Source: Ostreococcus lucimarinus (Eukaryota). From it: DNA of 64,000 bases. Below are positions 1-64,000 of the stretch, piece by piece (positions within the stretch are counted from its first letter, which is position 1; every line of letters starts with the position of its first letter). The notes beneath the pieces are model-generated. The model did not search any database. It saw only the letters and a program-made list of their open reading frames with translations, and was not told where the DNA came from. The translations under genes were made by a program, and so were the position numbers. Where the stretch lies: the NCBI GenBank assembly GCA_000092065.1, contig CP000589.1, one strand, 5' to 3'.

Positions 1-1
1 C

Positions 2-850
2 GAGGGAGGGGAGTACGAGGACGATTGGAAAAATTTGGCCGAGGCGCCAAAGTCGATGCAAAACGCGTTGTATGATTCCATGCAAGCCACGCAGTTTGGA
101 TTTCGACCGACGATGGGCGCGATGCCGTCGCTGGATTTACCCACATCGCTGCCTTCGTTACGCTATGCGGCGGACATCAGCTGGTCCGGGGCGACGAAGA
201 CGGCGGCCCCCATAGCGCCTTCGTCCACGGCGACGCCGCTACCTGACGTCGTCGTGACGCCCTCGGTGCTGGCGCCGCCGCCACCTTTGCCACCGACGCC
301 GCCACCACCGCCACCACTGCCTCGGGAAAATTTGCACGCGTCCGCGCCGCCGGCGCAGCTCCCACCGGGCGCGAACGTCGGCGACGGCGGGCGGAGCGCG
401 CTCATGGACGCGATTCGCAACAAGGACAACAAATCGAGGTTGCGCAAACGTGGGTCAGCGGCGCCGAGCGCGGACGCCGCACCGCCGCCACCTCGCGGCG
501 CGCCGATGGAGCCCGACTTACGAGGCGCGCTCATGGACGCTATTCGCGCGAAACCGATGCTGAAATCGTCGAGTCGCCCCGAGTTGAGCGACGGCGATCC
601 GCCCGCCGCGGCGCCGCCCGCGCCGCCGCGACAAATGTCCATGATGGAGGAGTTAGCGAACAGTTTAGGACGACGTCGCTCCGCCATCGTGGCATCCGGC
701 GACCACGACGTGCGCGAGAAGGTCATCGAGACGACGACCCAACGCCCGAGTGGCATCGTCGGCTTGGGCGATTTCATCAAGGCGAAGGAGAGTGCGACGA
801 ACTGCGACGAAGACCAAGACGACGACGTGAGCGATTGGGATAGCGACTAA
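2..850 (+). CDS. WH2/VCA-module protein, C-terminal part (5'-partial; the reading frame is open to the window edge)
   Basis: Frame 2 has no stop from nt 2; the ORF-track start at 35 is TTG and the first ATG is at 56. Contains poly-proline (PPPPLPPTPPPPPPLP), two WH2-like motifs (GRSALMDAIRNKDNKSRLRK and LRGALMDAIRAKPMLKSS), then an acidic tail with Trp (DEDQDDDVSDWDSD), which is the WASP/SCAR-type VCA layout. Confidence 0.5.
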   Translation, partial: EGGEYEDDWKNLAEAPKSMQNALYDSMQATQFGFRPTMGAMPSLDLPTSLPSLRYAADISWSGATKTAAPIAPSSTATPLPDVVVTPSVLAPPPPLPPTPPPPPPLPRENLHASAPPAQLPPGANVGDGGRSALMDAIRNKDNKSRLRKRGSAAPSADAAPPPPRGAPMEPDLRGALMDAIRAKPMLKSSSRPELSDGDPPAAAPPAPPRQMSMMEELANSLGRRRSAIVASGDHDVREKVIETTTQRPSGIVGLGDFIKAKESATNCDEDQDDDVSDWDSD

Positions 851-902
851 GAATATAGAACTAGACGCGCTAAGATGCTACCACCGCCCCTGATCGCGAC
901 GA

Positions 903-1646
903 TCAAAGCTTTGACCGCCGCGCGTTGAACGCGGCAAACTTTTCCCGCGCCACGGCTCTGTAATTCGCGAACGCGCGCCGCCGTTCCGCCGCGCGCGCCT
1001 CATCCACGCCCAGCCCATCGTGAATCGCGCGCTTAATCGCGCTCGCCCCTCCCGGCGCCATCTCGCACACCGCCATCGCCATCTCCATCGCCTTCGCCTT
1101 CGCCGACGCCGCGTCCTTCGTCGTCGCGCACGTCAACCCCAGCGCCTCCGCCCGCCTCGCGTCCATCGCTCGTCCGAACACCGAGCACGCCCGCGCCGCG
1201 TTCGCCCCGACGCTCCGACTCAGCTTCACGCTCAGTCCCCAGCTCGGTAAGATCCCGATCGTCGCGTGCGTGTCCACGAACCGCGCGTCCTCGCTCGCCA
1301 CCAACGCGTCGCACCCGAGCGCGAGCTCGAATCCCGCGTTCACGCAGTCCCCGTGCACCGCGCCCACGATCGGCGCCTCGCACGCCTCCATCGCCAGAAC
1401 CGGATCGCTCGCGACGTCCCGCTCGTCCATCGCGAACACCTCGCGCGCGGCGCGCAGATCGATTCCGCTGCAAAAGTGTCTCGACGCGCCGCTCCCGCAC
1501 AGCACGACGACGCGCGCGCCGTCGTCCCGCGCGAGCGCCCGCGCGAGCGCGCGCACCGCGTCCGCGCTCGCGAGCGCGTTCCCGCGCGCGGGATTATCGA
1601 TCGTGATCACGCGCACGCCGCGCGCGTCGAGCGTCACGTCGATCAT
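903..1646 (-). CDS. enoyl-CoA hydratase/isomerase (crotonase) family protein
   Basis: Crotonase-fold motifs: ITIDNPARGNAL, RVVVLCGSGASRHFCSGIDL, NAGFELALGCDALVASEDARF, GILPSWG. The start is set at the internal ATG (MIDVTL...). The ORF is also open to an ATG at 2072, but that Arg/Asp-rich low-complexity extension contains the GIGIGIG microsatellite and looks non-coding. Confidence 0.7.
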   Translation of the reverse strand: MIDVTLDARGVRVITIDNPARGNALASADAVRALARALARDDGARVVVLCGSGASRHFCSGIDLRAAREVFAMDERDVASDPVLAMEACEAPIVGAVHGDCVNAGFELALGCDALVASEDARFVDTHATIGILPSWGLSVKLSRSVGANAARACSVFGRAMDARRAEALGLTCATTKDAASAKAKAMEMAMAVCEMAPGGASAIKRAIHDGLGVDEARAAERRRAFANYRAVAREKFAAFNARRSKL

Positions 1647-1725
1647 CGCGTCGCGTAGCTCGCGTCGCGCGCGCGTCGAAGTGCGCGACGCGTCGCTCGC
1701 GCGCGCCCGCGGCGCGTCCACTCCG

Positions 1726-1744
1726 ATTCCAATTCCAATTCCAA
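1726..1744. repeat. (ATTCCA)3 hexanucleotide microsatellite
   Basis: attccaattccaattccaa is seen directly. It is an AT-rich island in otherwise ~65-70% GC sequence, upstream of the crotonase ATG. Confidence 0.9.
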
Positions 1745-2289
1745 CGCGTTCGTTCGCGACGCCGCGCGACGCGTCGAGGCGACGTCTCGCGCGCTCGCCT
1801 CGCGTCGCGTCGCGCTCTACTCGGTCGCCTCGCCGCGTCGCGCGTCGTCGCCGAACGTCGGCGCGGGCGCTTTCGTCGTCGTCGCGCGTCGCGCGGCTTC
1901 GAATCGCGCCGTCGCGGCTTTCGCCGGATCGTACGTCGATCCGGGGAGCTTGTACCGCGGCTCGCCGTTCGGCGGCGGCGGCGTGCACGGCGTGATCATA
2001 TCGCACGTCACCTCGGCGCGCGCGGCGGACGCCGTCGCGAGCGTCGTCGCGAGGGCGACGGTGACGACGCATCCGACGATCGCGCGGTCGCGCGCGGCGT
2101 CGGCGTCGGCGTCGGCGGCGCGCGACGCGCGGGCGACGCGCGCGCGCGGCGTCGCGCGGCGCGCGCGCGCGGGCGTCGACGCGCGCGCGGCGGGGCGCGC
2201 GAGAGGCGCGCGGGCGAGCATGGCGACGGCGCGATGGGCGTCGACGAGTGCCGCAACGGTCGCGACGACACTCGCGCGCGACGCGATCG

Positions 2290-3189
2290 ATGCGCGGCGA
2301 CGACGGCGACGGCGACGCGAACGAGGAGGACGAGGCACGACGCGCGGCGGAGTGCGACGCGCTTCGCGCGATCTACGGCGACGAGCGCGTCGTCGTCGCG
2401 ACGGTGGACGCGCGCGGGACGCGCGTCGTCGAGGTGTCGCTCCGGCGCGGCGCGTGGCGGTGTCGCGCGACGCTCGGTGAGAGATACCCATCGCGCGAAC
2501 CTCCGGACGTGCGGTTCGTGTGTTTGACGACGCGGGACGCGCGCGCGCGGGCGTGCGAGCGCGCGGCGGAGGCGGGGGTGGAGGACGCGTGGGAGGCGAC
2601 GGGGAGGGAGTGCTGCGTCTTCGCGCTCATCGAACGCGCGCGCGAACGCGTGGACGCGCTCGAGGACGGCGATCGGCGCGCGCGCGAGGACGAGGGTGCG
2701 GGTGCGGGTGCGGGTGACGTCGACGCGGCGCCGGCGGCGATCGCGGGGACGGCGGGGACGGCGGGCGCGGAGGACGACGCGAGACGGGCCGACGTGCGAT
2801 CGAGGTTGACGTCTCGCGAGCCCGTGGTGGAGAAGAAGAGCGTGTTTCAGGCGCACGTGTGCGTGGGGGTGAAAGACGTGAGTGAAGTGGCGATCGTGAT
2901 GGATATTTTGAACGAGTCGAGGAGGGTGCGAGCGGCGACGCATAATATTTTGGCGTATCGAGTGTCGAGGAACGACGCGTCGAAAACGTTTTACCAGGAT
3001 CACGACGACGACGGCGAGACCGCGGCGGGTGGGCGATTGCTTCGGTTGCTCGTGCTCGCAGACGCGCGAGACGTCGTCGTAGTCGTCTCGCGCTGGTACG
3101 GGGGGATCCATCTGGGACCGGCGAGATTTCACGTCATAAACGCGTGCGCCAAGGACGCTCTCGTGGCTCTAGGAGAGATTCATCAATAG
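2290..3189 (+). CDS. IMPACT/Yih1-like protein (RWD domain plus UPF0029/Impact/YigZ domain)
   Basis: N-terminal RWD-like block (ECDALRAIYGDE...VRFVCLTT). C-terminal Impact-family block (KKSVFQAHVCVGV...HNILAYRV...DHDDDGETAAGGRLLRLL...VVVVSRWYGGIHLGPARFHVI). The ORF-track start at 2248 is GTG; the first ATG is 2290. Confidence 0.8.
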   Translation: MRGDDGDGDANEEDEARRAAECDALRAIYGDERVVVATVDARGTRVVEVSLRRGAWRCRATLGERYPSREPPDVRFVCLTTRDARARACERAAEAGVEDAWEATGRECCVFALIERARERVDALEDGDRRAREDEGAGAGAGDVDAAPAAIAGTAGTAGAEDDARRADVRSRLTSREPVVEKKSVFQAHVCVGVKDVSEVAIVMDILNESRRVRAATHNILAYRVSRNDASKTFYQDHDDDGETAAGGRLLRLLVLADARDVVVVVSRWYGGIHLGPARFHVINACAKDALVALGEIHQ

Positions 3190-3254
3190 CGCGTCGTAAG
3201 ACGTTGTAGCGGCTAGTACTAGTACACCAAGAGTAGATCTCTCGACGATTCATT

Positions 3255-3977
3255 CTACGTCGGCGCGTCGTTCGCGACGATGCGCGCCCAAAGCCTTCTC
3301 AACTCGCGTACCCCCAACGCCTCTAAATACTCGGCGTTGCGCTCGCGAATGTCCTCGCGTTCCTCCAGGCGATACCACGTGTCTTCCGCCCTTTCGATGT
3401 CGCACGCGCGGAGCAAGTGTACCGTCGGAAACGGACTCCTCGACGTGTAATTCGACGCCTCGCTCTCGCCGTCGAACGCGGCGAGCGGATGAAACGGCAC
3501 GACGGTCACCGTCTCGCCGCCCGTCGTCGCCTCGCACGCGTCCTCCGCCTCGCGCACCGGTCCGCGCATGAATCCTTCCCAGTCATCGTTCCATCCGTTT
3601 TCAAACACGATGAGCGTCGTCGCGCTCTCGTCTCGCGCGCACGCCGCCAGTCGCCGCGTCTCTCGCGCGAGGACGTCCCCGTAGCCGCCGCCGCCGCCGT
3701 CGCCGCGCACGACCTCGATCGCGAACGTCTTCGCCATCGACGCCCTCGCGAACGGACACAAATTCATGCCGATGATGACGTCGGTCAACCAGCGCGTCGT
3801 GGCGTCGCGCGCGTCGCGCGCGGCGGCGCCGTCCGACGAAGCTCTAACTGTCCTGACGCGCGTTCGCGCCGCTCGTCGCGCGCGCGAACGGCGCGCGCGC
3901 GCGAGCGGGGGCGACGCGCGCGACGACGACGCATCGCGCGACGCCGCGACGCGCGCGCGCGCGAGGAAACGGGACAT
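3255..3977 (-). CDS. DUF1415-like protein with Arg/Ser/Ala-rich N-terminal presequence (organelle-targeted?)
   Basis: Real ATG at 3975-3977. A ~70-aa presequence precedes a conserved core: GMNLCPFA...TLIVFENGWNDDWEGF...VVPFHPL...FDGE..NYTSRSPFPTVHLLR. The family assignment is from memory of the LCPFA motif. Confidence 0.45.
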   Translation of the reverse strand: MSRFLARARVAASRDASSSRASPPLARARRSRARRAARTRVRTVRASSDGAAARDARDATTRWLTDVIIGMNLCPFARASMAKTFAIEVVRGDGGGGGYGDVLARETRRLAACARDESATTLIVFENGWNDDWEGFMRGPVREAEDACEATTGGETVTVVPFHPLAAFDGESEASNYTSRSPFPTVHLLRACDIERAEDTWYRLEEREDIRERNAEYLEALGVRELRRLWARIVANDAPT

Positions 3978-4019
3978 GCGCGCCGATGTGTGTGGATTTA
4001 AAACGACGCGCGACGACGC

Positions 4020-6227
4020 TCAACTAAAAGCGCGTCGGAGCATGAACAAGTGCAAGACGATGAGATAGACGGAAAACGCCGTGCGAGTCGCCCTGCTCTT
4101 CATGAGCATCTTTCCGCTCGTCAAACCGATGCGATCGTGAATCGGAAGCGAGGACGCGGAGTCTTCGACCTCCCGCTCGCGAAACGCGGCGAAGGGGTTC
4201 AAGCGCGCCAGGTATCGACGGCGATACCGCTGGACGACGCCGCCGGCGTCGCCGCCGGGGATGTCTGACTCGGCGTTGACGCCACCGAAACAACCGTAAC
4301 GCGCGGCGCGGCGCCGCATGCCGTCGACCGCGGCTGCCGTACGTTCGCTTTCGATGTTGACCGTCACCGCGCCGCACGAATAACGCGCGTTCTTCGCGCT
4401 TTGCGACGGCGCCGTAGACGCCGCGACGGCGCCGTCGGTGACGGGTATGCCTTCCGCGTCGACGCGCAGGATTGTCGTCCGGCCACCCGACGACGCTAAT
4501 TGCTTGGAATAGTAATTTTGCACGTACTGAAGTTTTTCGAACAGCTGCACGCTGTCGGCTTCGAGCTTTGCCTTCGCGTCCTCGGCGGCGATTTTGTCCT
4601 GCTCGAGCCTAGCCGCGCGCTCGTCCAGTTCACCCACCCTACGCTTGAATCGATCGCGTTGAGATGTGAGGATCGTGAGCAAATCTGTCGACTCCGAGGA
4701 CGCCGCGTTCACTTTCATCGGAGACCCGTTCACGGCTCTATCCTCGATGATTTCCGAGAGTCGCGTCGCTAAATCGGTCTCGAGCGTCGCGACCATCTCC
4801 GCCGTTTCGGTGTACTTGCGCTCGGCACTCGCTTGCGCACCTCGTGCGATTTCAAGAGAAGTGGTCGCTTCTTCTGTTTCGCGCCTTGCTACCGTGAGTT
4901 CGGCGGCGAGCTTTTTGTTTCGCTCGCGCAACGATTGCATCGCCTCCGCGCCGCTCGCCGACGATTCGTCACCGCCCGCCGCGGCGTCGTCATCGCCGAC
5001 CTCCAGGCCACTGATTTCTTGCAACATCTTGACGCGATTCGTTAGTGTGGCTATTTCAGCCTTTAACTTTAACGTCGCCGACTCAGACGGTTGCGCCGTT
5101 TCGCGCGCTTTCAAAACCTCTTGTCTAAGCGCGACGATTTGCGCGTTCAGCGATTCCCGTTCGGCGGCGTGTTTTTCTTCAGACTCCTTCGCACGCGCCG
5201 CGTTCGATTCGACCTCCGCCGCGAGCTGAGACACCATGCGTTCCTTTACCGCGAGCTTCTCGGCGAGCCTGGACTCGGCGTGCTCGTCTCGACTCGTCGT
5301 CGCCCTTTCCGTAGCGCGCGCGGCTTCGACGTGCGCCTCCAACGCCTCCTCGCGACGACGCAATTCCTCACCCAAAGTCACCAACTCTTCTTTTTCCGCC
5401 GCGTTTCTCGCCTCGTTCGTCTCCATCGCGTTCTCAGCGTCGAATAATTTACTCGCCATCTCGTCGTATTGCTTCTGTAAAGCACCGAGCTTTTGTTCCG
5501 CCGCCGCTTTGCCTTGTCGCGCCGCATCCGCGCTCGATTCCGCCGCGCGCTTCTTCGCCTCCATCGTCTTCATCGCCTCGTCAATCTTCTCCTGCATTTT
5601 CTCTTTCATCGCACTCATCAAGCTCTCCGCGTTCGCCCCCGACGTGGACGCCGCGAACGACGCCTTTTTCGCCGCGTCCCGTTCCACGCGCGCCGCCTCC
5701 AGCTCGCGCCGACACGTCGCCATCGTCGACAACGCCTCCTCCGGCGCTCCGGCCACCAGCACCGCCCCGTCCCCGATGATCGCGCGCACGCACGCTAAGT
5801 CTTCCTCCCTGCACCGCGTCAACCGCTTCACCTCCTCGGTGAGCGCCAGCGTCGTCGCCTCGCCGTCGCTCGCCGCGCGCGTCAGCTTCTCCTTCAATCG
5901 CCGTTTCTCCTCCCGTTCCGCCGCCGCGCTCGCGTCGCACCGCGCCCGCGCGTCGCGCATCGCCCGTTGCACCTCGTTCCAGTTCAAATCTCTCCATTGA
6001 CGCGCCAGGCGCGACGCGTCGTCGTCGAACGTCGCCGATGTCGCGCTCGAGCGATCGTCGCTGAACAGCGATTCCGCCGCGCCGTCGATCGCGTCCAGCG
6101 CGCTCGTGATGGCGCTGTCGAAGTCCTCGAACGACGGCGCGTACGCCGCGAGCGACGGCGCGAGCGACGCCGACGCGGGCGCGGGCGCCGGTGGCGACGG
6201 CGACGGCGGTTCGGCGTCGTCAACCAT
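4020..6227 (-). CDS. golgin CASP-like coiled-coil protein with C-terminal transmembrane anchor
   Basis: ~600 aa of heptad-rich coiled coil, then a CASP_C-like block (LLTILTSQRDRFKRRVGELDE...QLFEKLQYVQNYY), then a single C-terminal TM segment (FSVYLIVLHLFML). Start is set at the internal ATG (MVDDAEPP...) at 6225-6227; the upstream part of the ORF is Arg-rich. Confidence 0.7.
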   Translation of the reverse strand: MVDDAEPPSPSPPAPAPASASLAPSLAAYAPSFEDFDSAITSALDAIDGAAESLFSDDRSSATSATFDDDASRLARQWRDLNWNEVQRAMRDARARCDASAAAEREEKRRLKEKLTRAASDGEATTLALTEEVKRLTRCREEDLACVRAIIGDGAVLVAGAPEEALSTMATCRRELEAARVERDAAKKASFAASTSGANAESLMSAMKEKMQEKIDEAMKTMEAKKRAAESSADAARQGKAAAEQKLGALQKQYDEMASKLFDAENAMETNEARNAAEKEELVTLGEELRRREEALEAHVEAARATERATTSRDEHAESRLAEKLAVKERMVSQLAAEVESNAARAKESEEKHAAERESLNAQIVALRQEVLKARETAQPSESATLKLKAEIATLTNRVKMLQEISGLEVGDDDAAAGGDESSASGAEAMQSLRERNKKLAAELTVARRETEEATTSLEIARGAQASAERKYTETAEMVATLETDLATRLSEIIEDRAVNGSPMKVNAASSESTDLLTILTSQRDRFKRRVGELDERAARLEQDKIAAEDAKAKLEADSVQLFEKLQYVQNYYSKQLASSGGRTTILRVDAEGIPVTDGAVAASTAPSQSAKNARYSCGAVTVNIESERTAAAVDGMRRRAARYGCFGGVNAESDIPGGDAGGVVQRYRRRYLARLNPFAAFREREVEDSASSLPIHDRIGLTSGKMLMKSRATRTAFSVYLIVLHLFMLRRAFS

Positions 6228-6726
6228 GACGGGGCGTCGGCGCGCGCGTCGCGGTGTGGCGACGCGCGACGCGCGCGCGTCGCGTCGGCGCCGAGGCGCG
6301 TCGAAATGCCCTCCGGCGCCTCCCGGCGCGAAGGCGTCGGAATCGACGCGCGCGCGGTGGACGCGCGCGACGACGGCGTGGGAATCCAACCGACACTTCA
6401 CGACGCGCGGCTCGCGCGGCGCATGCGCGCGCGCGCGCCCTCGTCGACGGCCTCGATCGCGGCGCATCGAACGCGCACTACTACACCGGCGCCGACGCGC
6501 CGACGCGTCGCGAGACGCGCGGAAACGACGACGGCGCGCGCGGACGAGACGCGCGCGAGAGGTCGAGACGGTCGACGAGACGGCGGGATGACGAGACGCG
6601 CGCCGAGCGTCGCGCGCGCGCGTCGACGCGGCGGCGGCGGTCTGTGCGGGCTGGGCGCGACGTCGTCCCGCGCGGTTTCGAAGGATTCCGTCATCTTCAC
6701 GTTCGAGCGCGGTCGCGCGGACGGTG

Positions 6727-6810
6727 CGCGCGCGCGTCGCGCGTCGGGAGCGAACGAGACCGCGCGAACGAGACTGCGCGCGCGTCGCGCGTCGGGAGCG
6801 AACGAGACTG
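6727..6810. repeat. Direct repeat of ~34 bp (gcgcgcgtcgcgcgtcgggagcgaacgagac) with 50-bp period; GCGAACGAGAC core present three times
   Basis: Seen directly 30-110 bp upstream of the PPDK ATG. The same repeat shows up as the repeated peptide ARASRVGSERD/ANETARTRLRARRASGANET in a spurious ORF. Confidence 0.8.
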
Positions 6811-6838
6811 ACGCGCCGCGTTCGCAGGTTCCAAGGAC

Positions 6839-9526
6839 ATGAAAGAGCTGCTCGGTAGCAAGGGCAGCGGGTTGGCGGAGATGGCGAGATTAGGTTTGCG
6901 CGTTCCCGCGGGTTTCACCGTCTCGACGCGGTGCTGCGAGCGTTACGAGCAGTCGGGAATGGACTTCGTGCGTCGGGAGCTCTGGGAAGAAGTTTTGGAC
7001 GGCGTCGCGTTCATCGAGAAGACGACGAAGCGGACGGTGTTTCGATCCGGGTGCTCGTTGGTAGCCGCGCCGCCGCTGTTGCTGAGCGTTCGATCGGGCG
7101 CGGCGGCGAGCATGCCGGGGCAGATGGACACGGTGTTGAATCTCGGGATGAACGACGAGTGCGCGCAAGCGTGCGTGAACGCCGGGTTCGATGCGCGATG
7201 GGTCTACGATTCGTACCGCCGTTTGATCTCGATGTTCGGCGACGTCGTCGAACATCTTCCGAAACAAGATTTTGAACGCGCGCTCACGAAGGCGAAGGAA
7301 ACGAATAACGCTCGTTACGACACCGAACTCGACGCCGAGGCGCTGAAACTGCTTTGCGGGGAATTCAAAGACATCTACGCGAAGCACGGCAAAGTCTTCG
7401 AGCAGGACGCGATGAAACAGTTGGAACAGAGTGTCGTCGCGGTTCTTGAATCGTGGAACACGCCGCGCGCGGTCGAGTATCGCGAAATCAATCGCATCAC
7501 TGGTCTTCGCGGCACGGCGGTAAACGTACAGCAGATGGTTTTCGGGAACATCAACGACAATTCCGGCGCCGGCGTGTGCTTCACGCGCAATCCGGCTGAC
7601 GGCGCGGATGAGACGTACGGTGAGTACCTCGCGCAATCGCAAGGAGAAGACGTCGTCTCGGGCGTGCGGACACCGATGGGGCTGAAAGCTATGGCGGAAT
7701 CGCAACCGAAGGCGGCGGAAGAGCTCGAATCGGTGTGCGACGCGCTCGAGGACGATTTCAAAGACATGTTAGACATCGAGTTTACGATCGAAGATGGCGA
7801 GCTTTACATTTTGCAATGTCGTGTCGGCAAAAGAACGGGAACGGCGGGCGTGCGAATCGCAACGGAGATGTTTGCGGAGGGAATCATTTCAAAAGATGAA
7901 GCACTCATGAAAGTCAACGCGCAAAGTCTCGAGCAGGTTCTGCATCCAGTTTTTCTTCTCGACGCCGCGTCGCCGGATTACTCGTCGAAAATCGTCGCCA
8001 GCGGTTTACCCGCGTCTCCAGGCGCGGCCGTCGGTCGAATCGTGTTTTCTTCCAAGGAAGCGAAAGAGTACAAATCACAAGGGAAACCGTGCATTCTGGT
8101 GAGGGAAGAGACGAGCGCAGACGACATAGGAGGCATGTACGCGGCGGAAGGCATTTTGACCGCGCGGGGAGGGATGACATCGCACGCCGCCGTCGTCGCT
8201 CGGGGATGGGGCAAGCCGTGCGTGAGCGGATGTGGCGCCATCAGCTTTAAGAATGATCGCGAGATTCGCTTCGGGACGAGCGATCGCACGTATCGCGCCG
8301 GTCACACGATTTCCATCAACGGCGCGACCGGTGAGGTGATCGACGCAGAACTCGCGGTGGCGCCGAGCACGATTGACACTTTCTTACCTCTCAAGACTCT
8401 GATGCACTGGGCCGATGAGAAGCGCCGTGTTGAGATCCGAGCCAACGCGGACACGCCCGAGGACGCGGCGGCGGCGATTCGCAACGGCGCGAAGGGCATC
8501 GGATTGGTTCGCACAGAACACATGTTCTTCTCATCGACCGAACGCGTGCACGCAATTCGCGAGTTTATCATCGCGCAAGATGAGCAAGCGCAAAAGGTGG
8601 CGCTCGAAAAGTTGGAAAAGTTTCAGTACGAAGATTTCAAAGGAATTCTGAAATCTGCCGGGGGCTTTCCCGTGACGATGCGCTTGATCGATCCACCTCT
8701 TCACGAATTCTTGCCGTCCCGCGAAAAACTGCGCGAAGGAGCGGCGAACGAAATGTCCAAGTACATTCACGGAAAATCAGCGCACGACATCATCGAAATC
8801 GCGGAGAGCATGCGCGAGCACAACCCAATGCTTGGTTTCCGCGGCTGCCGATTAGGATGCGTCAAGCCTCGCATTACGCGCATGCAAGTCCACGCGTTTT
8901 GTCGAGCCGCGATCGATCTCATCGCCGAGGGCGTGCCCGTGGAACCTGAAATCATGGTCCCGCTCGTGAGCACAGTGGAGGAGTTTCACAACCAACGGGA
9001 TTTGATCTGGGATGTCATACGAGATCTCGGGCGCGAAAATCAGGCTCCGCCGATGCGCGTGCAAGTCGGCGCCATGATCGAAACTCCGCGAAGCGCGCTC
9101 ATCGCCGGCGAGCTCACGCGCGCAGGCGCCAGCTTCTTCTCTTTCGGCACAAATGATCTCACGCAAATGACGTACGGATTCTCCCGCGACGATAGCGACG
9201 CCTTCGTCAAGCCTTACAAAGACATGGGCATTCTCCAAAGCGACCCGTTCGAGATTCTGGACACCGTCGGCGTGCGCGAACTCATCTCCATCGCCGCCGA
9301 ACGCGCGCGCGCCGTGCGCCCGGACGTCGAGCTCGGGATATGTGGCGAGCACGGCGGTGATCCAAAGTCTTTAGTCACCATCGACGCGCTGGACTTGGAC
9401 TACGCCTCGTGTTCGCCGTCGCGCGTGCTCGTCGCGCGCCTCGCCGCCGCGCAAGCCGCCGTCGGCGGCGCGCCGTCCAAACAGCGAAAGCGCGCCGCGC
9501 GCTCGCACGCCTCCCCAGCCGCGTGA
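6839..9526 (+). CDS. PPDK: pyruvate, phosphate dikinase
   Basis: Full-length collinear match to PPDK: N-terminal ATP-grasp region (MKELLGSKGSGLAEMARLGLRVPAGFTVST), central phosphohistidine domain (GGMTSHAAVVARGWGKPCV), C-terminal PEP-utilising TIM barrel (GLVRTEHMFF...GICGEHGGDP). No transit peptide in the ORF. Confidence 0.95.
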   Translation: MKELLGSKGSGLAEMARLGLRVPAGFTVSTRCCERYEQSGMDFVRRELWEEVLDGVAFIEKTTKRTVFRSGCSLVAAPPLLLSVRSGAAASMPGQMDTVLNLGMNDECAQACVNAGFDARWVYDSYRRLISMFGDVVEHLPKQDFERALTKAKETNNARYDTELDAEALKLLCGEFKDIYAKHGKVFEQDAMKQLEQSVVAVLESWNTPRAVEYREINRITGLRGTAVNVQQMVFGNINDNSGAGVCFTRNPADGADETYGEYLAQSQGEDVVSGVRTPMGLKAMAESQPKAAEELESVCDALEDDFKDMLDIEFTIEDGELYILQCRVGKRTGTAGVRIATEMFAEGIISKDEALMKVNAQSLEQVLHPVFLLDAASPDYSSKIVASGLPASPGAAVGRIVFSSKEAKEYKSQGKPCILVREETSADDIGGMYAAEGILTARGGMTSHAAVVARGWGKPCVSGCGAISFKNDREIRFGTSDRTYRAGHTISINGATGEVIDAELAVAPSTIDTFLPLKTLMHWADEKRRVEIRANADTPEDAAAAIRNGAKGIGLVRTEHMFFSSTERVHAIREFIIAQDEQAQKVALEKLEKFQYEDFKGILKSAGGFPVTMRLIDPPLHEFLPSREKLREGAANEMSKYIHGKSAHDIIEIAESMREHNPMLGFRGCRLGCVKPRITRMQVHAFCRAAIDLIAEGVPVEPEIMVPLVSTVEEFHNQRDLIWDVIRDLGRENQAPPMRVQVGAMIETPRSALIAGELTRAGASFFSFGTNDLTQMTYGFSRDDSDAFVKPYKDMGILQSDPFEILDTVGVRELISIAAERARAVRPDVELGICGEHGGDPKSLVTIDALDLDYASCSPSRVLVARLAAAQAAVGGAPSKQRKRAARSHASPAA

Positions 9527-9582
9527 TCCACCCTTACACTTTAGATTTTACGCTTTTACGACGCCATCACGTTTCTTCGTCC

Positions 9583-9614
9583 GTCGAATCGTCGAATCGT
9601 CGAGTCGTCGAGTC
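9583..9614. repeat. (GTCGARTC)4 tandem octamer in the PPDK 3' flank
   Basis: gtcgaatcgtcgaatcgtcgagtcgtcgagtc is seen directly. Confidence 0.85.
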
Positions 9615-9725
9615 GTCTCGCCGCGGCCACCTGGCGCCAACGACCACATGACGACAGTGTTCATCGGGTCGCGTCACACCGCGGCGCGCGTCCGCCGACG
9701 CGCGGCCGCGTGAGAAACGCGCGCG

Positions 9726-12527
9726 ATGGAGAGCTTCCACGAGCACTCCTACGAGCTCTCGCGCCTGGCGCGCGGTGAAAGCAGCGCCGACGTCGCGCGC
9801 GCCAAAGATGATTTCCAAGCGACGTCGCCCGCGAATTACGTCCCCACGCGCGCCGAACTCGTCGGAGGCGTCGTCGGAGGCTCGGAAACCGACGCCACGC
9901 ACCTGCGTTTGCAACGCATGGCGGCGTTCGAGTCGCACGATTACGACCCGATCGATAACGATCTCGAGGAGGACGCGCTGCGGGGACGCACGCGAGAAGA
10001 CTATAAACGCGAGCGAGCGTGGAAGTGGGCGACGAGCGTGATGATCGGTGCGGTGATGGGAATCGTGGCGTTCGTGATCGATGGATTGGTGGATAAGCTG
10101 AATTTGTTTCGGTACGGGGTGATCGGAGATAAGGTTGGGACGGACGGATACGCGCGGTTCGTCGCGTGGTTGCTGCACGCGGTGGTGAGCTGCGCGTTCG
10201 CGGCTGTCGCGGGAGGGCTGGTGTCGTACGTGGAACCGCTCGCCGCGGGATCGGGGATCCCGGAGTTGAAGACATACTTGAACGGCGTCCACCTCAAGGG
10301 GCTTTTGCGGTTGAAGACGGTGGTGGCGAAGCTGGGGGGGATTTCGTTTAGCATCGGCGCGGGATTAATCGCGGGCAAGGAGGGACCGTTCGTGCACGGA
10401 GGTGGGTTAGTCGGGGGTGGGTTGAGCGCGTTCGGGTCAAACACGCTCGGCTTCAAATTGAAATATCCCGCGTGGTTCCGAGATGATCGACATAAACGGG
10501 ACTTTGTCGCCATCGGCACCGCCACAGGCGTGGCGGTGGCGTTCGCCGCGCCCATCGGCGGCATGTTGTTCACCGTGGAGGAGGGTGCGAGTTTTTACAA
10601 CTCGGACATGTTATGGCGCGGGTTTTTAGCGACGTGCACGGGCGTGCTCACGATGCACTGGCTTGAACAGCTCGATTTCGACGCCGGAGACTTCGCGCGC
10701 GCGCGGTTCGGCACCCATCGCGACTTTGGATTGTACACGGACAGCGAGGCGGATTACTCAAAGAATTATTGGTGGTACTTTTGGGAGGTACCGATTTTCA
10801 TCGCCATGGGTGTGTGCGGTGGTTTACTCGGCGCTGCGTTCGTGAACTTGAACGTGAAAATCACGCAGTGGCGCGCCAAGTACATTCCCGTGACGGATCG
10901 GAGAAAGCGCTTGCTCGAAGTGATCGCCATTGCGGGGATCACGTCGACGCTATTTTTCTTCTTCATGTCCGTGTCGCCGTGTAAGGATATCCCTCTGCCG
11001 TTGCGAGCTGGGACGGCGGACAGTCTCGACGACATGTCCAATTCGAGCTTTGAGTACGGGGTGGAGACGAGAGACGAGATTCGCAACGATTTCTTCAAGC
11101 AGCTGTATTGCCCGGATGGTCAATACTCGGTGTACGGGCAATTATTTTACAACCCACTGGCGACGTCGTTCAAGTTTTTGCTCCATCTCGGCGAAGTCGG
11201 CGAGTTTGGCGGTGACAGTGCGCACCCTTTCCCGATCGGTGCGTTGATATGGTACTTCCTCTTGACGTTCTGTTTGATGACGGTGACGTACGGCATCGGA
11301 GCCCCGACGGGGCTCTTCGTGCCGTCGCTCGCCGTCGGGGCTTCTTTCGGTCAACTCTGCGGACGCGTGGTGGCACACATCGCCGCTTCGCGAGGAAGCG
11401 ATGTGAAGATTAACTTGCACGCCTACGCCATCATCGGCGCGGCGGCAAATCTCGGCGGGGCGACGAGAATGACCATTTCGATCACCGTTTTAGTCATGGA
11501 AACGACGGGTTCGATGCAGTTAATTATTCCACTCATGTTGACGATTTTCACCGCCAAGGCCGTGGGTGATCGATACGGGCACGGCATTTACGACACGCAC
11601 ATCAAAATCCGCGGAGCGCCGTTCTTGGAAGAGCCCGAGCTCGCTGGACCGACTGGAGACAAGCTTCGAGTGAACGAAGTCATGAGCGACGAGTTGGTGA
11701 CGCTTCAGCCCGTGATGCGCGTGAAGGATTTGCTACAGATCCTCACTCAAACCCCGCACGGGGCGTATCCAGTGACCGAACACCCGCCCGCGTACGCGGG
11801 CGAAGATTTCGAGCTGCACGGCTCCATCACGAGGAATCTGTTGCTCAAGATGCTCCTGCACAGAATTTCCTTCGTCGACGCGAGCGGCGGTGGACGCGTG
11901 GGCGGAGACAATCTGTTCACCAACCCGCGCGAACGCGACGATTTGCTCGAGCAATTGAAGCAAATTCCGTTCAAAGTGCCGAGCGCGCGCGAGGTGGCCC
12001 ATCGCGTGTCGGAAGAAGACATTCGCACGATGTCCGTCGACTTGCGAAGTTTCATGCAGCGCCACCCGTTCCTCGTGCACGCCGACGCGCGCGTCAGCCG
12101 CGCCTACCGTCAATTCCGAACGATGGGTTTGCGTCACATGTACGTCATGCCTTCCCGCCCTCGCGTCGTCGGCTTGCTCACGCGCAAAGACATCATTCAA
12201 GAGCGCACGAGCCTGACGTTGGGCTTGTACGCGCGCGGCTTGGCGCGTCCGCCCGCGCGACCCGTCTCCCGCACGTCGGAGCCCCCCCACGACGCTCGCG
12301 ACGCCGCCGTCGCGTCCACCGCCACCGCCCTCACCCCGAGCGCCGCCATCGACGACGACGACGACGCCAAGCTCCCCTACATTCCCTACTACGCCAACAA
12401 CTCGGCGACGACGGACGACGGCGACGACGCCGCCGCGAGCGCTCGCGCGTCCCACGCTTCCGACCTCGACGCCGCGCGCGCGTCCAACCCATTCATCGAC
12501 GCCGCGTCGACGCTCCGTCGTCGATGA
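9726..12527 (+). CDS. CLC chloride channel/antiporter with C-terminal CBS domain pair
   Basis: CLC selectivity motifs: GSGIPE (AAGSGIPELKTYLNG), GKEGP (GKEGPFVHGG), GLFVPS (GLFVPSLAVGASFG). Multiple TM helices; C-terminal CBS-like blocks (VMSDELVTLQP..., HPFLVHADARVSRAYRQFRTMGLRHMYVM). Confidence 0.9.
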   Translation: MESFHEHSYELSRLARGESSADVARAKDDFQATSPANYVPTRAELVGGVVGGSETDATHLRLQRMAAFESHDYDPIDNDLEEDALRGRTREDYKRERAWKWATSVMIGAVMGIVAFVIDGLVDKLNLFRYGVIGDKVGTDGYARFVAWLLHAVVSCAFAAVAGGLVSYVEPLAAGSGIPELKTYLNGVHLKGLLRLKTVVAKLGGISFSIGAGLIAGKEGPFVHGGGLVGGGLSAFGSNTLGFKLKYPAWFRDDRHKRDFVAIGTATGVAVAFAAPIGGMLFTVEEGASFYNSDMLWRGFLATCTGVLTMHWLEQLDFDAGDFARARFGTHRDFGLYTDSEADYSKNYWWYFWEVPIFIAMGVCGGLLGAAFVNLNVKITQWRAKYIPVTDRRKRLLEVIAIAGITSTLFFFFMSVSPCKDIPLPLRAGTADSLDDMSNSSFEYGVETRDEIRNDFFKQLYCPDGQYSVYGQLFYNPLATSFKFLLHLGEVGEFGGDSAHPFPIGALIWYFLLTFCLMTVTYGIGAPTGLFVPSLAVGASFGQLCGRVVAHIAASRGSDVKINLHAYAIIGAAANLGGATRMTISITVLVMETTGSMQLIIPLMLTIFTAKAVGDRYGHGIYDTHIKIRGAPFLEEPELAGPTGDKLRVNEVMSDELVTLQPVMRVKDLLQILTQTPHGAYPVTEHPPAYAGEDFELHGSITRNLLLKMLLHRISFVDASGGGRVGGDNLFTNPRERDDLLEQLKQIPFKVPSAREVAHRVSEEDIRTMSVDLRSFMQRHPFLVHADARVSRAYRQFRTMGLRHMYVMPSRPRVVGLLTRKDIIQERTSLTLGLYARGLARPPARPVSRTSEPPHDARDAAVASTATALTPSAAIDDDDDAKLPYIPYYANNSATTDDGDDAAASARASHASDLDAARASNPFIDAASTLRRR

Positions 12528-12572
12528 GCGTCGAGAATAGCGCGCATCAGCATCGTTGTAACGCCGCGCGTT

Positions 12573-12593
12573 CGCGTCTCGCGTCTCGCGTCT
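12573..12593. repeat. (CGCGTCT)3 tandem heptamer
   Basis: Seen directly in the CLC 3' flank. Confidence 0.8.
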
Positions 12594-12705
12594 CGCCTCG
12601 GCGCTCAAACTCAAAACCCTAACCGGCTGACGTGGTCGACGCGTGTCGTTTCTCCGGCGTCAAATCGCCCCTCGCACAACGGCGCGCTTTGACGCGTCGC
12701 GCGCG

Positions 12706-12816
12706 ATGGGGGCGTACCTCAGCCAACCGGTCACGCGCAAGGACTCCACCGACGGCGCCGACGCGCGCTTCGCGTACGGCACGACCGCGATGCAGGGGTG
12801 GCGAACGAACATGGAG
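12706..12816 (+). CDS. protein phosphatase 2C, exon 1 (MGAYLSQPV...TAMQGWRTNME)
   Basis: Encodes the conserved PP2C N-terminus including an N-myristoylation-type MGAYLS start and the QGWR..ME motif. It ends exactly at a GT (ATGGAG|gtgcga). Confidence 0.75.
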
Positions 12817-13082
12817 GTGCGACGACGACGAGATGACGCGGACGCGACGACGCGACGACGACGGCGCGCGCGTCGTCGCGACGAGCGGCGAACGCGACGA
12901 CGACGGACGCGCGATGGGAAAGAAACGCGACGCGACGACGCGCGCGCGCGAGCGATGGAGACGACGACGCGCGAGGGACGGCGAAAGAGCGCGACGGCGG
13001 GGACGACGACGACCTGGCGAAGACGCGAGGCGGAGGCGCGAAAGCGGAGGGACTGACGAGCGCGCGACGCGCGATGAAACAG
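12817..13082 (+). other. spliceosomal intron of the PP2C gene (GT...AG, 266 nt, phase 0), purine-rich and almost T-free
   Basis: Exon 1 (frame 1) and the main PP2C ORF (frame 0) are in different frames. Splicing gtgcga...actgac(25 nt)...acag|GAC restores the conserved ME|DAH motif. A CTGAC branch-point-like pentamer lies about 25 nt upstream of the AG. Confidence 0.7.
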
Positions 13083-14150
13083 GACGCGCACGCGACGATA
13101 TTGGATTTGGACGCGGATACGGCGTTTTTTGCGGTGTTCGATGGACACGGGGGGAAGGAGGTGGCGATGTACGCGGCGAAGCGCCTGCACGAGACGCTGA
13201 AGGAGACGGAGAGCTACGTCGCGGGGGACGTCGCGAGAGGATTGGAGGAGAGTTTTCTCGCGCTCGACCGGAAAATGCTGGCGAAGGAGGCGGCGGGAGA
13301 GTTGAAGGCGTTCAGGGCGGGCGGAGAAAAGGACGATTCGAGCGGGTTCGGGGGATTGCTGGGGGACGGCGCGAGCGCCGAGGAGCAAAAGAATCGGCGA
13401 GCGGAGATCAACGCCAAGCTTCGCGCGGCGTTGATCGAACAGGTCAAGGAGTCCAACCCGGACATCGATGAAAATGATATTAAATTTGATTTTGAATTGG
13501 AGGATGGAGATTTTAACGAAATTGCGAGCTCGAGCGGCGGCGACGGCGCCGACGACGCCTCGCACGAAAATTGGACGGGCCCGCAAGCGGGCGCGACCTC
13601 GGTCGTGGTGTGCGTTCGCGGTGACAAGGTGTATTGCGCCAACGCCGGGGACTCTCGAGCGGTATTCTCGCGGAAAGGCGGCGAGGCTGTCGAGATGAGT
13701 GAGGACCACAAACCGATGAATGACGGCGAGCGCAAGCGCATCATAAACGCGGGCGGTTTCGTCAGCGAAGGACGAGTCAACGGCTCGTTGGCACTGTCTC
13801 GCGCGTTGGGAGACTTTGAGTACAAGATGAACAAAGAGCTCGACGAAAAGCAGCAAGCGGTGACGGCGTTTCCGGAGATTAGAGAATTCCAACTGCAAGA
13901 GGGCGATGAGTTCATGATTCTCGCGTGCGACGGCATTTGGGATGTCATGTCGTCGCAAGAGTGCGTGAATTTCGTGAGAGAGCGACTCGTTGCGAAGCTC
14001 AAGTCGGGCGAGAGCGACTTGAAACTGAGTCAAATATGCGAGGAGCTTTGCGACAGGTGTCTGGCGCCCGACACCAGAGGCTCGGGCCTGGGATGCGATA
14101 ACATGAGCGTCGTCGTCGTCCTACTGAAGAAATTTTGTTCGATTGCGTGA
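13083..14150 (+). CDS. protein phosphatase 2C, exon 2 (catalytic domain)
   Basis: PP2C motifs: DAHATILDLDADTAFFAVFDGHGG, VVCVRGDKVYCANAGDSRAV, LSRALGDFEYK, ILACDGIWDVMSSQE. Confidence 0.85.
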   Translation, partial: DAHATILDLDADTAFFAVFDGHGGKEVAMYAAKRLHETLKETESYVAGDVARGLEESFLALDRKMLAKEAAGELKAFRAGGEKDDSSGFGGLLGDGASAEEQKNRRAEINAKLRAALIEQVKESNPDIDENDIKFDFELEDGDFNEIASSSGGDGADDASHENWTGPQAGATSVVVCVRGDKVYCANAGDSRAVFSRKGGEAVEMSEDHKPMNDGERKRIINAGGFVSEGRVNGSLALSRALGDFEYKMNKELDEKQQAVTAFPEIREFQLQEGDEFMILACDGIWDVMSSQECVNFVRERLVAKLKSGESDLKLSQICEELCDRCLAPDTRGSGLGCDNMSVVVVLLKKFCSIA

Positions 14151-14224
14151 GCGAGCATCGAGCGGAAGGCGTAATCACGCGTAGACTTCTTAATACTGTT
14201 GTTGAAACCATACAAGTACTACTA

Positions 14225-14914
14225 CTACCGCACCCGCTCCTCGTCTCTCGCGTTCAACACGTCGACGCCTTCTCGCTCGAGCTCGTCCGCCAGAGCCATG
14301 ACGAGGGGTTTGTGGAACCGAGCGCGCGCGTTGATGAAGAAGTTGCCGATGGCAAACTCGCTCGACCCGATCTCGCGCGCCAACCGCCGCTTCTCCTCCC
14401 GCGTCGGGAACGGATGATCGAAATGGGCCAGTATCCACGACCGCAGCACTCGCTGCCCCTCCTTCGACCCGAGCCTTCGACGCCGCGGCTCGGCGTCCCT
14501 CGACGCGACGGCTCGCGCCTTCTCCGCCCGCAGTCGCGCCGACGCGAACGCCGCGCGAATCCCCGACCTCGCGCACTTCGTGATTCCCGACGGAAGCGTG
14601 AGCTCCATTTTCGCCCGCAGCGTCTCGAATCGCCGCTCGACGTCGTCCAGTCGCCGCTCGTACGCCGCGAGCGCGTCGTCGCGCATGTCGCGTCGAGTGT
14701 CGATTTGAGTCCTCGAGCGGCGCGCGCGACGCCACTCGGCGACGTCCCTCGGCGACGATCGCGCGCGACGAGCGTCTCGCGCGCTTGATCGAGCGTTTCC
14801 CGCGCGGTCCTCACGCGCGCTCCCGCGCGTCGTCGCGCGTCGTCGTGTGTCGAGTCGAGCGTTGTGAAAAAGGTGTTCAGTGTTGGCGTCGCGCGCGCGC
14901 GGCATCGACACCAT
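14225..14914 (-). CDS. TALE-class homeodomain protein (KNOX/BELL-like)
   Basis: C-terminal homeodomain with the three-residue loop extension typical of TALE: VLRSWILAHFDHPFPTREEKRRLAREIGSSEFAIGNFFINARARFHKP (compare WLFEHFLHPYP...NWFINAR.R.WKP). Real ATG at 14912-14914. Confidence 0.6.
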   Translation of the reverse strand: MVSMPRARDANTEHLFHNARLDTRRRATTRGSAREDRAGNARSSARDARRARSSPRDVAEWRRARRSRTQIDTRRDMRDDALAAYERRLDDVERRFETLRAKMELTLPSGITKCARSGIRAAFASARLRAEKARAVASRDAEPRRRRLGSKEGQRVLRSWILAHFDHPFPTREEKRRLAREIGSSEFAIGNFFINARARFHKPLVMALADELEREGVDVLNARDEERVR

Positions 14915-15004
14915 CTCGCGACGCGCGCGACCGCGCGCGACGGTCGATCGCTCGAACGCCGAGTCTCGCGCGCGAACGGACGCGACGCGACCGCGGTACG
15001 GTCG

Positions 15005-15036
<32 letters not shown>

Positions 15037-15063
15037 GAGACGGAGACTCGACTCAACACTAAA

Positions 15064-17565
15064 ATGTTGAGCGGCGCGCCGATCGACGGCGCGCGACGCG
15101 AGGCGAAGGGCTCGAACGACGTCGCGACGGGACGACGCGATGGGAAGGATTTGGACATGTCGCCGGTGCGAGCGTCGACGAAGCTGGCGACGCGGGCGCG
15201 GTACGCGGCGATCGACGAGGACGCGGGCGAGGAGGACGCGGCGAGCTTCGTCGACGCGGATGATCGAATGCCGTTCGGTCGCGCGAGTGATTTCCCGCCG
15301 TCTTACGGCGAGGCGAAGGCGTTGAAACGCGTTGAGGGCGAGGCGTCGGTGAGCGGGGAGCCGTCGAGCGAGGAGGAGGATCTCGAGGCGGCGACGCCGA
15401 GGGACGAACTCGGATTTGAAGTTCCGGAGAGTCTGCGGGAGACGCACGAGGCGCGACGCGCGGTGCGCGCGGATCACAGGATTCGACAGATGGAATATTT
15501 AGAGGTGTATCGGAACGTACCGGAGAAGCAGAGGGGCGTGGGCGGAGACGCGTGTTTGGCGCTCGCGGTGAATGGAATTCATCCGGACCACCGCGCGGAG
15601 ATTTGGGCGGAAAAGCTCAAGGCGCATGTGAAGCAGTACTCGAGTTCGCATTCGTTTTATCAGTACTTGGAACTCGGGCAGGCGTCGTTGAGCGACGCCG
15701 AGCGAGAGCTCATCGAGGGTGACGTGCGCGCGGCGTGCCCGACGCATCCACTGCTTCGCTCGGATGTCGCGGAATCGACGTCCAGATCGACGTCTTCGTC
15801 TTTCACGCACGCGTTCGCGAACACGGCGAGCGAGGGGTTCGTGCTCGGTGGAAAGGGCGTCGCATTTCAAGATTTCCCTAGGACGCTGATAAACATATTG
15901 ATAGCCGCCGCCGAGCGGAGTCCGCACGGGTACTGCTCAGGATTCGTCGTTCCCGCCGCCGTGATGCTGTTGCTCACCGAAGACGAAGAGGCGTCGTTTT
16001 GGATGCTCGCTGGGTTCACGGAAGACGTGCTGTCGAGCGTCATCTCGCGCTCGTGCATAAATCTGTACGCCGAAGCCAAGTACATCGACTTGGACGTCAT
16101 GCTCCACGAACCCGAATTGGCGGCGCATTTGAACGAAGGCGACTGCCGACCGAGCGTCGTCGTCGCCGGCTTGCTCACGCGCGTGGGCTTGGGCGTTCTT
16201 CCCACCGAAAGCGTGCTTCGATTGTGGGACGCGCTCATTCTTGAAGGCGGCCAGGTACTGGCACCGTTTAGCATTTTGGTGATGAAGGCTGCGAAGGAGC
16301 AGCTTCTCGCCGCCGCCGTCGGCGACCTGTGCGAGACGTTTGACGCCGAGGCGGCGCGGATGCACGACGTCGGCGATACTTTGATGGACGCCATCGTCGC
16401 CTCGAGGGAAATGAGTTCAAAATTTGACTCATTGAGCATAAGATTGGGCGAACGCGAGGTCACTGCGGATGTGTTGAACAATCTCTTCAACTTTAGAGAC
16501 GTCGTACGTTCGCTCTCAGAGAGCGCCGGCCCGGAGGGCATCGGGCGACAGGAAATCATCACTCGCGAAGAGCTTGAGGAGGTCGTGTGCGCGACGTACT
16601 GCCTCGAGCAGTTCACCGACGTGGACACGGCGGTCGACAAAAAGTACCAGAGTCGTGAGTTGCTCATGGCGTACGATTTAGCCGTGCGTCACAAAGAAGA
16701 GCTCAAGACGAAGGGCTTGCGCTTCGACGAGTTCATGAAAGTGTTACGCGTCAAGTCGAGCACGTCGAGCAAGCTGAAGATGCTCGCGGTAAAGGGTGAC
16801 ACCGTGGAAGCGCGGGTGAAGAATTTCATCATCGGTGAGACGAACGACGGTATGCCTACCGAAAAGTCGGTCAAGTTGGCGCTCTTTGTCGCCAACGGCG
16901 TCATTCCCACGCAGCGCCTGAGCAGCGCGCCGGTGGAGAGCAAGATTTTGAACGGACTCGCTTCGAGCGAAAATTGGTACTGCGAGATGCGCATGAACGC
17001 CCGCGCGGCGTTAATTCTCGCAAATTTCGCCATTCCGCTCTTCATAACCGAAGACGCCGTCCCGAGCATGGAACGCGACGACGCGAGCGACTCGAAAGAC
17101 GCCTTTGACGTCTCGATCATCGCGTCCAAAGCGAAAGCGCTGGACGATTCTCCGCGCGCGTTCGGCGGTCTCGTGCCGCTCGCGCACACCGAGTATCACA
17201 TTCTCGTGCAAACGCGAGAAGGCCCGCCTCGAGTGGTGAAGAAACGCTTCAGCGACTTCAAATCGCTTCACGAAGAGCTCCGCAAAAGCGGATGCTACAA
17301 CGTCACTCGCGTCGCCGAAAACGCCATCGGCACCGACGCCGCGCTGAGCGTCGACCCACACGTCGTCGCCTCACGTTCGGTGAGCTTACAGCGATATCTC
17401 GATCAACTCAACGCGTGCGGCTTACCGAAAGTCCATCGCTTTTTGCGCGCGTTTCTCGGTTTGGACGAGCCCAAATCCCGAGTCTCGCGTCTGCGTTCGC
17501 TCTGCGCCGCGTGTTCGCCCGCGCGCATCGTCTGCGGTTTCACCGCTCGCGCGCGACGACGATAA
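15064..17565 (+). CDS. TBC (Rab-GAP) domain protein with C-terminal PX domain
   Basis: TBC fold blocks: IEGDVRAACP...LINILIAAAERSPHGYCSGFVVPAAVMLL...LLTRVGLGVLPTESVLRLWDALILEG. PX motif near the C-terminus: VVKKRFSDFKSLHEEL...LQRYLDQL. Start is set at the first ATG that does not overlap the divergent TALE gene (MLSGAPIDG). Confidence 0.75.
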   Translation: MLSGAPIDGARREAKGSNDVATGRRDGKDLDMSPVRASTKLATRARYAAIDEDAGEEDAASFVDADDRMPFGRASDFPPSYGEAKALKRVEGEASVSGEPSSEEEDLEAATPRDELGFEVPESLRETHEARRAVRADHRIRQMEYLEVYRNVPEKQRGVGGDACLALAVNGIHPDHRAEIWAEKLKAHVKQYSSSHSFYQYLELGQASLSDAERELIEGDVRAACPTHPLLRSDVAESTSRSTSSSFTHAFANTASEGFVLGGKGVAFQDFPRTLINILIAAAERSPHGYCSGFVVPAAVMLLLTEDEEASFWMLAGFTEDVLSSVISRSCINLYAEAKYIDLDVMLHEPELAAHLNEGDCRPSVVVAGLLTRVGLGVLPTESVLRLWDALILEGGQVLAPFSILVMKAAKEQLLAAAVGDLCETFDAEAARMHDVGDTLMDAIVASREMSSKFDSLSIRLGEREVTADVLNNLFNFRDVVRSLSESAGPEGIGRQEIITREELEEVVCATYCLEQFTDVDTAVDKKYQSRELLMAYDLAVRHKEELKTKGLRFDEFMKVLRVKSSTSSKLKMLAVKGDTVEARVKNFIIGETNDGMPTEKSVKLALFVANGVIPTQRLSSAPVESKILNGLASSENWYCEMRMNARAALILANFAIPLFITEDAVPSMERDDASDSKDAFDVSIIASKAKALDDSPRAFGGLVPLAHTEYHILVQTREGPPRVVKKRFSDFKSLHEELRKSGCYNVTRVAENAIGTDAALSVDPHVVASRSVSLQRYLDQLNACGLPKVHRFLRAFLGLDEPKSRVSRLRSLCAACSPARIVCGFTARARRR

Positions 17566-17604
17566 TGTACAACACTCTGCATCAATACAATCTCTGACGT
17601 CTAG

Positions 17605-18000
17605 CTAGCCCTCCGCGAGCGCCCACGCGTCCACCGCGCGTTCGCCGTGCGGATCCAGTCTCCTGTCCTCTTTCCGCTGCGAGAAATCGCTCTCGATCCT
17701 CCTGAGCGCGCTCGTCCGCACCACCGCGTCCTCCGCCTCGTCCGACTCGACCCACACGTGACGCTCGCTCTCGCTTCGCCGCAGCGCGCGCACGACGGCC
17801 TCGCGCCCGTCGTCGCGCGTCTCCACGACGGCGTACTTCCCCGACCGCCCGCTCGAATCGTCGACGAATTCCACGCAATCGTGCGCCGCGATCGCCGCGC
17901 GCGCGCGCGCGGACCCCCTCCGCGCGCGCACAGACGTCCGTCGTCGCGCCGCGGCGCGCGACCTCGCGCCCGCGCGCGTCACCGGCGCCGCCCGCGCCAT
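17605..18000 (-). CDS. hypothetical small protein with Arg/Ala/Ser-rich N-terminal presequence
   Basis: Real ATG. Sits in an otherwise empty 510-bp spacer between the TBC-PX and SmF genes. No recognisable domain, and it could be a GC-bias artefact. Confidence 0.25.
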   Translation of the reverse strand: MARAAPVTRAGARSRAAARRRTSVRARRGSARARAAIAAHDCVEFVDDSSGRSGKYAVVETRDDGREAVVRALRRSESERHVWVESDEAEDAVVRTSALRRIESDFSQRKEDRRLDPHGERAVDAWALAEG

Positions 18001-18074
18001 CGCGCGTCGCGATGCGGCGCTAGGTCACGCCCCGCGTCGCCGCACACGCGCGCGCGCGCCGCGCCGACGACGCG

Positions 18075-18314
18075 ATGAGCGCGCCGATCAATCCCAAGCC
18101 CTTCCTCGCGTCGCTCACGGGGAAGAAAGTCGCGGTGAAGCTCAAGTGGGGGATGGAGTACCGCGGATTCTTGGTGTCGACGGATGCGTACATGAATCTG
18201 CAGCTCGCGTCGACGGAGGAGTACGTCGACGGCGAGCGCCAGGGCGCGCTGGGAGAGGTGCTGATTCGATGTAATAACGTGATGTATCTCAAGGCGGCGG
18301 ACGAGGAGGCGTGA
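18075..18314 (+). CDS. small nuclear ribonucleoprotein SmF
   Basis: 79 aa. Near-identical spacing to SNRPF: [72 protein letters not shown] (Sm1 and Sm2 motifs). Confidence 0.95.
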
Positions 18315-18475
18315 GAGAGCGTCGGGCGAGCGCGTTCGGGAGGGAAAGAGGGAACGATCGAGGGACGCGGCGGCTGGCCGAACGAGGAGAACGAGACGCG
18401 ACGAGACGCGCTCGAGAATAAACGTGTTTGTAGTGATGATGAAAACGACGTGATCGTCGATGAATCGTTAACGGG

Positions 18476-19519
18476 CTACGCGGAGGCGTCGAACGGGGAC
18501 GCGCCCGAGACGCCGTCGAATTTGCAATTCGAAAAGTCCATCTCGGGGTGCGCCGCCATGAATTTTTTGAGCGCGTCTTGCTTCGTCTGCTCGTCCGCCG
18601 TGGGCAAGCCCATCGCCTTTTGCCTTTGATCGTACATCATTTTTTCCACCGTCGAGCGCGTTTCGCCGTCGAGATCGTCCAGGCGGCTGTTCTCGGGTTC
18701 GACCTTTTTGGTGTCGATTTTCGGGTCGTCGACGAGGACGTGCGGCCACCACTCGGCGCCGGTTTTCGCTTTTTGTAAAAAGCACGACACGTAGGCGTTG
18801 TCCTCCAGCGTCCAGTAGCACTCGTCCGGGGTGATGGCGGCGTAGAACTCGCCCTCGATGCGCGGCTCCCCGCTCGCCGTTTTAAGCTTGAACGAGAATC
18901 TATTCTTCGCGAAGGCGCACTCGATCTCCTTCGACTTGGTCCCCGGCGGCACCGCCACGCGCACCTCCAAATCATCCAACGTCTGCGTCCACACGTACTT
19001 CTCCGCTTCGCCGCCGTTCCCTTTATTCGGCATCATCGTTCCCGGCGCGAGCGCGTGCGGATCCTCCTCTTCCGCGTCGTTCGTCGTCGTCGTCGCCGTC
19101 GCCGCCGCCTCGGCGTCCTCGGTCACCTCCGTCAATTTTCCCTTACTTTTCTCCATCTGCATCTCCAGCGTTCGCGCTCGCAGCGCCTCCACGCGCTGTC
19201 TCTCCGCCTCCTCCATCGCCCGCGCCTTCGCCGCGTCTCTCTCCGCCTTCAACCGCGCCGCGTCGTCGTCGCTCGCCGTCGCCGTCGTCGCCGCCTTCGC
19301 CGCCTTCGCCGCCGCTCGACCCCGCGTCGTCTTTCCCAGCGCCTCCCGCACCGCCGCCCCCGCGCGCTCGGCGTCGACGAAGAAATCCGTTTTCTCATCC
19401 AGGAACGCGAAGAACGCGTCCAGCAGCGTCGCGATCGGCGTTTCCCCGGGCGCGGCGTTCGCCGCGCAAATCTGCGCCGCATTGATGAAAAGCGCGTCCG
19501 TCTGCCGTCTGTGCGCCAT
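18476..19519 (-). CDS. NudC (nuclear distribution protein C) with CS domain
   Basis: N-terminal NudC-N helical region. CS/p23 domain: YVWTQTLDDLEVRVAVPPGTKSKEIECAFAKNRFSFKL...ECYWTLEDNAYVSCFLQK...EWWPHVL. Conserved C-terminus. Start is set at the internal ATG (MAHRRQTDALF); the rest of the 721-aa ORF is antisense to the divergent neighbour. Confidence 0.9.
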   Translation of the reverse strand: MAHRRQTDALFINAAQICAANAAPGETPIATLLDAFFAFLDEKTDFFVDAERAGAAVREALGKTTRGRAAAKAAKAATTATASDDDAARLKAERDAAKARAMEEAERQRVEALRARTLEMQMEKSKGKLTEVTEDAEAAATATTTTNDAEEEDPHALAPGTMMPNKGNGGEAEKYVWTQTLDDLEVRVAVPPGTKSKEIECAFAKNRFSFKLKTASGEPRIEGEFYAAITPDECYWTLEDNAYVSCFLQKAKTGAEWWPHVLVDDPKIDTKKVEPENSRLDDLDGETRSTVEKMMYDQRQKAMGLPTADEQTKQDALKKFMAAHPEMDFSNCKFDGVSGASPFDASA

Positions 19520-19814
19520 CGCTCGCGCCGCGCGCGCGTCCACGCGTCGCGTCGATCGCGACGAGGCCCTCGCGCGCGCGCTCGCGCGAACGCCGTCGAC
19601 GTCGCGACGCGACGCGCTCGATAGTGCCGCGTCGTGGATTCGAATCGCGTCGCGCGCGCCACTCCATCGCGCCCGTCGTCGCGCGCGCCGCTCGACCGCG
19701 CGCGGGCGTCGAGCGCGTTGTCGTCGACGTCGGCGCGCGCGCCGCGACGCCGCGACGCGCCGTCGGCGGCGGCGAACGCGCGCGAAAGATTCAAATCCGC
19801 GACAGCTGCGCGCG

Positions 19815-22811
19815 ATGACGACGACGACGATGGCGAGCGACGCGCTGAAGGCGCTGGAACCGGCGACGAGGGACGCGAACGCGTTCAAAGCGCGCGCGGC
19901 GCTGATCGCGATGCGTGAGATCATCGATGGGACGACGGAGGCGACGGAGGCGGGCGTCGGCGCGCGAGCGTGCTGGTCGGGCTGCCGCGAGTGGCTGGGA
20001 TCGGGAAAGAAAGACGCGAGAAAAGACGCGGTGAAGACGACGCTGGCGCTCATGCGGTGCGGAATAACGAGGGAAGAGATGGAGGATAAGCTGTCGTTCG
20101 CGTGGAAGCACGCGAACTGGCGGTTTCGAGTTTCGGCGATTGAAATTTTGAGCGCGACGATGGCGACGACGGAGGACGACGCGTTCGCGAGACGATGCTT
20201 TGATGCGTTCGCGCGGACGCTGGGGGATCGCGAAGGCGAAGTGCGCGAACAGGCGATGGATGGAATCGCGGTGGTGTTTGAAAAGTTTCCGCGCGTCGGG
20301 CGAGAGGCGCTCGAGGCGACGAAAGACGCGATGCGACCGCAACACGTCAAGGAGATCGAACGACGGTTGGACGGCGCGAAAGCGGAGACGAACGAGATGG
20401 AGACGTCGAAGTCGGCGAGCGAGAGCATGAGCGCGAGTGCGGTGGTGAAACCGCTGGGCGATGGATTGGTGCCGCCGCCGCCCGAACGTATATCCAACGA
20501 ACGAGAATTCACGCGCGCGATGGATCGCGTCACGCGAGACTTGCGCCCAGACGTGGATTGGCTGAAAAGAATCGCGGCTATGGTGCGTTTAGAGGCCATC
20601 ACGCTCGGCGGTGGCGGAGAGGTTTTCGAAGACGCGTTCACGTCGTCGCTCGGAAGAGCCGTGGAGGTGCTCTTGGCGCAAATTAGCGACAGACGAAGCG
20701 CCGTGGTGAAGCAAGTTTCTCACCTGCTCGTCACTCTGGCGCGCGGCGCGACGAAATCTTTCGCCCAATACGTCGATCATTTTGTCATGGCGCTCCTGAA
20801 AACGACTGTGGTTACCGTTGGTGTCATTGCCGACAGCGGAAATGCGTGCATTCGAGGCATCATCGAGCACTGCCACGCGCCGAAATTGGTCCAAAGATTA
20901 ACGGACGCCGTCGTCGCGGAGCGCGCGCCGAAGATGCGAGGCTGCATCGTGGAGTATCTTTCAATCATTTTGAAATCGTGGGAGTTGAGCAACCGTCACA
21001 TCGACGCCATCGGCGACGCTCTTCGAGTCACGTTGTCTGACGCGGATGCTACGGTTCGAGCGAATTCGAAAGCTTGCTTTGAGATCTTATCCGTGACGTC
21101 GCCGACGGCGAGCGGCGATCTCTTGACGCGCGTAGACTCGAAGCTCGCGAGAAGTTTGTCCAACTTGACCAACGACAGTGAGTCCGAAGAGACATCTTCC
21201 GTCGCTAGACGCGGTCGAAGCGGTTCGCTCTCGAGCGCGCCCAGTCGAATCGCGCCGGAAGCGCCTGCCGCCAAGAAACTGCCGACGCCGGCGCCCACCG
21301 AGGCGCGGGACATCGCTTCGGCGGTCATGTTCGCCGAACGCGTTGAACGCGCGGCTGAAAGAGCGAGTCGAGCCGAGGCAAGTTCGAGATTACGCGGCGC
21401 ACTCGACGACGCCGATGCACGCACGCACGGTGCGCGGGCGGCGCAGTTTGAGGCGCAGGTGACCCTGCACGCAGCGCGCATTGCCGAGCTTCTCTTGGGC
21501 TACATTTCTGACTCCAACGCCCTCGTTCTCGATCCTGCGCTCGAATCGATCGCCACGCTGGTGTACATCGCTTCGGAAGACTTGAAGCAAGTCATGCCAG
21601 ATTTGTGCTTGGGCGTATTCGAGTGCTTGACCGACCACCGCGAGTCGACGCGCTCTCTCTCCTCCGAAGCGCTCACCGCCATAGGCGACGTGCACAAGCC
21701 GAACGCTCTCTTGCCGGCGCTCTTGCGCTCATTACATCTCGCCTCGACGGCAAAAACAAAAACGGGTGTGTTAGAGTTCGCTTTATACGTTCTTTCCGGG
21801 CGCGGGGGCGGCGCGGATGAGGTCGTACACACGCCGGCGTCGGTATCCGCGAACTTGGAGTCGTGGATCGACCTCGTCGTTGAATTGGCGTGCGACGTCA
21901 ACGAACCGCTAGCCAAGGCGGCGGGGTCAAACTTGGGGGCGATCCACGTGCACGTCGACGGCGCAGTCGTACCGCGTCGGTTGTTGGCGAGCTCGGAATA
22001 TAAGCGAGTTCGGTTTATGGAAGCCATCGAGCGGCGCGTGCCTAAGCTCGCGGAAATGTTGCGACCATTTCTCGAAGCGCCGCCGACGCCGCCGCCAGCG
22101 CCGCCGCCAGCGCCAGCGCCCTCGCCACCGGTCGTCACAGCTACGATGCACGACGTTGGATACGACAGCCTTGACGAAGAACACGGGTATGAAGACCAGA
22201 ACATGGGGTCGCTGAACCGGTCCTATGAAACGATGCGTATCGAGGCGTCCGCAGGCAAGTCTCGCCACGCCGGCGTCGGCGAGCGAATCGTCGAGGCGAT
22301 GGAAGGCTTACGCGATGAGAATATCGACACGGTCGTGCGTTCGCTGCGCACGATCGCCTCGAGTGCCGAAGACTGCTTCGCACACTTCAAACCGTACATG
22401 CCGTTGCTCGTGCCTACCGTGTGTTCGGCGATGGACGATGAGAATGAACTCGTCGCCGCTCACGCCTATGGGGCACTTCGTGCAATTTTTCAACATCGAG
22501 AAATTGATACTGAGGACGCGTTTACCGCGCTCGCACCTTTGATTAACGCATATAGCGCGTCCACAGCGCCGCTCATATGCGCGCACATGATCATCGAAAC
22601 CGCCGATGCGGCGAGCGTGGAGTCATCGTTGCCGCTCGTCTTGCCGAGCGTCGCGGATGTGTGCGCGAGCAAGACCGTCGCCATTCGCCATCGCGCTTTG
22701 AACGCGCTCGGTGCGTGTCAACGCACATTCGGCGCGGCTTCGCTTTCGCCATACGTCGAAGCGTTATCGGTCACCCATCGCGCTGTGCTCGCCCATTACG
22801 CACGCAATTGA
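19815..22811 (+). CDS. HEAT-repeat protein with CLASP-N/TOG-like region
   Basis: About 1000 aa of alpha-helical repeat sequence, for example VSHLLVTLARGATKSFAQYVDHFVMALLKTTVVTVGVIADSGNACIRGIIEHC...IVEYLSIILKSWE, resembling CLASP N-terminal TOG repeats. Start is set at ATG 19815 (MTTTTMASDAL), clear of the divergent NudC gene. Family assignment is tentative. Confidence 0.55.
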   Translation: MTTTTMASDALKALEPATRDANAFKARAALIAMREIIDGTTEATEAGVGARACWSGCREWLGSGKKDARKDAVKTTLALMRCGITREEMEDKLSFAWKHANWRFRVSAIEILSATMATTEDDAFARRCFDAFARTLGDREGEVREQAMDGIAVVFEKFPRVGREALEATKDAMRPQHVKEIERRLDGAKAETNEMETSKSASESMSASAVVKPLGDGLVPPPPERISNEREFTRAMDRVTRDLRPDVDWLKRIAAMVRLEAITLGGGGEVFEDAFTSSLGRAVEVLLAQISDRRSAVVKQVSHLLVTLARGATKSFAQYVDHFVMALLKTTVVTVGVIADSGNACIRGIIEHCHAPKLVQRLTDAVVAERAPKMRGCIVEYLSIILKSWELSNRHIDAIGDALRVTLSDADATVRANSKACFEILSVTSPTASGDLLTRVDSKLARSLSNLTNDSESEETSSVARRGRSGSLSSAPSRIAPEAPAAKKLPTPAPTEARDIASAVMFAERVERAAERASRAEASSRLRGALDDADARTHGARAAQFEAQVTLHAARIAELLLGYISDSNALVLDPALESIATLVYIASEDLKQVMPDLCLGVFECLTDHRESTRSLSSEALTAIGDVHKPNALLPALLRSLHLASTAKTKTGVLEFALYVLSGRGGGADEVVHTPASVSANLESWIDLVVELACDVNEPLAKAAGSNLGAIHVHVDGAVVPRRLLASSEYKRVRFMEAIERRVPKLAEMLRPFLEAPPTPPPAPPPAPAPSPPVVTATMHDVGYDSLDEEHGYEDQNMGSLNRSYETMRIEASAGKSRHAGVGERIVEAMEGLRDENIDTVVRSLRTIASSAEDCFAHFKPYMPLLVPTVCSAMDDENELVAAHAYGALRAIFQHREIDTEDAFTALAPLINAYSASTAPLICAHMIIETADAASVESSLPLVLPSVADVCASKTVAIRHRALNALGACQRTFGAASLSPYVEALSVTHRAVLAHYARN

Positions 22812-23064
22812 CTTTGTAAATATTAAAAACAACCTGCTTGCCGAAGAGTTTACGCGACTGCACACGCTCCGTCATCCGTCGCCTCGCACGCGTCACCGAG
22901 CGCGGGTTTCCAATCGAACGGATCAACCCACGGCCCGAACGCGATAGCGTCATTAGCGTTGCCCGCCTTGCGCGAGGAGAGGCGACGAAGATGGATCGAA
23001 TTTAAAACGGTATCGCGCGCGATGCGGTGGCGCGCGCGTCATCGCGAGCGAGTGCGCGGAAATA

Positions 23065-23811
23065 TCATCGCTGAATGACGACGGCGCCGGCGAGACCGGC
23101 GTCGGCGATGACGGCGTCGTCGTCGGAGAGCGTTTTCGGCGGAAAGCCCGAGAGCTGCAGCGTGTACGCGAAGGATTCATCCGGGCGCGATCTCGCGATG
23201 AAAGAGTGGATGTGCGCGACGGTGTGCGTGGTGTTGAACTTGGCCACCAAACGGCTTCCGTCGCGAAGTCTGATTTGAATCGACGTCGTCGGTTGGGACT
23301 CGTCGACGTTCCACTCGACCGTCGACGCGGGCGCCGTCGATGCGGGCGCCGGTTCGCTGTCGCTCGCGAGCGTGCGCCCGGATCCACCGAACGCCCTGTA
23401 CTTTGGCTCTTTCGGCGGTACGTACGGCTCGTGACGCTGCACTAAATTGATGTTCACCCGTTCGGTTCTGCTCCGCGGCGCGAGCTCCGCCGGCGCCTCG
23501 CCGCGTCCGATGGACTCCATGAACGCCACGTTCGCGGGGTCATCGAACGTGCGCAGCGGTCCATCATCGACCGTGAACCCATTCTGCCAAAACGTGACGA
23601 CGCGACTGACGATCCCATCGTCCGCGTTCGCCGCCGTCGCCGCGCTCGCTTCCTCTTCGTCCGCGGCTTCTTCCTCCGCGCTCGAGTTCAGCGTTCGCCC
23701 GCGTCCTCGAAACGCCGTCGCCGCCCCGCCTCGCGCGCCTCGACTTTCATTCGGGTTCAAATCCTCCGCCGTGCCGTCCATCGCACCGTGCGCGCGAGCG
23801 CTGTCGAACAT
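23065..23811 (-). CDS. p47/Shp1-like cofactor (SEP + UBX domains, no UBA in the contiguous ORF)
   Basis: SEP domain: VTFWQNGFTVDDGPLRTFDDPANVAFMESIGRGEAP. UBX domain: TTSIQIRLRDGSRLVAKFNTTHTVAHIHSFI...LQLSGFPPKTLSDDDAVIADAGLAGAVVIQ. The ORF-track start at 23940 is GTG with an in-frame TGA just upstream; the first ATG is 23809-23811. The true N-terminus may lie on an upstream micro-exon (see findings). Confidence 0.8.
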   Translation of the reverse strand: MFDSARAHGAMDGTAEDLNPNESRGARGGAATAFRGRGRTLNSSAEEEAADEEEASAATAANADDGIVSRVVTFWQNGFTVDDGPLRTFDDPANVAFMESIGRGEAPAELAPRSRTERVNINLVQRHEPYVPPKEPKYRAFGGSGRTLASDSEPAPASTAPASTVEWNVDESQPTTSIQIRLRDGSRLVAKFNTTHTVAHIHSFIARSRPDESFAYTLQLSGFPPKTLSDDDAVIADAGLAGAVVIQR

Positions 23812-24231
23812 CGACGCCAGTCGCGCGTCGGGTCGCTCTCGCGGGTCGATCACCGCCTGCCCACTCGACGCGCCGCCCGTGTACCACTCCTGCGGATCGG
23901 GGCCGTTCGAGTCGGAGGCATCGTCGTTGCGTTCGTTCACGTCGCGCAGGCCGCGAACGTTGGACTGCGAGCGCGGTCAGTCGGTTGATTTCGATGTCGT
24001 TGAGATTACTGAGATGACCACGCGAGCGCGCGTCGCGCGTCGATCGGGACGAATCGCGCGCGCGCGGGCGTACCATGTCGCGCGTGTTTCGTCGTGCGCG
24101 CCGTCGAGCGATCGGGAGACGTCGCGTCGCGAGGTGAGGTTCGTAACTGCTCCCGACTGGAACTACAATGACAAAGAGAAGAGTCGCTAGGCGTCTTCGT
24201 CGCCGGCGCCAATGCGGCGCCAAGGTGTCGG

Positions 24232-26991
24232 CTATTTCTTACCGCGGCGCTTCTTCTCCGCGGACGCCCAGCCGGCTTCGTTGTCCTCGCCGTCGGCACC
24301 GGAGAACCCGGGACCGGCGCCTTGAGCGGCCACCTTGGCGAGCTCGCCGTTGCCCAAACCTTCGGCGAGCGACGGGTCGGCGCGCTTTTGACGGATGAGC
24401 TCGACCGCGAACGCGCTAGCCTGCGGGGTTTTGCCCAAGTATAACGCGACGTACTCTTGAACCTCGCCCGCGGAGGGTAAACCGAGCAAGAAATCCACCA
24501 AAGTCATGTCGTCTGAATTGTTCAACTGGGACATTTGCGCCTTGCACCACGCGCGCAGGGCGTTTTTGTTGTTCAAAGGAGGCAAACCTGAAGGCAAGGG
24601 GGCGCTCGACGACATCGCGGACTGCGTGAGAGGGGCGACCGCGTTACCGATGACGGGTCGAGCCTTTGGCGCCTGCGACTGAGGCACAGACCTCGGCACC
24701 ACCATCGGCGCGGACGGACGCGGCGCGACTTGACTCGGCGCCGCGGCGGCGGCCCAGCCTCCAGAAGTTTGCATCGCCTGGTTTTGCTGGGCCATCGCCG
24801 CTTCAGCCTCGTGTTTCGCCGCGGCGCGCAACGCTTCCTCTTCCTGGATTTGCTTCAAGCTCTTGCCACCGCCGCCAGCGTTGCCACCCCAAGCCCCGCC
24901 GAAAGCGGTGTGCGTGCTCGGGGGCGGCGCGTTCTTCGCCGCTTGCGCGGCGCGCGCCTCTTCCTCGCGTTGAATATCCAGGAGCGTCTTACCGGCGACC
25001 GCCGCTGGTAGTGCAGGAGCGGCACCACCCCAGGCTGGTCCAGTCGGCGCCGCCTTCGCGGGTTCTGGTGCGGGTTCGACGCGCGGCGGCATCGTGACGG
25101 GGGGGGGCATCGCCGGCTGCGGCGGCGGTTGACGCGGCACATCTCGCGCTGCCGGTGGCGCGTCCCACTTCGAAGACGCATCCGCGCTCGCGACTTCTTG
25201 TCTACCACTTCTATCGTGCATGTGTCTGTTCTCGATGTCCGCGAGCGTCATACCGCGAGCTCGTGGCGGCGCCCCGCCCGCTTGACTAGATATCCCCAAG
25301 CCCGCGGCAAAGTTGGCGAGAGCGTTCGATCTCGCCGCTTGCTGCGACATGGCTTTAGGAGCGATGCCGTGCGACTGCTCTATCTCTTCTAACGTGAGAC
25401 CTCGCGGTGGAGGCGCTCCGGAAGGTTGCGCCTGCTGCGAGAGCCACGGTGGTAAACCGCCCTGCTGTCGCGGCGGCGGCGCCTGTTGTTGCGGCGGCGG
25501 CGCCTGTTGCATCGGGATGCGGTAGCGCCAGCCGTTTTGCAAGAGTTCGATTAACGGCATGAAGGGCGCACCGGCCGGAGCGTCGATCGGTTTGCACGGT
25601 AAATCGTTCGGAAAGAAGCCGCCTTGATGCCATTCTATGAGCTCTTGACGCGTGAACGGGCCCTGTTGCTGTCCCGAAGGATCGAGATAGAGCCAGTCGA
25701 CGTTTGCCGGTACCGGAGGCGGCAACTGCTGCTGCGTAGGCGGCATCTGTTGTCGTTGCTGCGGTGGGATCTGTTGCTGCGGCGGCGGCATCTGCATCGG
25801 CGGCATCTGCATCGGCGGCATCTGCACCGTTTGTTGCGGCGGCGCCTGCATCATGCCTCCGATGTGAGAGAGGTGCGGCATGAGCGTCTCGTCCTCTTCT
25901 AAAGCGACGAATCGAGATGTTCTCGATTGTTCTTGCGCTGGAACCGCGGGCTTGCCGAGACCAGCCAAACCGAGTCGTTCCTCCGCCGTGAGCTGCGGCA
26001 GCGCGGTACCCAAGAAAGAATCGTCCGTCAAGCTGGCGTCAGCCAAAGAGTTGCCTTCTTGAGCCCACTCGGGGACGTCGTCTTTCGCCTTACGGGTCGT
26101 CGTCGCCGCCGACGCCGCCGTCTTCGGTTCGGGCACCGGTTCCTTCTTCTTCTGCCAGTCGCCGTGGCGACCAATCATCGTCAGCTCCCACATCGGATCT
26201 CCCGGTTTGATCGCCTTCAACGGCACGTTCGTCCCGCACACGTCTTCTGGCAACTTACACGTCTGCAAAGCCTCCATCTCGCGCAGAATCGTCACCAACT
26301 GGGCGGCATCGTAGCGATACTTGGCGCCGTTCTCCTTCTTTTCTGGCGGCGTCTCCGCCGGCGCCGCGTCGTCGCCCGTCTTTTCGCCGTCGTCCGCAAA
26401 CTGCCCGCTCGCCGCTTTTCTCGCCATCACCGCATCGAAGAACGCATCGCTCACGCTGCTCACTTGCAACGCCCCCAAACTCAGCTCCAACGCCTGCCCG
26501 CCGCTCTTCCCGCGTCCCATCGTAAAACCGCGACCGGCGGGTCTCGTCGGAATCCCTTCCCGCGCCTGCGCGCGTCCGCTTCCGTGTCGTCCGCGCCCTT
26601 CGCCTCCCTCCGCCTTCGCATCGCCTCCCTCCGCTCGCTTCCCATCGCCGTCGATCCACGCCTTGGACCCCCACGAATCCCTCGCGTCTCGCTTGCCCCA
26701 CCCCGGCGGTCCGCCATCCTTCCCGTACTTCTCCCGTCGCTCACCTCGACTCGCGCGCTCGCGTCTCGACCCCCCGCTCGCCGCGCCCTGTCCATCGCCA
26801 TCGCCTCGCCACTTTACCTTCGCTTCCTCGCGCGTGTCGCTCTCTCGTCTCGCGCCGCCGTCGTGCGACTTTCGCGCGTCGCCGTCGCGATCGCGGTGTC
26901 CGTGCCCGTGCGCCGTGTGCCACCCCCCCCCGTCGTCCTGCCCGCGCGCGCTCGTCGCCCTCGACCCATCGTCGCCTTTCGCGTCGCTCAT
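24232..26991 (-). CDS. GYF-domain protein, Gln/Pro-rich (GIGYF/SMY2-like)
   Basis: GYF domain: NVDWLYLDPSGQQQGPFTRQELIEWHQGGFFPNDLPCKPID. Long PQQ/PPM low-complexity stretches. Real ATG at 26989-26991. Confidence 0.8.
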   Translation of the reverse strand: MSDAKGDDGSRATSARGQDDGGGWHTAHGHGHRDRDGDARKSHDGGARRESDTREEAKVKWRGDGDGQGAASGGSRRERASRGERREKYGKDGGPPGWGKRDARDSWGSKAWIDGDGKRAEGGDAKAEGGEGRGRHGSGRAQAREGIPTRPAGRGFTMGRGKSGGQALELSLGALQVSSVSDAFFDAVMARKAASGQFADDGEKTGDDAAPAETPPEKKENGAKYRYDAAQLVTILREMEALQTCKLPEDVCGTNVPLKAIKPGDPMWELTMIGRHGDWQKKKEPVPEPKTAASAATTTRKAKDDVPEWAQEGNSLADASLTDDSFLGTALPQLTAEERLGLAGLGKPAVPAQEQSRTSRFVALEEDETLMPHLSHIGGMMQAPPQQTVQMPPMQMPPMQMPPPQQQIPPQQRQQMPPTQQQLPPPVPANVDWLYLDPSGQQQGPFTRQELIEWHQGGFFPNDLPCKPIDAPAGAPFMPLIELLQNGWRYRIPMQQAPPPQQQAPPPRQQGGLPPWLSQQAQPSGAPPPRGLTLEEIEQSHGIAPKAMSQQAARSNALANFAAGLGISSQAGGAPPRARGMTLADIENRHMHDRSGRQEVASADASSKWDAPPAARDVPRQPPPQPAMPPPVTMPPRVEPAPEPAKAAPTGPAWGGAAPALPAAVAGKTLLDIQREEEARAAQAAKNAPPPSTHTAFGGAWGGNAGGGGKSLKQIQEEEALRAAAKHEAEAAMAQQNQAMQTSGGWAAAAAPSQVAPRPSAPMVVPRSVPQSQAPKARPVIGNAVAPLTQSAMSSSAPLPSGLPPLNNKNALRAWCKAQMSQLNNSDDMTLVDFLLGLPSAGEVQEYVALYLGKTPQASAFAVELIRQKRADPSLAEGLGNGELAKVAAQGAGPGFSGADGEDNEAGWASAEKKRRGKK
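25784..25828. repeat. 15-bp tandem repeat x3 (ggcggcatctgcatc), coding
   Basis: Encodes the MPPMQ MPPMQ MPP stretch inside the GYF-protein gene (minus strand). Seen directly. Confidence 0.85.
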
Positions 26992-27234
26992 CGCGCGATT
27001 CGCGCGTCGTCAGCGTCGTCGGCGCGCGGATTCTCCCGCCCGCGTCCGATCGACCGATTCGATCGAATCCGGCGTCGCGTCGCCTCGCGCGCGCTCCGCG
27101 GTGGCGCGGCGCGCGTCGTCGTCGACCGCGACGTCGTCGCCGAGAGCGCGTCGTCGCGACGCCGTGCGCGTCGCCGAGTCGCGCGCGCGCGTCGAATTGT
27201 CGCGCGATTCGATGCGTCGTCACTCCGCGTCGTC

Positions 27235-27972
27235 ATGCGCGCCGCGGCGCGCGTCGCCGGGGCGCTCGCGAGGCCCGGGCGCGCGCGTCGTCGAGCGTTC
27301 GCGCCGCGGCGCGCGTCGCCGCGTCGCGCGTCGACGCGCGCGGGCGCGGGCGCGCGCGACGACGGGGACGGCGGGCGACGCTTCGTCGCGCCGAGCGAGG
27401 GCGCGACGGCGGCGCTCGCGCGGGCGCTCGCGCGCGTCGCGCGCGAGGGAGACGTGATATGCCTGCGCGGCGACGTGGGGGCGGGAAAGAGCGCGTTCGC
27501 GCGGGCGTTCACGCGCGCGGCGACGGGGGACGACGGGCTGGACGTGCCGTCGCCGACGTATCTGGTGCAACAGCGGTACGACGCGCGCGAGGGAAGCGAT
27601 GGCGGGAGAGGGATGCGCGTGCATCACTACGATTTGTATCGCCTGCGGGACGCGAGCGAGATCGAGGCGATGGTGGATCTGGAGGAGAGCGCGGAGAGCG
27701 CGGTTTCGGTGCTGGAGTGGAGCGAACGGTTGGGACGGTTGACGCCGGAGACGCGGTTGGAGGTGCGAGTGCGCGCGATCGGGGCGGGAGAGCGCGCGTG
27801 CGGTGAGGTGGTGGATGACTCGGGCGAGACGGCGAGCGAGGAGGGCGACGAGGAGGGCGAGGAGGAGGAGGAGGAGACGGACGCGGCGTACGTGGACGTC
27901 GCCGCGCGATCGTTTCGGTTCGTCGGTTTCGGCGGCGATTGGGCGGATCGAATCGCGCGGATATCGCCGTAG
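27235..27972 (+). CDS. TsaE/YjeE-family ATPase (t6A tRNA-modification accessory protein) with N-terminal presequence
   Basis: Walker A and family motifs collinear with bacterial TsaE: GDVGAGKSAFARAFTRA...VPSPTYLVQQRY...HHYDLYRL. A ~60-aa Arg/Ala/Ser-rich leader suggests organellar targeting. Start is set at the internal ATG (MRAAARVAG). Confidence 0.8.
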   Translation: MRAAARVAGALARPGRARRRAFAPRRASPRRASTRAGAGARDDGDGGRRFVAPSEGATAALARALARVAREGDVICLRGDVGAGKSAFARAFTRAATGDDGLDVPSPTYLVQQRYDAREGSDGGRGMRVHHYDLYRLRDASEIEAMVDLEESAESAVSVLEWSERLGRLTPETRLEVRVRAIGAGERACGEVVDDSGETASEEGDEEGEEEEEETDAAYVDVAARSFRFVGFGGDWADRIARISP

Positions 27973-28000
27973 TGCGCGCGATGAAAAATATGTAGAATTA

Positions 28001-29500
28001 CTAGTCGACGTTCGATCGCACGAGATCGTCGAGATCTTCCGGCCCCCAGTCGTCGTCTTCGTCCTCGCACGCCTCGTCCCAATCGCCGTCGACGCACGCG
28101 ACGTCGTCGTCGAAATCGATTTCGTCGCACGCGTCGTCGCGCGCGATGTTCATTTTCGCCGTGAGCGCGCGTATTAAACTCGCCTGCATGGAGTTGAGCG
28201 TCTGCACGTTTTCAATCGTGCCTTCGAGCGCGCCCGCGTGCACGGCGGCGCCGAGCGCGACGGCTTCGTCGGGGTTGACGAGCGATACGTTTGGCTTTCG
28301 ACCTAGAGTGTTTTCGACGAACCGTCGCACGCACGGCGATTTCGTCGCGCCGCCGACTAGGAGAATTTGATCGAACGGTCTTCCCGCCGCGCGTGACGCA
28401 CCATCTTTCTTCAGCGAGTTCTCCATGATGGCTTCCAAATCGACCCCCGCGCTGTCCGCGGCGGCGCTCACGGGACGCCGCATGCGGCGAAGGACGTCGA
28501 TGACGAGTTTTTCAAACAGTGAGCGAGTGATGATGCGCTTACTCCCATCAGGCATCGGCACCTCGACCTGCTCTTGATCACTCAACGCCTCGCGCGCCTT
28601 GCGAGCGACGCTCAACGCGCCTCTGGGATCGACGTCGGCGCCGAGCGATTTCGCCTCGGACGCGAGCCAAACCGCGATGATGCGATCAAAGTCGTCCCCG
28701 CCTAAGTTTGGGTCGCCACCCGTGGCTAACACCTCCACGGTTCCACCGCCCACCTCCAGCACGCTCACGTCGAACGTCCCTCCCCCGAGATCAAACACGA
28801 AGACGGTTTCGTCTTCGTCCACGTCCACGCCGTACGCCAACGCCGCGGCGACGGGTTCCTTCAGCAACCGCACGACGTTCAACCCCGCGAGATGTCCCGC
28901 GCGCGTCGTCGCTTCCATTTGCAAATCATCAAAGTACGCCGGCACCGTTATCACCGCCTTATCGATCGTCGTTCCTAACTCGGCCTCCGCCGCGTCCAAC
29001 AGCGTTCGCAGCACGTGCGCGCTCGCCTCCTCCGGTAGCACCAAGTACTCTTCCCCGCTCTCATCCACCGCCGCGATCGCCGCAAACTTCGTCTCGGGGT
29101 GTGGGACGACCCTGTACGGCACGTCTTTCGCCTGCGCCTTGCATTTTTTGTACTTTCGTCCGATGAACCGTTTCACGCTGTGCAGCGCGTTGCGCGAATC
29201 CTTTTGCATTCTTTTCTTCGCCTCTACGCCCACCGTCACCGCGCCGTCGGGGCCGAGGGCGACGACGGACGGAATCGTGCGAAGGCCTTGACACGGCACG
29301 ATCTCCGCGCGGCCGTCGCGGACGATGGCGACGGCGCTATTCGTCGTGCCGAGGTCGATGCCGCAAATTGAGCATCGAATCGACGCGGGCGCGGAGCGGC
29401 GTGAAACCGGGGCGCGCGAGCGCAGCGCGCGCGAGGGGGACGTCGACGACGTCGCGGTCGACGCGCGGTGAGGGGTGACGGCGCGCGAGGGCGCGAACAT
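28001..29500 (-). CDS. Hsp70-family ATPase consisting of the nucleotide-binding domain only, with presequence and acidic tail
   Basis: Hsp70 NBD motifs: IDLGTTNSAVA, VITVPAYFDD, VFDLGGGTFDVSVLEV, ILLVGGATKSPCVRRFVE, VNPDEAVALGAAVHAGAL. The ORF ends ~70 aa after the NBD with an acidic tail (DEIDFDDDVACVDGDWDEACEDEDDDWGPEDLDD) and no substrate-binding domain. The ORF-track start at 29596 is TTG; the first ATG is 29498-29500 (MFAPSRAV..., Ser/Thr/Arg-rich leader). Confidence 0.75.
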   Translation of the reverse strand: MFAPSRAVTPHRASTATSSTSPSRALRSRAPVSRRSAPASIRCSICGIDLGTTNSAVAIVRDGRAEIVPCQGLRTIPSVVALGPDGAVTVGVEAKKRMQKDSRNALHSVKRFIGRKYKKCKAQAKDVPYRVVPHPETKFAAIAAVDESGEEYLVLPEEASAHVLRTLLDAAEAELGTTIDKAVITVPAYFDDLQMEATTRAGHLAGLNVVRLLKEPVAAALAYGVDVDEDETVFVFDLGGGTFDVSVLEVGGGTVEVLATGGDPNLGGDDFDRIIAVWLASEAKSLGADVDPRGALSVARKAREALSDQEQVEVPMPDGSKRIITRSLFEKLVIDVLRRMRRPVSAAADSAGVDLEAIMENSLKKDGASRAAGRPFDQILLVGGATKSPCVRRFVENTLGRKPNVSLVNPDEAVALGAAVHAGALEGTIENVQTLNSMQASLIRALTAKMNIARDDACDEIDFDDDVACVDGDWDEACEDEDDDWGPEDLDDLVRSNVD

Positions 29501-29667
29501 CGCGCGAGTGTGTGGGGGCGGGGACGACGCGCGCTGACGAGGCGAGCGCGGCGACGGACGCGCGAAACAATCGTGGCTAAATGTCGCGCAATACAACGTC
29601 GGAGCGCGCGCGAACGGTGCGCACGTGGTCGCGAAACGACGTCGAGCGTCGCGATCGCGGGGCGTCG

Positions 29668-32600
29668 CTAAGGCCCGCGCGATTTGATTGGCGATTGCGC
29701 GGGCGTGTTCGCCGCCGACGGCAACCGACTCGACGGGCGCGGGACGACGGCGAAGGCGTCGTCACCGAGCGACGATCCGATTTGAACCTTGACGGGCAGC
29801 GGCACGGCTAAATTGAATTCGTTCGCGACGGATTCCATGGCGTGTCGCACGATTTGTGCGATGGCTTTGGCGCTGCGCGCGTCGCACTCGAAAACGCACT
29901 CGTCGTGCACCGTCAACACGAGCTGACATCGTTCGATGAGATACTTTGTGCGCAAAGTATCGATGACGCGCACGACTGCGGTCTTGAAGATATCTGCCGC
30001 GCTGCCTTGGCACACCGTGTTCACCGCCTGCCGCTCCGCGGCGGCCCTGTCGTCGTTATTCTTTGAGTGCAAATCTGGAAAATATCTGTGCCGAGCGCTG
30101 ATGGTCGTCACTCGAGCGATTGGCTTTTCCTCTCGCGCGCGGATGACGATGCCGTCTAGCCATTCCATCAGACGTGGAAGCATAGATTTGAATCGAGCGA
30201 CCTCGGATTTCGCCGCTTCTTCGCACATGCGCAAATCAGATGCCAATTTCTTAGCTCCGCTGCCGTACAACAATCCGTATACCAAATTTTTGCAATTCGT
30301 TCGCTCTTCGGCGAGCACGGTGTCGGGGGCTTTTCTGTACCACTTGCTAGCGAGCATCGTAAACGGGTCGTCTTTTAAGTTGTTTGGTTCAGGATTTTGA
30401 AGCATGTGAATCAGCGTGCGATCTCCACTGAAGTGCGCCATGATTCGAAGCTCCAGCTGCGAATAATCCGCGCGAACGAACACCTTGGCCGCCGGGGGCA
30501 CGAAGGCGGACCGTATCGATATCTTCGGCGCGTCGAGGCCGTAGAATTGATCACCACACGTCATGTCGTGCGCTAGCGAGTGAAAATTTGGTTCGCTGTG
30601 CGCCAACCTTCCACAGTCGTGATTGGTTTGAAAGATGGAATAGCGAATGCGAGAGTCATCGGCGTACATGCCGAGAATGGTGTCGGCGAAACCGCGTCTC
30701 TTGAACACGCTCCTGTGTTCTATGATGAGCAACGGAAACGGATGATTACTTTGCTCGTAGAGCTTGCGCAAGTTGTTGGCGTCGATACTGGTCTTCGCGC
30801 CCGGCGGCGGCGTGAGTTTCAAATGTTTGTACAGACGATCTTGCAGGTAGGTGTTGTTCGTCAGCGCTCTGCGTGCGATCGACACCGAAGAATCGAGAAC
30901 TATCCATTTTTGTGTCAAAGCGTATTCCTCTAGCTTCTTGAGACGATCATCCATCGTCGCCATCTCCTCGCGCATCTTGCGTGCGTCGAAAGGAATTCGG
31001 ACGGTTTGCATCGCCACGATCGGAGCTACAAACGGCATTTCGATCTCCATGAGAGGTCGGAGAAGCTCTTTCTCTTGACACTCTTTCCAAGTTAGGTGAC
31101 CCATGGCGTAGCACGCCGCGGTTGCTCGCGATAACGGTTTTAGATGGTCTCGATCTTTACCAAATCGATCCACAATATGACACGCCGCCTCGACGCCGCT
31201 CGTCGCTTCGCCCAACTCGGCGCTAAAGAGTTTCATAAGCGGATCGGTCGGGTCTGTCCCACGCATCAGCGCATCGTGTGCGCTTGCTTTGACTTCATCC
31301 GCACTTGGACGAAGAAGCCACGCGGCGATACGCACGTCCACGCACGGCTGTGCGAAACAGAAGAGACGGGCGGCGTACGTACTCGCTCGCGCGTCGACAA
31401 TGTTGCAGAGCTGTGACTGCAAGTCGATCGTAAACTTTCTTGGGCCTTCTTTCGATAGAATCTCGAGCGCACGCGCGATAGGGATGCCGACTATCTCGCG
31501 ATTTCTGATCGCATTCTTCTGCTCGTGCCTGTCGTACAAAAGCTTGGCGATGAACACAGCGCGCGAATTCAACGCCACAGCGATGCGCGTCGGCTCCTCG
31601 AACGCTCGACGCTCCCCCGACGACTCGTGAACGCTTTTCGGCTGGAAAATCACGGAATATGCCGAGGAATCCTGCCATATGCTCAAGAACGTCTCGATAT
31701 CTTCCGAGGTTTCGAGCAAGGTTGTGCCGACTGCCGTTCGCACATCGAGTTCAATCGCCAGATCTAACGAGTTCTCATTCGCCATGCCGGCTTCGATTTC
31801 TCGTATCTCGGCTAATCTAGTCTCAGTCTCTTCGCGTTCCTCCCGCGTCTGCTCTGCTACAATTTCTCTGGCGCGAGCTAAAATCTCCCGAGCCGCTCGC
31901 ACGATGGCCGAGGGCGCCATGCCGTTCTTGTTGTACTGCTTCAACACGGCGGCGATTTTATCGACACTACCCAAAGTCACGATGGCTTTCGGCGTCGTGA
32001 TGCCTCCCGTGTACAACGCTCTGGCGCGATGAATTCCAATGTACGGAATTTTCGTCAATTCTAATATCTCTTCCTGTGCCCCAGCGGTGATTCGATCGCT
32101 GATTCTAGTGATTAAACCCTCCATGTCGCCCCAACCGAGAGTACCACAAATCGCCGCTACGTACGACGCGAAACGCGCACACGATTTTTGTTCCTCTAAG
32201 ACGTCGAACGCACGAACACCGTACTTGCTGGTGATACTTTCGATTGGAACTTCTTGTATCAAGTCCGTAAGAAACAATGCGACGTGAAAGCGCTGACATG
32301 CGAATCGCTGAAGCTGGTGAGCAATTGTGATGTCACGTTTGTTCGAGCGCAACCTTTGAACATAACGCTCGTCTATGCCAACCTTTTCCGCGATCCGTAA
32401 TTGCTCCGCGTTCAGATTCGACCAGAGCACTGCGAGTGCGTCCAGCGTCCTAAATTTGTTCAGATTCACCGGCGCCCCTTCGTCGTCGAGCACCGGTGGA
32501 GCAGTCAAGAGATAGAGTAAATGCAGTGGCGTGCTCAGTACCAAATCTTCGCGAGCCGTCTTCACGTCTCGAATGATTGGCTGCACTTGATCCAGAGGCA

Positions 32601-34731
32601 TCATACCTCCAGCCACGGCGTTTCCGAGCGCCGATGCGCTCCACAAATAAGCAGTCACATTCCAAACGAGAAGTGCATTCTTTTGGCACCACCGCAGCGC
32701 GTCGATGGCGGTTTGTCTCACGGACTCGTCAAAGTCGTTTAGCGCCGACAGCAAAGTACACTTGACGTAGTCCTGCACATCTGTGGGTATCTTCACTAAA
32801 CCAGCCGCGACCGCTTCGAGCATAATACGCCGCATGCCGACTTCGGCCACCGCGCTAGTGAGCTCATCAGACGGACCGTCGACGAGAGCGCACACGTTGT
32901 CTAATTCAGCGAGTTTCGGGCAAAATATGATCGCAGATCCACTGGTATCAAGTCCGGCACGACCGGCGCGACCTGTCATCTGCTGGATGTCTCGCGCATT
33001 CAGCTTTTTCCATCCCATATTCGTATCGCGAAGAATGACGCGTCGAGCTGGAAGGTTGACGCCGGTGGCGAGCGTACTGGTGCAGCACAAGACGCGAATG
33101 ACTCCGCGTTTGTAGGCGTCGGCCACAGCCTCGTTTTCCTCTCGAGAGAGTCCAGCGTGATGAAACGCGACACCATCTTTGATGTATGGAAGCACATCGC
33201 TCTTAGCACCGAGTGCGGTTTCATAGCCAACGACGATCTCGTCTCGCGACAACGTAGCGTTGTGGATTTGGCGCGGCACGGTGCACTGCATCATATTTCG
33301 AAGCTGATCTGCCAACGTCTTACACGCTGCTCGCGTCGAACAAAACACCAAAACCGATCCATCTTCATCGATCGTTTCCTGAGCGAGCTCTGCGATGTGT
33401 GCGTTGTCTGAATTCGGCGATTTATTCAGCATCGTCCGAATCACGTGCTTCGTCGCCGGATGGAAAATCTCGCAACCAACCTTGACGCACACTTCTAGTC
33501 TGATTGGACGAAAGTTCGTCACATAGAGCCGAGCGAACAACCAATCAGCGAGCGCTTTCAGGTTTGGGATCGAGGCGCTCATACCTATGATTTGCATCGA
33601 ACGCTGATCGCGCGTGCCACCGCGAGTGTTCCCGACTGAGTACGTTGTCTGACTTCCATCTTCGTCGCCTACAGTCGGCTCGCCGCTCGCTCGCGCTTTA
33701 CGCCTCCACAATCCACTCGCGTACACGAGTTTGGTAAGGAACAACTCCATCGTTGCCCCGCGATCATCGTCTTGAATCAAGTGCAGCTCGTCGACGATGA
33801 CGGCGCTCAGTTCGTGTAGCCGATTCTCTTCTAGCAGTCTCGACGTCACTTGGTTCGCCCGCTCTGGCGTGAGCACCAATAAGGTGTTCATCTTTGAATC
33901 GCTCGGAAACGCTCCGCCTCGCCCGCCGTACATCCTTCGCAATCGAAACTCCGTTCCCGCAAAGAGATTTTCTAAACTGTCCGCGCGCTCTTCGCAAAGA
34001 GCGACAAACGGCAACACAAACATCGCCACGCTCCCCGGTCGCTCGCGAAACCGACGCATCAATAGTAAGTCCGCGACGAGACTTTTACCCCCGCTCGTTG
34101 GTGCGCTGTACAACAAATTCACGCGCCCCTCCATCACCCCCGGCAGAGACAGGCACTCCATCTGCCACGGGTACAACTCTCGCACGCCCTTCGCCGCGAG
34201 CGCTTCGCGCGCAGACTCCGGCACGCCCCAAAACTCCAAGTCTCTCCGCCCCGTCGCCGTCACCGGACGTTCGATCGACGTCGACGCCTCATTTCCACGA
34301 CTCGCGCGCGCGTCATCCGTCGTTCTCGACCGCGACCGCGCCGACCGTTCCGCGCTCAGTCTCGCCGCGACCTCCGCGAGCGCTTCGTCGTCGACGTCGT
34401 CCAACAGCGTCTCAAGCCTTTCCGGCGTTTTCGCCCCACTGTGTCTCGAAAACCGCGCGGAATCCTGCGTCAACCCTCGCACGCGATCGCTGCGCGCGCG
34501 ATCGTCCGACCGTTCGGCGCTTCCGTCGTCGCGCGACGCGGCGACGTCGACGCGAGGCCGTTTCAACCGTTCATCGCGCGACTCGCTCGAAAACGCCTCG
34601 TTCGCCGCACGCCGTCGCGCGTTCTCGTCGTTCTCCCCCACGGTGTCGCGCATGAGGTCGACGATCATGGTCTCCGGGTCGAGCGACCGTCGACGGCGCG
34701 ACAGGCGACGCGCGGGCGTGGAGCCGGGCAT
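29668..34731 (-). CDS. DNA polymerase theta (helicase-like domain + family-A polymerase domain)
   Basis: N-terminal superfamily-2 helicase motifs (LLYSAPTSGGKSLVADLLL, VIVDELHLI, VAFHHAGLS, QMTGRAGRAG). C-terminal Pol A motifs (DYSQLELRIMAHFSGD, NLVYGLLYGSGAKKLA, LVLTVHDECVFE). 1687 aa; real ATG. Confidence 0.9.
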   Translation of the reverse strand: MPGSTPARRLSRRRRSLDPETMIVDLMRDTVGENDENARRRAANEAFSSESRDERLKRPRVDVAASRDDGSAERSDDRARSDRVRGLTQDSARFSRHSGAKTPERLETLLDDVDDEALAEVAARLSAERSARSRSRTTDDARASRGNEASTSIERPVTATGRRDLEFWGVPESAREALAAKGVRELYPWQMECLSLPGVMEGRVNLLYSAPTSGGKSLVADLLLMRRFRERPGSVAMFVLPFVALCEERADSLENLFAGTEFRLRRMYGGRGGAFPSDSKMNTLLVLTPERANQVTSRLLEENRLHELSAVIVDELHLIQDDDRGATMELFLTKLVYASGLWRRKARASGEPTVGDEDGSQTTYSVGNTRGGTRDQRSMQIIGMSASIPNLKALADWLFARLYVTNFRPIRLEVCVKVGCEIFHPATKHVIRTMLNKSPNSDNAHIAELAQETIDEDGSVLVFCSTRAACKTLADQLRNMMQCTVPRQIHNATLSRDEIVVGYETALGAKSDVLPYIKDGVAFHHAGLSREENEAVADAYKRGVIRVLCCTSTLATGVNLPARRVILRDTNMGWKKLNARDIQQMTGRAGRAGLDTSGSAIIFCPKLAELDNVCALVDGPSDELTSAVAEVGMRRIMLEAVAAGLVKIPTDVQDYVKCTLLSALNDFDESVRQTAIDALRWCQKNALLVWNVTAYLWSASALGNAVAGGMMPLDQVQPIIRDVKTAREDLVLSTPLHLLYLLTAPPVLDDEGAPVNLNKFRTLDALAVLWSNLNAEQLRIAEKVGIDERYVQRLRSNKRDITIAHQLQRFACQRFHVALFLTDLIQEVPIESITSKYGVRAFDVLEEQKSCARFASYVAAICGTLGWGDMEGLITRISDRITAGAQEEILELTKIPYIGIHRARALYTGGITTPKAIVTLGSVDKIAAVLKQYNKNGMAPSAIVRAAREILARAREIVAEQTREEREETETRLAEIREIEAGMANENSLDLAIELDVRTAVGTTLLETSEDIETFLSIWQDSSAYSVIFQPKSVHESSGERRAFEEPTRIAVALNSRAVFIAKLLYDRHEQKNAIRNREIVGIPIARALEILSKEGPRKFTIDLQSQLCNIVDARASTYAARLFCFAQPCVDVRIAAWLLRPSADEVKASAHDALMRGTDPTDPLMKLFSAELGEATSGVEAACHIVDRFGKDRDHLKPLSRATAACYAMGHLTWKECQEKELLRPLMEIEMPFVAPIVAMQTVRIPFDARKMREEMATMDDRLKKLEEYALTQKWIVLDSSVSIARRALTNNTYLQDRLYKHLKLTPPPGAKTSIDANNLRKLYEQSNHPFPLLIIEHRSVFKRRGFADTILGMYADDSRIRYSIFQTNHDCGRLAHSEPNFHSLAHDMTCGDQFYGLDAPKISIRSAFVPPAAKVFVRADYSQLELRIMAHFSGDRTLIHMLQNPEPNNLKDDPFTMLASKWYRKAPDTVLAEERTNCKNLVYGLLYGSGAKKLASDLRMCEEAAKSEVARFKSMLPRLMEWLDGIVIRAREEKPIARVTTISARHRYFPDLHSKNNDDRAAAERQAVNTVCQGSAADIFKTAVVRVIDTLRTKYLIERCQLVLTVHDECVFECDARSAKAIAQIVRHAMESVANEFNLAVPLPVKVQIGSSLGDDAFAVVPRPSSRLPSAANTPAQSPIKSRGP

Positions 34732-34936
34732 GATTGATGCGCGCGCGTAATCCAGGCACCTTTCGTCGCGCGCGCGCGTCTATCGCTCGGCGCGCGCGCG
34801 CGGCGCGCGCATGCGCCGAAGGGTGCGCGGCGATACGTTTTCGCGACGCGCGCGCGCGCGACGACGTCGCGGCGCGGCGCGGTGTGCGGCGCGTGGGTCT
34901 CGTCGGTCGAGTTTTTATGTGGATTCTGGAACAACG

Positions 34937-37900
34937 CTACGGCGCGGACGCTCCGGCGTTCGCGGCGTCGACGCCGGTGACGTCGCGCTTCAGGAGGTAG
35001 TGGGCGAATAAGGGTAAGTCTGGAAACGTGTGCGCGATGTAAGCCTCGACGATTTTGCGCGAAGACGTCCAAGGATCGGCGGCGGTGTCTTCGGGACGCA
35101 GGAGCACGGCGACGTTGGATCCGAGCGCGCGGAGCATCTCCGCGCGTTCGGCTTCGAGCGGCGGATGCTCGTGCATATTACGCGCGAAGCGCACCAGATC
35201 GAACAAACGATTGCCGTAAGAGTAATCCTTGGGTTCGTTTTGTCTCGGCGGAGGAACGACGTCGGCGGCGCGCTTGCCGCCGCGGCGGCGGTTGCGCTTT
35301 GAATTTGTCTTCGACGCAGCTTCCGCCGCGCGAGCCGCGCGGGCGTCTTCCCACGTCTGCTGCATGTTCGCCGTGCGTTGTGCGTACCTATCTGCGCGCA
35401 CTAGTAGAGATGGAACGACGAGAGACTTCCAGTTGCGAATCGATTGCGCCGCTCGCTCGGCTTGTCCAGGTCGCCCCTTCCAAACCGTCTGCGCGAGATC
35501 TGCTTCGTCCTTTTCCGAAAGAGAGTTCACGATGCGCCGATCGAAAATTTCTCGAACGGCTTCCATGCACTCTTCAACGTCCCAAAGCGCGGGGTGCTCG
35601 CAAACCTCCGTGGCGGTGGGACGCTCACGCGGATCCGGATCCAACATCCGGTGAAGGAGTTCGCGCGCCGCGACTGCGGTGTGCGACGGTAACATCGCGG
35701 TCTCGATCGCTTGAAGACTGAATTTGCCTTTTACGATGCGTTGATTTTCAAATCCAACGTCCAGCGCGGTGGATGCGCTCAGATCGAGTTCTTGCGTTGG
35801 GGATTTGTTTCGCGAATCCATCTTCCTCTCTTGCTTGTACGGCGATTGCAAACCAGTCATGATGGTGTACATGAGACATCCAAAACTCCAGACGTCAACC
35901 TTGGGCGTCAGGGGAGCGTTAAGCAACACTTCCGGTGGTCGACCTTGTAAACCAATGTTCACCCCGTACCCTTCAAAAGTTGTGAGCGAGTACGTGTTGC
36001 CATCCGTCGCCTTGTTTGCGTCCTTCAATCGCACCCCGAGGCCCAAATCCGCGAGCTTGAACTCGCCGTCCGCGCTCCGAAGGCAGTTGTCGGCTTTGAT
36101 GTCGTTGTGTGTTACACCGGCAGCGTGCACGTCTTCCACAGCTTGAGCGAGTTGTCGCACGGCATCCATGCGCTCGACGTGCGAGATCGCCGGCGCGCCG
36201 CCAGCAGTGCCCGCATTCTTCAGCCACGTCGCCAAAGACTCGCCGCACAGCTCCATGGCGGTGTAGATTGCCCCATCACCGCGGTCGACGTCAAGTTTAC
36301 TACCCAGTATATGCGTCGCCCGCGTGCTTCGCTCGTTCAAGTGCTTGTGAATGGCAATCTCTCTTTCAATCAATGACTTCATGTTGTCTCCGCGCTCGCC
36401 CGGCGGCAAGGGGATGCGCTTGATCGCGGCGTCGCGACGAACGACTCTGTTGCCCGCACCCTCGTCGTAATATCCCTTGAACACGACAGTTCCGAGCGAT
36501 CCTCGACCGAGAATTTCAGCCTCGTTATACCAAATATTACGTCCGGCGTTCACCCACCGATCACTATCCGAATCATTCCCAGACGTCGGCGCCGGTAAAA
36601 GTGAATCCGTGATTCGATGGGCACGAATGAACGCCTGTATCTGACGCTCCAAATTCTCTAGCTTCGTCTCCGCGCTACGCACAATGTCTTCGTCCACTCC
36701 CATATCTTTGGCTTGCGCGATTCGCTCGCGCAGCTTCACAGGGTCAACATCTTCTGCGGCGTGTAATAAATCTCTCGCCGCGCCTAGAGCGAGAACGCGC
36801 GCACGTCCAAGCTTGCTCGCCTTGGCTGCAGCGTCGACGTCCTCGGCATCCATTTGCAGCGCATCCATAAGCTCGGTAGAGATATCCTCTTCTTGTAATT
36901 CTTCCATGTTCTCATGCGACACTTGCAAAGCGCTCCCAGCCAGGCGCGCTTGGATGCGCGAAGAGAGCTCGTTCATGAGCTCCTCCATCTCCACCCCTTG
37001 CGCCTCGAGCGCCTGAGGTCCGCCCTCGATGGGCATGGGCGCCCCGGCGAACTCGTTGATGCGGTTGACTGTGTCTAAGAACGCCTGTCGGTGCATTTCT
37101 CCAAGCGCCGCGATTTGCTCGAGCTTTCCTAATTGCATACTAAACGCAGCCACGGACGGTTCGATTTGCGGCAGGTGTACTTCTGACATCCTTCCCTTGG
37201 CGTTCCACATCTCACGCAACAACACCTCAGCCTTGACCACGTCCGCATCGTCGCGTGTGTCCGTGATTTCTCTCGCGCGCGCCGTGAGCGCTTTCAGTTC
37301 AGCTCGAAGATCCGCCTTGCGCACCGCCGCTCTAAATTCGCGCAGCGCGTCGAAAATCTTTGTCACGGGCGGAAACACCTTCGCCTTGCCCTCGGGCGTA
37401 CCGTGGAACGCGATCAACTTGCGCTCTTCTTCAAGAATTTCTTCATCCGTCATCTCACCTCTAAGAAATCTGTGCGTGTGCTGCGTCGTCTCGACGATGG
37501 AATCACCGAACGATCTCGTCCTTGATCTCAAACGATTGATGAATCGCAAGCCACCAAAGATGGCGTTCATCAGAAACCATCGAGAATCGTGTTGCTTTCC
37601 TAAATAGGGCGCCGTATATTCATCAAACCACTTTCTCGCGCGCACGCTCGTCATCTCGCCAAACTTGTCGAGCTCACCCGCGGACATCATCTTCGTCACT
37701 TCCGGTAGCGTGAGGCCGTTGTGCGACCACTCGTTGAGCCACTGCTTTTGAATGTTGTCCAGTTGCCCGATGAAACGAGCGCTATGTTCTTCGATCGCAG
37801 CCGCACGCGTGAGATCGGTGAGATCGGACATGTACTCCTCCCACTGTTTTCCCACCGGCACGTTCGAACCGCGATGACCTGCAAATTCCAAGCCGCACAC

Positions 37901-38902
37901 GACGACGCGGACGTCGGTCGTCTTCGCTAATCGCAGCGCTGTCTCGATATCTTGCTTTATCATCTCCCGATTCTCCGGCGAATTGTTCACCGGAGGCAAA
38001 ACCCAAACGAATAATTGCGGCGATAAGCTATCGCTAAACTCAGAGAATGCGAGCTCGTGCATGGGGATGACCGTGATCGGCGTATCCGGTCGAGCGTCGA
38101 CGACGCGGCCCGATTCCTCCATGCGCCGGACTAAAATCTGATGCAAGCGTAGCCCTTCCCAGTCGCGCGGTAAGCCGGCGAGCGTCATGTACGCGTTCGG
38201 TCTGAACATCGATAACAAAGGCGAGTACCTCGCTCTCTTCGTCGCTTGCATGAGCAGCATGTTGGAGATCATGTTATCGAAGAGGGCCTCGCCGCGTTGC
38301 GTGAGCTCGATATCCATCGTTTTATTGCTTCGAACGTTGTACAGAAACGTTGATTTTCGCGCGGATCCTTGCGTAAACGTCAAGAACTTCGACGCGCTCC
38401 TAGATTGACCGACTATGGCTCCCAGAACGGCGATGTTTCCGCGCATGCCCTCCATCGCCGACGCGCTCAACCAGTTCCACAGCGCCGGCGCGAACGAAGG
38501 CGTGAGCGCCTCCTTCGCCACCGGTTCGCGCCCACCGTACCATCGCGCCAGCACTTTCGGCGCGCTCAGCTCGGGTTCGTACGTCTTCTGCACCGCTAAT
38601 CTATGCTCCGTCATCTCGTTCCCCGTGAGTTCCGAACTCGCCACGTTTTCCCGCGTCCAGTCGTAATCTTGCGCCAACCAACCCTTCAGCAGTTTCGACC
38701 CCGGTCTCGGCGTCTCCAACCCGAGCTCGCGCGCGCGCTGCGACTCAAAACTAGACGACGCCGACGTGGAGTACACCCCGCGCGGCGTCCGATCGCGCGC
38801 GCTCGTCGACGCGTCGAGCCCCGAGCGCGCGCGCGCGTCGACGCCGCCCGCCGTCTCGCGTCCCAGTCCCACCGCCGCGCGCGCCGCGCGACGACGCAGC
38901 AT
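34937..38902 (-). CDS. protein kinase + KEN (IRE1/RNase L-type endoribonuclease) domain protein with ~800-aa unrecognised N-terminal region
   Basis: Kinase subdomains: GRGSLGTVVFKG, AAIKRI, EREIAIHKHL, HNDIKADN, LADLGLG, VDVWSFGCLM. C-terminal KEN-like block: DYSYGNRLFDLVRFARNMHEHPPLEAE...IVEAYIAHTFPDLPLFAHYLL (compare IRE1 Y..RFLRNKKHHYRELP...FP.LL.H.Y). No TM helix or signal peptide is evident; there are no ankyrin repeats. Confidence 0.85.
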   Translation of the reverse strand: MLRRRAARAAVGLGRETAGGVDARARSGLDASTSARDRTPRGVYSTSASSSFESQRARELGLETPRPGSKLLKGWLAQDYDWTRENVASSELTGNEMTEHRLAVQKTYEPELSAPKVLARWYGGREPVAKEALTPSFAPALWNWLSASAMEGMRGNIAVLGAIVGQSRSASKFLTFTQGSARKSTFLYNVRSNKTMDIELTQRGEALFDNMISNMLLMQATKRARYSPLLSMFRPNAYMTLAGLPRDWEGLRLHQILVRRMEESGRVVDARPDTPITVIPMHELAFSEFSDSLSPQLFVWVLPPVNNSPENREMIKQDIETALRLAKTTDVRVVVCGLEFAGHRGSNVPVGKQWEEYMSDLTDLTRAAAIEEHSARFIGQLDNIQKQWLNEWSHNGLTLPEVTKMMSAGELDKFGEMTSVRARKWFDEYTAPYLGKQHDSRWFLMNAIFGGLRFINRLRSRTRSFGDSIVETTQHTHRFLRGEMTDEEILEEERKLIAFHGTPEGKAKVFPPVTKIFDALREFRAAVRKADLRAELKALTARAREITDTRDDADVVKAEVLLREMWNAKGRMSEVHLPQIEPSVAAFSMQLGKLEQIAALGEMHRQAFLDTVNRINEFAGAPMPIEGGPQALEAQGVEMEELMNELSSRIQARLAGSALQVSHENMEELQEEDISTELMDALQMDAEDVDAAAKASKLGRARVLALGAARDLLHAAEDVDPVKLRERIAQAKDMGVDEDIVRSAETKLENLERQIQAFIRAHRITDSLLPAPTSGNDSDSDRWVNAGRNIWYNEAEILGRGSLGTVVFKGYYDEGAGNRVVRRDAAIKRIPLPPGERGDNMKSLIEREIAIHKHLNERSTRATHILGSKLDVDRGDGAIYTAMELCGESLATWLKNAGTAGGAPAISHVERMDAVRQLAQAVEDVHAAGVTHNDIKADNCLRSADGEFKLADLGLGVRLKDANKATDGNTYSLTTFEGYGVNIGLQGRPPEVLLNAPLTPKVDVWSFGCLMYTIMTGLQSPYKQERKMDSRNKSPTQELDLSASTALDVGFENQRIVKGKFSLQAIETAMLPSHTAVAARELLHRMLDPDPRERPTATEVCEHPALWDVEECMEAVREIFDRRIVNSLSEKDEADLAQTVWKGRPGQAERAAQSIRNWKSLVVPSLLVRADRYAQRTANMQQTWEDARAARAAEAASKTNSKRNRRRGGKRAADVVPPPRQNEPKDYSYGNRLFDLVRFARNMHEHPPLEAERAEMLRALGSNVAVLLRPEDTAADPWTSSRKIVEAYIAHTFPDLPLFAHYLLKRDVTGVDAANAGASAP

Positions 38903-39511
38903 CGCGCGCGCGCGCTCGATCGTTACCTACGCGTCGCCCCCCGCGCGTCTCTCCCGCGCGCCCGCCCCGCGCGCGCGCCGCGCCGCCGCCGTCGTCTCGC
39001 GCCAATCCGCCTCGAGCGTTCGGTCCGCGTCCGGCGCGACCGAACGCCGGCTCGAGATCGCCGGCGCGAGCGACGTCGAGCCCGCGTCGAGGTCTTCGCG
39101 TCGACGCGCGCCGACCGCGCGCGCTCGACGCCGCCGGCGCGCTGTGGGGCGGCGACGCGCGCGCGCGCGTGTTTCGTATGGCGTCAGTGAGGAGACGAAT
39201 TTCTGGAATTCGGCGCATTCGGAACGCCCATCGAATCACGTATAGTAAACCGGAGACGCGCGCCGAGGGTTCAGGCGCCGCGCGCGCGTCAGAAGGCCGC
39301 GCGCGCGACGCGACGCGACCGTCGAGCGCGCGGACGGTGGGAGCGTCACGTCGGTGGCCCTCGGCGAGGACGCGCGCGCGCGACGCGGCGAAGACGCGGC
39401 GCGCAGAGGGAGAATTCCCGAACGATTCGGTGACGTAGATCTGGCGCGAATTGTCGGTGGGAAATCGCGAAACCGGCGACGGGGCGCGCGGTGAGCGTCG
39501 ACGGTGACGAG

Positions 39512-41734
39512 ATGCCGGCGTGCGCGATGGGAAACGATGCCGCGGAGCCGTACGCGAGCGCCGCGGGACGCGCGACGCAGGAGGTGCGGAAAGCGAGCGA
39601 CGCGACGCGCGGGGGACGGGGAGAGATCAGAGGAGAGACGCCGGATTTGCCGCTGTCTTACGCTCGAAACGGCGGGACGTGCTCGACGAGCGATGACTCG
39701 AGGCCGAGTTCGAGGATGGCGATGGGCAAGGATGGGAATTCGCGCGCGAGCGGGGACGGGACGACGTCGGGAATGGAGGAAGAGCGCAGACGAGCGAGAG
39801 AGGCGACTCGCGCGTGGTTCTCGGAGCGCGCGGCGAACGGAGATCTGGAGCTCATGCGCGCGGAGTTACACTCGATGGGACAGAAGGAGTTACAGCGCAT
39901 GTTTGTCGAGATGTTTGACCGCGCGACGACGAGCAACAATAATCAGTGGTTGCGAAGACGAATCGCCAACGGGTTGGGCTTGGAGGACGTCGCCGAGCAC
40001 GTCGTGAGCTCGCAAGCCAAGTTGGCTTCGGCGACGAACGAACGCGTTCCATCGAAGAGACAAAGTGCGCGTCGCAATGCGGTGGAAACCGCGGCAGTAA
40101 CACCGGCGGCACAGGCGACGCCGAACACGCGGGGCGCGGAGTCCCCGGACGAGGCGGCGGAGTTCACCCCTGATGGCGTTCGCAAGTCTCGTCGAGCGGT
40201 GAAGCCGAAGGCGATATTTGATTCCGACGCGTTTCCTTCCGCGGCCAAGGTGAGTGAGGAGCGTAGGCGAGAACGAAAGCGACAAGAGGCATTGGAGCAG
40301 GCGGCGACGTGCGCGAGTGGTGTAACGACGGATCATCACGGCGGCAAGGCCGCCGTAGGACGCCGCGTGCGAGTGTACTGGCCTCTCGAAGGCAAGTTCT
40401 TTGCGGGTGTCGTCACTGCGTACAACGCGCGCACTGGCTTGCACCACATCGACTACGACGACGGCGACAAGGAAGAAATCAAGCTGGCGACGCCCGAACA
40501 GCCTCGCAAGTTTGAGGCCATCGAGCACCCGGCGTTGGCGTCGACGCCTTCTCCGGCGAGTGACTGGCCTGCACTTACGAATACTGTCGATTCATCGATA
40601 TCGTTGTCTATGCCGCAGCCGGGACGACCTGCTGATATTCTCAGTACGCTCCCGTCAAGCTGGCCGGCGGTGGGATCGCTTGTGTGGGGTCGGGTGCGCG
40701 GTCACGGCTGGTGGCCCGGAGCGGTGCACGACAAGGACGCGAGTCACGACATGCAAGAGATCAGTTTCTTCGACAACAGTAGGGCTCGACTTCACCGCCA
40801 CGACTTGTTGCCCTTTCAACAGTATTACATGGTGCTGCGCGACGCGAAAAAGACGCACGCGTACGCCGAGGCGGTTTCTCGAGCGGCGGAAACGTATGAA
40901 AGCCGACGGCAGCGAACGGTGAAGCGACGTTCGAAGAAGGAAGAGCAATCAAACGTCGAAGAGTCGAGTGAGCCGCCGAGAATATGGCATTTCGAACGCG
41001 AGGGGGCAAAGAAGTCGCACAAGCGGTCGAAAGACGTTGACGTCGACGACGCAGGCGCGGCGAAGCGAGGCAAAGTGAACGAACACTCGACGACGGTATT
41101 CGGTTCGATTGAAGCTCCGAAGACTCTGAACGATCTAAATAAGAGCTTGGAAGAGATGAAGGCCAAGATGTTACCGCTCGCGAAAGAGAGCCGAAAGACG
41201 CTCAACAAACATCTGGTAGACACCGCCAGAAAAGTGAAAACGGAGGCGGCTGACGACGACGAAGAGACACTGATCGCCGCCGATGAACGTGTCGTGGTGC
41301 TCGACGAGTTGGCGTCCATCGAATCCTTGATTGCGTGGAGCGAAAACAAAGCTGCGAAGTCGCCCGCCAAGACTCCCGATTTGTCCTTCATGACAAAACG
41401 CGGCGATGACATTTCACCCTCGGACCCGAAAGGGCTTCTACGACAACCGAGTGAAAACTTGTTGTGCTTGGGTGAGATTAGTGAGTTTTTCGACGGTACC
41501 GCGCGAGCGGATCCCTTGGGAATCGACGATCCAATTGTCGCCGATTTGGGCGCGGACGAAGTCGCCAAGATGACCGCGCCATCCACGCCCGAGCAACACG
41601 GCATCGAAGGCGAGGGCAGTCCGTTCGCAAAAAGCAACATGAGTGACTCGTGCACCACGCTTCACGCCTCTTACGGTGACAAAAAGATTAACGTCTCAGA
41701 GACGCCGGTGACGAAAGGAGCGCTCTCCGCCTGA
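39512..41734 (+). CDS. chromatin-reader-like protein with Tudor-like and PWWP domains
   Basis: Tudor-like block: VGRRVRVYWPLEGKFFAGVVTAYNARTGLHHIDYDDGDKEEIKLATPE. PWWP block: GSLVWGRVRGHGWWPGAVHDKD...ISFFDNSRARLHRHDLLPFQ. The ORF-track start at 39491 is GTG; the first ATG is 39512. Confidence 0.7.
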   Translation: MPACAMGNDAAEPYASAAGRATQEVRKASDATRGGRGEIRGETPDLPLSYARNGGTCSTSDDSRPSSRMAMGKDGNSRASGDGTTSGMEEERRRAREATRAWFSERAANGDLELMRAELHSMGQKELQRMFVEMFDRATTSNNNQWLRRRIANGLGLEDVAEHVVSSQAKLASATNERVPSKRQSARRNAVETAAVTPAAQATPNTRGAESPDEAAEFTPDGVRKSRRAVKPKAIFDSDAFPSAAKVSEERRRERKRQEALEQAATCASGVTTDHHGGKAAVGRRVRVYWPLEGKFFAGVVTAYNARTGLHHIDYDDGDKEEIKLATPEQPRKFEAIEHPALASTPSPASDWPALTNTVDSSISLSMPQPGRPADILSTLPSSWPAVGSLVWGRVRGHGWWPGAVHDKDASHDMQEISFFDNSRARLHRHDLLPFQQYYMVLRDAKKTHAYAEAVSRAAETYESRRQRTVKRRSKKEEQSNVEESSEPPRIWHFEREGAKKSHKRSKDVDVDDAGAAKRGKVNEHSTTVFGSIEAPKTLNDLNKSLEEMKAKMLPLAKESRKTLNKHLVDTARKVKTEAADDDEETLIAADERVVVLDELASIESLIAWSENKAAKSPAKTPDLSFMTKRGDDISPSDPKGLLRQPSENLLCLGEISEFFDGTARADPLGIDDPIVADLGADEVAKMTAPSTPEQHGIEGEGSPFAKSNMSDSCTTLHASYGDKKINVSETPVTKGALSA

Positions 41735-41939
41735 GCGTAGAGGCGATAGATTACACAACATTTTCCACCACCGTCCTCTTCGGTGGGTCCACTTTCGAAC
41801 GTACCCTATTTTGACATTTAATACTAAAAAGCCGTGTACACTAAAAGAACGAGCGCGCGAACCTGCGCACGCGCGACCTCTTCTCTCGCCTCACAGTCAG
41901 CCTCGGGCGCGCGAACGCGACCTTTTCGACCTCGTAAAC

Positions 41940-42617
41940 ATGCCCAAACGTTGGCTTCCGCTCGAAGCCAACCCAGAGGTGATGAACGCATTCGCCCGTC
42001 ACCTCGGTCTGAGCGACGACTTCGCGTTTCACGACATCTACGGCTTTGACGACGAACTGTTGGACTTTGTACCGCAGCCGTGCGTCGCCGTGTTGCTCCT
42101 GTTCCCCATCACCCCCGCCACGGAAGCGATCGAGGGCGAGCCGAAGCCCGAGACGAGCTCGAGCGGCGAGCCGTGGTTCGCGAGACAGACGGTGGGGAAC
42201 GCGTGCGGGACGATGGGGGTGCTGCACGCCGCGCTGAACGGCGCGGGCGCGACGAAGCCGGGGAGTTACTTTGAGCAGCTGCGAGCTCGCTGTGAGGGTT
42301 TGGACGCAGACGCGCGGGCGAAGATCATCGAAAGTGACGACGCTTTAGAAACCGCGCACGTGGGGGCGTCCGTGGAGGGTCAGTCGGAGGTGCCGCGCGA
42401 AGACGCCGAGGTGGATTTGCACTTTGTCGCGCTCGTCGAGGCGAACGGAGGAATATGGGAGCTCGATGGACGCAAACCGACCGGACCCGCGTACCACGGA
42501 CCGAGCTCGGATAAAGGTTTGTTGCGCGACTGCGTGCCCGTGATCAAAAAGTTCATGAACGCCGCGAACGGATCGATCCATTTCAACGCCATCGCGCTCG
42601 CGGCGAATCTCGGCTAG
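41940..42617 (+). CDS. ubiquitin C-terminal hydrolase (peptidase C12, UCH-L3-like)
   Basis: MPKRWLPLEANPEVMN...QTVGNACGTMGVLHA (catalytic Cys)...HFVALVE (catalytic His)...GGIWELDGRK. Start is set at the internal ATG preceded by taaaca. Confidence 0.9.
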   Translation: MPKRWLPLEANPEVMNAFARHLGLSDDFAFHDIYGFDDELLDFVPQPCVAVLLLFPITPATEAIEGEPKPETSSSGEPWFARQTVGNACGTMGVLHAALNGAGATKPGSYFEQLRARCEGLDADARAKIIESDDALETAHVGASVEGQSEVPREDAEVDLHFVALVEANGGIWELDGRKPTGPAYHGPSSDKGLLRDCVPVIKKFMNAANGSIHFNAIALAANLG

Positions 42618-42806
42618 CGAGCCGACGCGTCTCACCGAGCGCGCGTTGTACACTGAACTCTCGAATCGCACTACAACGTCGTCATCGCTCGCGTCGTTCG
42701 CATCGCGATCGCCGCGGATCGATCGCGCGAGAAACTATCTAGATCGCGACGCGTCGCCGTCTCCGACGCCGGCGCGTCGCCGTCTCGTCTTCGCCCCCTC
42801 GCGCGC

Positions 42807-43250
42807 TCAATATCTCGTCCCCTCCGCCGGTTGCGGCGCCCTTCGACACTCCGGTCGCATCATCGCGTGATACACCGCGTTCAGCGCGTCCTCGATCGAG
42901 TTATTCCTCTTCCACGCCTGCGCGACGCCCAGCGTCTTCAAATCCACCGTCCCGTCGCCCTTCACGAATGGCAGATTCACCTTCGTCTTAAATCGCATCT
43001 CCGGCGGTCTCTCCGGGTACGCGCTCCCGCACTCGATCGCGAGCTCCAGCACGCGCATGTCCAGCGTCGTTCCCGCGGGTCCGAGGATCGTCCCCGTCCA
43101 CGCGCGCATGTCCTCGTCCTCGTCCGCGTCCGCGAGTCCGTACGAGAGGTACGGCGGCAGGCCCGCGCCGCCCTTCTCGCCCTTCTCCAGCTCCTTCAGC
43201 AGCTTGAACGCGCGCGGCACGACGACGTCCTCCGAGGACGACCCGAACAT
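42807..43250 (-). CDS. ubiquitin-conjugating enzyme variant (UEV1/MMS2)
   Basis: Collinear with MMS2: VPRAFKLLKELEKGEKG...DMRAWTGTILGPAGTTLDMRVLELAIECGSAYPERPPEMRFKTKVN...QPAEGTRY. No catalytic Cys in the HPN region. Real ATG. Confidence 0.9.
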   Translation of the reverse strand: MFGSSSEDVVVPRAFKLLKELEKGEKGGAGLPPYLSYGLADADEDEDMRAWTGTILGPAGTTLDMRVLELAIECGSAYPERPPEMRFKTKVNLPFVKGDGTVDLKTLGVAQAWKRNNSIEDALNAVYHAMMRPECRRAPQPAEGTRY

Positions 43251-43532
43251 GGCGCTCGGCGCGCGTGGCGCGCGCGGCGCGCGGCGATGTGGCGATGTGG
43301 CGCGTCGTTTTCATCGACGCCGTCGCGTTCGCGCGCTCGCGGCGCGCGCGCGCGCTCGGCGATGTGGCGCGCGCGGCGTCGATCGCTCGATTGAATCACA
43401 ACGCGGCTAGTCGCGTCGAGTCGCGCGTCGTCGCTCGATCGCGCGCGTCGCGGTCGTCGATCTATCCGAACCGACGAATCTCAAGCTCGGCCGAGCGTCG
43501 CGTCTCGGTCGCGTCGCGCGCGCGCGCGACGC

Positions 43533-43754
43533 TCACTCGACGTTCGCGAACGCGCGCTGCGCGTCCTCGTACGCGCTGCCGACGCCGACGCCGACGCCGA
43601 AGGCGAGCGCGGCGACGCGCGCGCGCGGGCCGCGCAGAAAGATGAAGGCGCTCGCGCCGCCCGCGAGGGCGCCGTAGCACGCGCGACGCAGGCCCACGTC
43701 CACGGCGCGCTCGACGGCGACGTCGTACGGCACGCGCGCGTCGTCGTGCGCCAT
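43533..43754 (-). CDS. MICOS subunit Mic10-like small membrane protein
   Basis: 73 aa from the first ATG. Two TM segments with the Mic10 glycine motif: RACYGALAGGASAFIFL...PRARVAALAFGVGVGVGSAYEDAQRAF (compare MINOS1 RCLADAVVKIGTGFGLG...PLAFGSGMGLGMAYSNCQHDF). It lies in what the large ORFs leave as intergenic space. Confidence 0.6.
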   Translation of the reverse strand: MAHDDARVPYDVAVERAVDVGLRRACYGALAGGASAFIFLRGPRARVAALAFGVGVGVGSAYEDAQRAFANVE

Positions 43755-43810
43755 GGAGGCGAGCGCGGCGCGCTGTGCGGGCGGCACAACGCGACGCGGC
43801 GCCGCGATTC

Positions 43811-44458
43811 ATGGGGTGCGCGCAGAGCAAAACCGCGACGGCGCGGCGCGGGGACGTGCGCCTGGTCGACGACGACGACGCGACGACGACGACGACGGAG
43901 GTGCGCGTGAAACTGGTGCTGCTCGGCGCGAGCGGCGCCGGGAAGACGGCGCTGTCGACGCGATTCGTGCGCGGGACGTTTGACGGTGAAAACGCGAGCG
44001 CGACGGTCGGCGCGGCGTTCGCGTCGACGACGCGCGCGCTCGACGACGCGCGGGCGCGGATAAAGTTTGAAATATGGGACACCGCGGGACAGGAGCGATA
44101 CGCGAGCCTGGCGCCGCTGTATTATCGAGGCGCGACGGCGGCGATGATCGCGTTCGACGCGCGCGACGGCGCGAGCTTCGAACGCGCGAGGTATTGGGCG
44201 GAAGAACTGCGCAAGCACGGCGACGCGCGGTGTCGGGTGCTGTTGGTGGGGAATAAAATCGACGCGGTGCGCGACGACGAGCGAGCGACGGCGCGCGAGG
44301 CGTGCGAGGCGCTGGCGAGGGAGTACGGGATGGCGGCGTATCGCGAGACGAGCGCGAAGACGGGCGAGGGCGTTCAAGAGGCGTTCGAGGACGTCGCGCG
44401 CGCGGTGATGACGCGGGAAATGAGCGCGCGGGAAGACGCGACGGTGGTTGACGCGTGA
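43811..44458 (+). CDS. Rab5-family GTPase of the plant ARA6/RabF1 type (N-terminal MGC acylation motif, no C-terminal Cys)
   Basis: Starts MGCAQSK. G-box motifs: LLGASGAGKTAL, WDTAGQERYASLAPLYYRGA, LVGNKIDA, ETSAKT. Rab5-like effector region TVGAAFASTT. C-terminus TREMSAREDATVVDA has no cysteine. Start is set at the internal ATG. Confidence 0.85.
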   Translation: MGCAQSKTATARRGDVRLVDDDDATTTTTEVRVKLVLLGASGAGKTALSTRFVRGTFDGENASATVGAAFASTTRALDDARARIKFEIWDTAGQERYASLAPLYYRGATAAMIAFDARDGASFERARYWAEELRKHGDARCRVLLVGNKIDAVRDDERATAREACEALAREYGMAAYRETSAKTGEGVQEAFEDVARAVMTREMSAREDATVVDA

Positions 44459-44561
44459 GGCGACGCGCAGAGTGTAAAATATGACGATGTAATCGCGCGT
44501 CGCGTCGTCGCGCTTTTAGACGTCTAACCGTCGCCGCAGTTCGCGACGCCGCGGTCCGCGA

Positions 44562-45743
44562 ATGCTGCGCGTCGCTCGCGCCCGAGCGCCGCGCGCGCGC
44601 GTGAATGGCGCTCGCGCGCGTCGTCGCGCGCGCCGAAGCGCCGCGCGCCGCACCGAGGCGACGGGAAACGGTGGCGAACACGAACCGCCGCCGCCACCGG
44701 GCGGCGTCGTGTCCTTCGTCTTGTGCGCGCCCGAAGGACCTTTGAACGTCGGCGCGGCCGCGCGCGTGATTCAAAACTTTTCGTTGCCGAGCTCGCTTCG
44801 CGTCGTGCGTCCGAGCGCGAGCGTGCTGCGCGACGACGACGACGGCGCGTCGGCGCCGCGGTTGCACGAAGACGCGTACAAATTCGCGGTGCACGCGAAG
44901 TGGATGCTGGACGATTGCTGCGCGCGAGGAGAGAGCGTGCTCGAGGCGGTGGCCGAAGCATCGCTCGTCGTCGCCACGACGGCGCGTCCGCGGGAAAATT
45001 TACCGCTGTTGACGCTCGGCGCGGCGTGCGAGAAAATGCGAGACGAAATCGCTCGAGGCGGCAAGTGCGCGATTCTTTTCGGGAACGAACGCACCGGTTT
45101 GACGAACGAAGAGCTCGAGCTCGCTGAATTCGGTGTTTCCATACCGACTTCGGCGACGGTCGGAACGTCCGCGATGGCGCGTCGAAACAAGTATTCCGGC
45201 GGCGCGGGCGTCGACGGATCGCAGACGGCGACGTCGCTGAATCTCGGCATGGCGGTCGGCGTCGTGGCTTACGAGCTATTTTCACAAGTGCACGCGGTGC
45301 GAGAAGACGACGAGACAAAGTCCATCGGTGGGTTCAATCAACCGCATCGCTTGACCGTGGGCGAGCGCGCCGCGCTCATCGACGACGTCGTCGCGGCGCG
45401 GCGAGCCGTCGATGTCTTCGCCGACGTCGACGCCGAAGAGGACGTCATCTTTGCCGAAAAGGAACGTCGCGCCATCACGGCGGTATTATCTTCGGGACCG
45501 ATCGCGACGCGAGATGCGACGCCGATTTTCATGCTCGCGCGGCGCGCGCGCGCGCTCGCCCGGCTCGCGGACCCGAACGCGTTAGTCGCCGACGCGGCGC
45601 GCGCGTACGCGCGAGCCAACGGTGGCGCCGTGCCGAGCACCAAATCTCTCAACGCGTACATTCGCGAAACATTAGGCATCAGTCTCACGAAGCGCGAGCT
45701 CGAGCGCGCCGCAGCGTTGGTTCGCGACGACTTGCCGCCTTGA
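44562..45743 (+). CDS. SpoU/TrmH-family (SPOUT) RNA 2'-O-methyltransferase with N-terminal presequence
   Basis: VSFVLCAPEGPLNVGAAARVIQNFSL...ILFGNERTGLTNEEL...SLNLGMAVGVVAYELF matches TrmJ/TrmH motifs. Arg-rich leader. Real ATG at 44562. Confidence 0.8.
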   Translation: MLRVARARAPRARVNGARARRRARRSAARRTEATGNGGEHEPPPPPGGVVSFVLCAPEGPLNVGAAARVIQNFSLPSSLRVVRPSASVLRDDDDGASAPRLHEDAYKFAVHAKWMLDDCCARGESVLEAVAEASLVVATTARPRENLPLLTLGAACEKMRDEIARGGKCAILFGNERTGLTNEELELAEFGVSIPTSATVGTSAMARRNKYSGGAGVDGSQTATSLNLGMAVGVVAYELFSQVHAVREDDETKSIGGFNQPHRLTVGERAALIDDVVAARRAVDVFADVDAEEDVIFAEKERRAITAVLSSGPIATRDATPIFMLARRARALARLADPNALVADAARAYARANGGAVPSTKSLNAYIRETLGISLTKRELERAAALVRDDLPP

Positions 45744-45771
45744 GCGCCGCCGCGAGCCGCCACAGTTCACC

Positions 45772-46683
45772 ATGCGCGTCGGCCCCTCGTGCGCGCGCGC
45801 CGCGTCCAGCGCGAGCAGCGCGTCCAGCGCGTCGCGGTCGAGCGCAAGCAAGCAAGTGTTACGCCTGAAGCACCGCGGACGGGACGTGTTTTTGATCGGG
45901 ACGATGCACTACAACACGGCGAGCATCCGCCTGTGCGAGGAAACGGTGTCGACGCTCCGCCCGCGGCTCGGTGCCGTCGTCCTCGAGACGTGCCCGAAGC
46001 GGTGGGAGAAGACGCTGACGTATCAGCCCGCCGGGAGCGTCATGCGCTCGGTGTTGGATAACGAGTTTCAAAGCGCGGCTGAAGCCGCCGGGGACGACGC
46101 GGAGATCGTGCTCGGCGATCAAGAGATCGCGGCGCTCGGAGAAAACTTGGGACGGCTCGTCAAGGAGACCGCGTTTGATTTATTGTATCCGCCGCGCGCG
46201 TTTACGGGTGGGTGGAAGAGCTACGCGGACGACGTTCGCGAGGCGGTGGCGACGGAAATCGACGGCGGCGACGAGGGCGTCGACGCGATGGATCTGTTCG
46301 GCGACGGCAAGCTGTTGCTCAACGCCCCGGTGTCTTTGATAAGGTATCCCTTGGCGTGGCTTTTGAAGTCGCCCAAGTTGATTGTTCCGTTGGCGTCGTT
46401 TTGGTTGACAATCGCGGCTTTGCCCGGCGCGGTGGAGGCGCTACCGGAGGGCGCCGCGCAGTCGAGTGCCGAGACGCTCGTCACCGATTTGTTCTTGATG
46501 CTCGATTTCTTGCAGGTCACGCTGCTCTCGCGGTGCTTTTTGGTGGCGTTATTGCGCGATAGAAACGAGATATTGGCACGGAGCATCGCCGACGCGTGCG
46601 AGCGCGTTCCCGAGGGAAACGCCGTCGTCGCCGTGCTCGGCGCCGCACATCTCAACGGTGTGCGCCGTCGTCTCGTCGAGTAG
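45772..46683 (+). CDS. TraB/PrgY/GumN-family protein
   Basis: N-terminal DVFLIGTMHYNTASIRL...AVVLETCPKR and C-terminal VVAVLGAAHLNGVRRRL match the two conserved TraB-family blocks. Real ATG only 28 bp after the upstream gene's stop. Confidence 0.6.
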   Translation: MRVGPSCARAASSASSASSASRSSASKQVLRLKHRGRDVFLIGTMHYNTASIRLCEETVSTLRPRLGAVVLETCPKRWEKTLTYQPAGSVMRSVLDNEFQSAAEAAGDDAEIVLGDQEIAALGENLGRLVKETAFDLLYPPRAFTGGWKSYADDVREAVATEIDGGDEGVDAMDLFGDGKLLLNAPVSLIRYPLAWLLKSPKLIVPLASFWLTIAALPGAVEALPEGAAQSSAETLVTDLFLMLDFLQVTLLSRCFLVALLRDRNEILARSIADACERVPEGNAVVAVLGAAHLNGVRRRLVE

Positions 46684-46782
46684 TGCCGTCCCCATTTCGC
46701 CCGCAGTCGAGGCGTACGCGCCGATTTGTAGTTTATTGAATTTTAGTCGAAAAGATGCCCGCGACGCCCCGACCCTCACGTC

Positions 46783-47640
46783 ATGACGACCCACGACGCC
46801 CTCGTCGGCACGCTCCCCGGCGTTCGCCTCGAAAATGACACCCACGTGTGTGAAATCACTCGCTTCGGCGCGCACGTCGCGTCGTGGCGCGTCAAACGCA
46901 CGAGCGATGAGCTTTTGTTTCGCTCAAAGTTGGCCAAGCTCGACGGAACGAAAGCCATTCGCGGCGGCGTGCCGGTGTGTTTCCCGCAATTCAGCGACAT
47001 GGGGCCGTGCGCGCAGTCGCACGGGTTCGCGCGAACGTCCGTGTGGGCCGTGGAGGCGCTGAGCGCGACGGAGGTGACGATGGTGCTGCGACGCGGTGAC
47101 GAGGCGGGCGACGGCGACGCGTTCGGCGGCGACTACGAGGCGCGGTTCACGGCGACGCTCGACGGTGACGCGTTGCGCACGGCGTTGCGCGTAACGAACG
47201 CTGGGAAGAGTTGTTTCGAGTTTACGTCGGCGTTGCACACGTACTTCAGGGTTTCAGATTGCGCGAAGACCAAGGTGCGCGGGTTGCGCGGGACGACGTA
47301 TTTAGACAATTTGCGCGCGAGAGCGAGCGCGAAGGACGACGAAGACGCGGTGGAGTTTTCTGGCGAGGTGGATAGGATCTATACCGACGCGCCGAGCGTG
47401 TTGACTATAGACGATGAGGCTCTCGGGCGGAGGTTTCGCGTTGCAAAGACGTCGACGTTTCCGGACGCCGTCGTGTGGAATCCGGCGTTGACGGACAAGA
47501 CGCGAGGCATGAGCGACTTTGGCGACGAGGAATACCGCGAGATGGTGTGCGTCGAAGTCGCCGGAGTGAAGGATAAGATCACCGTGGAGCCAGGAGAGAC
47601 GTGGGAGGCATCGCAGACGATTAGCTATAGCGCGATTTAA
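46783..47640 (+). CDS. glucose-6-phosphate 1-epimerase (aldose-1-epimerase-like, YeaD family)
   Basis: GGVPVCFPQFSDMGPCAQSHGFARTSVWAV...ALHTYFRV...DRIYTD...PDAVVWNP. Real ATG. Confidence 0.85.
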   Translation: MTTHDALVGTLPGVRLENDTHVCEITRFGAHVASWRVKRTSDELLFRSKLAKLDGTKAIRGGVPVCFPQFSDMGPCAQSHGFARTSVWAVEALSATEVTMVLRRGDEAGDGDAFGGDYEARFTATLDGDALRTALRVTNAGKSCFEFTSALHTYFRVSDCAKTKVRGLRGTTYLDNLRARASAKDDEDAVEFSGEVDRIYTDAPSVLTIDDEALGRRFRVAKTSTFPDAVVWNPALTDKTRGMSDFGDEEYREMVCVEVAGVKDKITVEPGETWEASQTISYSAI

Positions 47641-47666
47641 CTATAACAAACGCGCGGTTTCTACTT

Positions 47667-50600
47667 CTAGCTGAAAAAGTACACCGAGTCCTGAACGACG
47701 TCTAAATCCAAATCGCCAGGTGCGGGCGGCTGAGGGAACTCGTCCGCGACGTCTGGGTAATTCGCGCGGAACTCGTGATAAAGATTTTCGAGAAGAGGCT
47801 CTTTGTGAACCTCGATGAACTTTTCACGCAGGATGACATTCATGGTGTCCACGTCCGTCGCGTGCGTCCAAAAGGAATCGTGAACGCCGGCGAACGTCAA
47901 TCCGGCGTCCACGCACGCGATCGCCGTCCTCATCATATGAGAACTGTCGATACTGTGAATATAATTCGGCGGGAACGCGCTCCTTTGCTTCACTTTCATA
48001 ACCGGCTGTTGTTCGTCGTGAACTTTTAGCGAGAATGACTGCAAAATCGTCCGCACGCGCTTGGTTCGCTGACTGTGATACGGCTGCACGACGGGCAATC
48101 CCAGAGGCGTGGTCCAACGCACGGGCTCGCCCGCTGAGGTAGCGATCGTGGCGCAGGTCGTGAGCCATCCCATGACATCTCGGGCGTTTGAAAACATATT
48201 ATTCAACGCGTCGAGCGTCCTTTTCGCGGCGTAGTTGGACACACGATAGCGAAGAAGTTCGTTGTCCTCCATCGCCTCGCGCTCACGGAGACGGCTATAT
48301 ATTTGCGCTCGCGCCCCGATGAAAGTAACGCCGTACACGGACGTCATCACCGTCTGCTTCACAAGCTTACGGTCGATGTGCTGAGCGAGTGACATCGCGA
48401 GCTTGGCGTTGTTAACGTCTTCCTCGTCTTCGCTGTCGATGAGTTTAATATCCTCAGCAACGATGCGCTTCAACACATTCGCGATGCCGGTGTAGACGTC
48501 CGCACCTCTGTCTGCGGGGACCAAGTTCACGGCTTCACCACCGTGTAAGTCGCGACCGAGCGCGGCGTAGTGTTGCAACCCGTTGCACGACCCATCTTGA
48601 TGCACGGGTAAATTACTCATGAACTGCGTCGGGTCCGAGAGCTCGAGCGCTTTGTCGAGCTCGATGCACGTCGCCAAACACTGCCAGGGCTCTTCCGCTT
48701 CTTGCCACCACGCATCCTTCGCGAGCGGGTCTTGAGCCGACGCTCGCACGTCTTCTATGCGATCTTTGATGAACTGCACTCTCTCATCCATCGGAAGCTT
48801 GTCGGCGCCGTTACCAAACAGCGTCGCGCACTGGATGTGCATCCAACGCAGGCCGCGCTCGCCGAGCGGCTTCTTTTCGTTAAATCGAAGCAAACCGCGA
48901 CACAAATCACTTCCTATGTGATTCAAGTGCACGTGCATCGTGTACGCGCGCCCTCTAAAATCCAAATTGTGCGGGAAATAAATATTTGGTTCGTTTTTCA
49001 TCTCTCGCGCAACTTGCAATTTAATGAGAAAGTCGCAGCGCTGAGAGTGGAGCTCCATGTTTGACTTTTTCGTCTTTCGCACGCTTTGCAAAAAGTCGAT
49101 AACCTCACCTTTGCCCGGAAGTCCACTAGCGAGCAGCTGCAAACGCTTTTTGTCGCTGCGAAGCGCATATGACCCGCCGGGCCAGCGTGGGAGTTGCAAC
49201 TCAGCGCGAAGCGGAACCTCAGCCACGCCACCACCTCGAGCCCAGACTTCTTCCACGATCGGTAACACATCCGTATTGATTTGCCACGCGGTTTGCCCCA
49301 AAGCATTGAGAGCGTCTAACACGGGTTGGTATTGCACGGGCTCCCCCGATGCGTCCGCCTCGCGCGCTTTCTCCTCCAACGCCGCGATTTGCGCTCGACT
49401 CGGCCCTTCGTTCGAGTACTTCCCTCGCATGCATAGATTATCAGCGCGCAAGTATCCTCCCTTATTGTACCTCTCCCAATACCGCGGCGGGATAACCATG
49501 GGAAAGTGTCGCACCGGTACGAGCGCTGCGCGAGTCATCGTCTCCGTGTTGATGAATCTGTAAATGCTATCGTGCCAGTGCAGCATTCCGTACCCAGCCT
49601 CTTTGTAGTCGTGATAAAAGGCTGGAAGCGTCAATAATTCACCTTTTTCGTCCGGTACGCCAATCTTTGCCGTGTTCATGAGCGCGGTCAGCAGCACTGT
49701 TCCGATTTTAAGGCGAATCTCACGACCCCACTCCGCGTTCTCGAGCGCTTGCCGAGCGTGCTTGGACACCGACTTGATGGTGTTCATCTTTGACGTATCC
49801 AACGCCAAATTAATCCTATGCTCCGCCGCGTCGTCTATTTCCTTGACGTTGCCTTCGGTGTTCACTAGTCTAGATCGTCTAAATGCCTCCTTGGCCGCCT
49901 TTTCCGCCGACCGCATGCGCTCCAAGTTCACCTCAGCTTGCACCGCGCTTCCAACTTGGTCGGCGACGCTGATAAACTTCGCGCTCCCCGCCGCGGTCTG
50001 GTCGCCCCTTATGAACGACCACGCGCCATTATTCCTACCGTCACCCTTCATCAGCGTGCTGAGCGTCGCGTGAAGCGTCAACACCGCGAGTTTATCCGGT
50101 TCGAGCAAGCCCAAGTAGTGCCCGTACACGCGTCTGTCGACGCCCGGCACGTTGCCCCGTATCTTCTCTTGTTCTTCCGTCAGCGCCTCCACCAGAGGCA
50201 CGTAAAACGACGCCAGCAACTTTTGCACCACGGGTAACTGCGCCCCAATCCCCGCCGCGAACGTCTTCCTCGCCAACTCCTTGTACCGCATCACCTCTCT
50301 TTCCACCGCCAAATTTTCCGCCTCGCGCTGCTTCCGCGTTTGCGCCCGTCTCTCCCCCTCATCCGCGTCCTCCGCGCGCTCTCGCGCCTCGTGCCCCCCC
50401 GCGCGTCTGAGCTGTCGTCTTCGCGCGTGCAGCGACTGCAGCGCGAGCTTGATCTTCGCCCTCCGCTCGTCCGTAGTTTCAAAAATACGATCCTTCACGT
50501 CCCCGAACGCCGTCGCCGCCATGGACAACGGTCGAAGCTTCGGCCCCGGTCGCGGCGCGCGCTCGACCGCGTCCGCGGCGGCGGCGAGCAGCAAATCGAT

Positions 50601-50831
50601 CTCTTCGTCGTCCTCCATCAACTCCGCGGACCATCGCTCGATGGACACCGCGTCGCGCGGCGCGATCGACGACGTCGCGCTCGACGACGACGCGCTCGAC
50701 GCGCGCCTCGCGCGCGCGCGACGATCGACGGCGTCGACGCTCGACGCGCTCGACGCCGCCGAAGACGACGTCGCGCTCGCCGCGCGCGACGCGCGCGACG
50801 CCGCCGCGCGCGCGGCGCGCCGCGCCAACAT
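47667..50831 (-). CDS. phage T7-type single-subunit DNA-directed RNA polymerase (organellar RpoT)
   Basis: Catalytic motifs: HQDGSCNGLQHYAALGRD, VTRKLVKQTVMTSVYGVTFIGA, FSLKVHDEQ, HDSFWTHA. Ser/Ala/Arg-rich N-terminal presequence. 1054 aa; real ATG. Confidence 0.95.
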   Translation of the reverse strand: MLARRAARAAASRASRAASATSSSAASSASSVDAVDRRARARRASSASSSSATSSIAPRDAVSIERWSAELMEDDEEIDLLLAAAADAVERAPRPGPKLRPLSMAATAFGDVKDRIFETTDERRAKIKLALQSLHARRRQLRRAGGHEARERAEDADEGERRAQTRKQREAENLAVEREVMRYKELARKTFAAGIGAQLPVVQKLLASFYVPLVEALTEEQEKIRGNVPGVDRRVYGHYLGLLEPDKLAVLTLHATLSTLMKGDGRNNGAWSFIRGDQTAAGSAKFISVADQVGSAVQAEVNLERMRSAEKAAKEAFRRSRLVNTEGNVKEIDDAAEHRINLALDTSKMNTIKSVSKHARQALENAEWGREIRLKIGTVLLTALMNTAKIGVPDEKGELLTLPAFYHDYKEAGYGMLHWHDSIYRFINTETMTRAALVPVRHFPMVIPPRYWERYNKGGYLRADNLCMRGKYSNEGPSRAQIAALEEKAREADASGEPVQYQPVLDALNALGQTAWQINTDVLPIVEEVWARGGGVAEVPLRAELQLPRWPGGSYALRSDKKRLQLLASGLPGKGEVIDFLQSVRKTKKSNMELHSQRCDFLIKLQVAREMKNEPNIYFPHNLDFRGRAYTMHVHLNHIGSDLCRGLLRFNEKKPLGERGLRWMHIQCATLFGNGADKLPMDERVQFIKDRIEDVRASAQDPLAKDAWWQEAEEPWQCLATCIELDKALELSDPTQFMSNLPVHQDGSCNGLQHYAALGRDLHGGEAVNLVPADRGADVYTGIANVLKRIVAEDIKLIDSEDEEDVNNAKLAMSLAQHIDRKLVKQTVMTSVYGVTFIGARAQIYSRLREREAMEDNELLRYRVSNYAAKRTLDALNNMFSNARDVMGWLTTCATIATSAGEPVRWTTPLGLPVVQPYHSQRTKRVRTILQSFSLKVHDEQQPVMKVKQRSAFPPNYIHSIDSSHMMRTAIACVDAGLTFAGVHDSFWTHATDVDTMNVILREKFIEVHKEPLLENLYHEFRANYPDVADEFPQPPAPGDLDLDVVQDSVYFFS

Positions 50832-51080
50832 CCGCCCCGCACTGCCGCATCGCGTCCGCGTCGCCGATCGACGACGACCGATCGCGATGCGCGCGCGCGA
50901 ACCTCACGCCGTCGATCGCGTCGCGCGCGCGAACCTCGCGCCGTCGATCGCGCGAGCGACGCGCGAGCGATCGCGAGACGGATCGCATCGATCACACACG
51001 GATCATCGCGTCGCGGCATCGCGTCGCGCCATCGCGCGTCGCGCGCGGTCTTTCTGCGACGCGTCGAGCGAGACGTGACC

Positions 51081-51085
51081 ATGGC
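51081..51085 (+). CDS. putative micro-exon 1 (ATGGC) of the ribosomal protein L6e gene
   Basis: ATGGC|gtacgtgg is followed about 400 nt later by ctgac(29 nt)...gacag|TAAGACG. Splicing gives M-A-K-T-K-K-Q-V-K-N-G-Q-P-S-F-Y-P-A-D-D, a typical short basic L6e N-terminus (compare yeast MSAQKAPKWYPSEDV). The unspliced alternative is an acidic 43-aa extension from ATG 51362 that is atypical for L6e. Confidence 0.35.
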
Positions 51086-51489
51086 GTACGTGGCGATGCG
51101 AAGCGCGCGATGCGACGCTCGATTCGCGCGCGACGGCGGGGCGATCGGGGCGCCGTGGACCGCGGCGCGCGCGCGACGGCGGGGCGGGGCGTCCGTCGGC
51201 GTGAAAGCCCTAGCGTTGGGACGAGCATCGCGTCGCGCTCGATCGAGCGCGCGCGGGGGGGCGGCGACGCGCGCGCGATCTCGCGGATTTGTCGTGCGAA
51301 ATCGTGCGCGCGATCTCGCGCGCGCGCGGCGCGCGGGCGGCGCGCGGCGGGCGAGGTCGGGATGAAGTCGCCGACGCGGAGGGTTTCGCGCGCGCGATCG
51401 GGATGCGCGCGCGACGACGGCGACGACGCTGGAACGGTGACCGCGAACGAGACGACTGACGAAAACGCACGTTTATTTCACGATGACAG

Positions 51490-52045
51490 TAAGACGAAGA
51501 AACAGGTGAAGAACGGGCAACCGAGCTTCTACCCCGCCGATGACATCAAAAAGCCGCTGAAGCGCACGATCGAGCACAAGCAGACCAAGCTTCGCGCATC
51601 CATCGCGCCCGGTCAAGTGCTGATCCTTCTCGCTGGACACTTGAAGGGTAAGCGCGTGGTGTTCTTGAAGCAGCTCGAGTCTGGGTTGTTGCTCGTCGCC
51701 GGTCCGTACGGTGTGAATGGCGTGCCGGCGAAGCGCGTGAACCAGCGCTACGTCATCGCGACGAGCGAAAAGGTTGACGTGAGCGGCGCCGCCGCCGCGG
51801 CGGCCAAGTTCACCGATGCCTCGTTCAAGAAGCCGGCGAAGGATCGCAGTAACAAGAAGAGTGAAGAAGAATTCTTCAAGGTTGACCTCGCGAAGAAGGA
51901 GCTTCCGGCTGATTACCTCGAGAACAACAAGGCTCTCGACAAGGCGCTCGGCGACGCCATCGCGAAGACGCCGTACCTCAAGGAATACATGTCCACGCTC
52001 TTCACTTTGAAGTCTGGCGACAAGCCGCATGAGATGAAGTTCTAA
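51490..52045 (+). CDS. 60S ribosomal protein L6e (main exon)
   Basis: KKQVKNGQPSFYPADDIKKPL...KLRASIAPGQVLILLAGHLKGKRVVFLKQLESGLLLVAGPYGVNGVPAKRVNQRYVIATSEKVD...LKSGDKPHEMKF is collinear with eukaryotic L6e. The 5' end is defined by the proposed acceptor. Confidence 0.85.
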
Positions 52046-52194
52046 GCGGTGTGGCGTAAGTAAGGTTAGTGTTGGTGTCTTGGTGATGTGAATGGGGCGT
52101 TTAGAACGCCCCGAAACTTCGGAGACGGATTAGTGGTGATGTAAACGAAAGAGCTCTCGAAGAAGAATCTAAAATCTTTTTACATACCGCTCGC

Positions 52195-53057
52195 CTAAAA
52201 CCATTCGTTGTGCTCCTCTGCGTCCGCGTCTTCGAGCTGCGCGCGCTCTTTCAATTCGCTCTTCTTTCGGAACATTTTTGCCTCGAAGCCCGTGCCGCGG
52301 TCGACGCCGTCCCAGTGACGGCCCGGTTTGATGCCGTAGCGGTTGTGCGGCGCGACGACGCCGCGACGAAGCCAGCTGTGCGGTGGAACCTCTTGCGGGA
52401 TTCGGAAACCAGACTTTTTCAAATCATCCATCGACAACCCTAAGCCGTCGACGACGGATGGGAGATTGAGCGATTCAGCGTGACGCTTTTTGCGGCTCAA
52501 ATGCGCCATCGGGTCGCCGAAACGCATCGCACTTCGCTGTTTGTCTTCATAATCGGCATCGATGTCGGCGTGCGCGAACGGAGTGTCTTTTGCCTTGACT
52601 AAATCTACCTCGTACTGCTTCGCTTGTCTCGCCTGTTCCACACCCGTTGCCCAAACCGGTCGTTCGCGCTCCTTTGGTTTGACATTCTCCGAGCGACGCT
52701 TCATCTCCTCGCTATCCATGAGCTTCCCAGTCGCCTTGTCCCGGTAGTTCGTCGCCGCCCCGCGACCACTTTGCTCGTCCGTCATCTTAGCCACGCGCGC
52801 TTGCTCAGCTTTGCGCTTCAACTCAGCTTCCATGATGACTTGCGCCGCGCTCACGAGACCGGTGGACGTGCCATCCGTCATCTTGTGCTCCTTCGTCTTC
52901 TTTTCCTTCGACTTCTTTTTATTATCTTCCGCGGGCGCTTCCGGCAAGGGATCGGGCGGTAAGATCAAGTCACCGTCGCTATCGTACTGCAGCTCTTGCT
53001 GCCCGGAAGGCTCTTCAGGCAGGATAAAATCGCCATCGCTGTCGTATTGCGGCTCAC

Positions 53058-53088
<31 letters not shown>

Positions 53089-53634
53089 GGGCTCCTGAGG
53101 AATAATCAAGTCCCCATCGCTATCGTACTGCAGCCCATCGCCCGCGCTCGTCGTTGGCGCATCCTCGGGCGGTACCGAAGCATCACCGGCGTCGTCTTCG
53201 CTATCGCTATCGTGTCTCGCGCGGCGACTCGGCGCCGCCGCCGCCGCCGCCGTCGCCTCTTCCGAATCCGAATCGTGTCTTCGTCGTCTCCCCCCAGCCC
53301 CGCTCCCATCTTCCTCCACCGCCGTCCATCCACTACCATCGTCCCCGATCCCCATGTATCGCACCGCGCGCGCCTCGATCTCTTTCGTCGCCATCGCCGC
53401 CGCGTCCACCTCGCGTCCGCGCGCGTCCAAAACCACCGCGCGATCCTCATCCTCTCGACCCTTCTTCGTCCCCGTCGCGTCCGCGCTCGCGCCCGCGTCG
53501 CCGTCGATGATGCGAATCGCGTTCGAGTGCGTCTTCGGGCGCTTCTTTTTGCGCTTCTTCCCGTCGTCACCGCGCGGGTCGGCGCTCGACGGCGCGCTCA
53601 TGTACTTTTTGAGGTAGTCGAGTTTGGAGCTCAT
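52195..53634 (-). CDS. BUD13/CWC26 pre-mRNA splicing factor (RES complex subunit)
   Basis: N-terminal SKLDYLKKYM, repeated QYDSDGD motifs, conserved C-terminal block RIPQEVPPHSWLRRGVVAPHNRYGIKPGRHWDGVDRGTGFE. The ORF-track start is GTG; the first ATG is at 53632-53634 (MSSKLDYL). Confidence 0.8.
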
Positions 53635-53844
53635 GGCGGCGCGTTCGAGCGCGCGCGCGCGTTGGGGGCGTCGATCGTCGACGTCGACGTCGCGTCGCGT
53701 CACGTCGTCGCGCGCGCGCGGCGTCGATCGACGCGACGAGTCGAGGTGTGACGGTCTGGTCGCTCGCCGCGACGGTTTCGTTCGTTTCGCTCATCTAACG
53801 CGCTATGATTTCAGCTATAACTTGAGCTAATGCGGTCGTCGCGT

Positions 53845-54711
53845 TCACGCGTCGACGCGACGCGCGGCGACGAAAATCGAACCCTTGTCGCCTCTGCCCG
53901 TGCGCAGATCGTCGTCGACGTAGGTCGTCTCGATCCAGCCGCGCGGATCGACAAAGTCGAGCGACGCGCGCAGCGGCGGCAGCGACCCTATTCGAAGCTC
54001 CACCGAGCGAAAGCGCACGTTCAAACGCGTCGGATGCGCGACGGGATCATCGAACGCGCACTCTCCCGCGAGATTCACACCGAGATTCACGCCGAAAGGT
54101 CCTTCGAATTCGGCCCGATTGGACACCGTCGCCGCGGCGACGTCGATGTCTTGATAGTTCCCAATCGAACGCGCGAACGACTTTTCCGACTTTTCCGACT
54201 TTTCCGACTTTTCCGACGCCACCGAGCGCCCCGAACTCCCTGAGGCTTCCGTGAGCGCCGCGCCCAGAGCGCCCTCGCGTCGTCGTCTCGCCTCCTCCGC
54301 GGCGTCGTCCGCGGCGACCGACGCCAAGAGACTCCACGCGCCCGAGACCGACGCCCCCAGCGCCGCCGCGTCGTCCGGCGCGCGTCCCGCGCGCTCCAGC
54401 GCCTCGACGAGGTCCATCAGCGCGCGCGCGTCGTCCGCCGACGCGCGTCGTCCGCCTCGCGTGCGCGCGCAAAGTCGTTTCAGCGCGCGCTTCGTCGTCT
54501 CGACGTCTTCGCTCGACGCCGACGCCGCGACGCGCGACGCGCGCGCGACGCGCGACGCGCGCGCGCGCGCGGCGCGACGCGACGCGTCCAGCGCGCGGCC
54601 TCCGTCTCGCGCGCCGCGCGCGCGATCGGCGCTCGCGGTCGCGCGCATCGCGCGGCGCCGACGTGTGGCGCCGCACTCGACGCCTCGCGAAGCGTCGCGG
54701 CGTCGCGGCAT
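53845..54711 (-). CDS. fibrillin/plastid-lipid-associated protein (PAP) family, with plastid transit-peptide-like leader
   Basis: Conserved fibrillin C-terminus (TYVDDDLRTGRGDKGSIFVAARR) and core (EGPFGVNL...LRIGSLPPLRASLDF). Arg/Ala/Ser-rich ~65-aa leader. Start tentatively at the ATG at 54709-54711; ATG 54648 is an alternative. The longer ORF upstream is antisense to the neighbouring transporter. Confidence 0.7.
   Translation of the reverse strand: MPRRRDASRGVECGATRRRRAMRATASADRARGARDGGRALDASRRAARARASRVARASRVAASASSEDVETTKRALKRLCARTRGGRRASADDARALMDLVEALERAGRAPDDAAALGASVSGAWSLLASVAADDAAEEARRRREGALGAALTEASGSSGRSVASEKSEKSEKSEKSFARSIGNYQDIDVAAATVSNRAEFEGPFGVNLGVNLAGECAFDDPVAHPTRLNVRFRSVELRIGSLPPLRASLDFVDPRGWIETTYVDDDLRTGRGDKGSIFVAARRVDA
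54181..54216. repeat. (CTTTTCCGA)4 tandem nonamer, coding
   Basis: Seen directly; encodes SEKSEKSEKSEKS within the fibrillin gene (minus strand). Confidence 0.9.
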
Positions 54712-55762
54712 GCCGGCGTCGAGCGATGCGCCGTCGACGACGCCCGCGACGCGCGACGCCGACGCGCGGTCGCGGCGCGTCGTCGCCAAGGCGCTCGCGG
54801 ATAACGCGCTCGTCGCGCTGTGGGTCGGGACGAGCGCGATCGTCATCTTGTTCAATAAATACATCCTCACCGCGTACGGGTTCCCGTTCCCGGTCGCGCT
54901 GACGATGACGCACATGCTGTTCTGCTCCGTCGTGGCGTTCGTGATCGTGCGCGCGCTGAAACTGGTGCCGGCGAGCGAGGGGGTGACGAGGGAGGTGTAC
55001 GCGACGAAGATTACGCCGATAGCGGCGCTGTTCGCGGTGTCGCTGTGGGCGTCGAACACGGCGTACGTGTATTTGAGCGTGGCGTTCATACAAATGCTGA
55101 AAGCGCTGAGCCCGGTGGTGGTGTACGCGATCGGGTGTTCGATAGGCGTGGAACGGTACTCGCACGAGCGATTGGCGAACATGGCGGTGGTGACGCTCGG
55201 GGTGATGATCGCGTCGTACGGGGAGCTGAATTTTAATTTTTTTGGGTTCGCGGTGCAGCTCGTGGCGGTGCTCGCGGAATCGTGTCGAATCATCGCCGTG
55301 CAGCTGGTTTTGGGGAAAGCAAATCTGAAGTTGAACTCGATCACGACGCTGTATTACGTTTCGCCCGCGTGCTTTGTGTTTTTGATCGTCCCGTTCGCGA
55401 TGCTGGAGCTTCCCAGGCTGGCGTACGGCTTGGAGGTGACGCATTCGGTGCGTTACTCCGCGGGCATCATGCTCGCCAACGCAATGTGCGCGTTCGCTTT
55501 GAATGCGGTGATTTATTTGCTCATCGGTCGAACGAGCGCGTTGACGCTCAACGTGGCGGGCGTGGTGAAGGACATGTTCCTCATCGGCATCAGTTCGGTG
55601 ATTTTCGAGGCGCCGATATCTGCCACGCAGCTCGTCGGTAGTTTGATCGCGTTCGGGGGCGTGTGCTACTATAATTACCGCAAACTGAACGATGCGTTCG
55701 CGGCGGCGGCGGCGGCGCCGACGCAAGGCGAAGTCGGGCCGAAGCGAGACAGTCAGGCTTAG
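54710..55762 (+). CDS. TPT/nucleotide-sugar transporter family membrane protein (DMT superfamily)
   Basis: About 10 TM helices with the TPT-family pattern: WVGTSAIVILFNKYIL, FIQMLKALSPVVVYAIG, LTLNVAGVVKDMFLIGISSVIFEA. The first ATG before TM1 is 54710 (MPASSDAPS). The frame is open further upstream but contains no earlier ATG-to-TM1 alternative. Confidence 0.8.
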   Translation: MPASSDAPSTTPATRDADARSRRVVAKALADNALVALWVGTSAIVILFNKYILTAYGFPFPVALTMTHMLFCSVVAFVIVRALKLVPASEGVTREVYATKITPIAALFAVSLWASNTAYVYLSVAFIQMLKALSPVVVYAIGCSIGVERYSHERLANMAVVTLGVMIASYGELNFNFFGFAVQLVAVLAESCRIIAVQLVLGKANLKLNSITTLYYVSPACFVFLIVPFAMLELPRLAYGLEVTHSVRYSAGIMLANAMCAFALNAVIYLLIGRTSALTLNVAGVVKDMFLIGISSVIFEAPISATQLVGSLIAFGGVCYYNYRKLNDAFAAAAAAPTQGEVGPKRDSQA

Positions 55763-55831
55763 GGTGTCGGTTAGTAGTGTATCCTTCCGTAGAATTTCGT
55801 ATAACACGCGTGATTGTTACAAATTTGTGTT

Positions 55832-57463
55832 TTATAGTAGCAGTTCAGAGAGTTCATTTCCTTCGTCTTGTCCATCGCCGCCGAGCGAAAGTTGTGCGAG
55901 TTTTGCCGCTTCGAATTCCGCGGACAACGCGCACAGTTCGTCGTAAATCAAACCTCGAACATCGGTATCTGTCAGATATTGGGCACCGTCTTCAAAGTCG
56001 AAGGTGAACGGCGACTCAGCGCACGGTTCGTCGACTTCATCGTGAAGCGATTCCAGGTATGGATGCGCCAACGCCTCCTCGACGGTGATGCGCCTCGCCG
56101 GGTCGAGCACGAGCATCTTATCCACCAAGTCCACCGCCTTGGGCGAAGCGTTGGGGAACAACTTTTGAAAGCTACATCGCGCGGTGACTGGAAGTGATTT
56201 GATGTAACGCTTCGCCTTTTCGTTGTTGATGAAATCAAGCTCGGATGGGTTTTGCGGCGTTCCGATGACGCGCATGATCAAATTCAATTGGTGCACGTAA
56301 TCTTTCCCCGGAAAGAGCGTCTTTCGCCCGAGCAACTCGGCGAAGATACAACCGACGCTCCACACATCGATAGCGCTCGTGTACTCGGCGCAAGAGAGCA
56401 ACAGCTCGGGCGCGCGATACCACCTCGTCACGACGTACTCCGTCATGAACTCGGACGCCTCCGCGTCCACGAGCGCGGTGCGCGCCAATCCAAAGTCACA
56501 AATCTTCAAATCGCAGTTCGCGTTCAATAATAAATTTCCAGGCTTCAAGTCTCGATGCAGCACGTCGGCGCTGTGAATGTACTTTAACCCGCGCAAAATC
56601 TGATAGACAAAGTACTGACAGTGCTCATCCGTCAGCGACTGCGAACTGCGAATGATTTGGTATAAATCGGTGTCCATGAGATCGTACATCAAATAAACGT
56701 CCTCAAACGCATCCTTCGCGCGAGGTTTCACGCAATCGATGATATCGATCACGTTCTCGTGCCTCAAGTGTCGCAACAGCTTGATTTCCCGCAGCGTCCG
56801 CTTCGCGTCCACCACGTTCTCGAACGCGTTCACAATCTTCTTAATCGCCACCTTTCTATTCGTCTCCAACTCTCTCGCGCTACACACCACCCCGTACGCC
56901 CCCTTCCCGATCGGTTTTATGGGCGCATACTTGGCGTCCACCTCGAACACCGTCCCGCACACGGCGAACTTGGACGTCACCGCCGCCGTCCCCCGTCCCG
57001 ACCGTCCTTCCCTCTCCCGTCGCGCCTTTCGTCGTTTCGCCCTCGCCGCGCGCACGACGTCATCCCCACCACCGTTCTCGTCCCCTCCCTCGACCCCTCG
57101 TCGTCGTCGTCGTCGTCGTCGTCGTTCGCTCGCGTTCGCGTCTCGCGTCCCCTCGCCCGCCTCCGATTCGCTCTCGTCCGTCGTCGTCTCCGTGCGCGAC
57201 GCGCTCTCCGATCCCGTGCACTGCGAGTCGTCGTCCTCCGTCGTGCTCATGTACGCCCGCGCGTCGTCGTCGTCGCCGTCGTCGTCGTCGCGAATTCGCG
57301 TCGCGCCGTCTGCAATCGCGTCGTCGTAATCATCGTCGCTTTTCGCGTCGCGCGCCGCGGCGCTCGCGCGCCGCGCCGCGTCGTCGTCCGCGAACGCGCC
57401 TCGCCCGCGTCCCGCGCGCGCGTCGCGCGGCGACGGCGTCTCCGCGCTCGACGCGCGCGCCAT
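55832..57463 (-). CDS. mitogen-activated protein kinase (TEY activation loop, ERK-type) with acidic/Arg-rich N-terminal extension
   Basis: [49 protein letters not shown] domain near the C-terminus. In-frame ATGs exist at 57721, 57463 and 57250. 57463 was chosen because the 57721 start would lie inside the divergent PRMT coding region. Confidence 0.9.
57098..57124. repeat. (TCG)9 trinucleotide run, coding
   Basis: Seen directly; encodes the poly-Arg stretch (RRRRRRRRR) in the MAPK N-terminal extension (minus strand). Confidence 0.9.
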
Positions 57464-57506
57464 TGTGCGCCACCGCGCGCCGTCGTCGGTCCATCGCGGC
57501 GTCGCG

Positions 57507-59135
57507 ATGCCGGCGCTCGTCCTCACGCGCGCGGGCTGGGCGCGCGCGAGCGACGTCGACGACGACGACGACGACGCGACGCGCGACGTCGCCGCGGCGC
57601 TGTGGACGACGACGACGTGGCTGGACATGCTGAACGACGGGCGGCGAAACCGAGCCTTCGCGCGGGCGATCGAACGCGACGTGACGCGAGGCGATCGATG
57701 CGTGGACGTCGGCGCGGGCACTGGGATACTCGCGGCGATGCTCGCGCGGGCGTGCGGACGCGAGGGAGGCGTGGTGGCGGTGGAGGAGTACGCGCCGTGC
57801 GCGGCGCTGGCGAGAAAAATCGTCGGCGGCGACGGGATCGACGTGCGGTGCGCGCGAAGCGATGAGGTGGTGTGCGAGACGGAAAACGAAAGGTTTGACG
57901 TGATGTGCGCGGAGTTGTTGGACTCGGAGCTCGTGGGAGAGGGATGGTTGAAGACGGCGCGCGAGGCGAGACGAAGGCTGACGCGCGGACGAGGCGCGAC
58001 GATACCGAGACGAGGGAGGACGCACGCGAGGTTGGTGCGATGCGAAAAGGCGGCGAAATATTACGGTGCGATCGGTGACGCGGCGAGCGCGGCGGGGGAG
58101 GGGGTGGTGTGGTGTCGAAGCGCGAGGCAGGCGCACGCGCGCGCGTGGAGACGAGAGATGGAATCGTTATCCGACGACGTCTTGGCGCACGAGTTCGATT
58201 TCGAGAACGTGCCGGAGGAAGGACGCGCCGCGACGTGGGAACGCGAGTGGAAAGTCGTCGACACCGCCGGGCGCGCGGATGCGGTTTTGGTGTGGTGGGA
58301 GGTGGACGTCGATTCAGAGGGCGATGCCCGGTATTCGACGCGTCCGACGCCCGACGCTCCCTGGACGCACCATTGGCGGCAAGTCTTGTTCGTCGTTCCC
58401 GAACACGCGCGCGGTGGAATTTTGAATGGCGATGGAAAGGTGCGCTTTGTCGCCACGCACGACGATTACTCGCTGAAAATCGGGATTCAAACGTCCGAGA
58501 CTCTCGGCGCTCGGGCGGACGCCGCCGGCGTCCCGGACCCGCCCGTCGAAGCGCCTTGGCTCGATCCATTGAGACGGTGCGCGCGGGGAGAGAGCACGTC
58601 GTACCGTCTTCGCGCGGTTGGGATGCGTTTGCCCGAATTCGTCGCGAGCAAGGCGCGACTCGGCGTCGTGTGCGGCGTCGATTTGTCGAGCGCCAACGCG
58701 CTCTTGCGTCCTGAAGACGACGACTTGCCCGACGACGCACCGATCGGGTGCGAAAAGTTCGACGCTCCGATTTCATGGTTCCACGTGTTTGAGCTCGGTG
58801 GCGGTCCGCACGACGCCGACGCCGTCGCGACCTCGCCCGAGACGCTCTTTGAATTCGGCGACGAATCGTCCTCCTTCGCCGTCGGCGCTCGCGCCGTCGC
58901 GACGCTCCGCGCGGACGCCCCGTTCGACGCCGTCGTCGTCTACATCGACGCCGAAGACGATGTCGATCCGTTCGATCCCGAACGCGACGCGTTCGCCACG
59001 CCCTTTTCCATCGCGAGACGTCGTCAAGGCGTTCTCATCGTTCCGGAACGCTCTCGCGCTCCATCGCTCCAAGTTTGGTGCGCCGCCGTTCCCGGCGACG
59101 AGGGATTCCGATTCGGCATTCTCGCCTCATCGTAA
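57507..59135 (+). CDS. protein arginine N-methyltransferase (PRMT family; long, possibly PRMT7-like two-module)
   Basis: SAM-binding motif I ([18 protein letters not shown]), post-I acidic (VAVEEY), and THW loop ([15 protein letters not shown]). The ORF-track start at 57465 is GTG; the first ATG is 57507. Confidence 0.8.
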
Positions 59136-59161
59136 CGACGCGCTCGAGCGTCGACGTCTCG

Positions 59162-59199
59162 ATCGTTTAGTTTAGGATTCAATCGTTTAGTTTAGGATT
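59162..59199. repeat. AT-rich 18-bp tandem duplication (atcgtttagtttaggatt x2) in intergenic spacer
   Basis: Seen directly between the PRMT stop and the next ATG. It is the most AT-rich patch in the window. Confidence 0.8.
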
Positions 59200-59249
59200 A
59201 GCGTTGGCTCGTTCGGCGCACCGCCGGCGCGCGTCACATCGCGCCGACG

Positions 59250-60200
59250 ATGTCGCTCGCGCGCGCGCGCGCCTCCGGCCCGACGCCCGCGCGCGCGTCG
59301 ACGTCGACGTCGACGTCGTCGTCGTCGCGCGCGCGCGTCGTCGCGCTCACGCGTCGCGCCGCGCTCGTCGCCGCGGTCTCGCTCGTCGCGCCCGGCCGCG
59401 CGCGCGCCGACGCGTTCGCCGACGCCGACGCGTTCGCCGACGCCGGCGAATCGCCCGCGGTCGGCGCGTGCGCGGATTGCATCGGCGAGTACAACGGGTA
59501 CCTGAACTCGTGCGATCGCGCGTCGTCGTCGTGCGTGTCCTCGCAGAACGACGACGCGGAGAGATTCGTCGCGCCGTGGGCGTACGAGGGCGACCGCGCG
59601 ACGGCGATGCGACGCCTCGTCGACGTCGCGACGGGACGCGCGACGCCGCGAGGCAGGGCGCTGTCGCAGCGCGGGAGCGGGATCGGGGCGAGGACGGGCG
59701 ACGGGCGCGCGCGCGACGGGTTGTCGTTCGTCGCTCGCGCGGAGGCGTACGACGAATCGAGCGGATACGTGCGGTTGGCGCTCGCGCCCAAGACGCGAAA
59801 CGACGCGAACGGTGGATTCGGGGCGAAGGTCGCGCTCGACGGGAACGACGTCGACGTCGCGGGCGTCGGCGTGTTCGACGCGGAATTTCTGTTCATCGCG
59901 AACGACGAAGTGGTCGACGTGCGCGTGGCGCAGCGCGGCGGTAACGCCGAGAATCGCGGGGTGTTTCGATTGAGTTACACCGATGGCGTGGCGTTCGATA
60001 CGAATCTCGCGAGGGCGCGCGCCGAGGAGCTTCGCATCGCGATCGGGTGGGAAATCCTCCCAGTCATAGCCGCGTTCGATCCGAAGTGGAGCGACAAAGA
60101 GCGACTTTGGTTTGAGAAATTATTCGACGCCGCCGCGGGGCGTCCGGCGCCGGAGACGAACGATCTACGCGACATGCGCGACACGTACTCGTACGAGTGA
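59250..60200 (+). CDS. putative thylakoid-lumen protein with bipartite transit/twin-arginine signal (DUF1499-like)
   Basis: The Ser/Thr-rich leader is followed by TRRAALVAAVSLVAPGRARA|DAFA (RR + hydrophobic + AxA). The mature part contains CVSSQ (DUF1499-like NCVSS motif, from memory). Real ATG. Confidence 0.5.
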   Translation: MSLARARASGPTPARASTSTSTSSSSRARVVALTRRAALVAAVSLVAPGRARADAFADADAFADAGESPAVGACADCIGEYNGYLNSCDRASSSCVSSQNDDAERFVAPWAYEGDRATAMRRLVDVATGRATPRGRALSQRGSGIGARTGDGRARDGLSFVARAEAYDESSGYVRLALAPKTRNDANGGFGAKVALDGNDVDVAGVGVFDAEFLFIANDEVVDVRVAQRGGNAENRGVFRLSYTDGVAFDTNLARARAEELRIAIGWEILPVIAAFDPKWSDKERLWFEKLFDAAAGRPAPETNDLRDMRDTYSYE

Positions 60201-60331
60201 TCGCCTCGCGTCGCGTCGCGTTGTAGTGTTCATCGATTTGTTTGTACCGCGCCGTCACCGCGCCTCGATTTGTTTGGACCGCGAGCTCGAGCTCGCGGTC
60301 CCGAAGCTGCACACTTCAAACCTCGGCGACG

Positions 60332-60844
60332 ATGGCGATCTCCGAGCTCGCGCGCAAGGTGTTCCTGACGTACTTCGTCACCCACATCCCCGCCACGATG
60401 CTCATCGACGCGCAGGTGGTGTTGCCGCCGCGCGTCGTCCCGACGTTTGCGCGAAACGCCCTGCGTTGGCACATCTCCACGAATAACGACGTCTTGATGG
60501 CGCACCAGCCCGCGTGGTTGCGGAGTTTGGTGATGTGTGAGCTCGTGTTCCAACTGCCGTTCTTCTTCGTCGCGATATCGGCGCTGCGTCGAAGAGATGA
60601 GGGCGCGAAGGGGTGGTTGTTGGCGTACGGCGCGCACACGGCGACGACGCTCGCGCCGATTTTGCAATACATTTGGGAGAGCGACGCGATCGCGAGCGAG
60701 CTCGAGCGATGGAAGTTGATTGGGGTGTATTCGCCGTATCTCGTCGTACCGCTGTGGATCGTGTCGTGCACGATCGGAGAGGGGAAGATTTTCGTCGACG
60801 CGAAGACGGCGAGGAGCGCGTCTTCGAGGCGGAAGCGGGCGTAG
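60332..60844 (+). CDS. TMEM97/sigma-2 receptor (EXPERA domain) homolog
   Basis: Four TM helices collinear with human TMEM97: FLTYFVTHIPATMLIDAQVVLP, AWLRSLVMCELVFQLPFFFVAISAL (compare SFLFCELVFQLPFFPIATYAF), TATTLAPILQYIWE, VYSPYLVVPLWIVSC. The ORF-track start is TTG; the first ATG is 60332. Confidence 0.85.
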   Translation: MAISELARKVFLTYFVTHIPATMLIDAQVVLPPRVVPTFARNALRWHISTNNDVLMAHQPAWLRSLVMCELVFQLPFFFVAISALRRRDEGAKGWLLAYGAHTATTLAPILQYIWESDAIASELERWKLIGVYSPYLVVPLWIVSCTIGEGKIFVDAKTARSASSRRKRA

Positions 60845-60953
60845 GTCGCGGTGAGTTGACGGTCACTTTTAGTATTGAAAATGATCAAAACTGCCGAGTG
60901 GTGTTGGTCACTCGTCATGAGGAAAACTGTTCTTCGTTCGAAACGAGACGTCC

Positions 60954-62423
60954 CTAGTTCGGGACGTTGTGGATCACCTTGCCGGCGTCGATGGAGATGA
61001 TGTTCGCGGGCGCGTTGGCGGCGCGAACGAAGCCACCGCTGTCTCTGCAAGGAAGGTCACAGCCCCAGAGATTGCCGTTGCCGTCGAGAAGCCAGAGCGC
61101 GGTGGCGCCGACGGTGATTTGACTGATCGTTGCGGTCGAGAGCGCACTCGGAATGGAGATTGTGGACCAGTCGCCGGTCATGTCCGAGGCTTTTCGTTTC
61201 AGCGTCCTTCCATCTTGGTATACGACGAACGCGTCCGAATCGCCGACTTCGACCTGCTTGACGGTTTTTACGTGTTGACGAACCCATCCGCCATTAGGCA
61301 GTTCCGCGCTCCACATATTGTGTTGCTTGTTCATGTGAAAGTGGTGCGTGCGACCGATGGTCACTTGGACACCTTTTCCGCCGCCGTCATCGGCGAAACC
61401 CCAATCGCCCGAGCCGTCGACGGGACGACTCCACATGTATCCGCCGGAGGTGTGTATACTCGTGTCCGTGACTCCGATGAGCGCATCGTAGCCCGCGTCA
61501 AAGTCAACCATGGTGCCTTGGGCGACGCCGTTGGCTACGGGATTGTTGGTTGCCGTATTCCAGTTATCGCGAGAGAACTGATTGAGGTCGGCGTTACGCG
61601 TCCAGGCGAGAGTTCCAGTCACGGTATTTAAACCCCACGTGTTGAACTCTCCCGAACTCACCGAGGTAAAGTGACCTTTGTAGTTACGCCAGACATCAGT
61701 TTTCGCCACCGATTCTTCGATTCCCCAGACGTTGTCCGCGTCGCCGGTCGCCGGACCGGTGCACGCGATGAGCTTCACCGTCAGCGGGCACCGCTCGAGA
61801 CATCCAGCCCACGTCGTCTCGAATCGACGCACGCCGTCGACGAGCCGCATGCTCGACCTTTTCGGAATCACGCGATTTCTGTACGCGCCCCCGCCCGCGG
61901 GGACGTTTGCCAGGCACGTCGCGTTCGCGAGTTCGCCCGTCGCCGGAAACCGCTTGTTGTGCCCCAGTTCGAAGATGGTCTCGCCTCGCGCGTTCACCAG
62001 CCCGAACCCGATCTCCTCTCCCGCGCGCACGCGCGCTCGGCCGACGTATATCGTCGACCATCCGCTCTGCGTCAGCTCGACCCCGCCCGCGCGTCGGCTC
62101 GCGCCGCCGAACTCTTCAATCGGATCGTCCCCTCGTCGCAGCAACCGCACGCTCGCGATGTCGGACGCGTAGAAGTCCTCTATCGGCGAGCGATCGACGA
62201 CGTCGAGCTCGATGCACCCGACGTCGACCTGAAACTGCACCTCGAACGGCGCGCCGGCGCCCTCGCGAGACGCGCGCCCGCGCGCGACGATCGACGCGAC
62301 CGCGACGGCGACGACGGCGACGGACGCGATCGTCGCGCGGCGTCGGCGGTGACGCGCGACGTCGAGCTCGTTCGCCGCGCGGAGCAGCGCCGTGGACTCC
62401 GTCGCGTCGCGCGCGGGCGCCAT
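60954..62423 (-). CDS. type II membrane protein with tectonin/beta-propeller-like repeat ectodomain (hypothetical)
   Basis: N-terminal signal-anchor (IASVAVVAVAVASIV). Repeated hydrophobic-x-x-G...W blocks (ITVGATALWLLDGNGNLWGCD, VEVGDSDAFVVYQDG, WSTIYVGRA) reminiscent of tectonin/tachylectin propeller blades. Several Cys. Real ATG. Family assignment is weak. Confidence 0.4.
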   Translation of the reverse strand: MAPARDATESTALLRAANELDVARHRRRRATIASVAVVAVAVASIVARGRASREGAGAPFEVQFQVDVGCIELDVVDRSPIEDFYASDIASVRLLRRGDDPIEEFGGASRRAGGVELTQSGWSTIYVGRARVRAGEEIGFGLVNARGETIFELGHNKRFPATGELANATCLANVPAGGGAYRNRVIPKRSSMRLVDGVRRFETTWAGCLERCPLTVKLIACTGPATGDADNVWGIEESVAKTDVWRNYKGHFTSVSSGEFNTWGLNTVTGTLAWTRNADLNQFSRDNWNTATNNPVANGVAQGTMVDFDAGYDALIGVTDTSIHTSGGYMWSRPVDGSGDWGFADDGGGKGVQVTIGRTHHFHMNKQHNMWSAELPNGGWVRQHVKTVKQVEVGDSDAFVVYQDGRTLKRKASDMTGDWSTISIPSALSTATISQITVGATALWLLDGNGNLWGCDLPCRDSGGFVRAANAPANIISIDAGKVIHNVPN

Positions 62424-62567
62424 GACGCGTCGGAATGTGCGGAGTGGGGTGCCATGAATGACGCGTCGTCGGAATGGGGTGTTACAACGGTTGGCGGAGC
62501 CCTGACTGACCCGGCGCGGCGCGCGGAGGATTTCGATCGATCGCGCGCGCGACGATCGAACGATGGG

Positions 62568-63971
62568 CTACGCGCGAACGGCCTGTTGAACGAATGATTT
62601 CGACGCGCTCGCCACGATGAAGACGTCGGCGCGCTCGAGCGAAGCGCCGACGATTTCGCGGGGCGAAAACGACGCGGCGGCGCGCTCGAGCGCGACTCGC
62701 GCGGGCGCGAGCATGCCCGGGACGAAAGAATAAAGCGCCGGCTCGTCTGCGCAAAGAAACACGAGGCGTGATCTACCGTCCAGGTCGTCGTCTTCGAACC
62801 ACCTGAAGTCGATGATTGGTTTTCTGTGAACGAAGACGGCGAGCGGAGCTCCGTCGTCGGCGTCGTTCCCGGACGCCGGCCATAGAAATAAAACCTTGTC
62901 GTTGTGGCTCGCGCACAGAGTCGCGAGCATCGTCTTACACGAACTCAGCGCCAGTCGCACGCCCGCTCGTTCGATACCTCGCGCGTCGCACGCCAAAGTT
63001 TTCTGTTCAAACCGCGCGACTTTTTCGTATCCGTCTCCGCGCTGAGACTCGCGGAAAATTCTCGTCGATGCCGTCGCGTCGCACGTCAGCGGGTGCGTGA
63101 GCGCGCGCGTGATCCGCCAAGTCAATTCATCGATCCATAAAAGGGCCTCGTTCGACACGCACGTGACGATGAGACGTCCATCCTTCGCCCGAACGCTCGG
63201 CGCCGACGCGCCTCGAATCGTCGCTCGCCGGAGGCCTTCGGCCGAAAAAATCTCCAGCGCCGGTCGCGCCTCCACCGCGCACGAATCGTCATAAATTAGA
63301 ATCTCCTGCCCCCCTGCGCCGCCAAACTCGATCATCTGCGCATCGAAGCCCGGAGGCAAGCGAAACGAGATCGCGCCTTCGTACGGCGCCGTCGCCGAGA
63401 ACACCTCCACGCGTTCGCGCGCTTCGTCGTCGCGCGTCACGAACGCCATCCACCGTCCATCTCGCGACCGCGCGTGCGCGCTAAATCTGGAGCTACTCTT
63501 CCTCGCGTGCGCGATTCGAACGAAGTCGAATCCGTCTCGGTCGTCGAGCATCGTCGTCGACGCGTCGCCGTCGCCGGCGAACGCGAGCGCGCCGTCGCCC
63601 GCGCGGAACGCCCGCGAGCACGCCCCGATGCCGCGCGCGACGCGCTCGAGCGTCAACCCGCGGTCGTCGACGGTGACGACGCACGCGGTGCCGTCGTCGA
63701 GGACCACCGCGCAGACGTCGCGCGTCGCGTGCCAAGCGACAGACGCGATTGTGCTTTCAAACTGTATCGCCTTCCCGACGCGTTCGTCGACGCGCGCGGC
63801 GCGCCGGAGCGTCAGATGGACGCCATCGCGCACGAGCGCGCGCGTGCGGTCGGGGCTGAGCGCGACGGAGCCGCGAAGATCGCGGTCGTCGAGCGCGAGG
63901 GCGGGCATGCTGTGCGGCTGGCGCCGGCGCGCGTCGCGCCGGCAGTCGGTGGCGCGGTCTATCTCTCGCAT
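62568..63971 (-). CDS. hypothetical protein (possible beta-propeller fold), function unknown
   Basis: 467-aa ORF with a real ATG at the window edge. No motif I can assign. Periodic hydrophobic beta-strand-like blocks (ILIYDDSCAV, VLFLWPASGNDAD). It could be partly a GC-bias artefact. Confidence 0.3.
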   Translation of the reverse strand: MREIDRATDCRRDARRRQPHSMPALALDDRDLRGSVALSPDRTRALVRDGVHLTLRRAARVDERVGKAIQFESTIASVAWHATRDVCAVVLDDGTACVVTVDDRGLTLERVARGIGACSRAFRAGDGALAFAGDGDASTTMLDDRDGFDFVRIAHARKSSSRFSAHARSRDGRWMAFVTRDDEARERVEVFSATAPYEGAISFRLPPGFDAQMIEFGGAGGQEILIYDDSCAVEARPALEIFSAEGLRRATIRGASAPSVRAKDGRLIVTCVSNEALLWIDELTWRITRALTHPLTCDATASTRIFRESQRGDGYEKVARFEQKTLACDARGIERAGVRLALSSCKTMLATLCASHNDKVLFLWPASGNDADDGAPLAVFVHRKPIIDFRWFEDDDLDGRSRLVFLCADEPALYSFVPGMLAPARVALERAAASFSPREIVGASLERADVFIVASASKSFVQQAVRA

Positions 63972-64000
63972 AAAACTACGGCGCGGCGCCGCGCGGGAGC

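Follow-up and report, generated by a model that had tools for sequence, protein, structure and literature searches.

The divergent PAP/fibrillin gene (minus strand) and TPT/DMT-family transporter gene (plus strand) of Ostreococcus lucimarinus CCE9901 very probably form an ordinary head-to-head pair. The transporter would start at ATG 54710 and the fibrillin at ATG 54648, with a noncoding shared promoter and leader region of 61 bp in between, and the CATG palindrome at the transporter start would be incidental. All positions refer to the window, i.e., the whole stretch of 64,000 nucleotides that was analysed. An earlier note on this DNA had proposed that the start codons of both genes overlap within the CATG. 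This overlap was not borne out, since the 63 nt from 54648 to 54711 behave as noncoding DNA in orthologous loci. The pair is an already known kind of feature and tight divergent spacers are ordinary here. From a biological perspective it matters little, because very short spacers and overlapping leaders of divergent genes have been documented for Ostreococcus and Micromonas. Its value lies in annotation, as the likely fibrillin start is set at 54648.

Gene identities and synteny

The region has a GC content of 71.5%. On its plus strand, the transporter coding sequence (54710..55762, 350 aa) yields from ATG 54710 a protein identical to O. lucimarinus CCE9901 XP_001419646.1/ABO97939.1, which the reference genome annotates as 'DMT family transporter: phosphate/phosphoenolpyruvate'. 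The protein scored 95 bits against the Pfam profile TPT (PF03151, cut-off 30) and covered profile positions 6–291 of 291. Its family membership is thus taken from the HMM, and by annotation it is a putative phosphate/phosphoenolpyruvate carrier. The best-supported model of the fibrillin (53845..54648, minus strand, 267 aa) begins with MRATASADRARG and matched PAP_fibrillin (PF04755) with 57.9 bits (cut-off 22, E = 1.8e-15), a domain that is present in all 16 of the 16 fibrillin homologues from our protein search. With both Pfam matches above cut-off, the gene identities given in the earlier note hold, and so does the divergent orientation, which is kept in orthologous loci.

The left neighbour of the pair is Bud13 and the right neighbour a MAP-kinase-like kinase, both on the minus strand. 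The order MAPK, TPT, fibrillin, Bud13, RPL6e, with TPT and fibrillin divergent, is kept in at least seven Mamiellales lineages. To compare the loci, we traced them via the fibrillin homologues, which gave at least six lineages besides the window (L009/L010, L016, L011/L023, L012, L013/L015, and L014). The closest informative relatives share only about 57% fibrillin identity with O. lucimarinus, and the protein search gave no relatives between 58% and 96% fibrillin identity.

The reference protein set of O. lucimarinus apparently lacks the fibrillin itself, and pointing out this apparent gap is a further gain for annotation. Neither its homologues nor its 90% cluster contain an NCBI or UniRef member, whereas the adjacent transporter does carry NCBI accessions. 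Exact look-ups of the fibrillin models starting at 54846, 54711, 54648, and 54417 gave no match in a collection of 15 billion proteins.

The CATG palindrome and the open reading frames

Direct reading of the local sequence gcggCATGccgg gives C54709, A54710, T54711, and G54712. The transporter ATG (54710–54712, plus strand) and an antisense ATG (54711 to 54709, minus strand) thus have A54710 and T54711 in common, and the two ATGs share the central AT of the CATG (54709..54712) exactly as had been described. The transporter frame remains open upstream to about 54158 (184 codons) and has 54710 as its sole in-frame ATG; the next plus-strand ATG upstream in any frame is found at 54146. For the antisense ATG the description needs correction: 54711 is indeed in frame with the fibrillin, but it is not the 'first ATG' of that frame, which stays open over 211 codons of the transporter gene, to 55344, and contains six further in-frame ATGs there (54846, 54864, 54915, 55089, 55182, and 55293). 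Downstream of 54711, the next in-frame ATG is 54648.

The third codon positions of the transporter and fibrillin frames coincide, with a GC3 of 0.84 in sense and 0.87 in antisense direction. Because both frames share GC-rich third codon positions, neither stops nor GC3 delimit the two genes. This supports the earlier explanation that GC3 bias keeps the frames open far into each other, and the earlier statement that stops cannot delimit either gene was correct: both frames are stop-free deep into the neighbour. Spurious antisense ORFs are the textbook reason why ORF boundaries fail to delimit genes in GC-rich genomes, and the open frames seen here do not differ from those of other GC3-rich genes. 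A third ORF on the minus strand (54047–55807, 586 aa, zero stops), which lies in the codon-aligned antisense frame, spans the whole transporter gene and is clearly a spurious product of GC3 bias.

How often should such a palindrome be met? In the window, 168 of 630 ATGs on the plus strand (27%) and 168 of 694 on the minus strand (24%) are embedded in CATG. Within the surrounding 21 kb, 5 of 15 called gene starts lie in CATG, and the antisense ORFs that open there comprise 2–288 codons. If the probability of CATG is multiplied by 1/3 for being in frame and by 0.86 for the lack of a stop in 20 codons of 82%-GC DNA, a joint chance of 0.07–0.10 per tight divergent pair results. Hence the CATG at 54709–54712 is a real sequence coincidence, yet not more than chance. 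By extrapolation, dozens to hundreds of like coincidences might be present per genome, if O. lucimarinus resembles O. tauri. The palindrome would simply stem from a C at position -1 of the transporter ATG, as in about a quarter to a third of the ATGs here, and the antisense ATG would be in frame with the fibrillin by accident. No stop lies between this ATG and the fibrillin because the spacer has 82% GC.

Start of the transporter gene

In L009, L011, L012, L013, L014, and L016, the transporter N-terminus comprises 25–38 residues before TM1 and begins at the homologous place. L015 was left out of this comparison as its contig ends inside the transporter gene. In-frame stops occur 3 (L016), 9 (L012), and 20 codons (L014) upstream of the transporter ATG. 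Since the start position is conserved in six other lineages and upstream stops are found in three of them, ATG 54710 is, as judged from these alignments, a well supported start that requires no 5′ intron. This agrees with the earlier note, which had placed the transporter start at 54710, and with the reference annotation.

We also considered whether the 563 nt without ATG that precede the transporter start are a sign of a long 5′ UTR purged of upstream ATGs. This idea was rejected, as the stretch was significant neither in a shuffle (P = 0.06) nor in a synonymous-codon shuffle (P = 0.63). Prokaryote-style gene callers applied to metagenomes over-extend the transporter into the fibrillin gene, giving products that begin at non-ATG codons and measure 365, 382, or 433 aa (L013 2998, L019 156–1457, proteins P0003/P0005/P0010).

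Start of the fibrillin gene

A fibrillin start of the form MRA(T/A/V)(A/T)(S/T) is kept in all five of five Ostreococcus-like lineages: MRATAS in the window (54648, minus strand), MRAVTT in both L009 (3013) and L016 (1281), MRAATT in L011 (3001), and MRATAT in L012 (2881). In L011 and L016, this MRA start is the sole in-frame ATG of the open fibrillin frame. Gene calls on eight near-identical O. lucimarinus-like metagenomic contigs begin at the equivalent of 54648 as well; such calls are automatic predictions and not evidence of start use. Consequently, 54648, which lies 63 bases inside 54711 and had been named before as the fallback, is most likely the fibrillin start as far as the conserved sequence tells: the MRA start is conserved in five lineages and the extension is not. 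A comparison of N-termini with orthologues, proposed in the earlier note as a check, thus favours 54710 for the transporter and 54648 for the fibrillin. Read from 54648, the N-terminus is rich in Arg, Ala, and Ser, consistent with a plastid transit peptide; it would be a typical, putative one.

The 21-codon in-frame extension MPRRRDASRGVECGATRRRRA (54649..54711, minus strand) would link the CATG-derived ATG to the fibrillin. CATG is found at the transporter start in L009, L016, and L011 as well, but the antisense ATG matches the fibrillin frame solely in L009 and the window. The frames differ in L016 and L011, where the ORF opened by this ATG would cross the true fibrillin start and run to +12 and +240 nt, respectively. 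L012 lacks the CATG and has a spacer of 259 bp with stops in both frames. Because scanning ribosomes would meet an ORF that overlaps the true start, the CATG-derived ATG in L011 and L016 would be inhibitory. Therefore, fibrillin transcripts of these two lineages should begin within the spacer, on the fibrillin side of the transporter ATG. By homology, this suggests that transcription of the O. lucimarinus fibrillin might start inside the spacer, too.

The evolution of the spacer points in the same direction. Orthologous TPT-fibrillin spacers range from 47 to 259 bp and are barely alignable, with a column identity of 42%. Identity between L009 and L016 amounts to 93% for the fibrillin and 97.5% for the transporter; the indels between them measure 9, 3, and 3 bp in the fibrillin coding sequence and 4, 6, and 1 bp in the spacer, which is 85 bp long in L009 and 96 bp in L016. 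An extra upstream ATG in L009 (MASE-M) is ACG in L016. The L011 spacer of 111 bp has the same length in L023, an independent long-read assembly. In the window, GC is flat over the codon positions of the 63 nt of the putative extension (0.81/0.81/0.76). Taken together, the orthologous loci show that the stretch from 54648 to 54711 (63 nt) behaves like a noncoding spacer, and we judge from sequence comparison that the 21-codon extension is not conserved coding sequence. While open frames and GC3 fail to delimit genes in GC3-rich genomes, the phase of indels between close relatives can. The nine O. lucimarinus-type sequences compared were identical over 54560–54800 and thus invariant across the spacer.

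Alternative readings of the locus

A true head-to-head overlap of the coding sequences is unlikely. In this case, the fibrillin mRNA would start within the transporter coding sequence, and ribosomes would initiate at AUG 54711 alone or, through leaky scanning, at 54648 as well. This would extend the fibrillin transit peptide by 21 residues and make the AT of the CATG common to both coding sequences; if both AUGs were used, two transit-peptide isoforms would result. ATG 54711 is indeed in frame without an intervening stop, likewise in L009, its context (-3 G, +4 C) is at least as good as that of 54648, and the extension is Arg-rich like the remainder of the presequence. Overlapping UTRs, which concatenate RNA-seq assemblies, were reported to be common in O. 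tauri (PMC4378021), and on any mRNA that starts beyond 54711 this AUG would be the first one reached by scanning ribosomes, so that the 21 residues would be added. However, the frame is coupled in only two of the four CATG-bearing lineages, where one third is expected by chance, and the coupling was lost between L009 and L016, which are 93% identical, via indels that are not multiples of three. Furthermore, the extension of the window cannot be aligned with that of L009, the extension lacks a codon-position GC signal, and the inhibitory overlapping uORF that the same ATG would open in L011 and L016 implies transcription from downstream of it. That some fibrillin transcripts of O. lucimarinus start beyond 54711 and encode the 21-residue longer presequence is improbable, and a lineage-specific overlap of coding sequences in O. 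lucimarinus and L009, with AUG 54711 used alone or together with 54648, is quite unlikely. Compared with 5′-5′ overlapping protein-coding genes, the coding sequences here would overlap by 2 nt if both CATG ATGs were used. However, the frame of the extension is not conserved, being lost in L011/L023 and L016 and interrupted by stops in L012, so that the 21 codons do not appear as conserved coding sequence and the overlap is most likely only apparent.

It is very unlikely that the fibrillin starts later, at ATG 54417 ('MDLVEAL...'), or has an undetected 5′ intron or a non-AUG start. Several automatic metagenome calls are proteins of 184–187 aa that begin with MDLVEAL, but these turned out to be artefacts of callers, assembly, or adapter. 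L019 and the window do not differ in DNA sequence; here the caller had stretched the transporter to 433 aa, which forced a truncated fibrillin. L020, L021, and L017 carry deletions of 20, 150, and 2 bp in a stretch of more than 80% GC, L017 in addition has T>G errors, one of them at an otherwise universally conserved Trp, and L022 ends in a Nextera adapter. Moreover, K74, L77, C81, A82, and G87 (K..L...CA..G), invariant in seven lineages, lie upstream of MDLVEAL; because these invariant residues must be translated, the fibrillin cannot start later than this motif and a start at 54417 was excluded. Such a start would also leave a plastoglobule-type protein without presequence. A 5′ intron, which the earlier note had allowed for in either gene, is unneeded, since both N-termini are collinear with intron-free orthologues. 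It is still less probable that the transporter model is wrong through a 5′ intron or another start, so that the juxtaposition vanishes. Only the frame open for 184 codons upstream and the non-ATG calls of 365–433 aa speak for this, whereas there is no upstream in-frame ATG, six other lineages have the homologous start, with stops 3–20 codons upstream in three, and the model agrees with the reference annotation.

The region from which the MDLVEAL artefacts arose, i.e., the fibrillin presequence region (54540–54650), has more than 80% GC, is rich in CG repeats, and is assembly-fragile in metagenomes. In L017, the 2-bp deletion affects a (CG)n run and the T>G errors are clustered; in L022, the adapter is fused to the sequence. 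Such faults fit the under-coverage of roughly 80%-GC sequence that was reported for O. tauri Illumina data (PMC4378021).

A compact divergent spacer

In the favoured arrangement, an ordinary head-to-head pair with the starts at 54710 and 54648, the divergent spacer (54649..54709, 61 bp, 82% GC) would act as compact shared bidirectional promoter and 5′ leader region. Both transcription starts would lie in or very near the spacer, leaving 5′ UTRs of a few tens of nt. The two core promoters would then overlap each other, possibly the leaders too, and the pre-initiation regions would also overlap the leader or the first codons of the neighbour. According to the earlier note, the promoter and 5′ UTR of each gene would have to be located in the coding region of the other if both gene models were right. 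With the fibrillin starting at 54648 this is too strong, as UTRs of up to 61 nt fit into the spacer; what stands of it is that the core promoters would still overlap each other.

With 61 bp between the best-supported start codons, the pair falls well within the definition of head-to-head genes (<1 kb between starts). In the surrounding 21 kb, the called starts of divergent pairs are 22, 43, 61, and 105 bp apart, and the intergenic gaps as a whole range from 22 to 283 bp. For O. tauri, 2,288 bidirectional (head-to-head) transcript pairs were described (PMC4035068). In Micromonas, the average intergenic distance is 167–211 nt, and transcripts exceed their CDS by only about 145 nt on average, so that UTRs are very short (PMC4815162). 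Head-to-head pairs of the compact Mamiellales genomes are likewise divergent; their start codons are tens of bp apart, and there is no space for two separate promoters. Nothing substantial sets the present pair apart from them, and its synteny across at least seven lineages is a modest extra. Logan contigs were retrieved as well; because they span several genes on both strands, they are unusable as transcript evidence.

Further observations on the locus

A motif, CGTCTG(G/A)CGCGCG, was observed in the spacers of L009 (2960–2972), L016 (1217–1229), L011 (about 2922–2934), and L012 (about 2700), 33–78 nt from the transporter ATG. The O. lucimarinus version is only loose, ACGTCGGCGCCGCGCG. In the window, the motif is not enriched (4 matches vs. 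4.5 expected), and it could either be a locus-specific element or reflect shared ancestry.

Next to the pair described here, the ATGs of the MAP-kinase-like gene (57463, minus strand) and of a PRMT-like methyltransferase (57507, plus strand) form an adjacent, still tighter divergent pair 43 bp apart (57464–57506). An organellar-type RNA polymerase and a 145-aa ORF were called 22 bp apart (approximate window coordinates 50630/50653).

L011-type fibrillin models from long assemblies (P0024, P0030, and P0031) are truncated or frameshifted. Within the fibrillin gene, a 9-bp tandem repeat, TTTTCCGAC, occurs four times on the plus strand at 54182–54217 and reads as (SEK)4 in the minus-strand protein. 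Among environmental O. lucimarinus-type contigs, the number of (SEK) copies varies from 2 to 4, which results in fibrillin proteins of 261, 264, and 267 aa.
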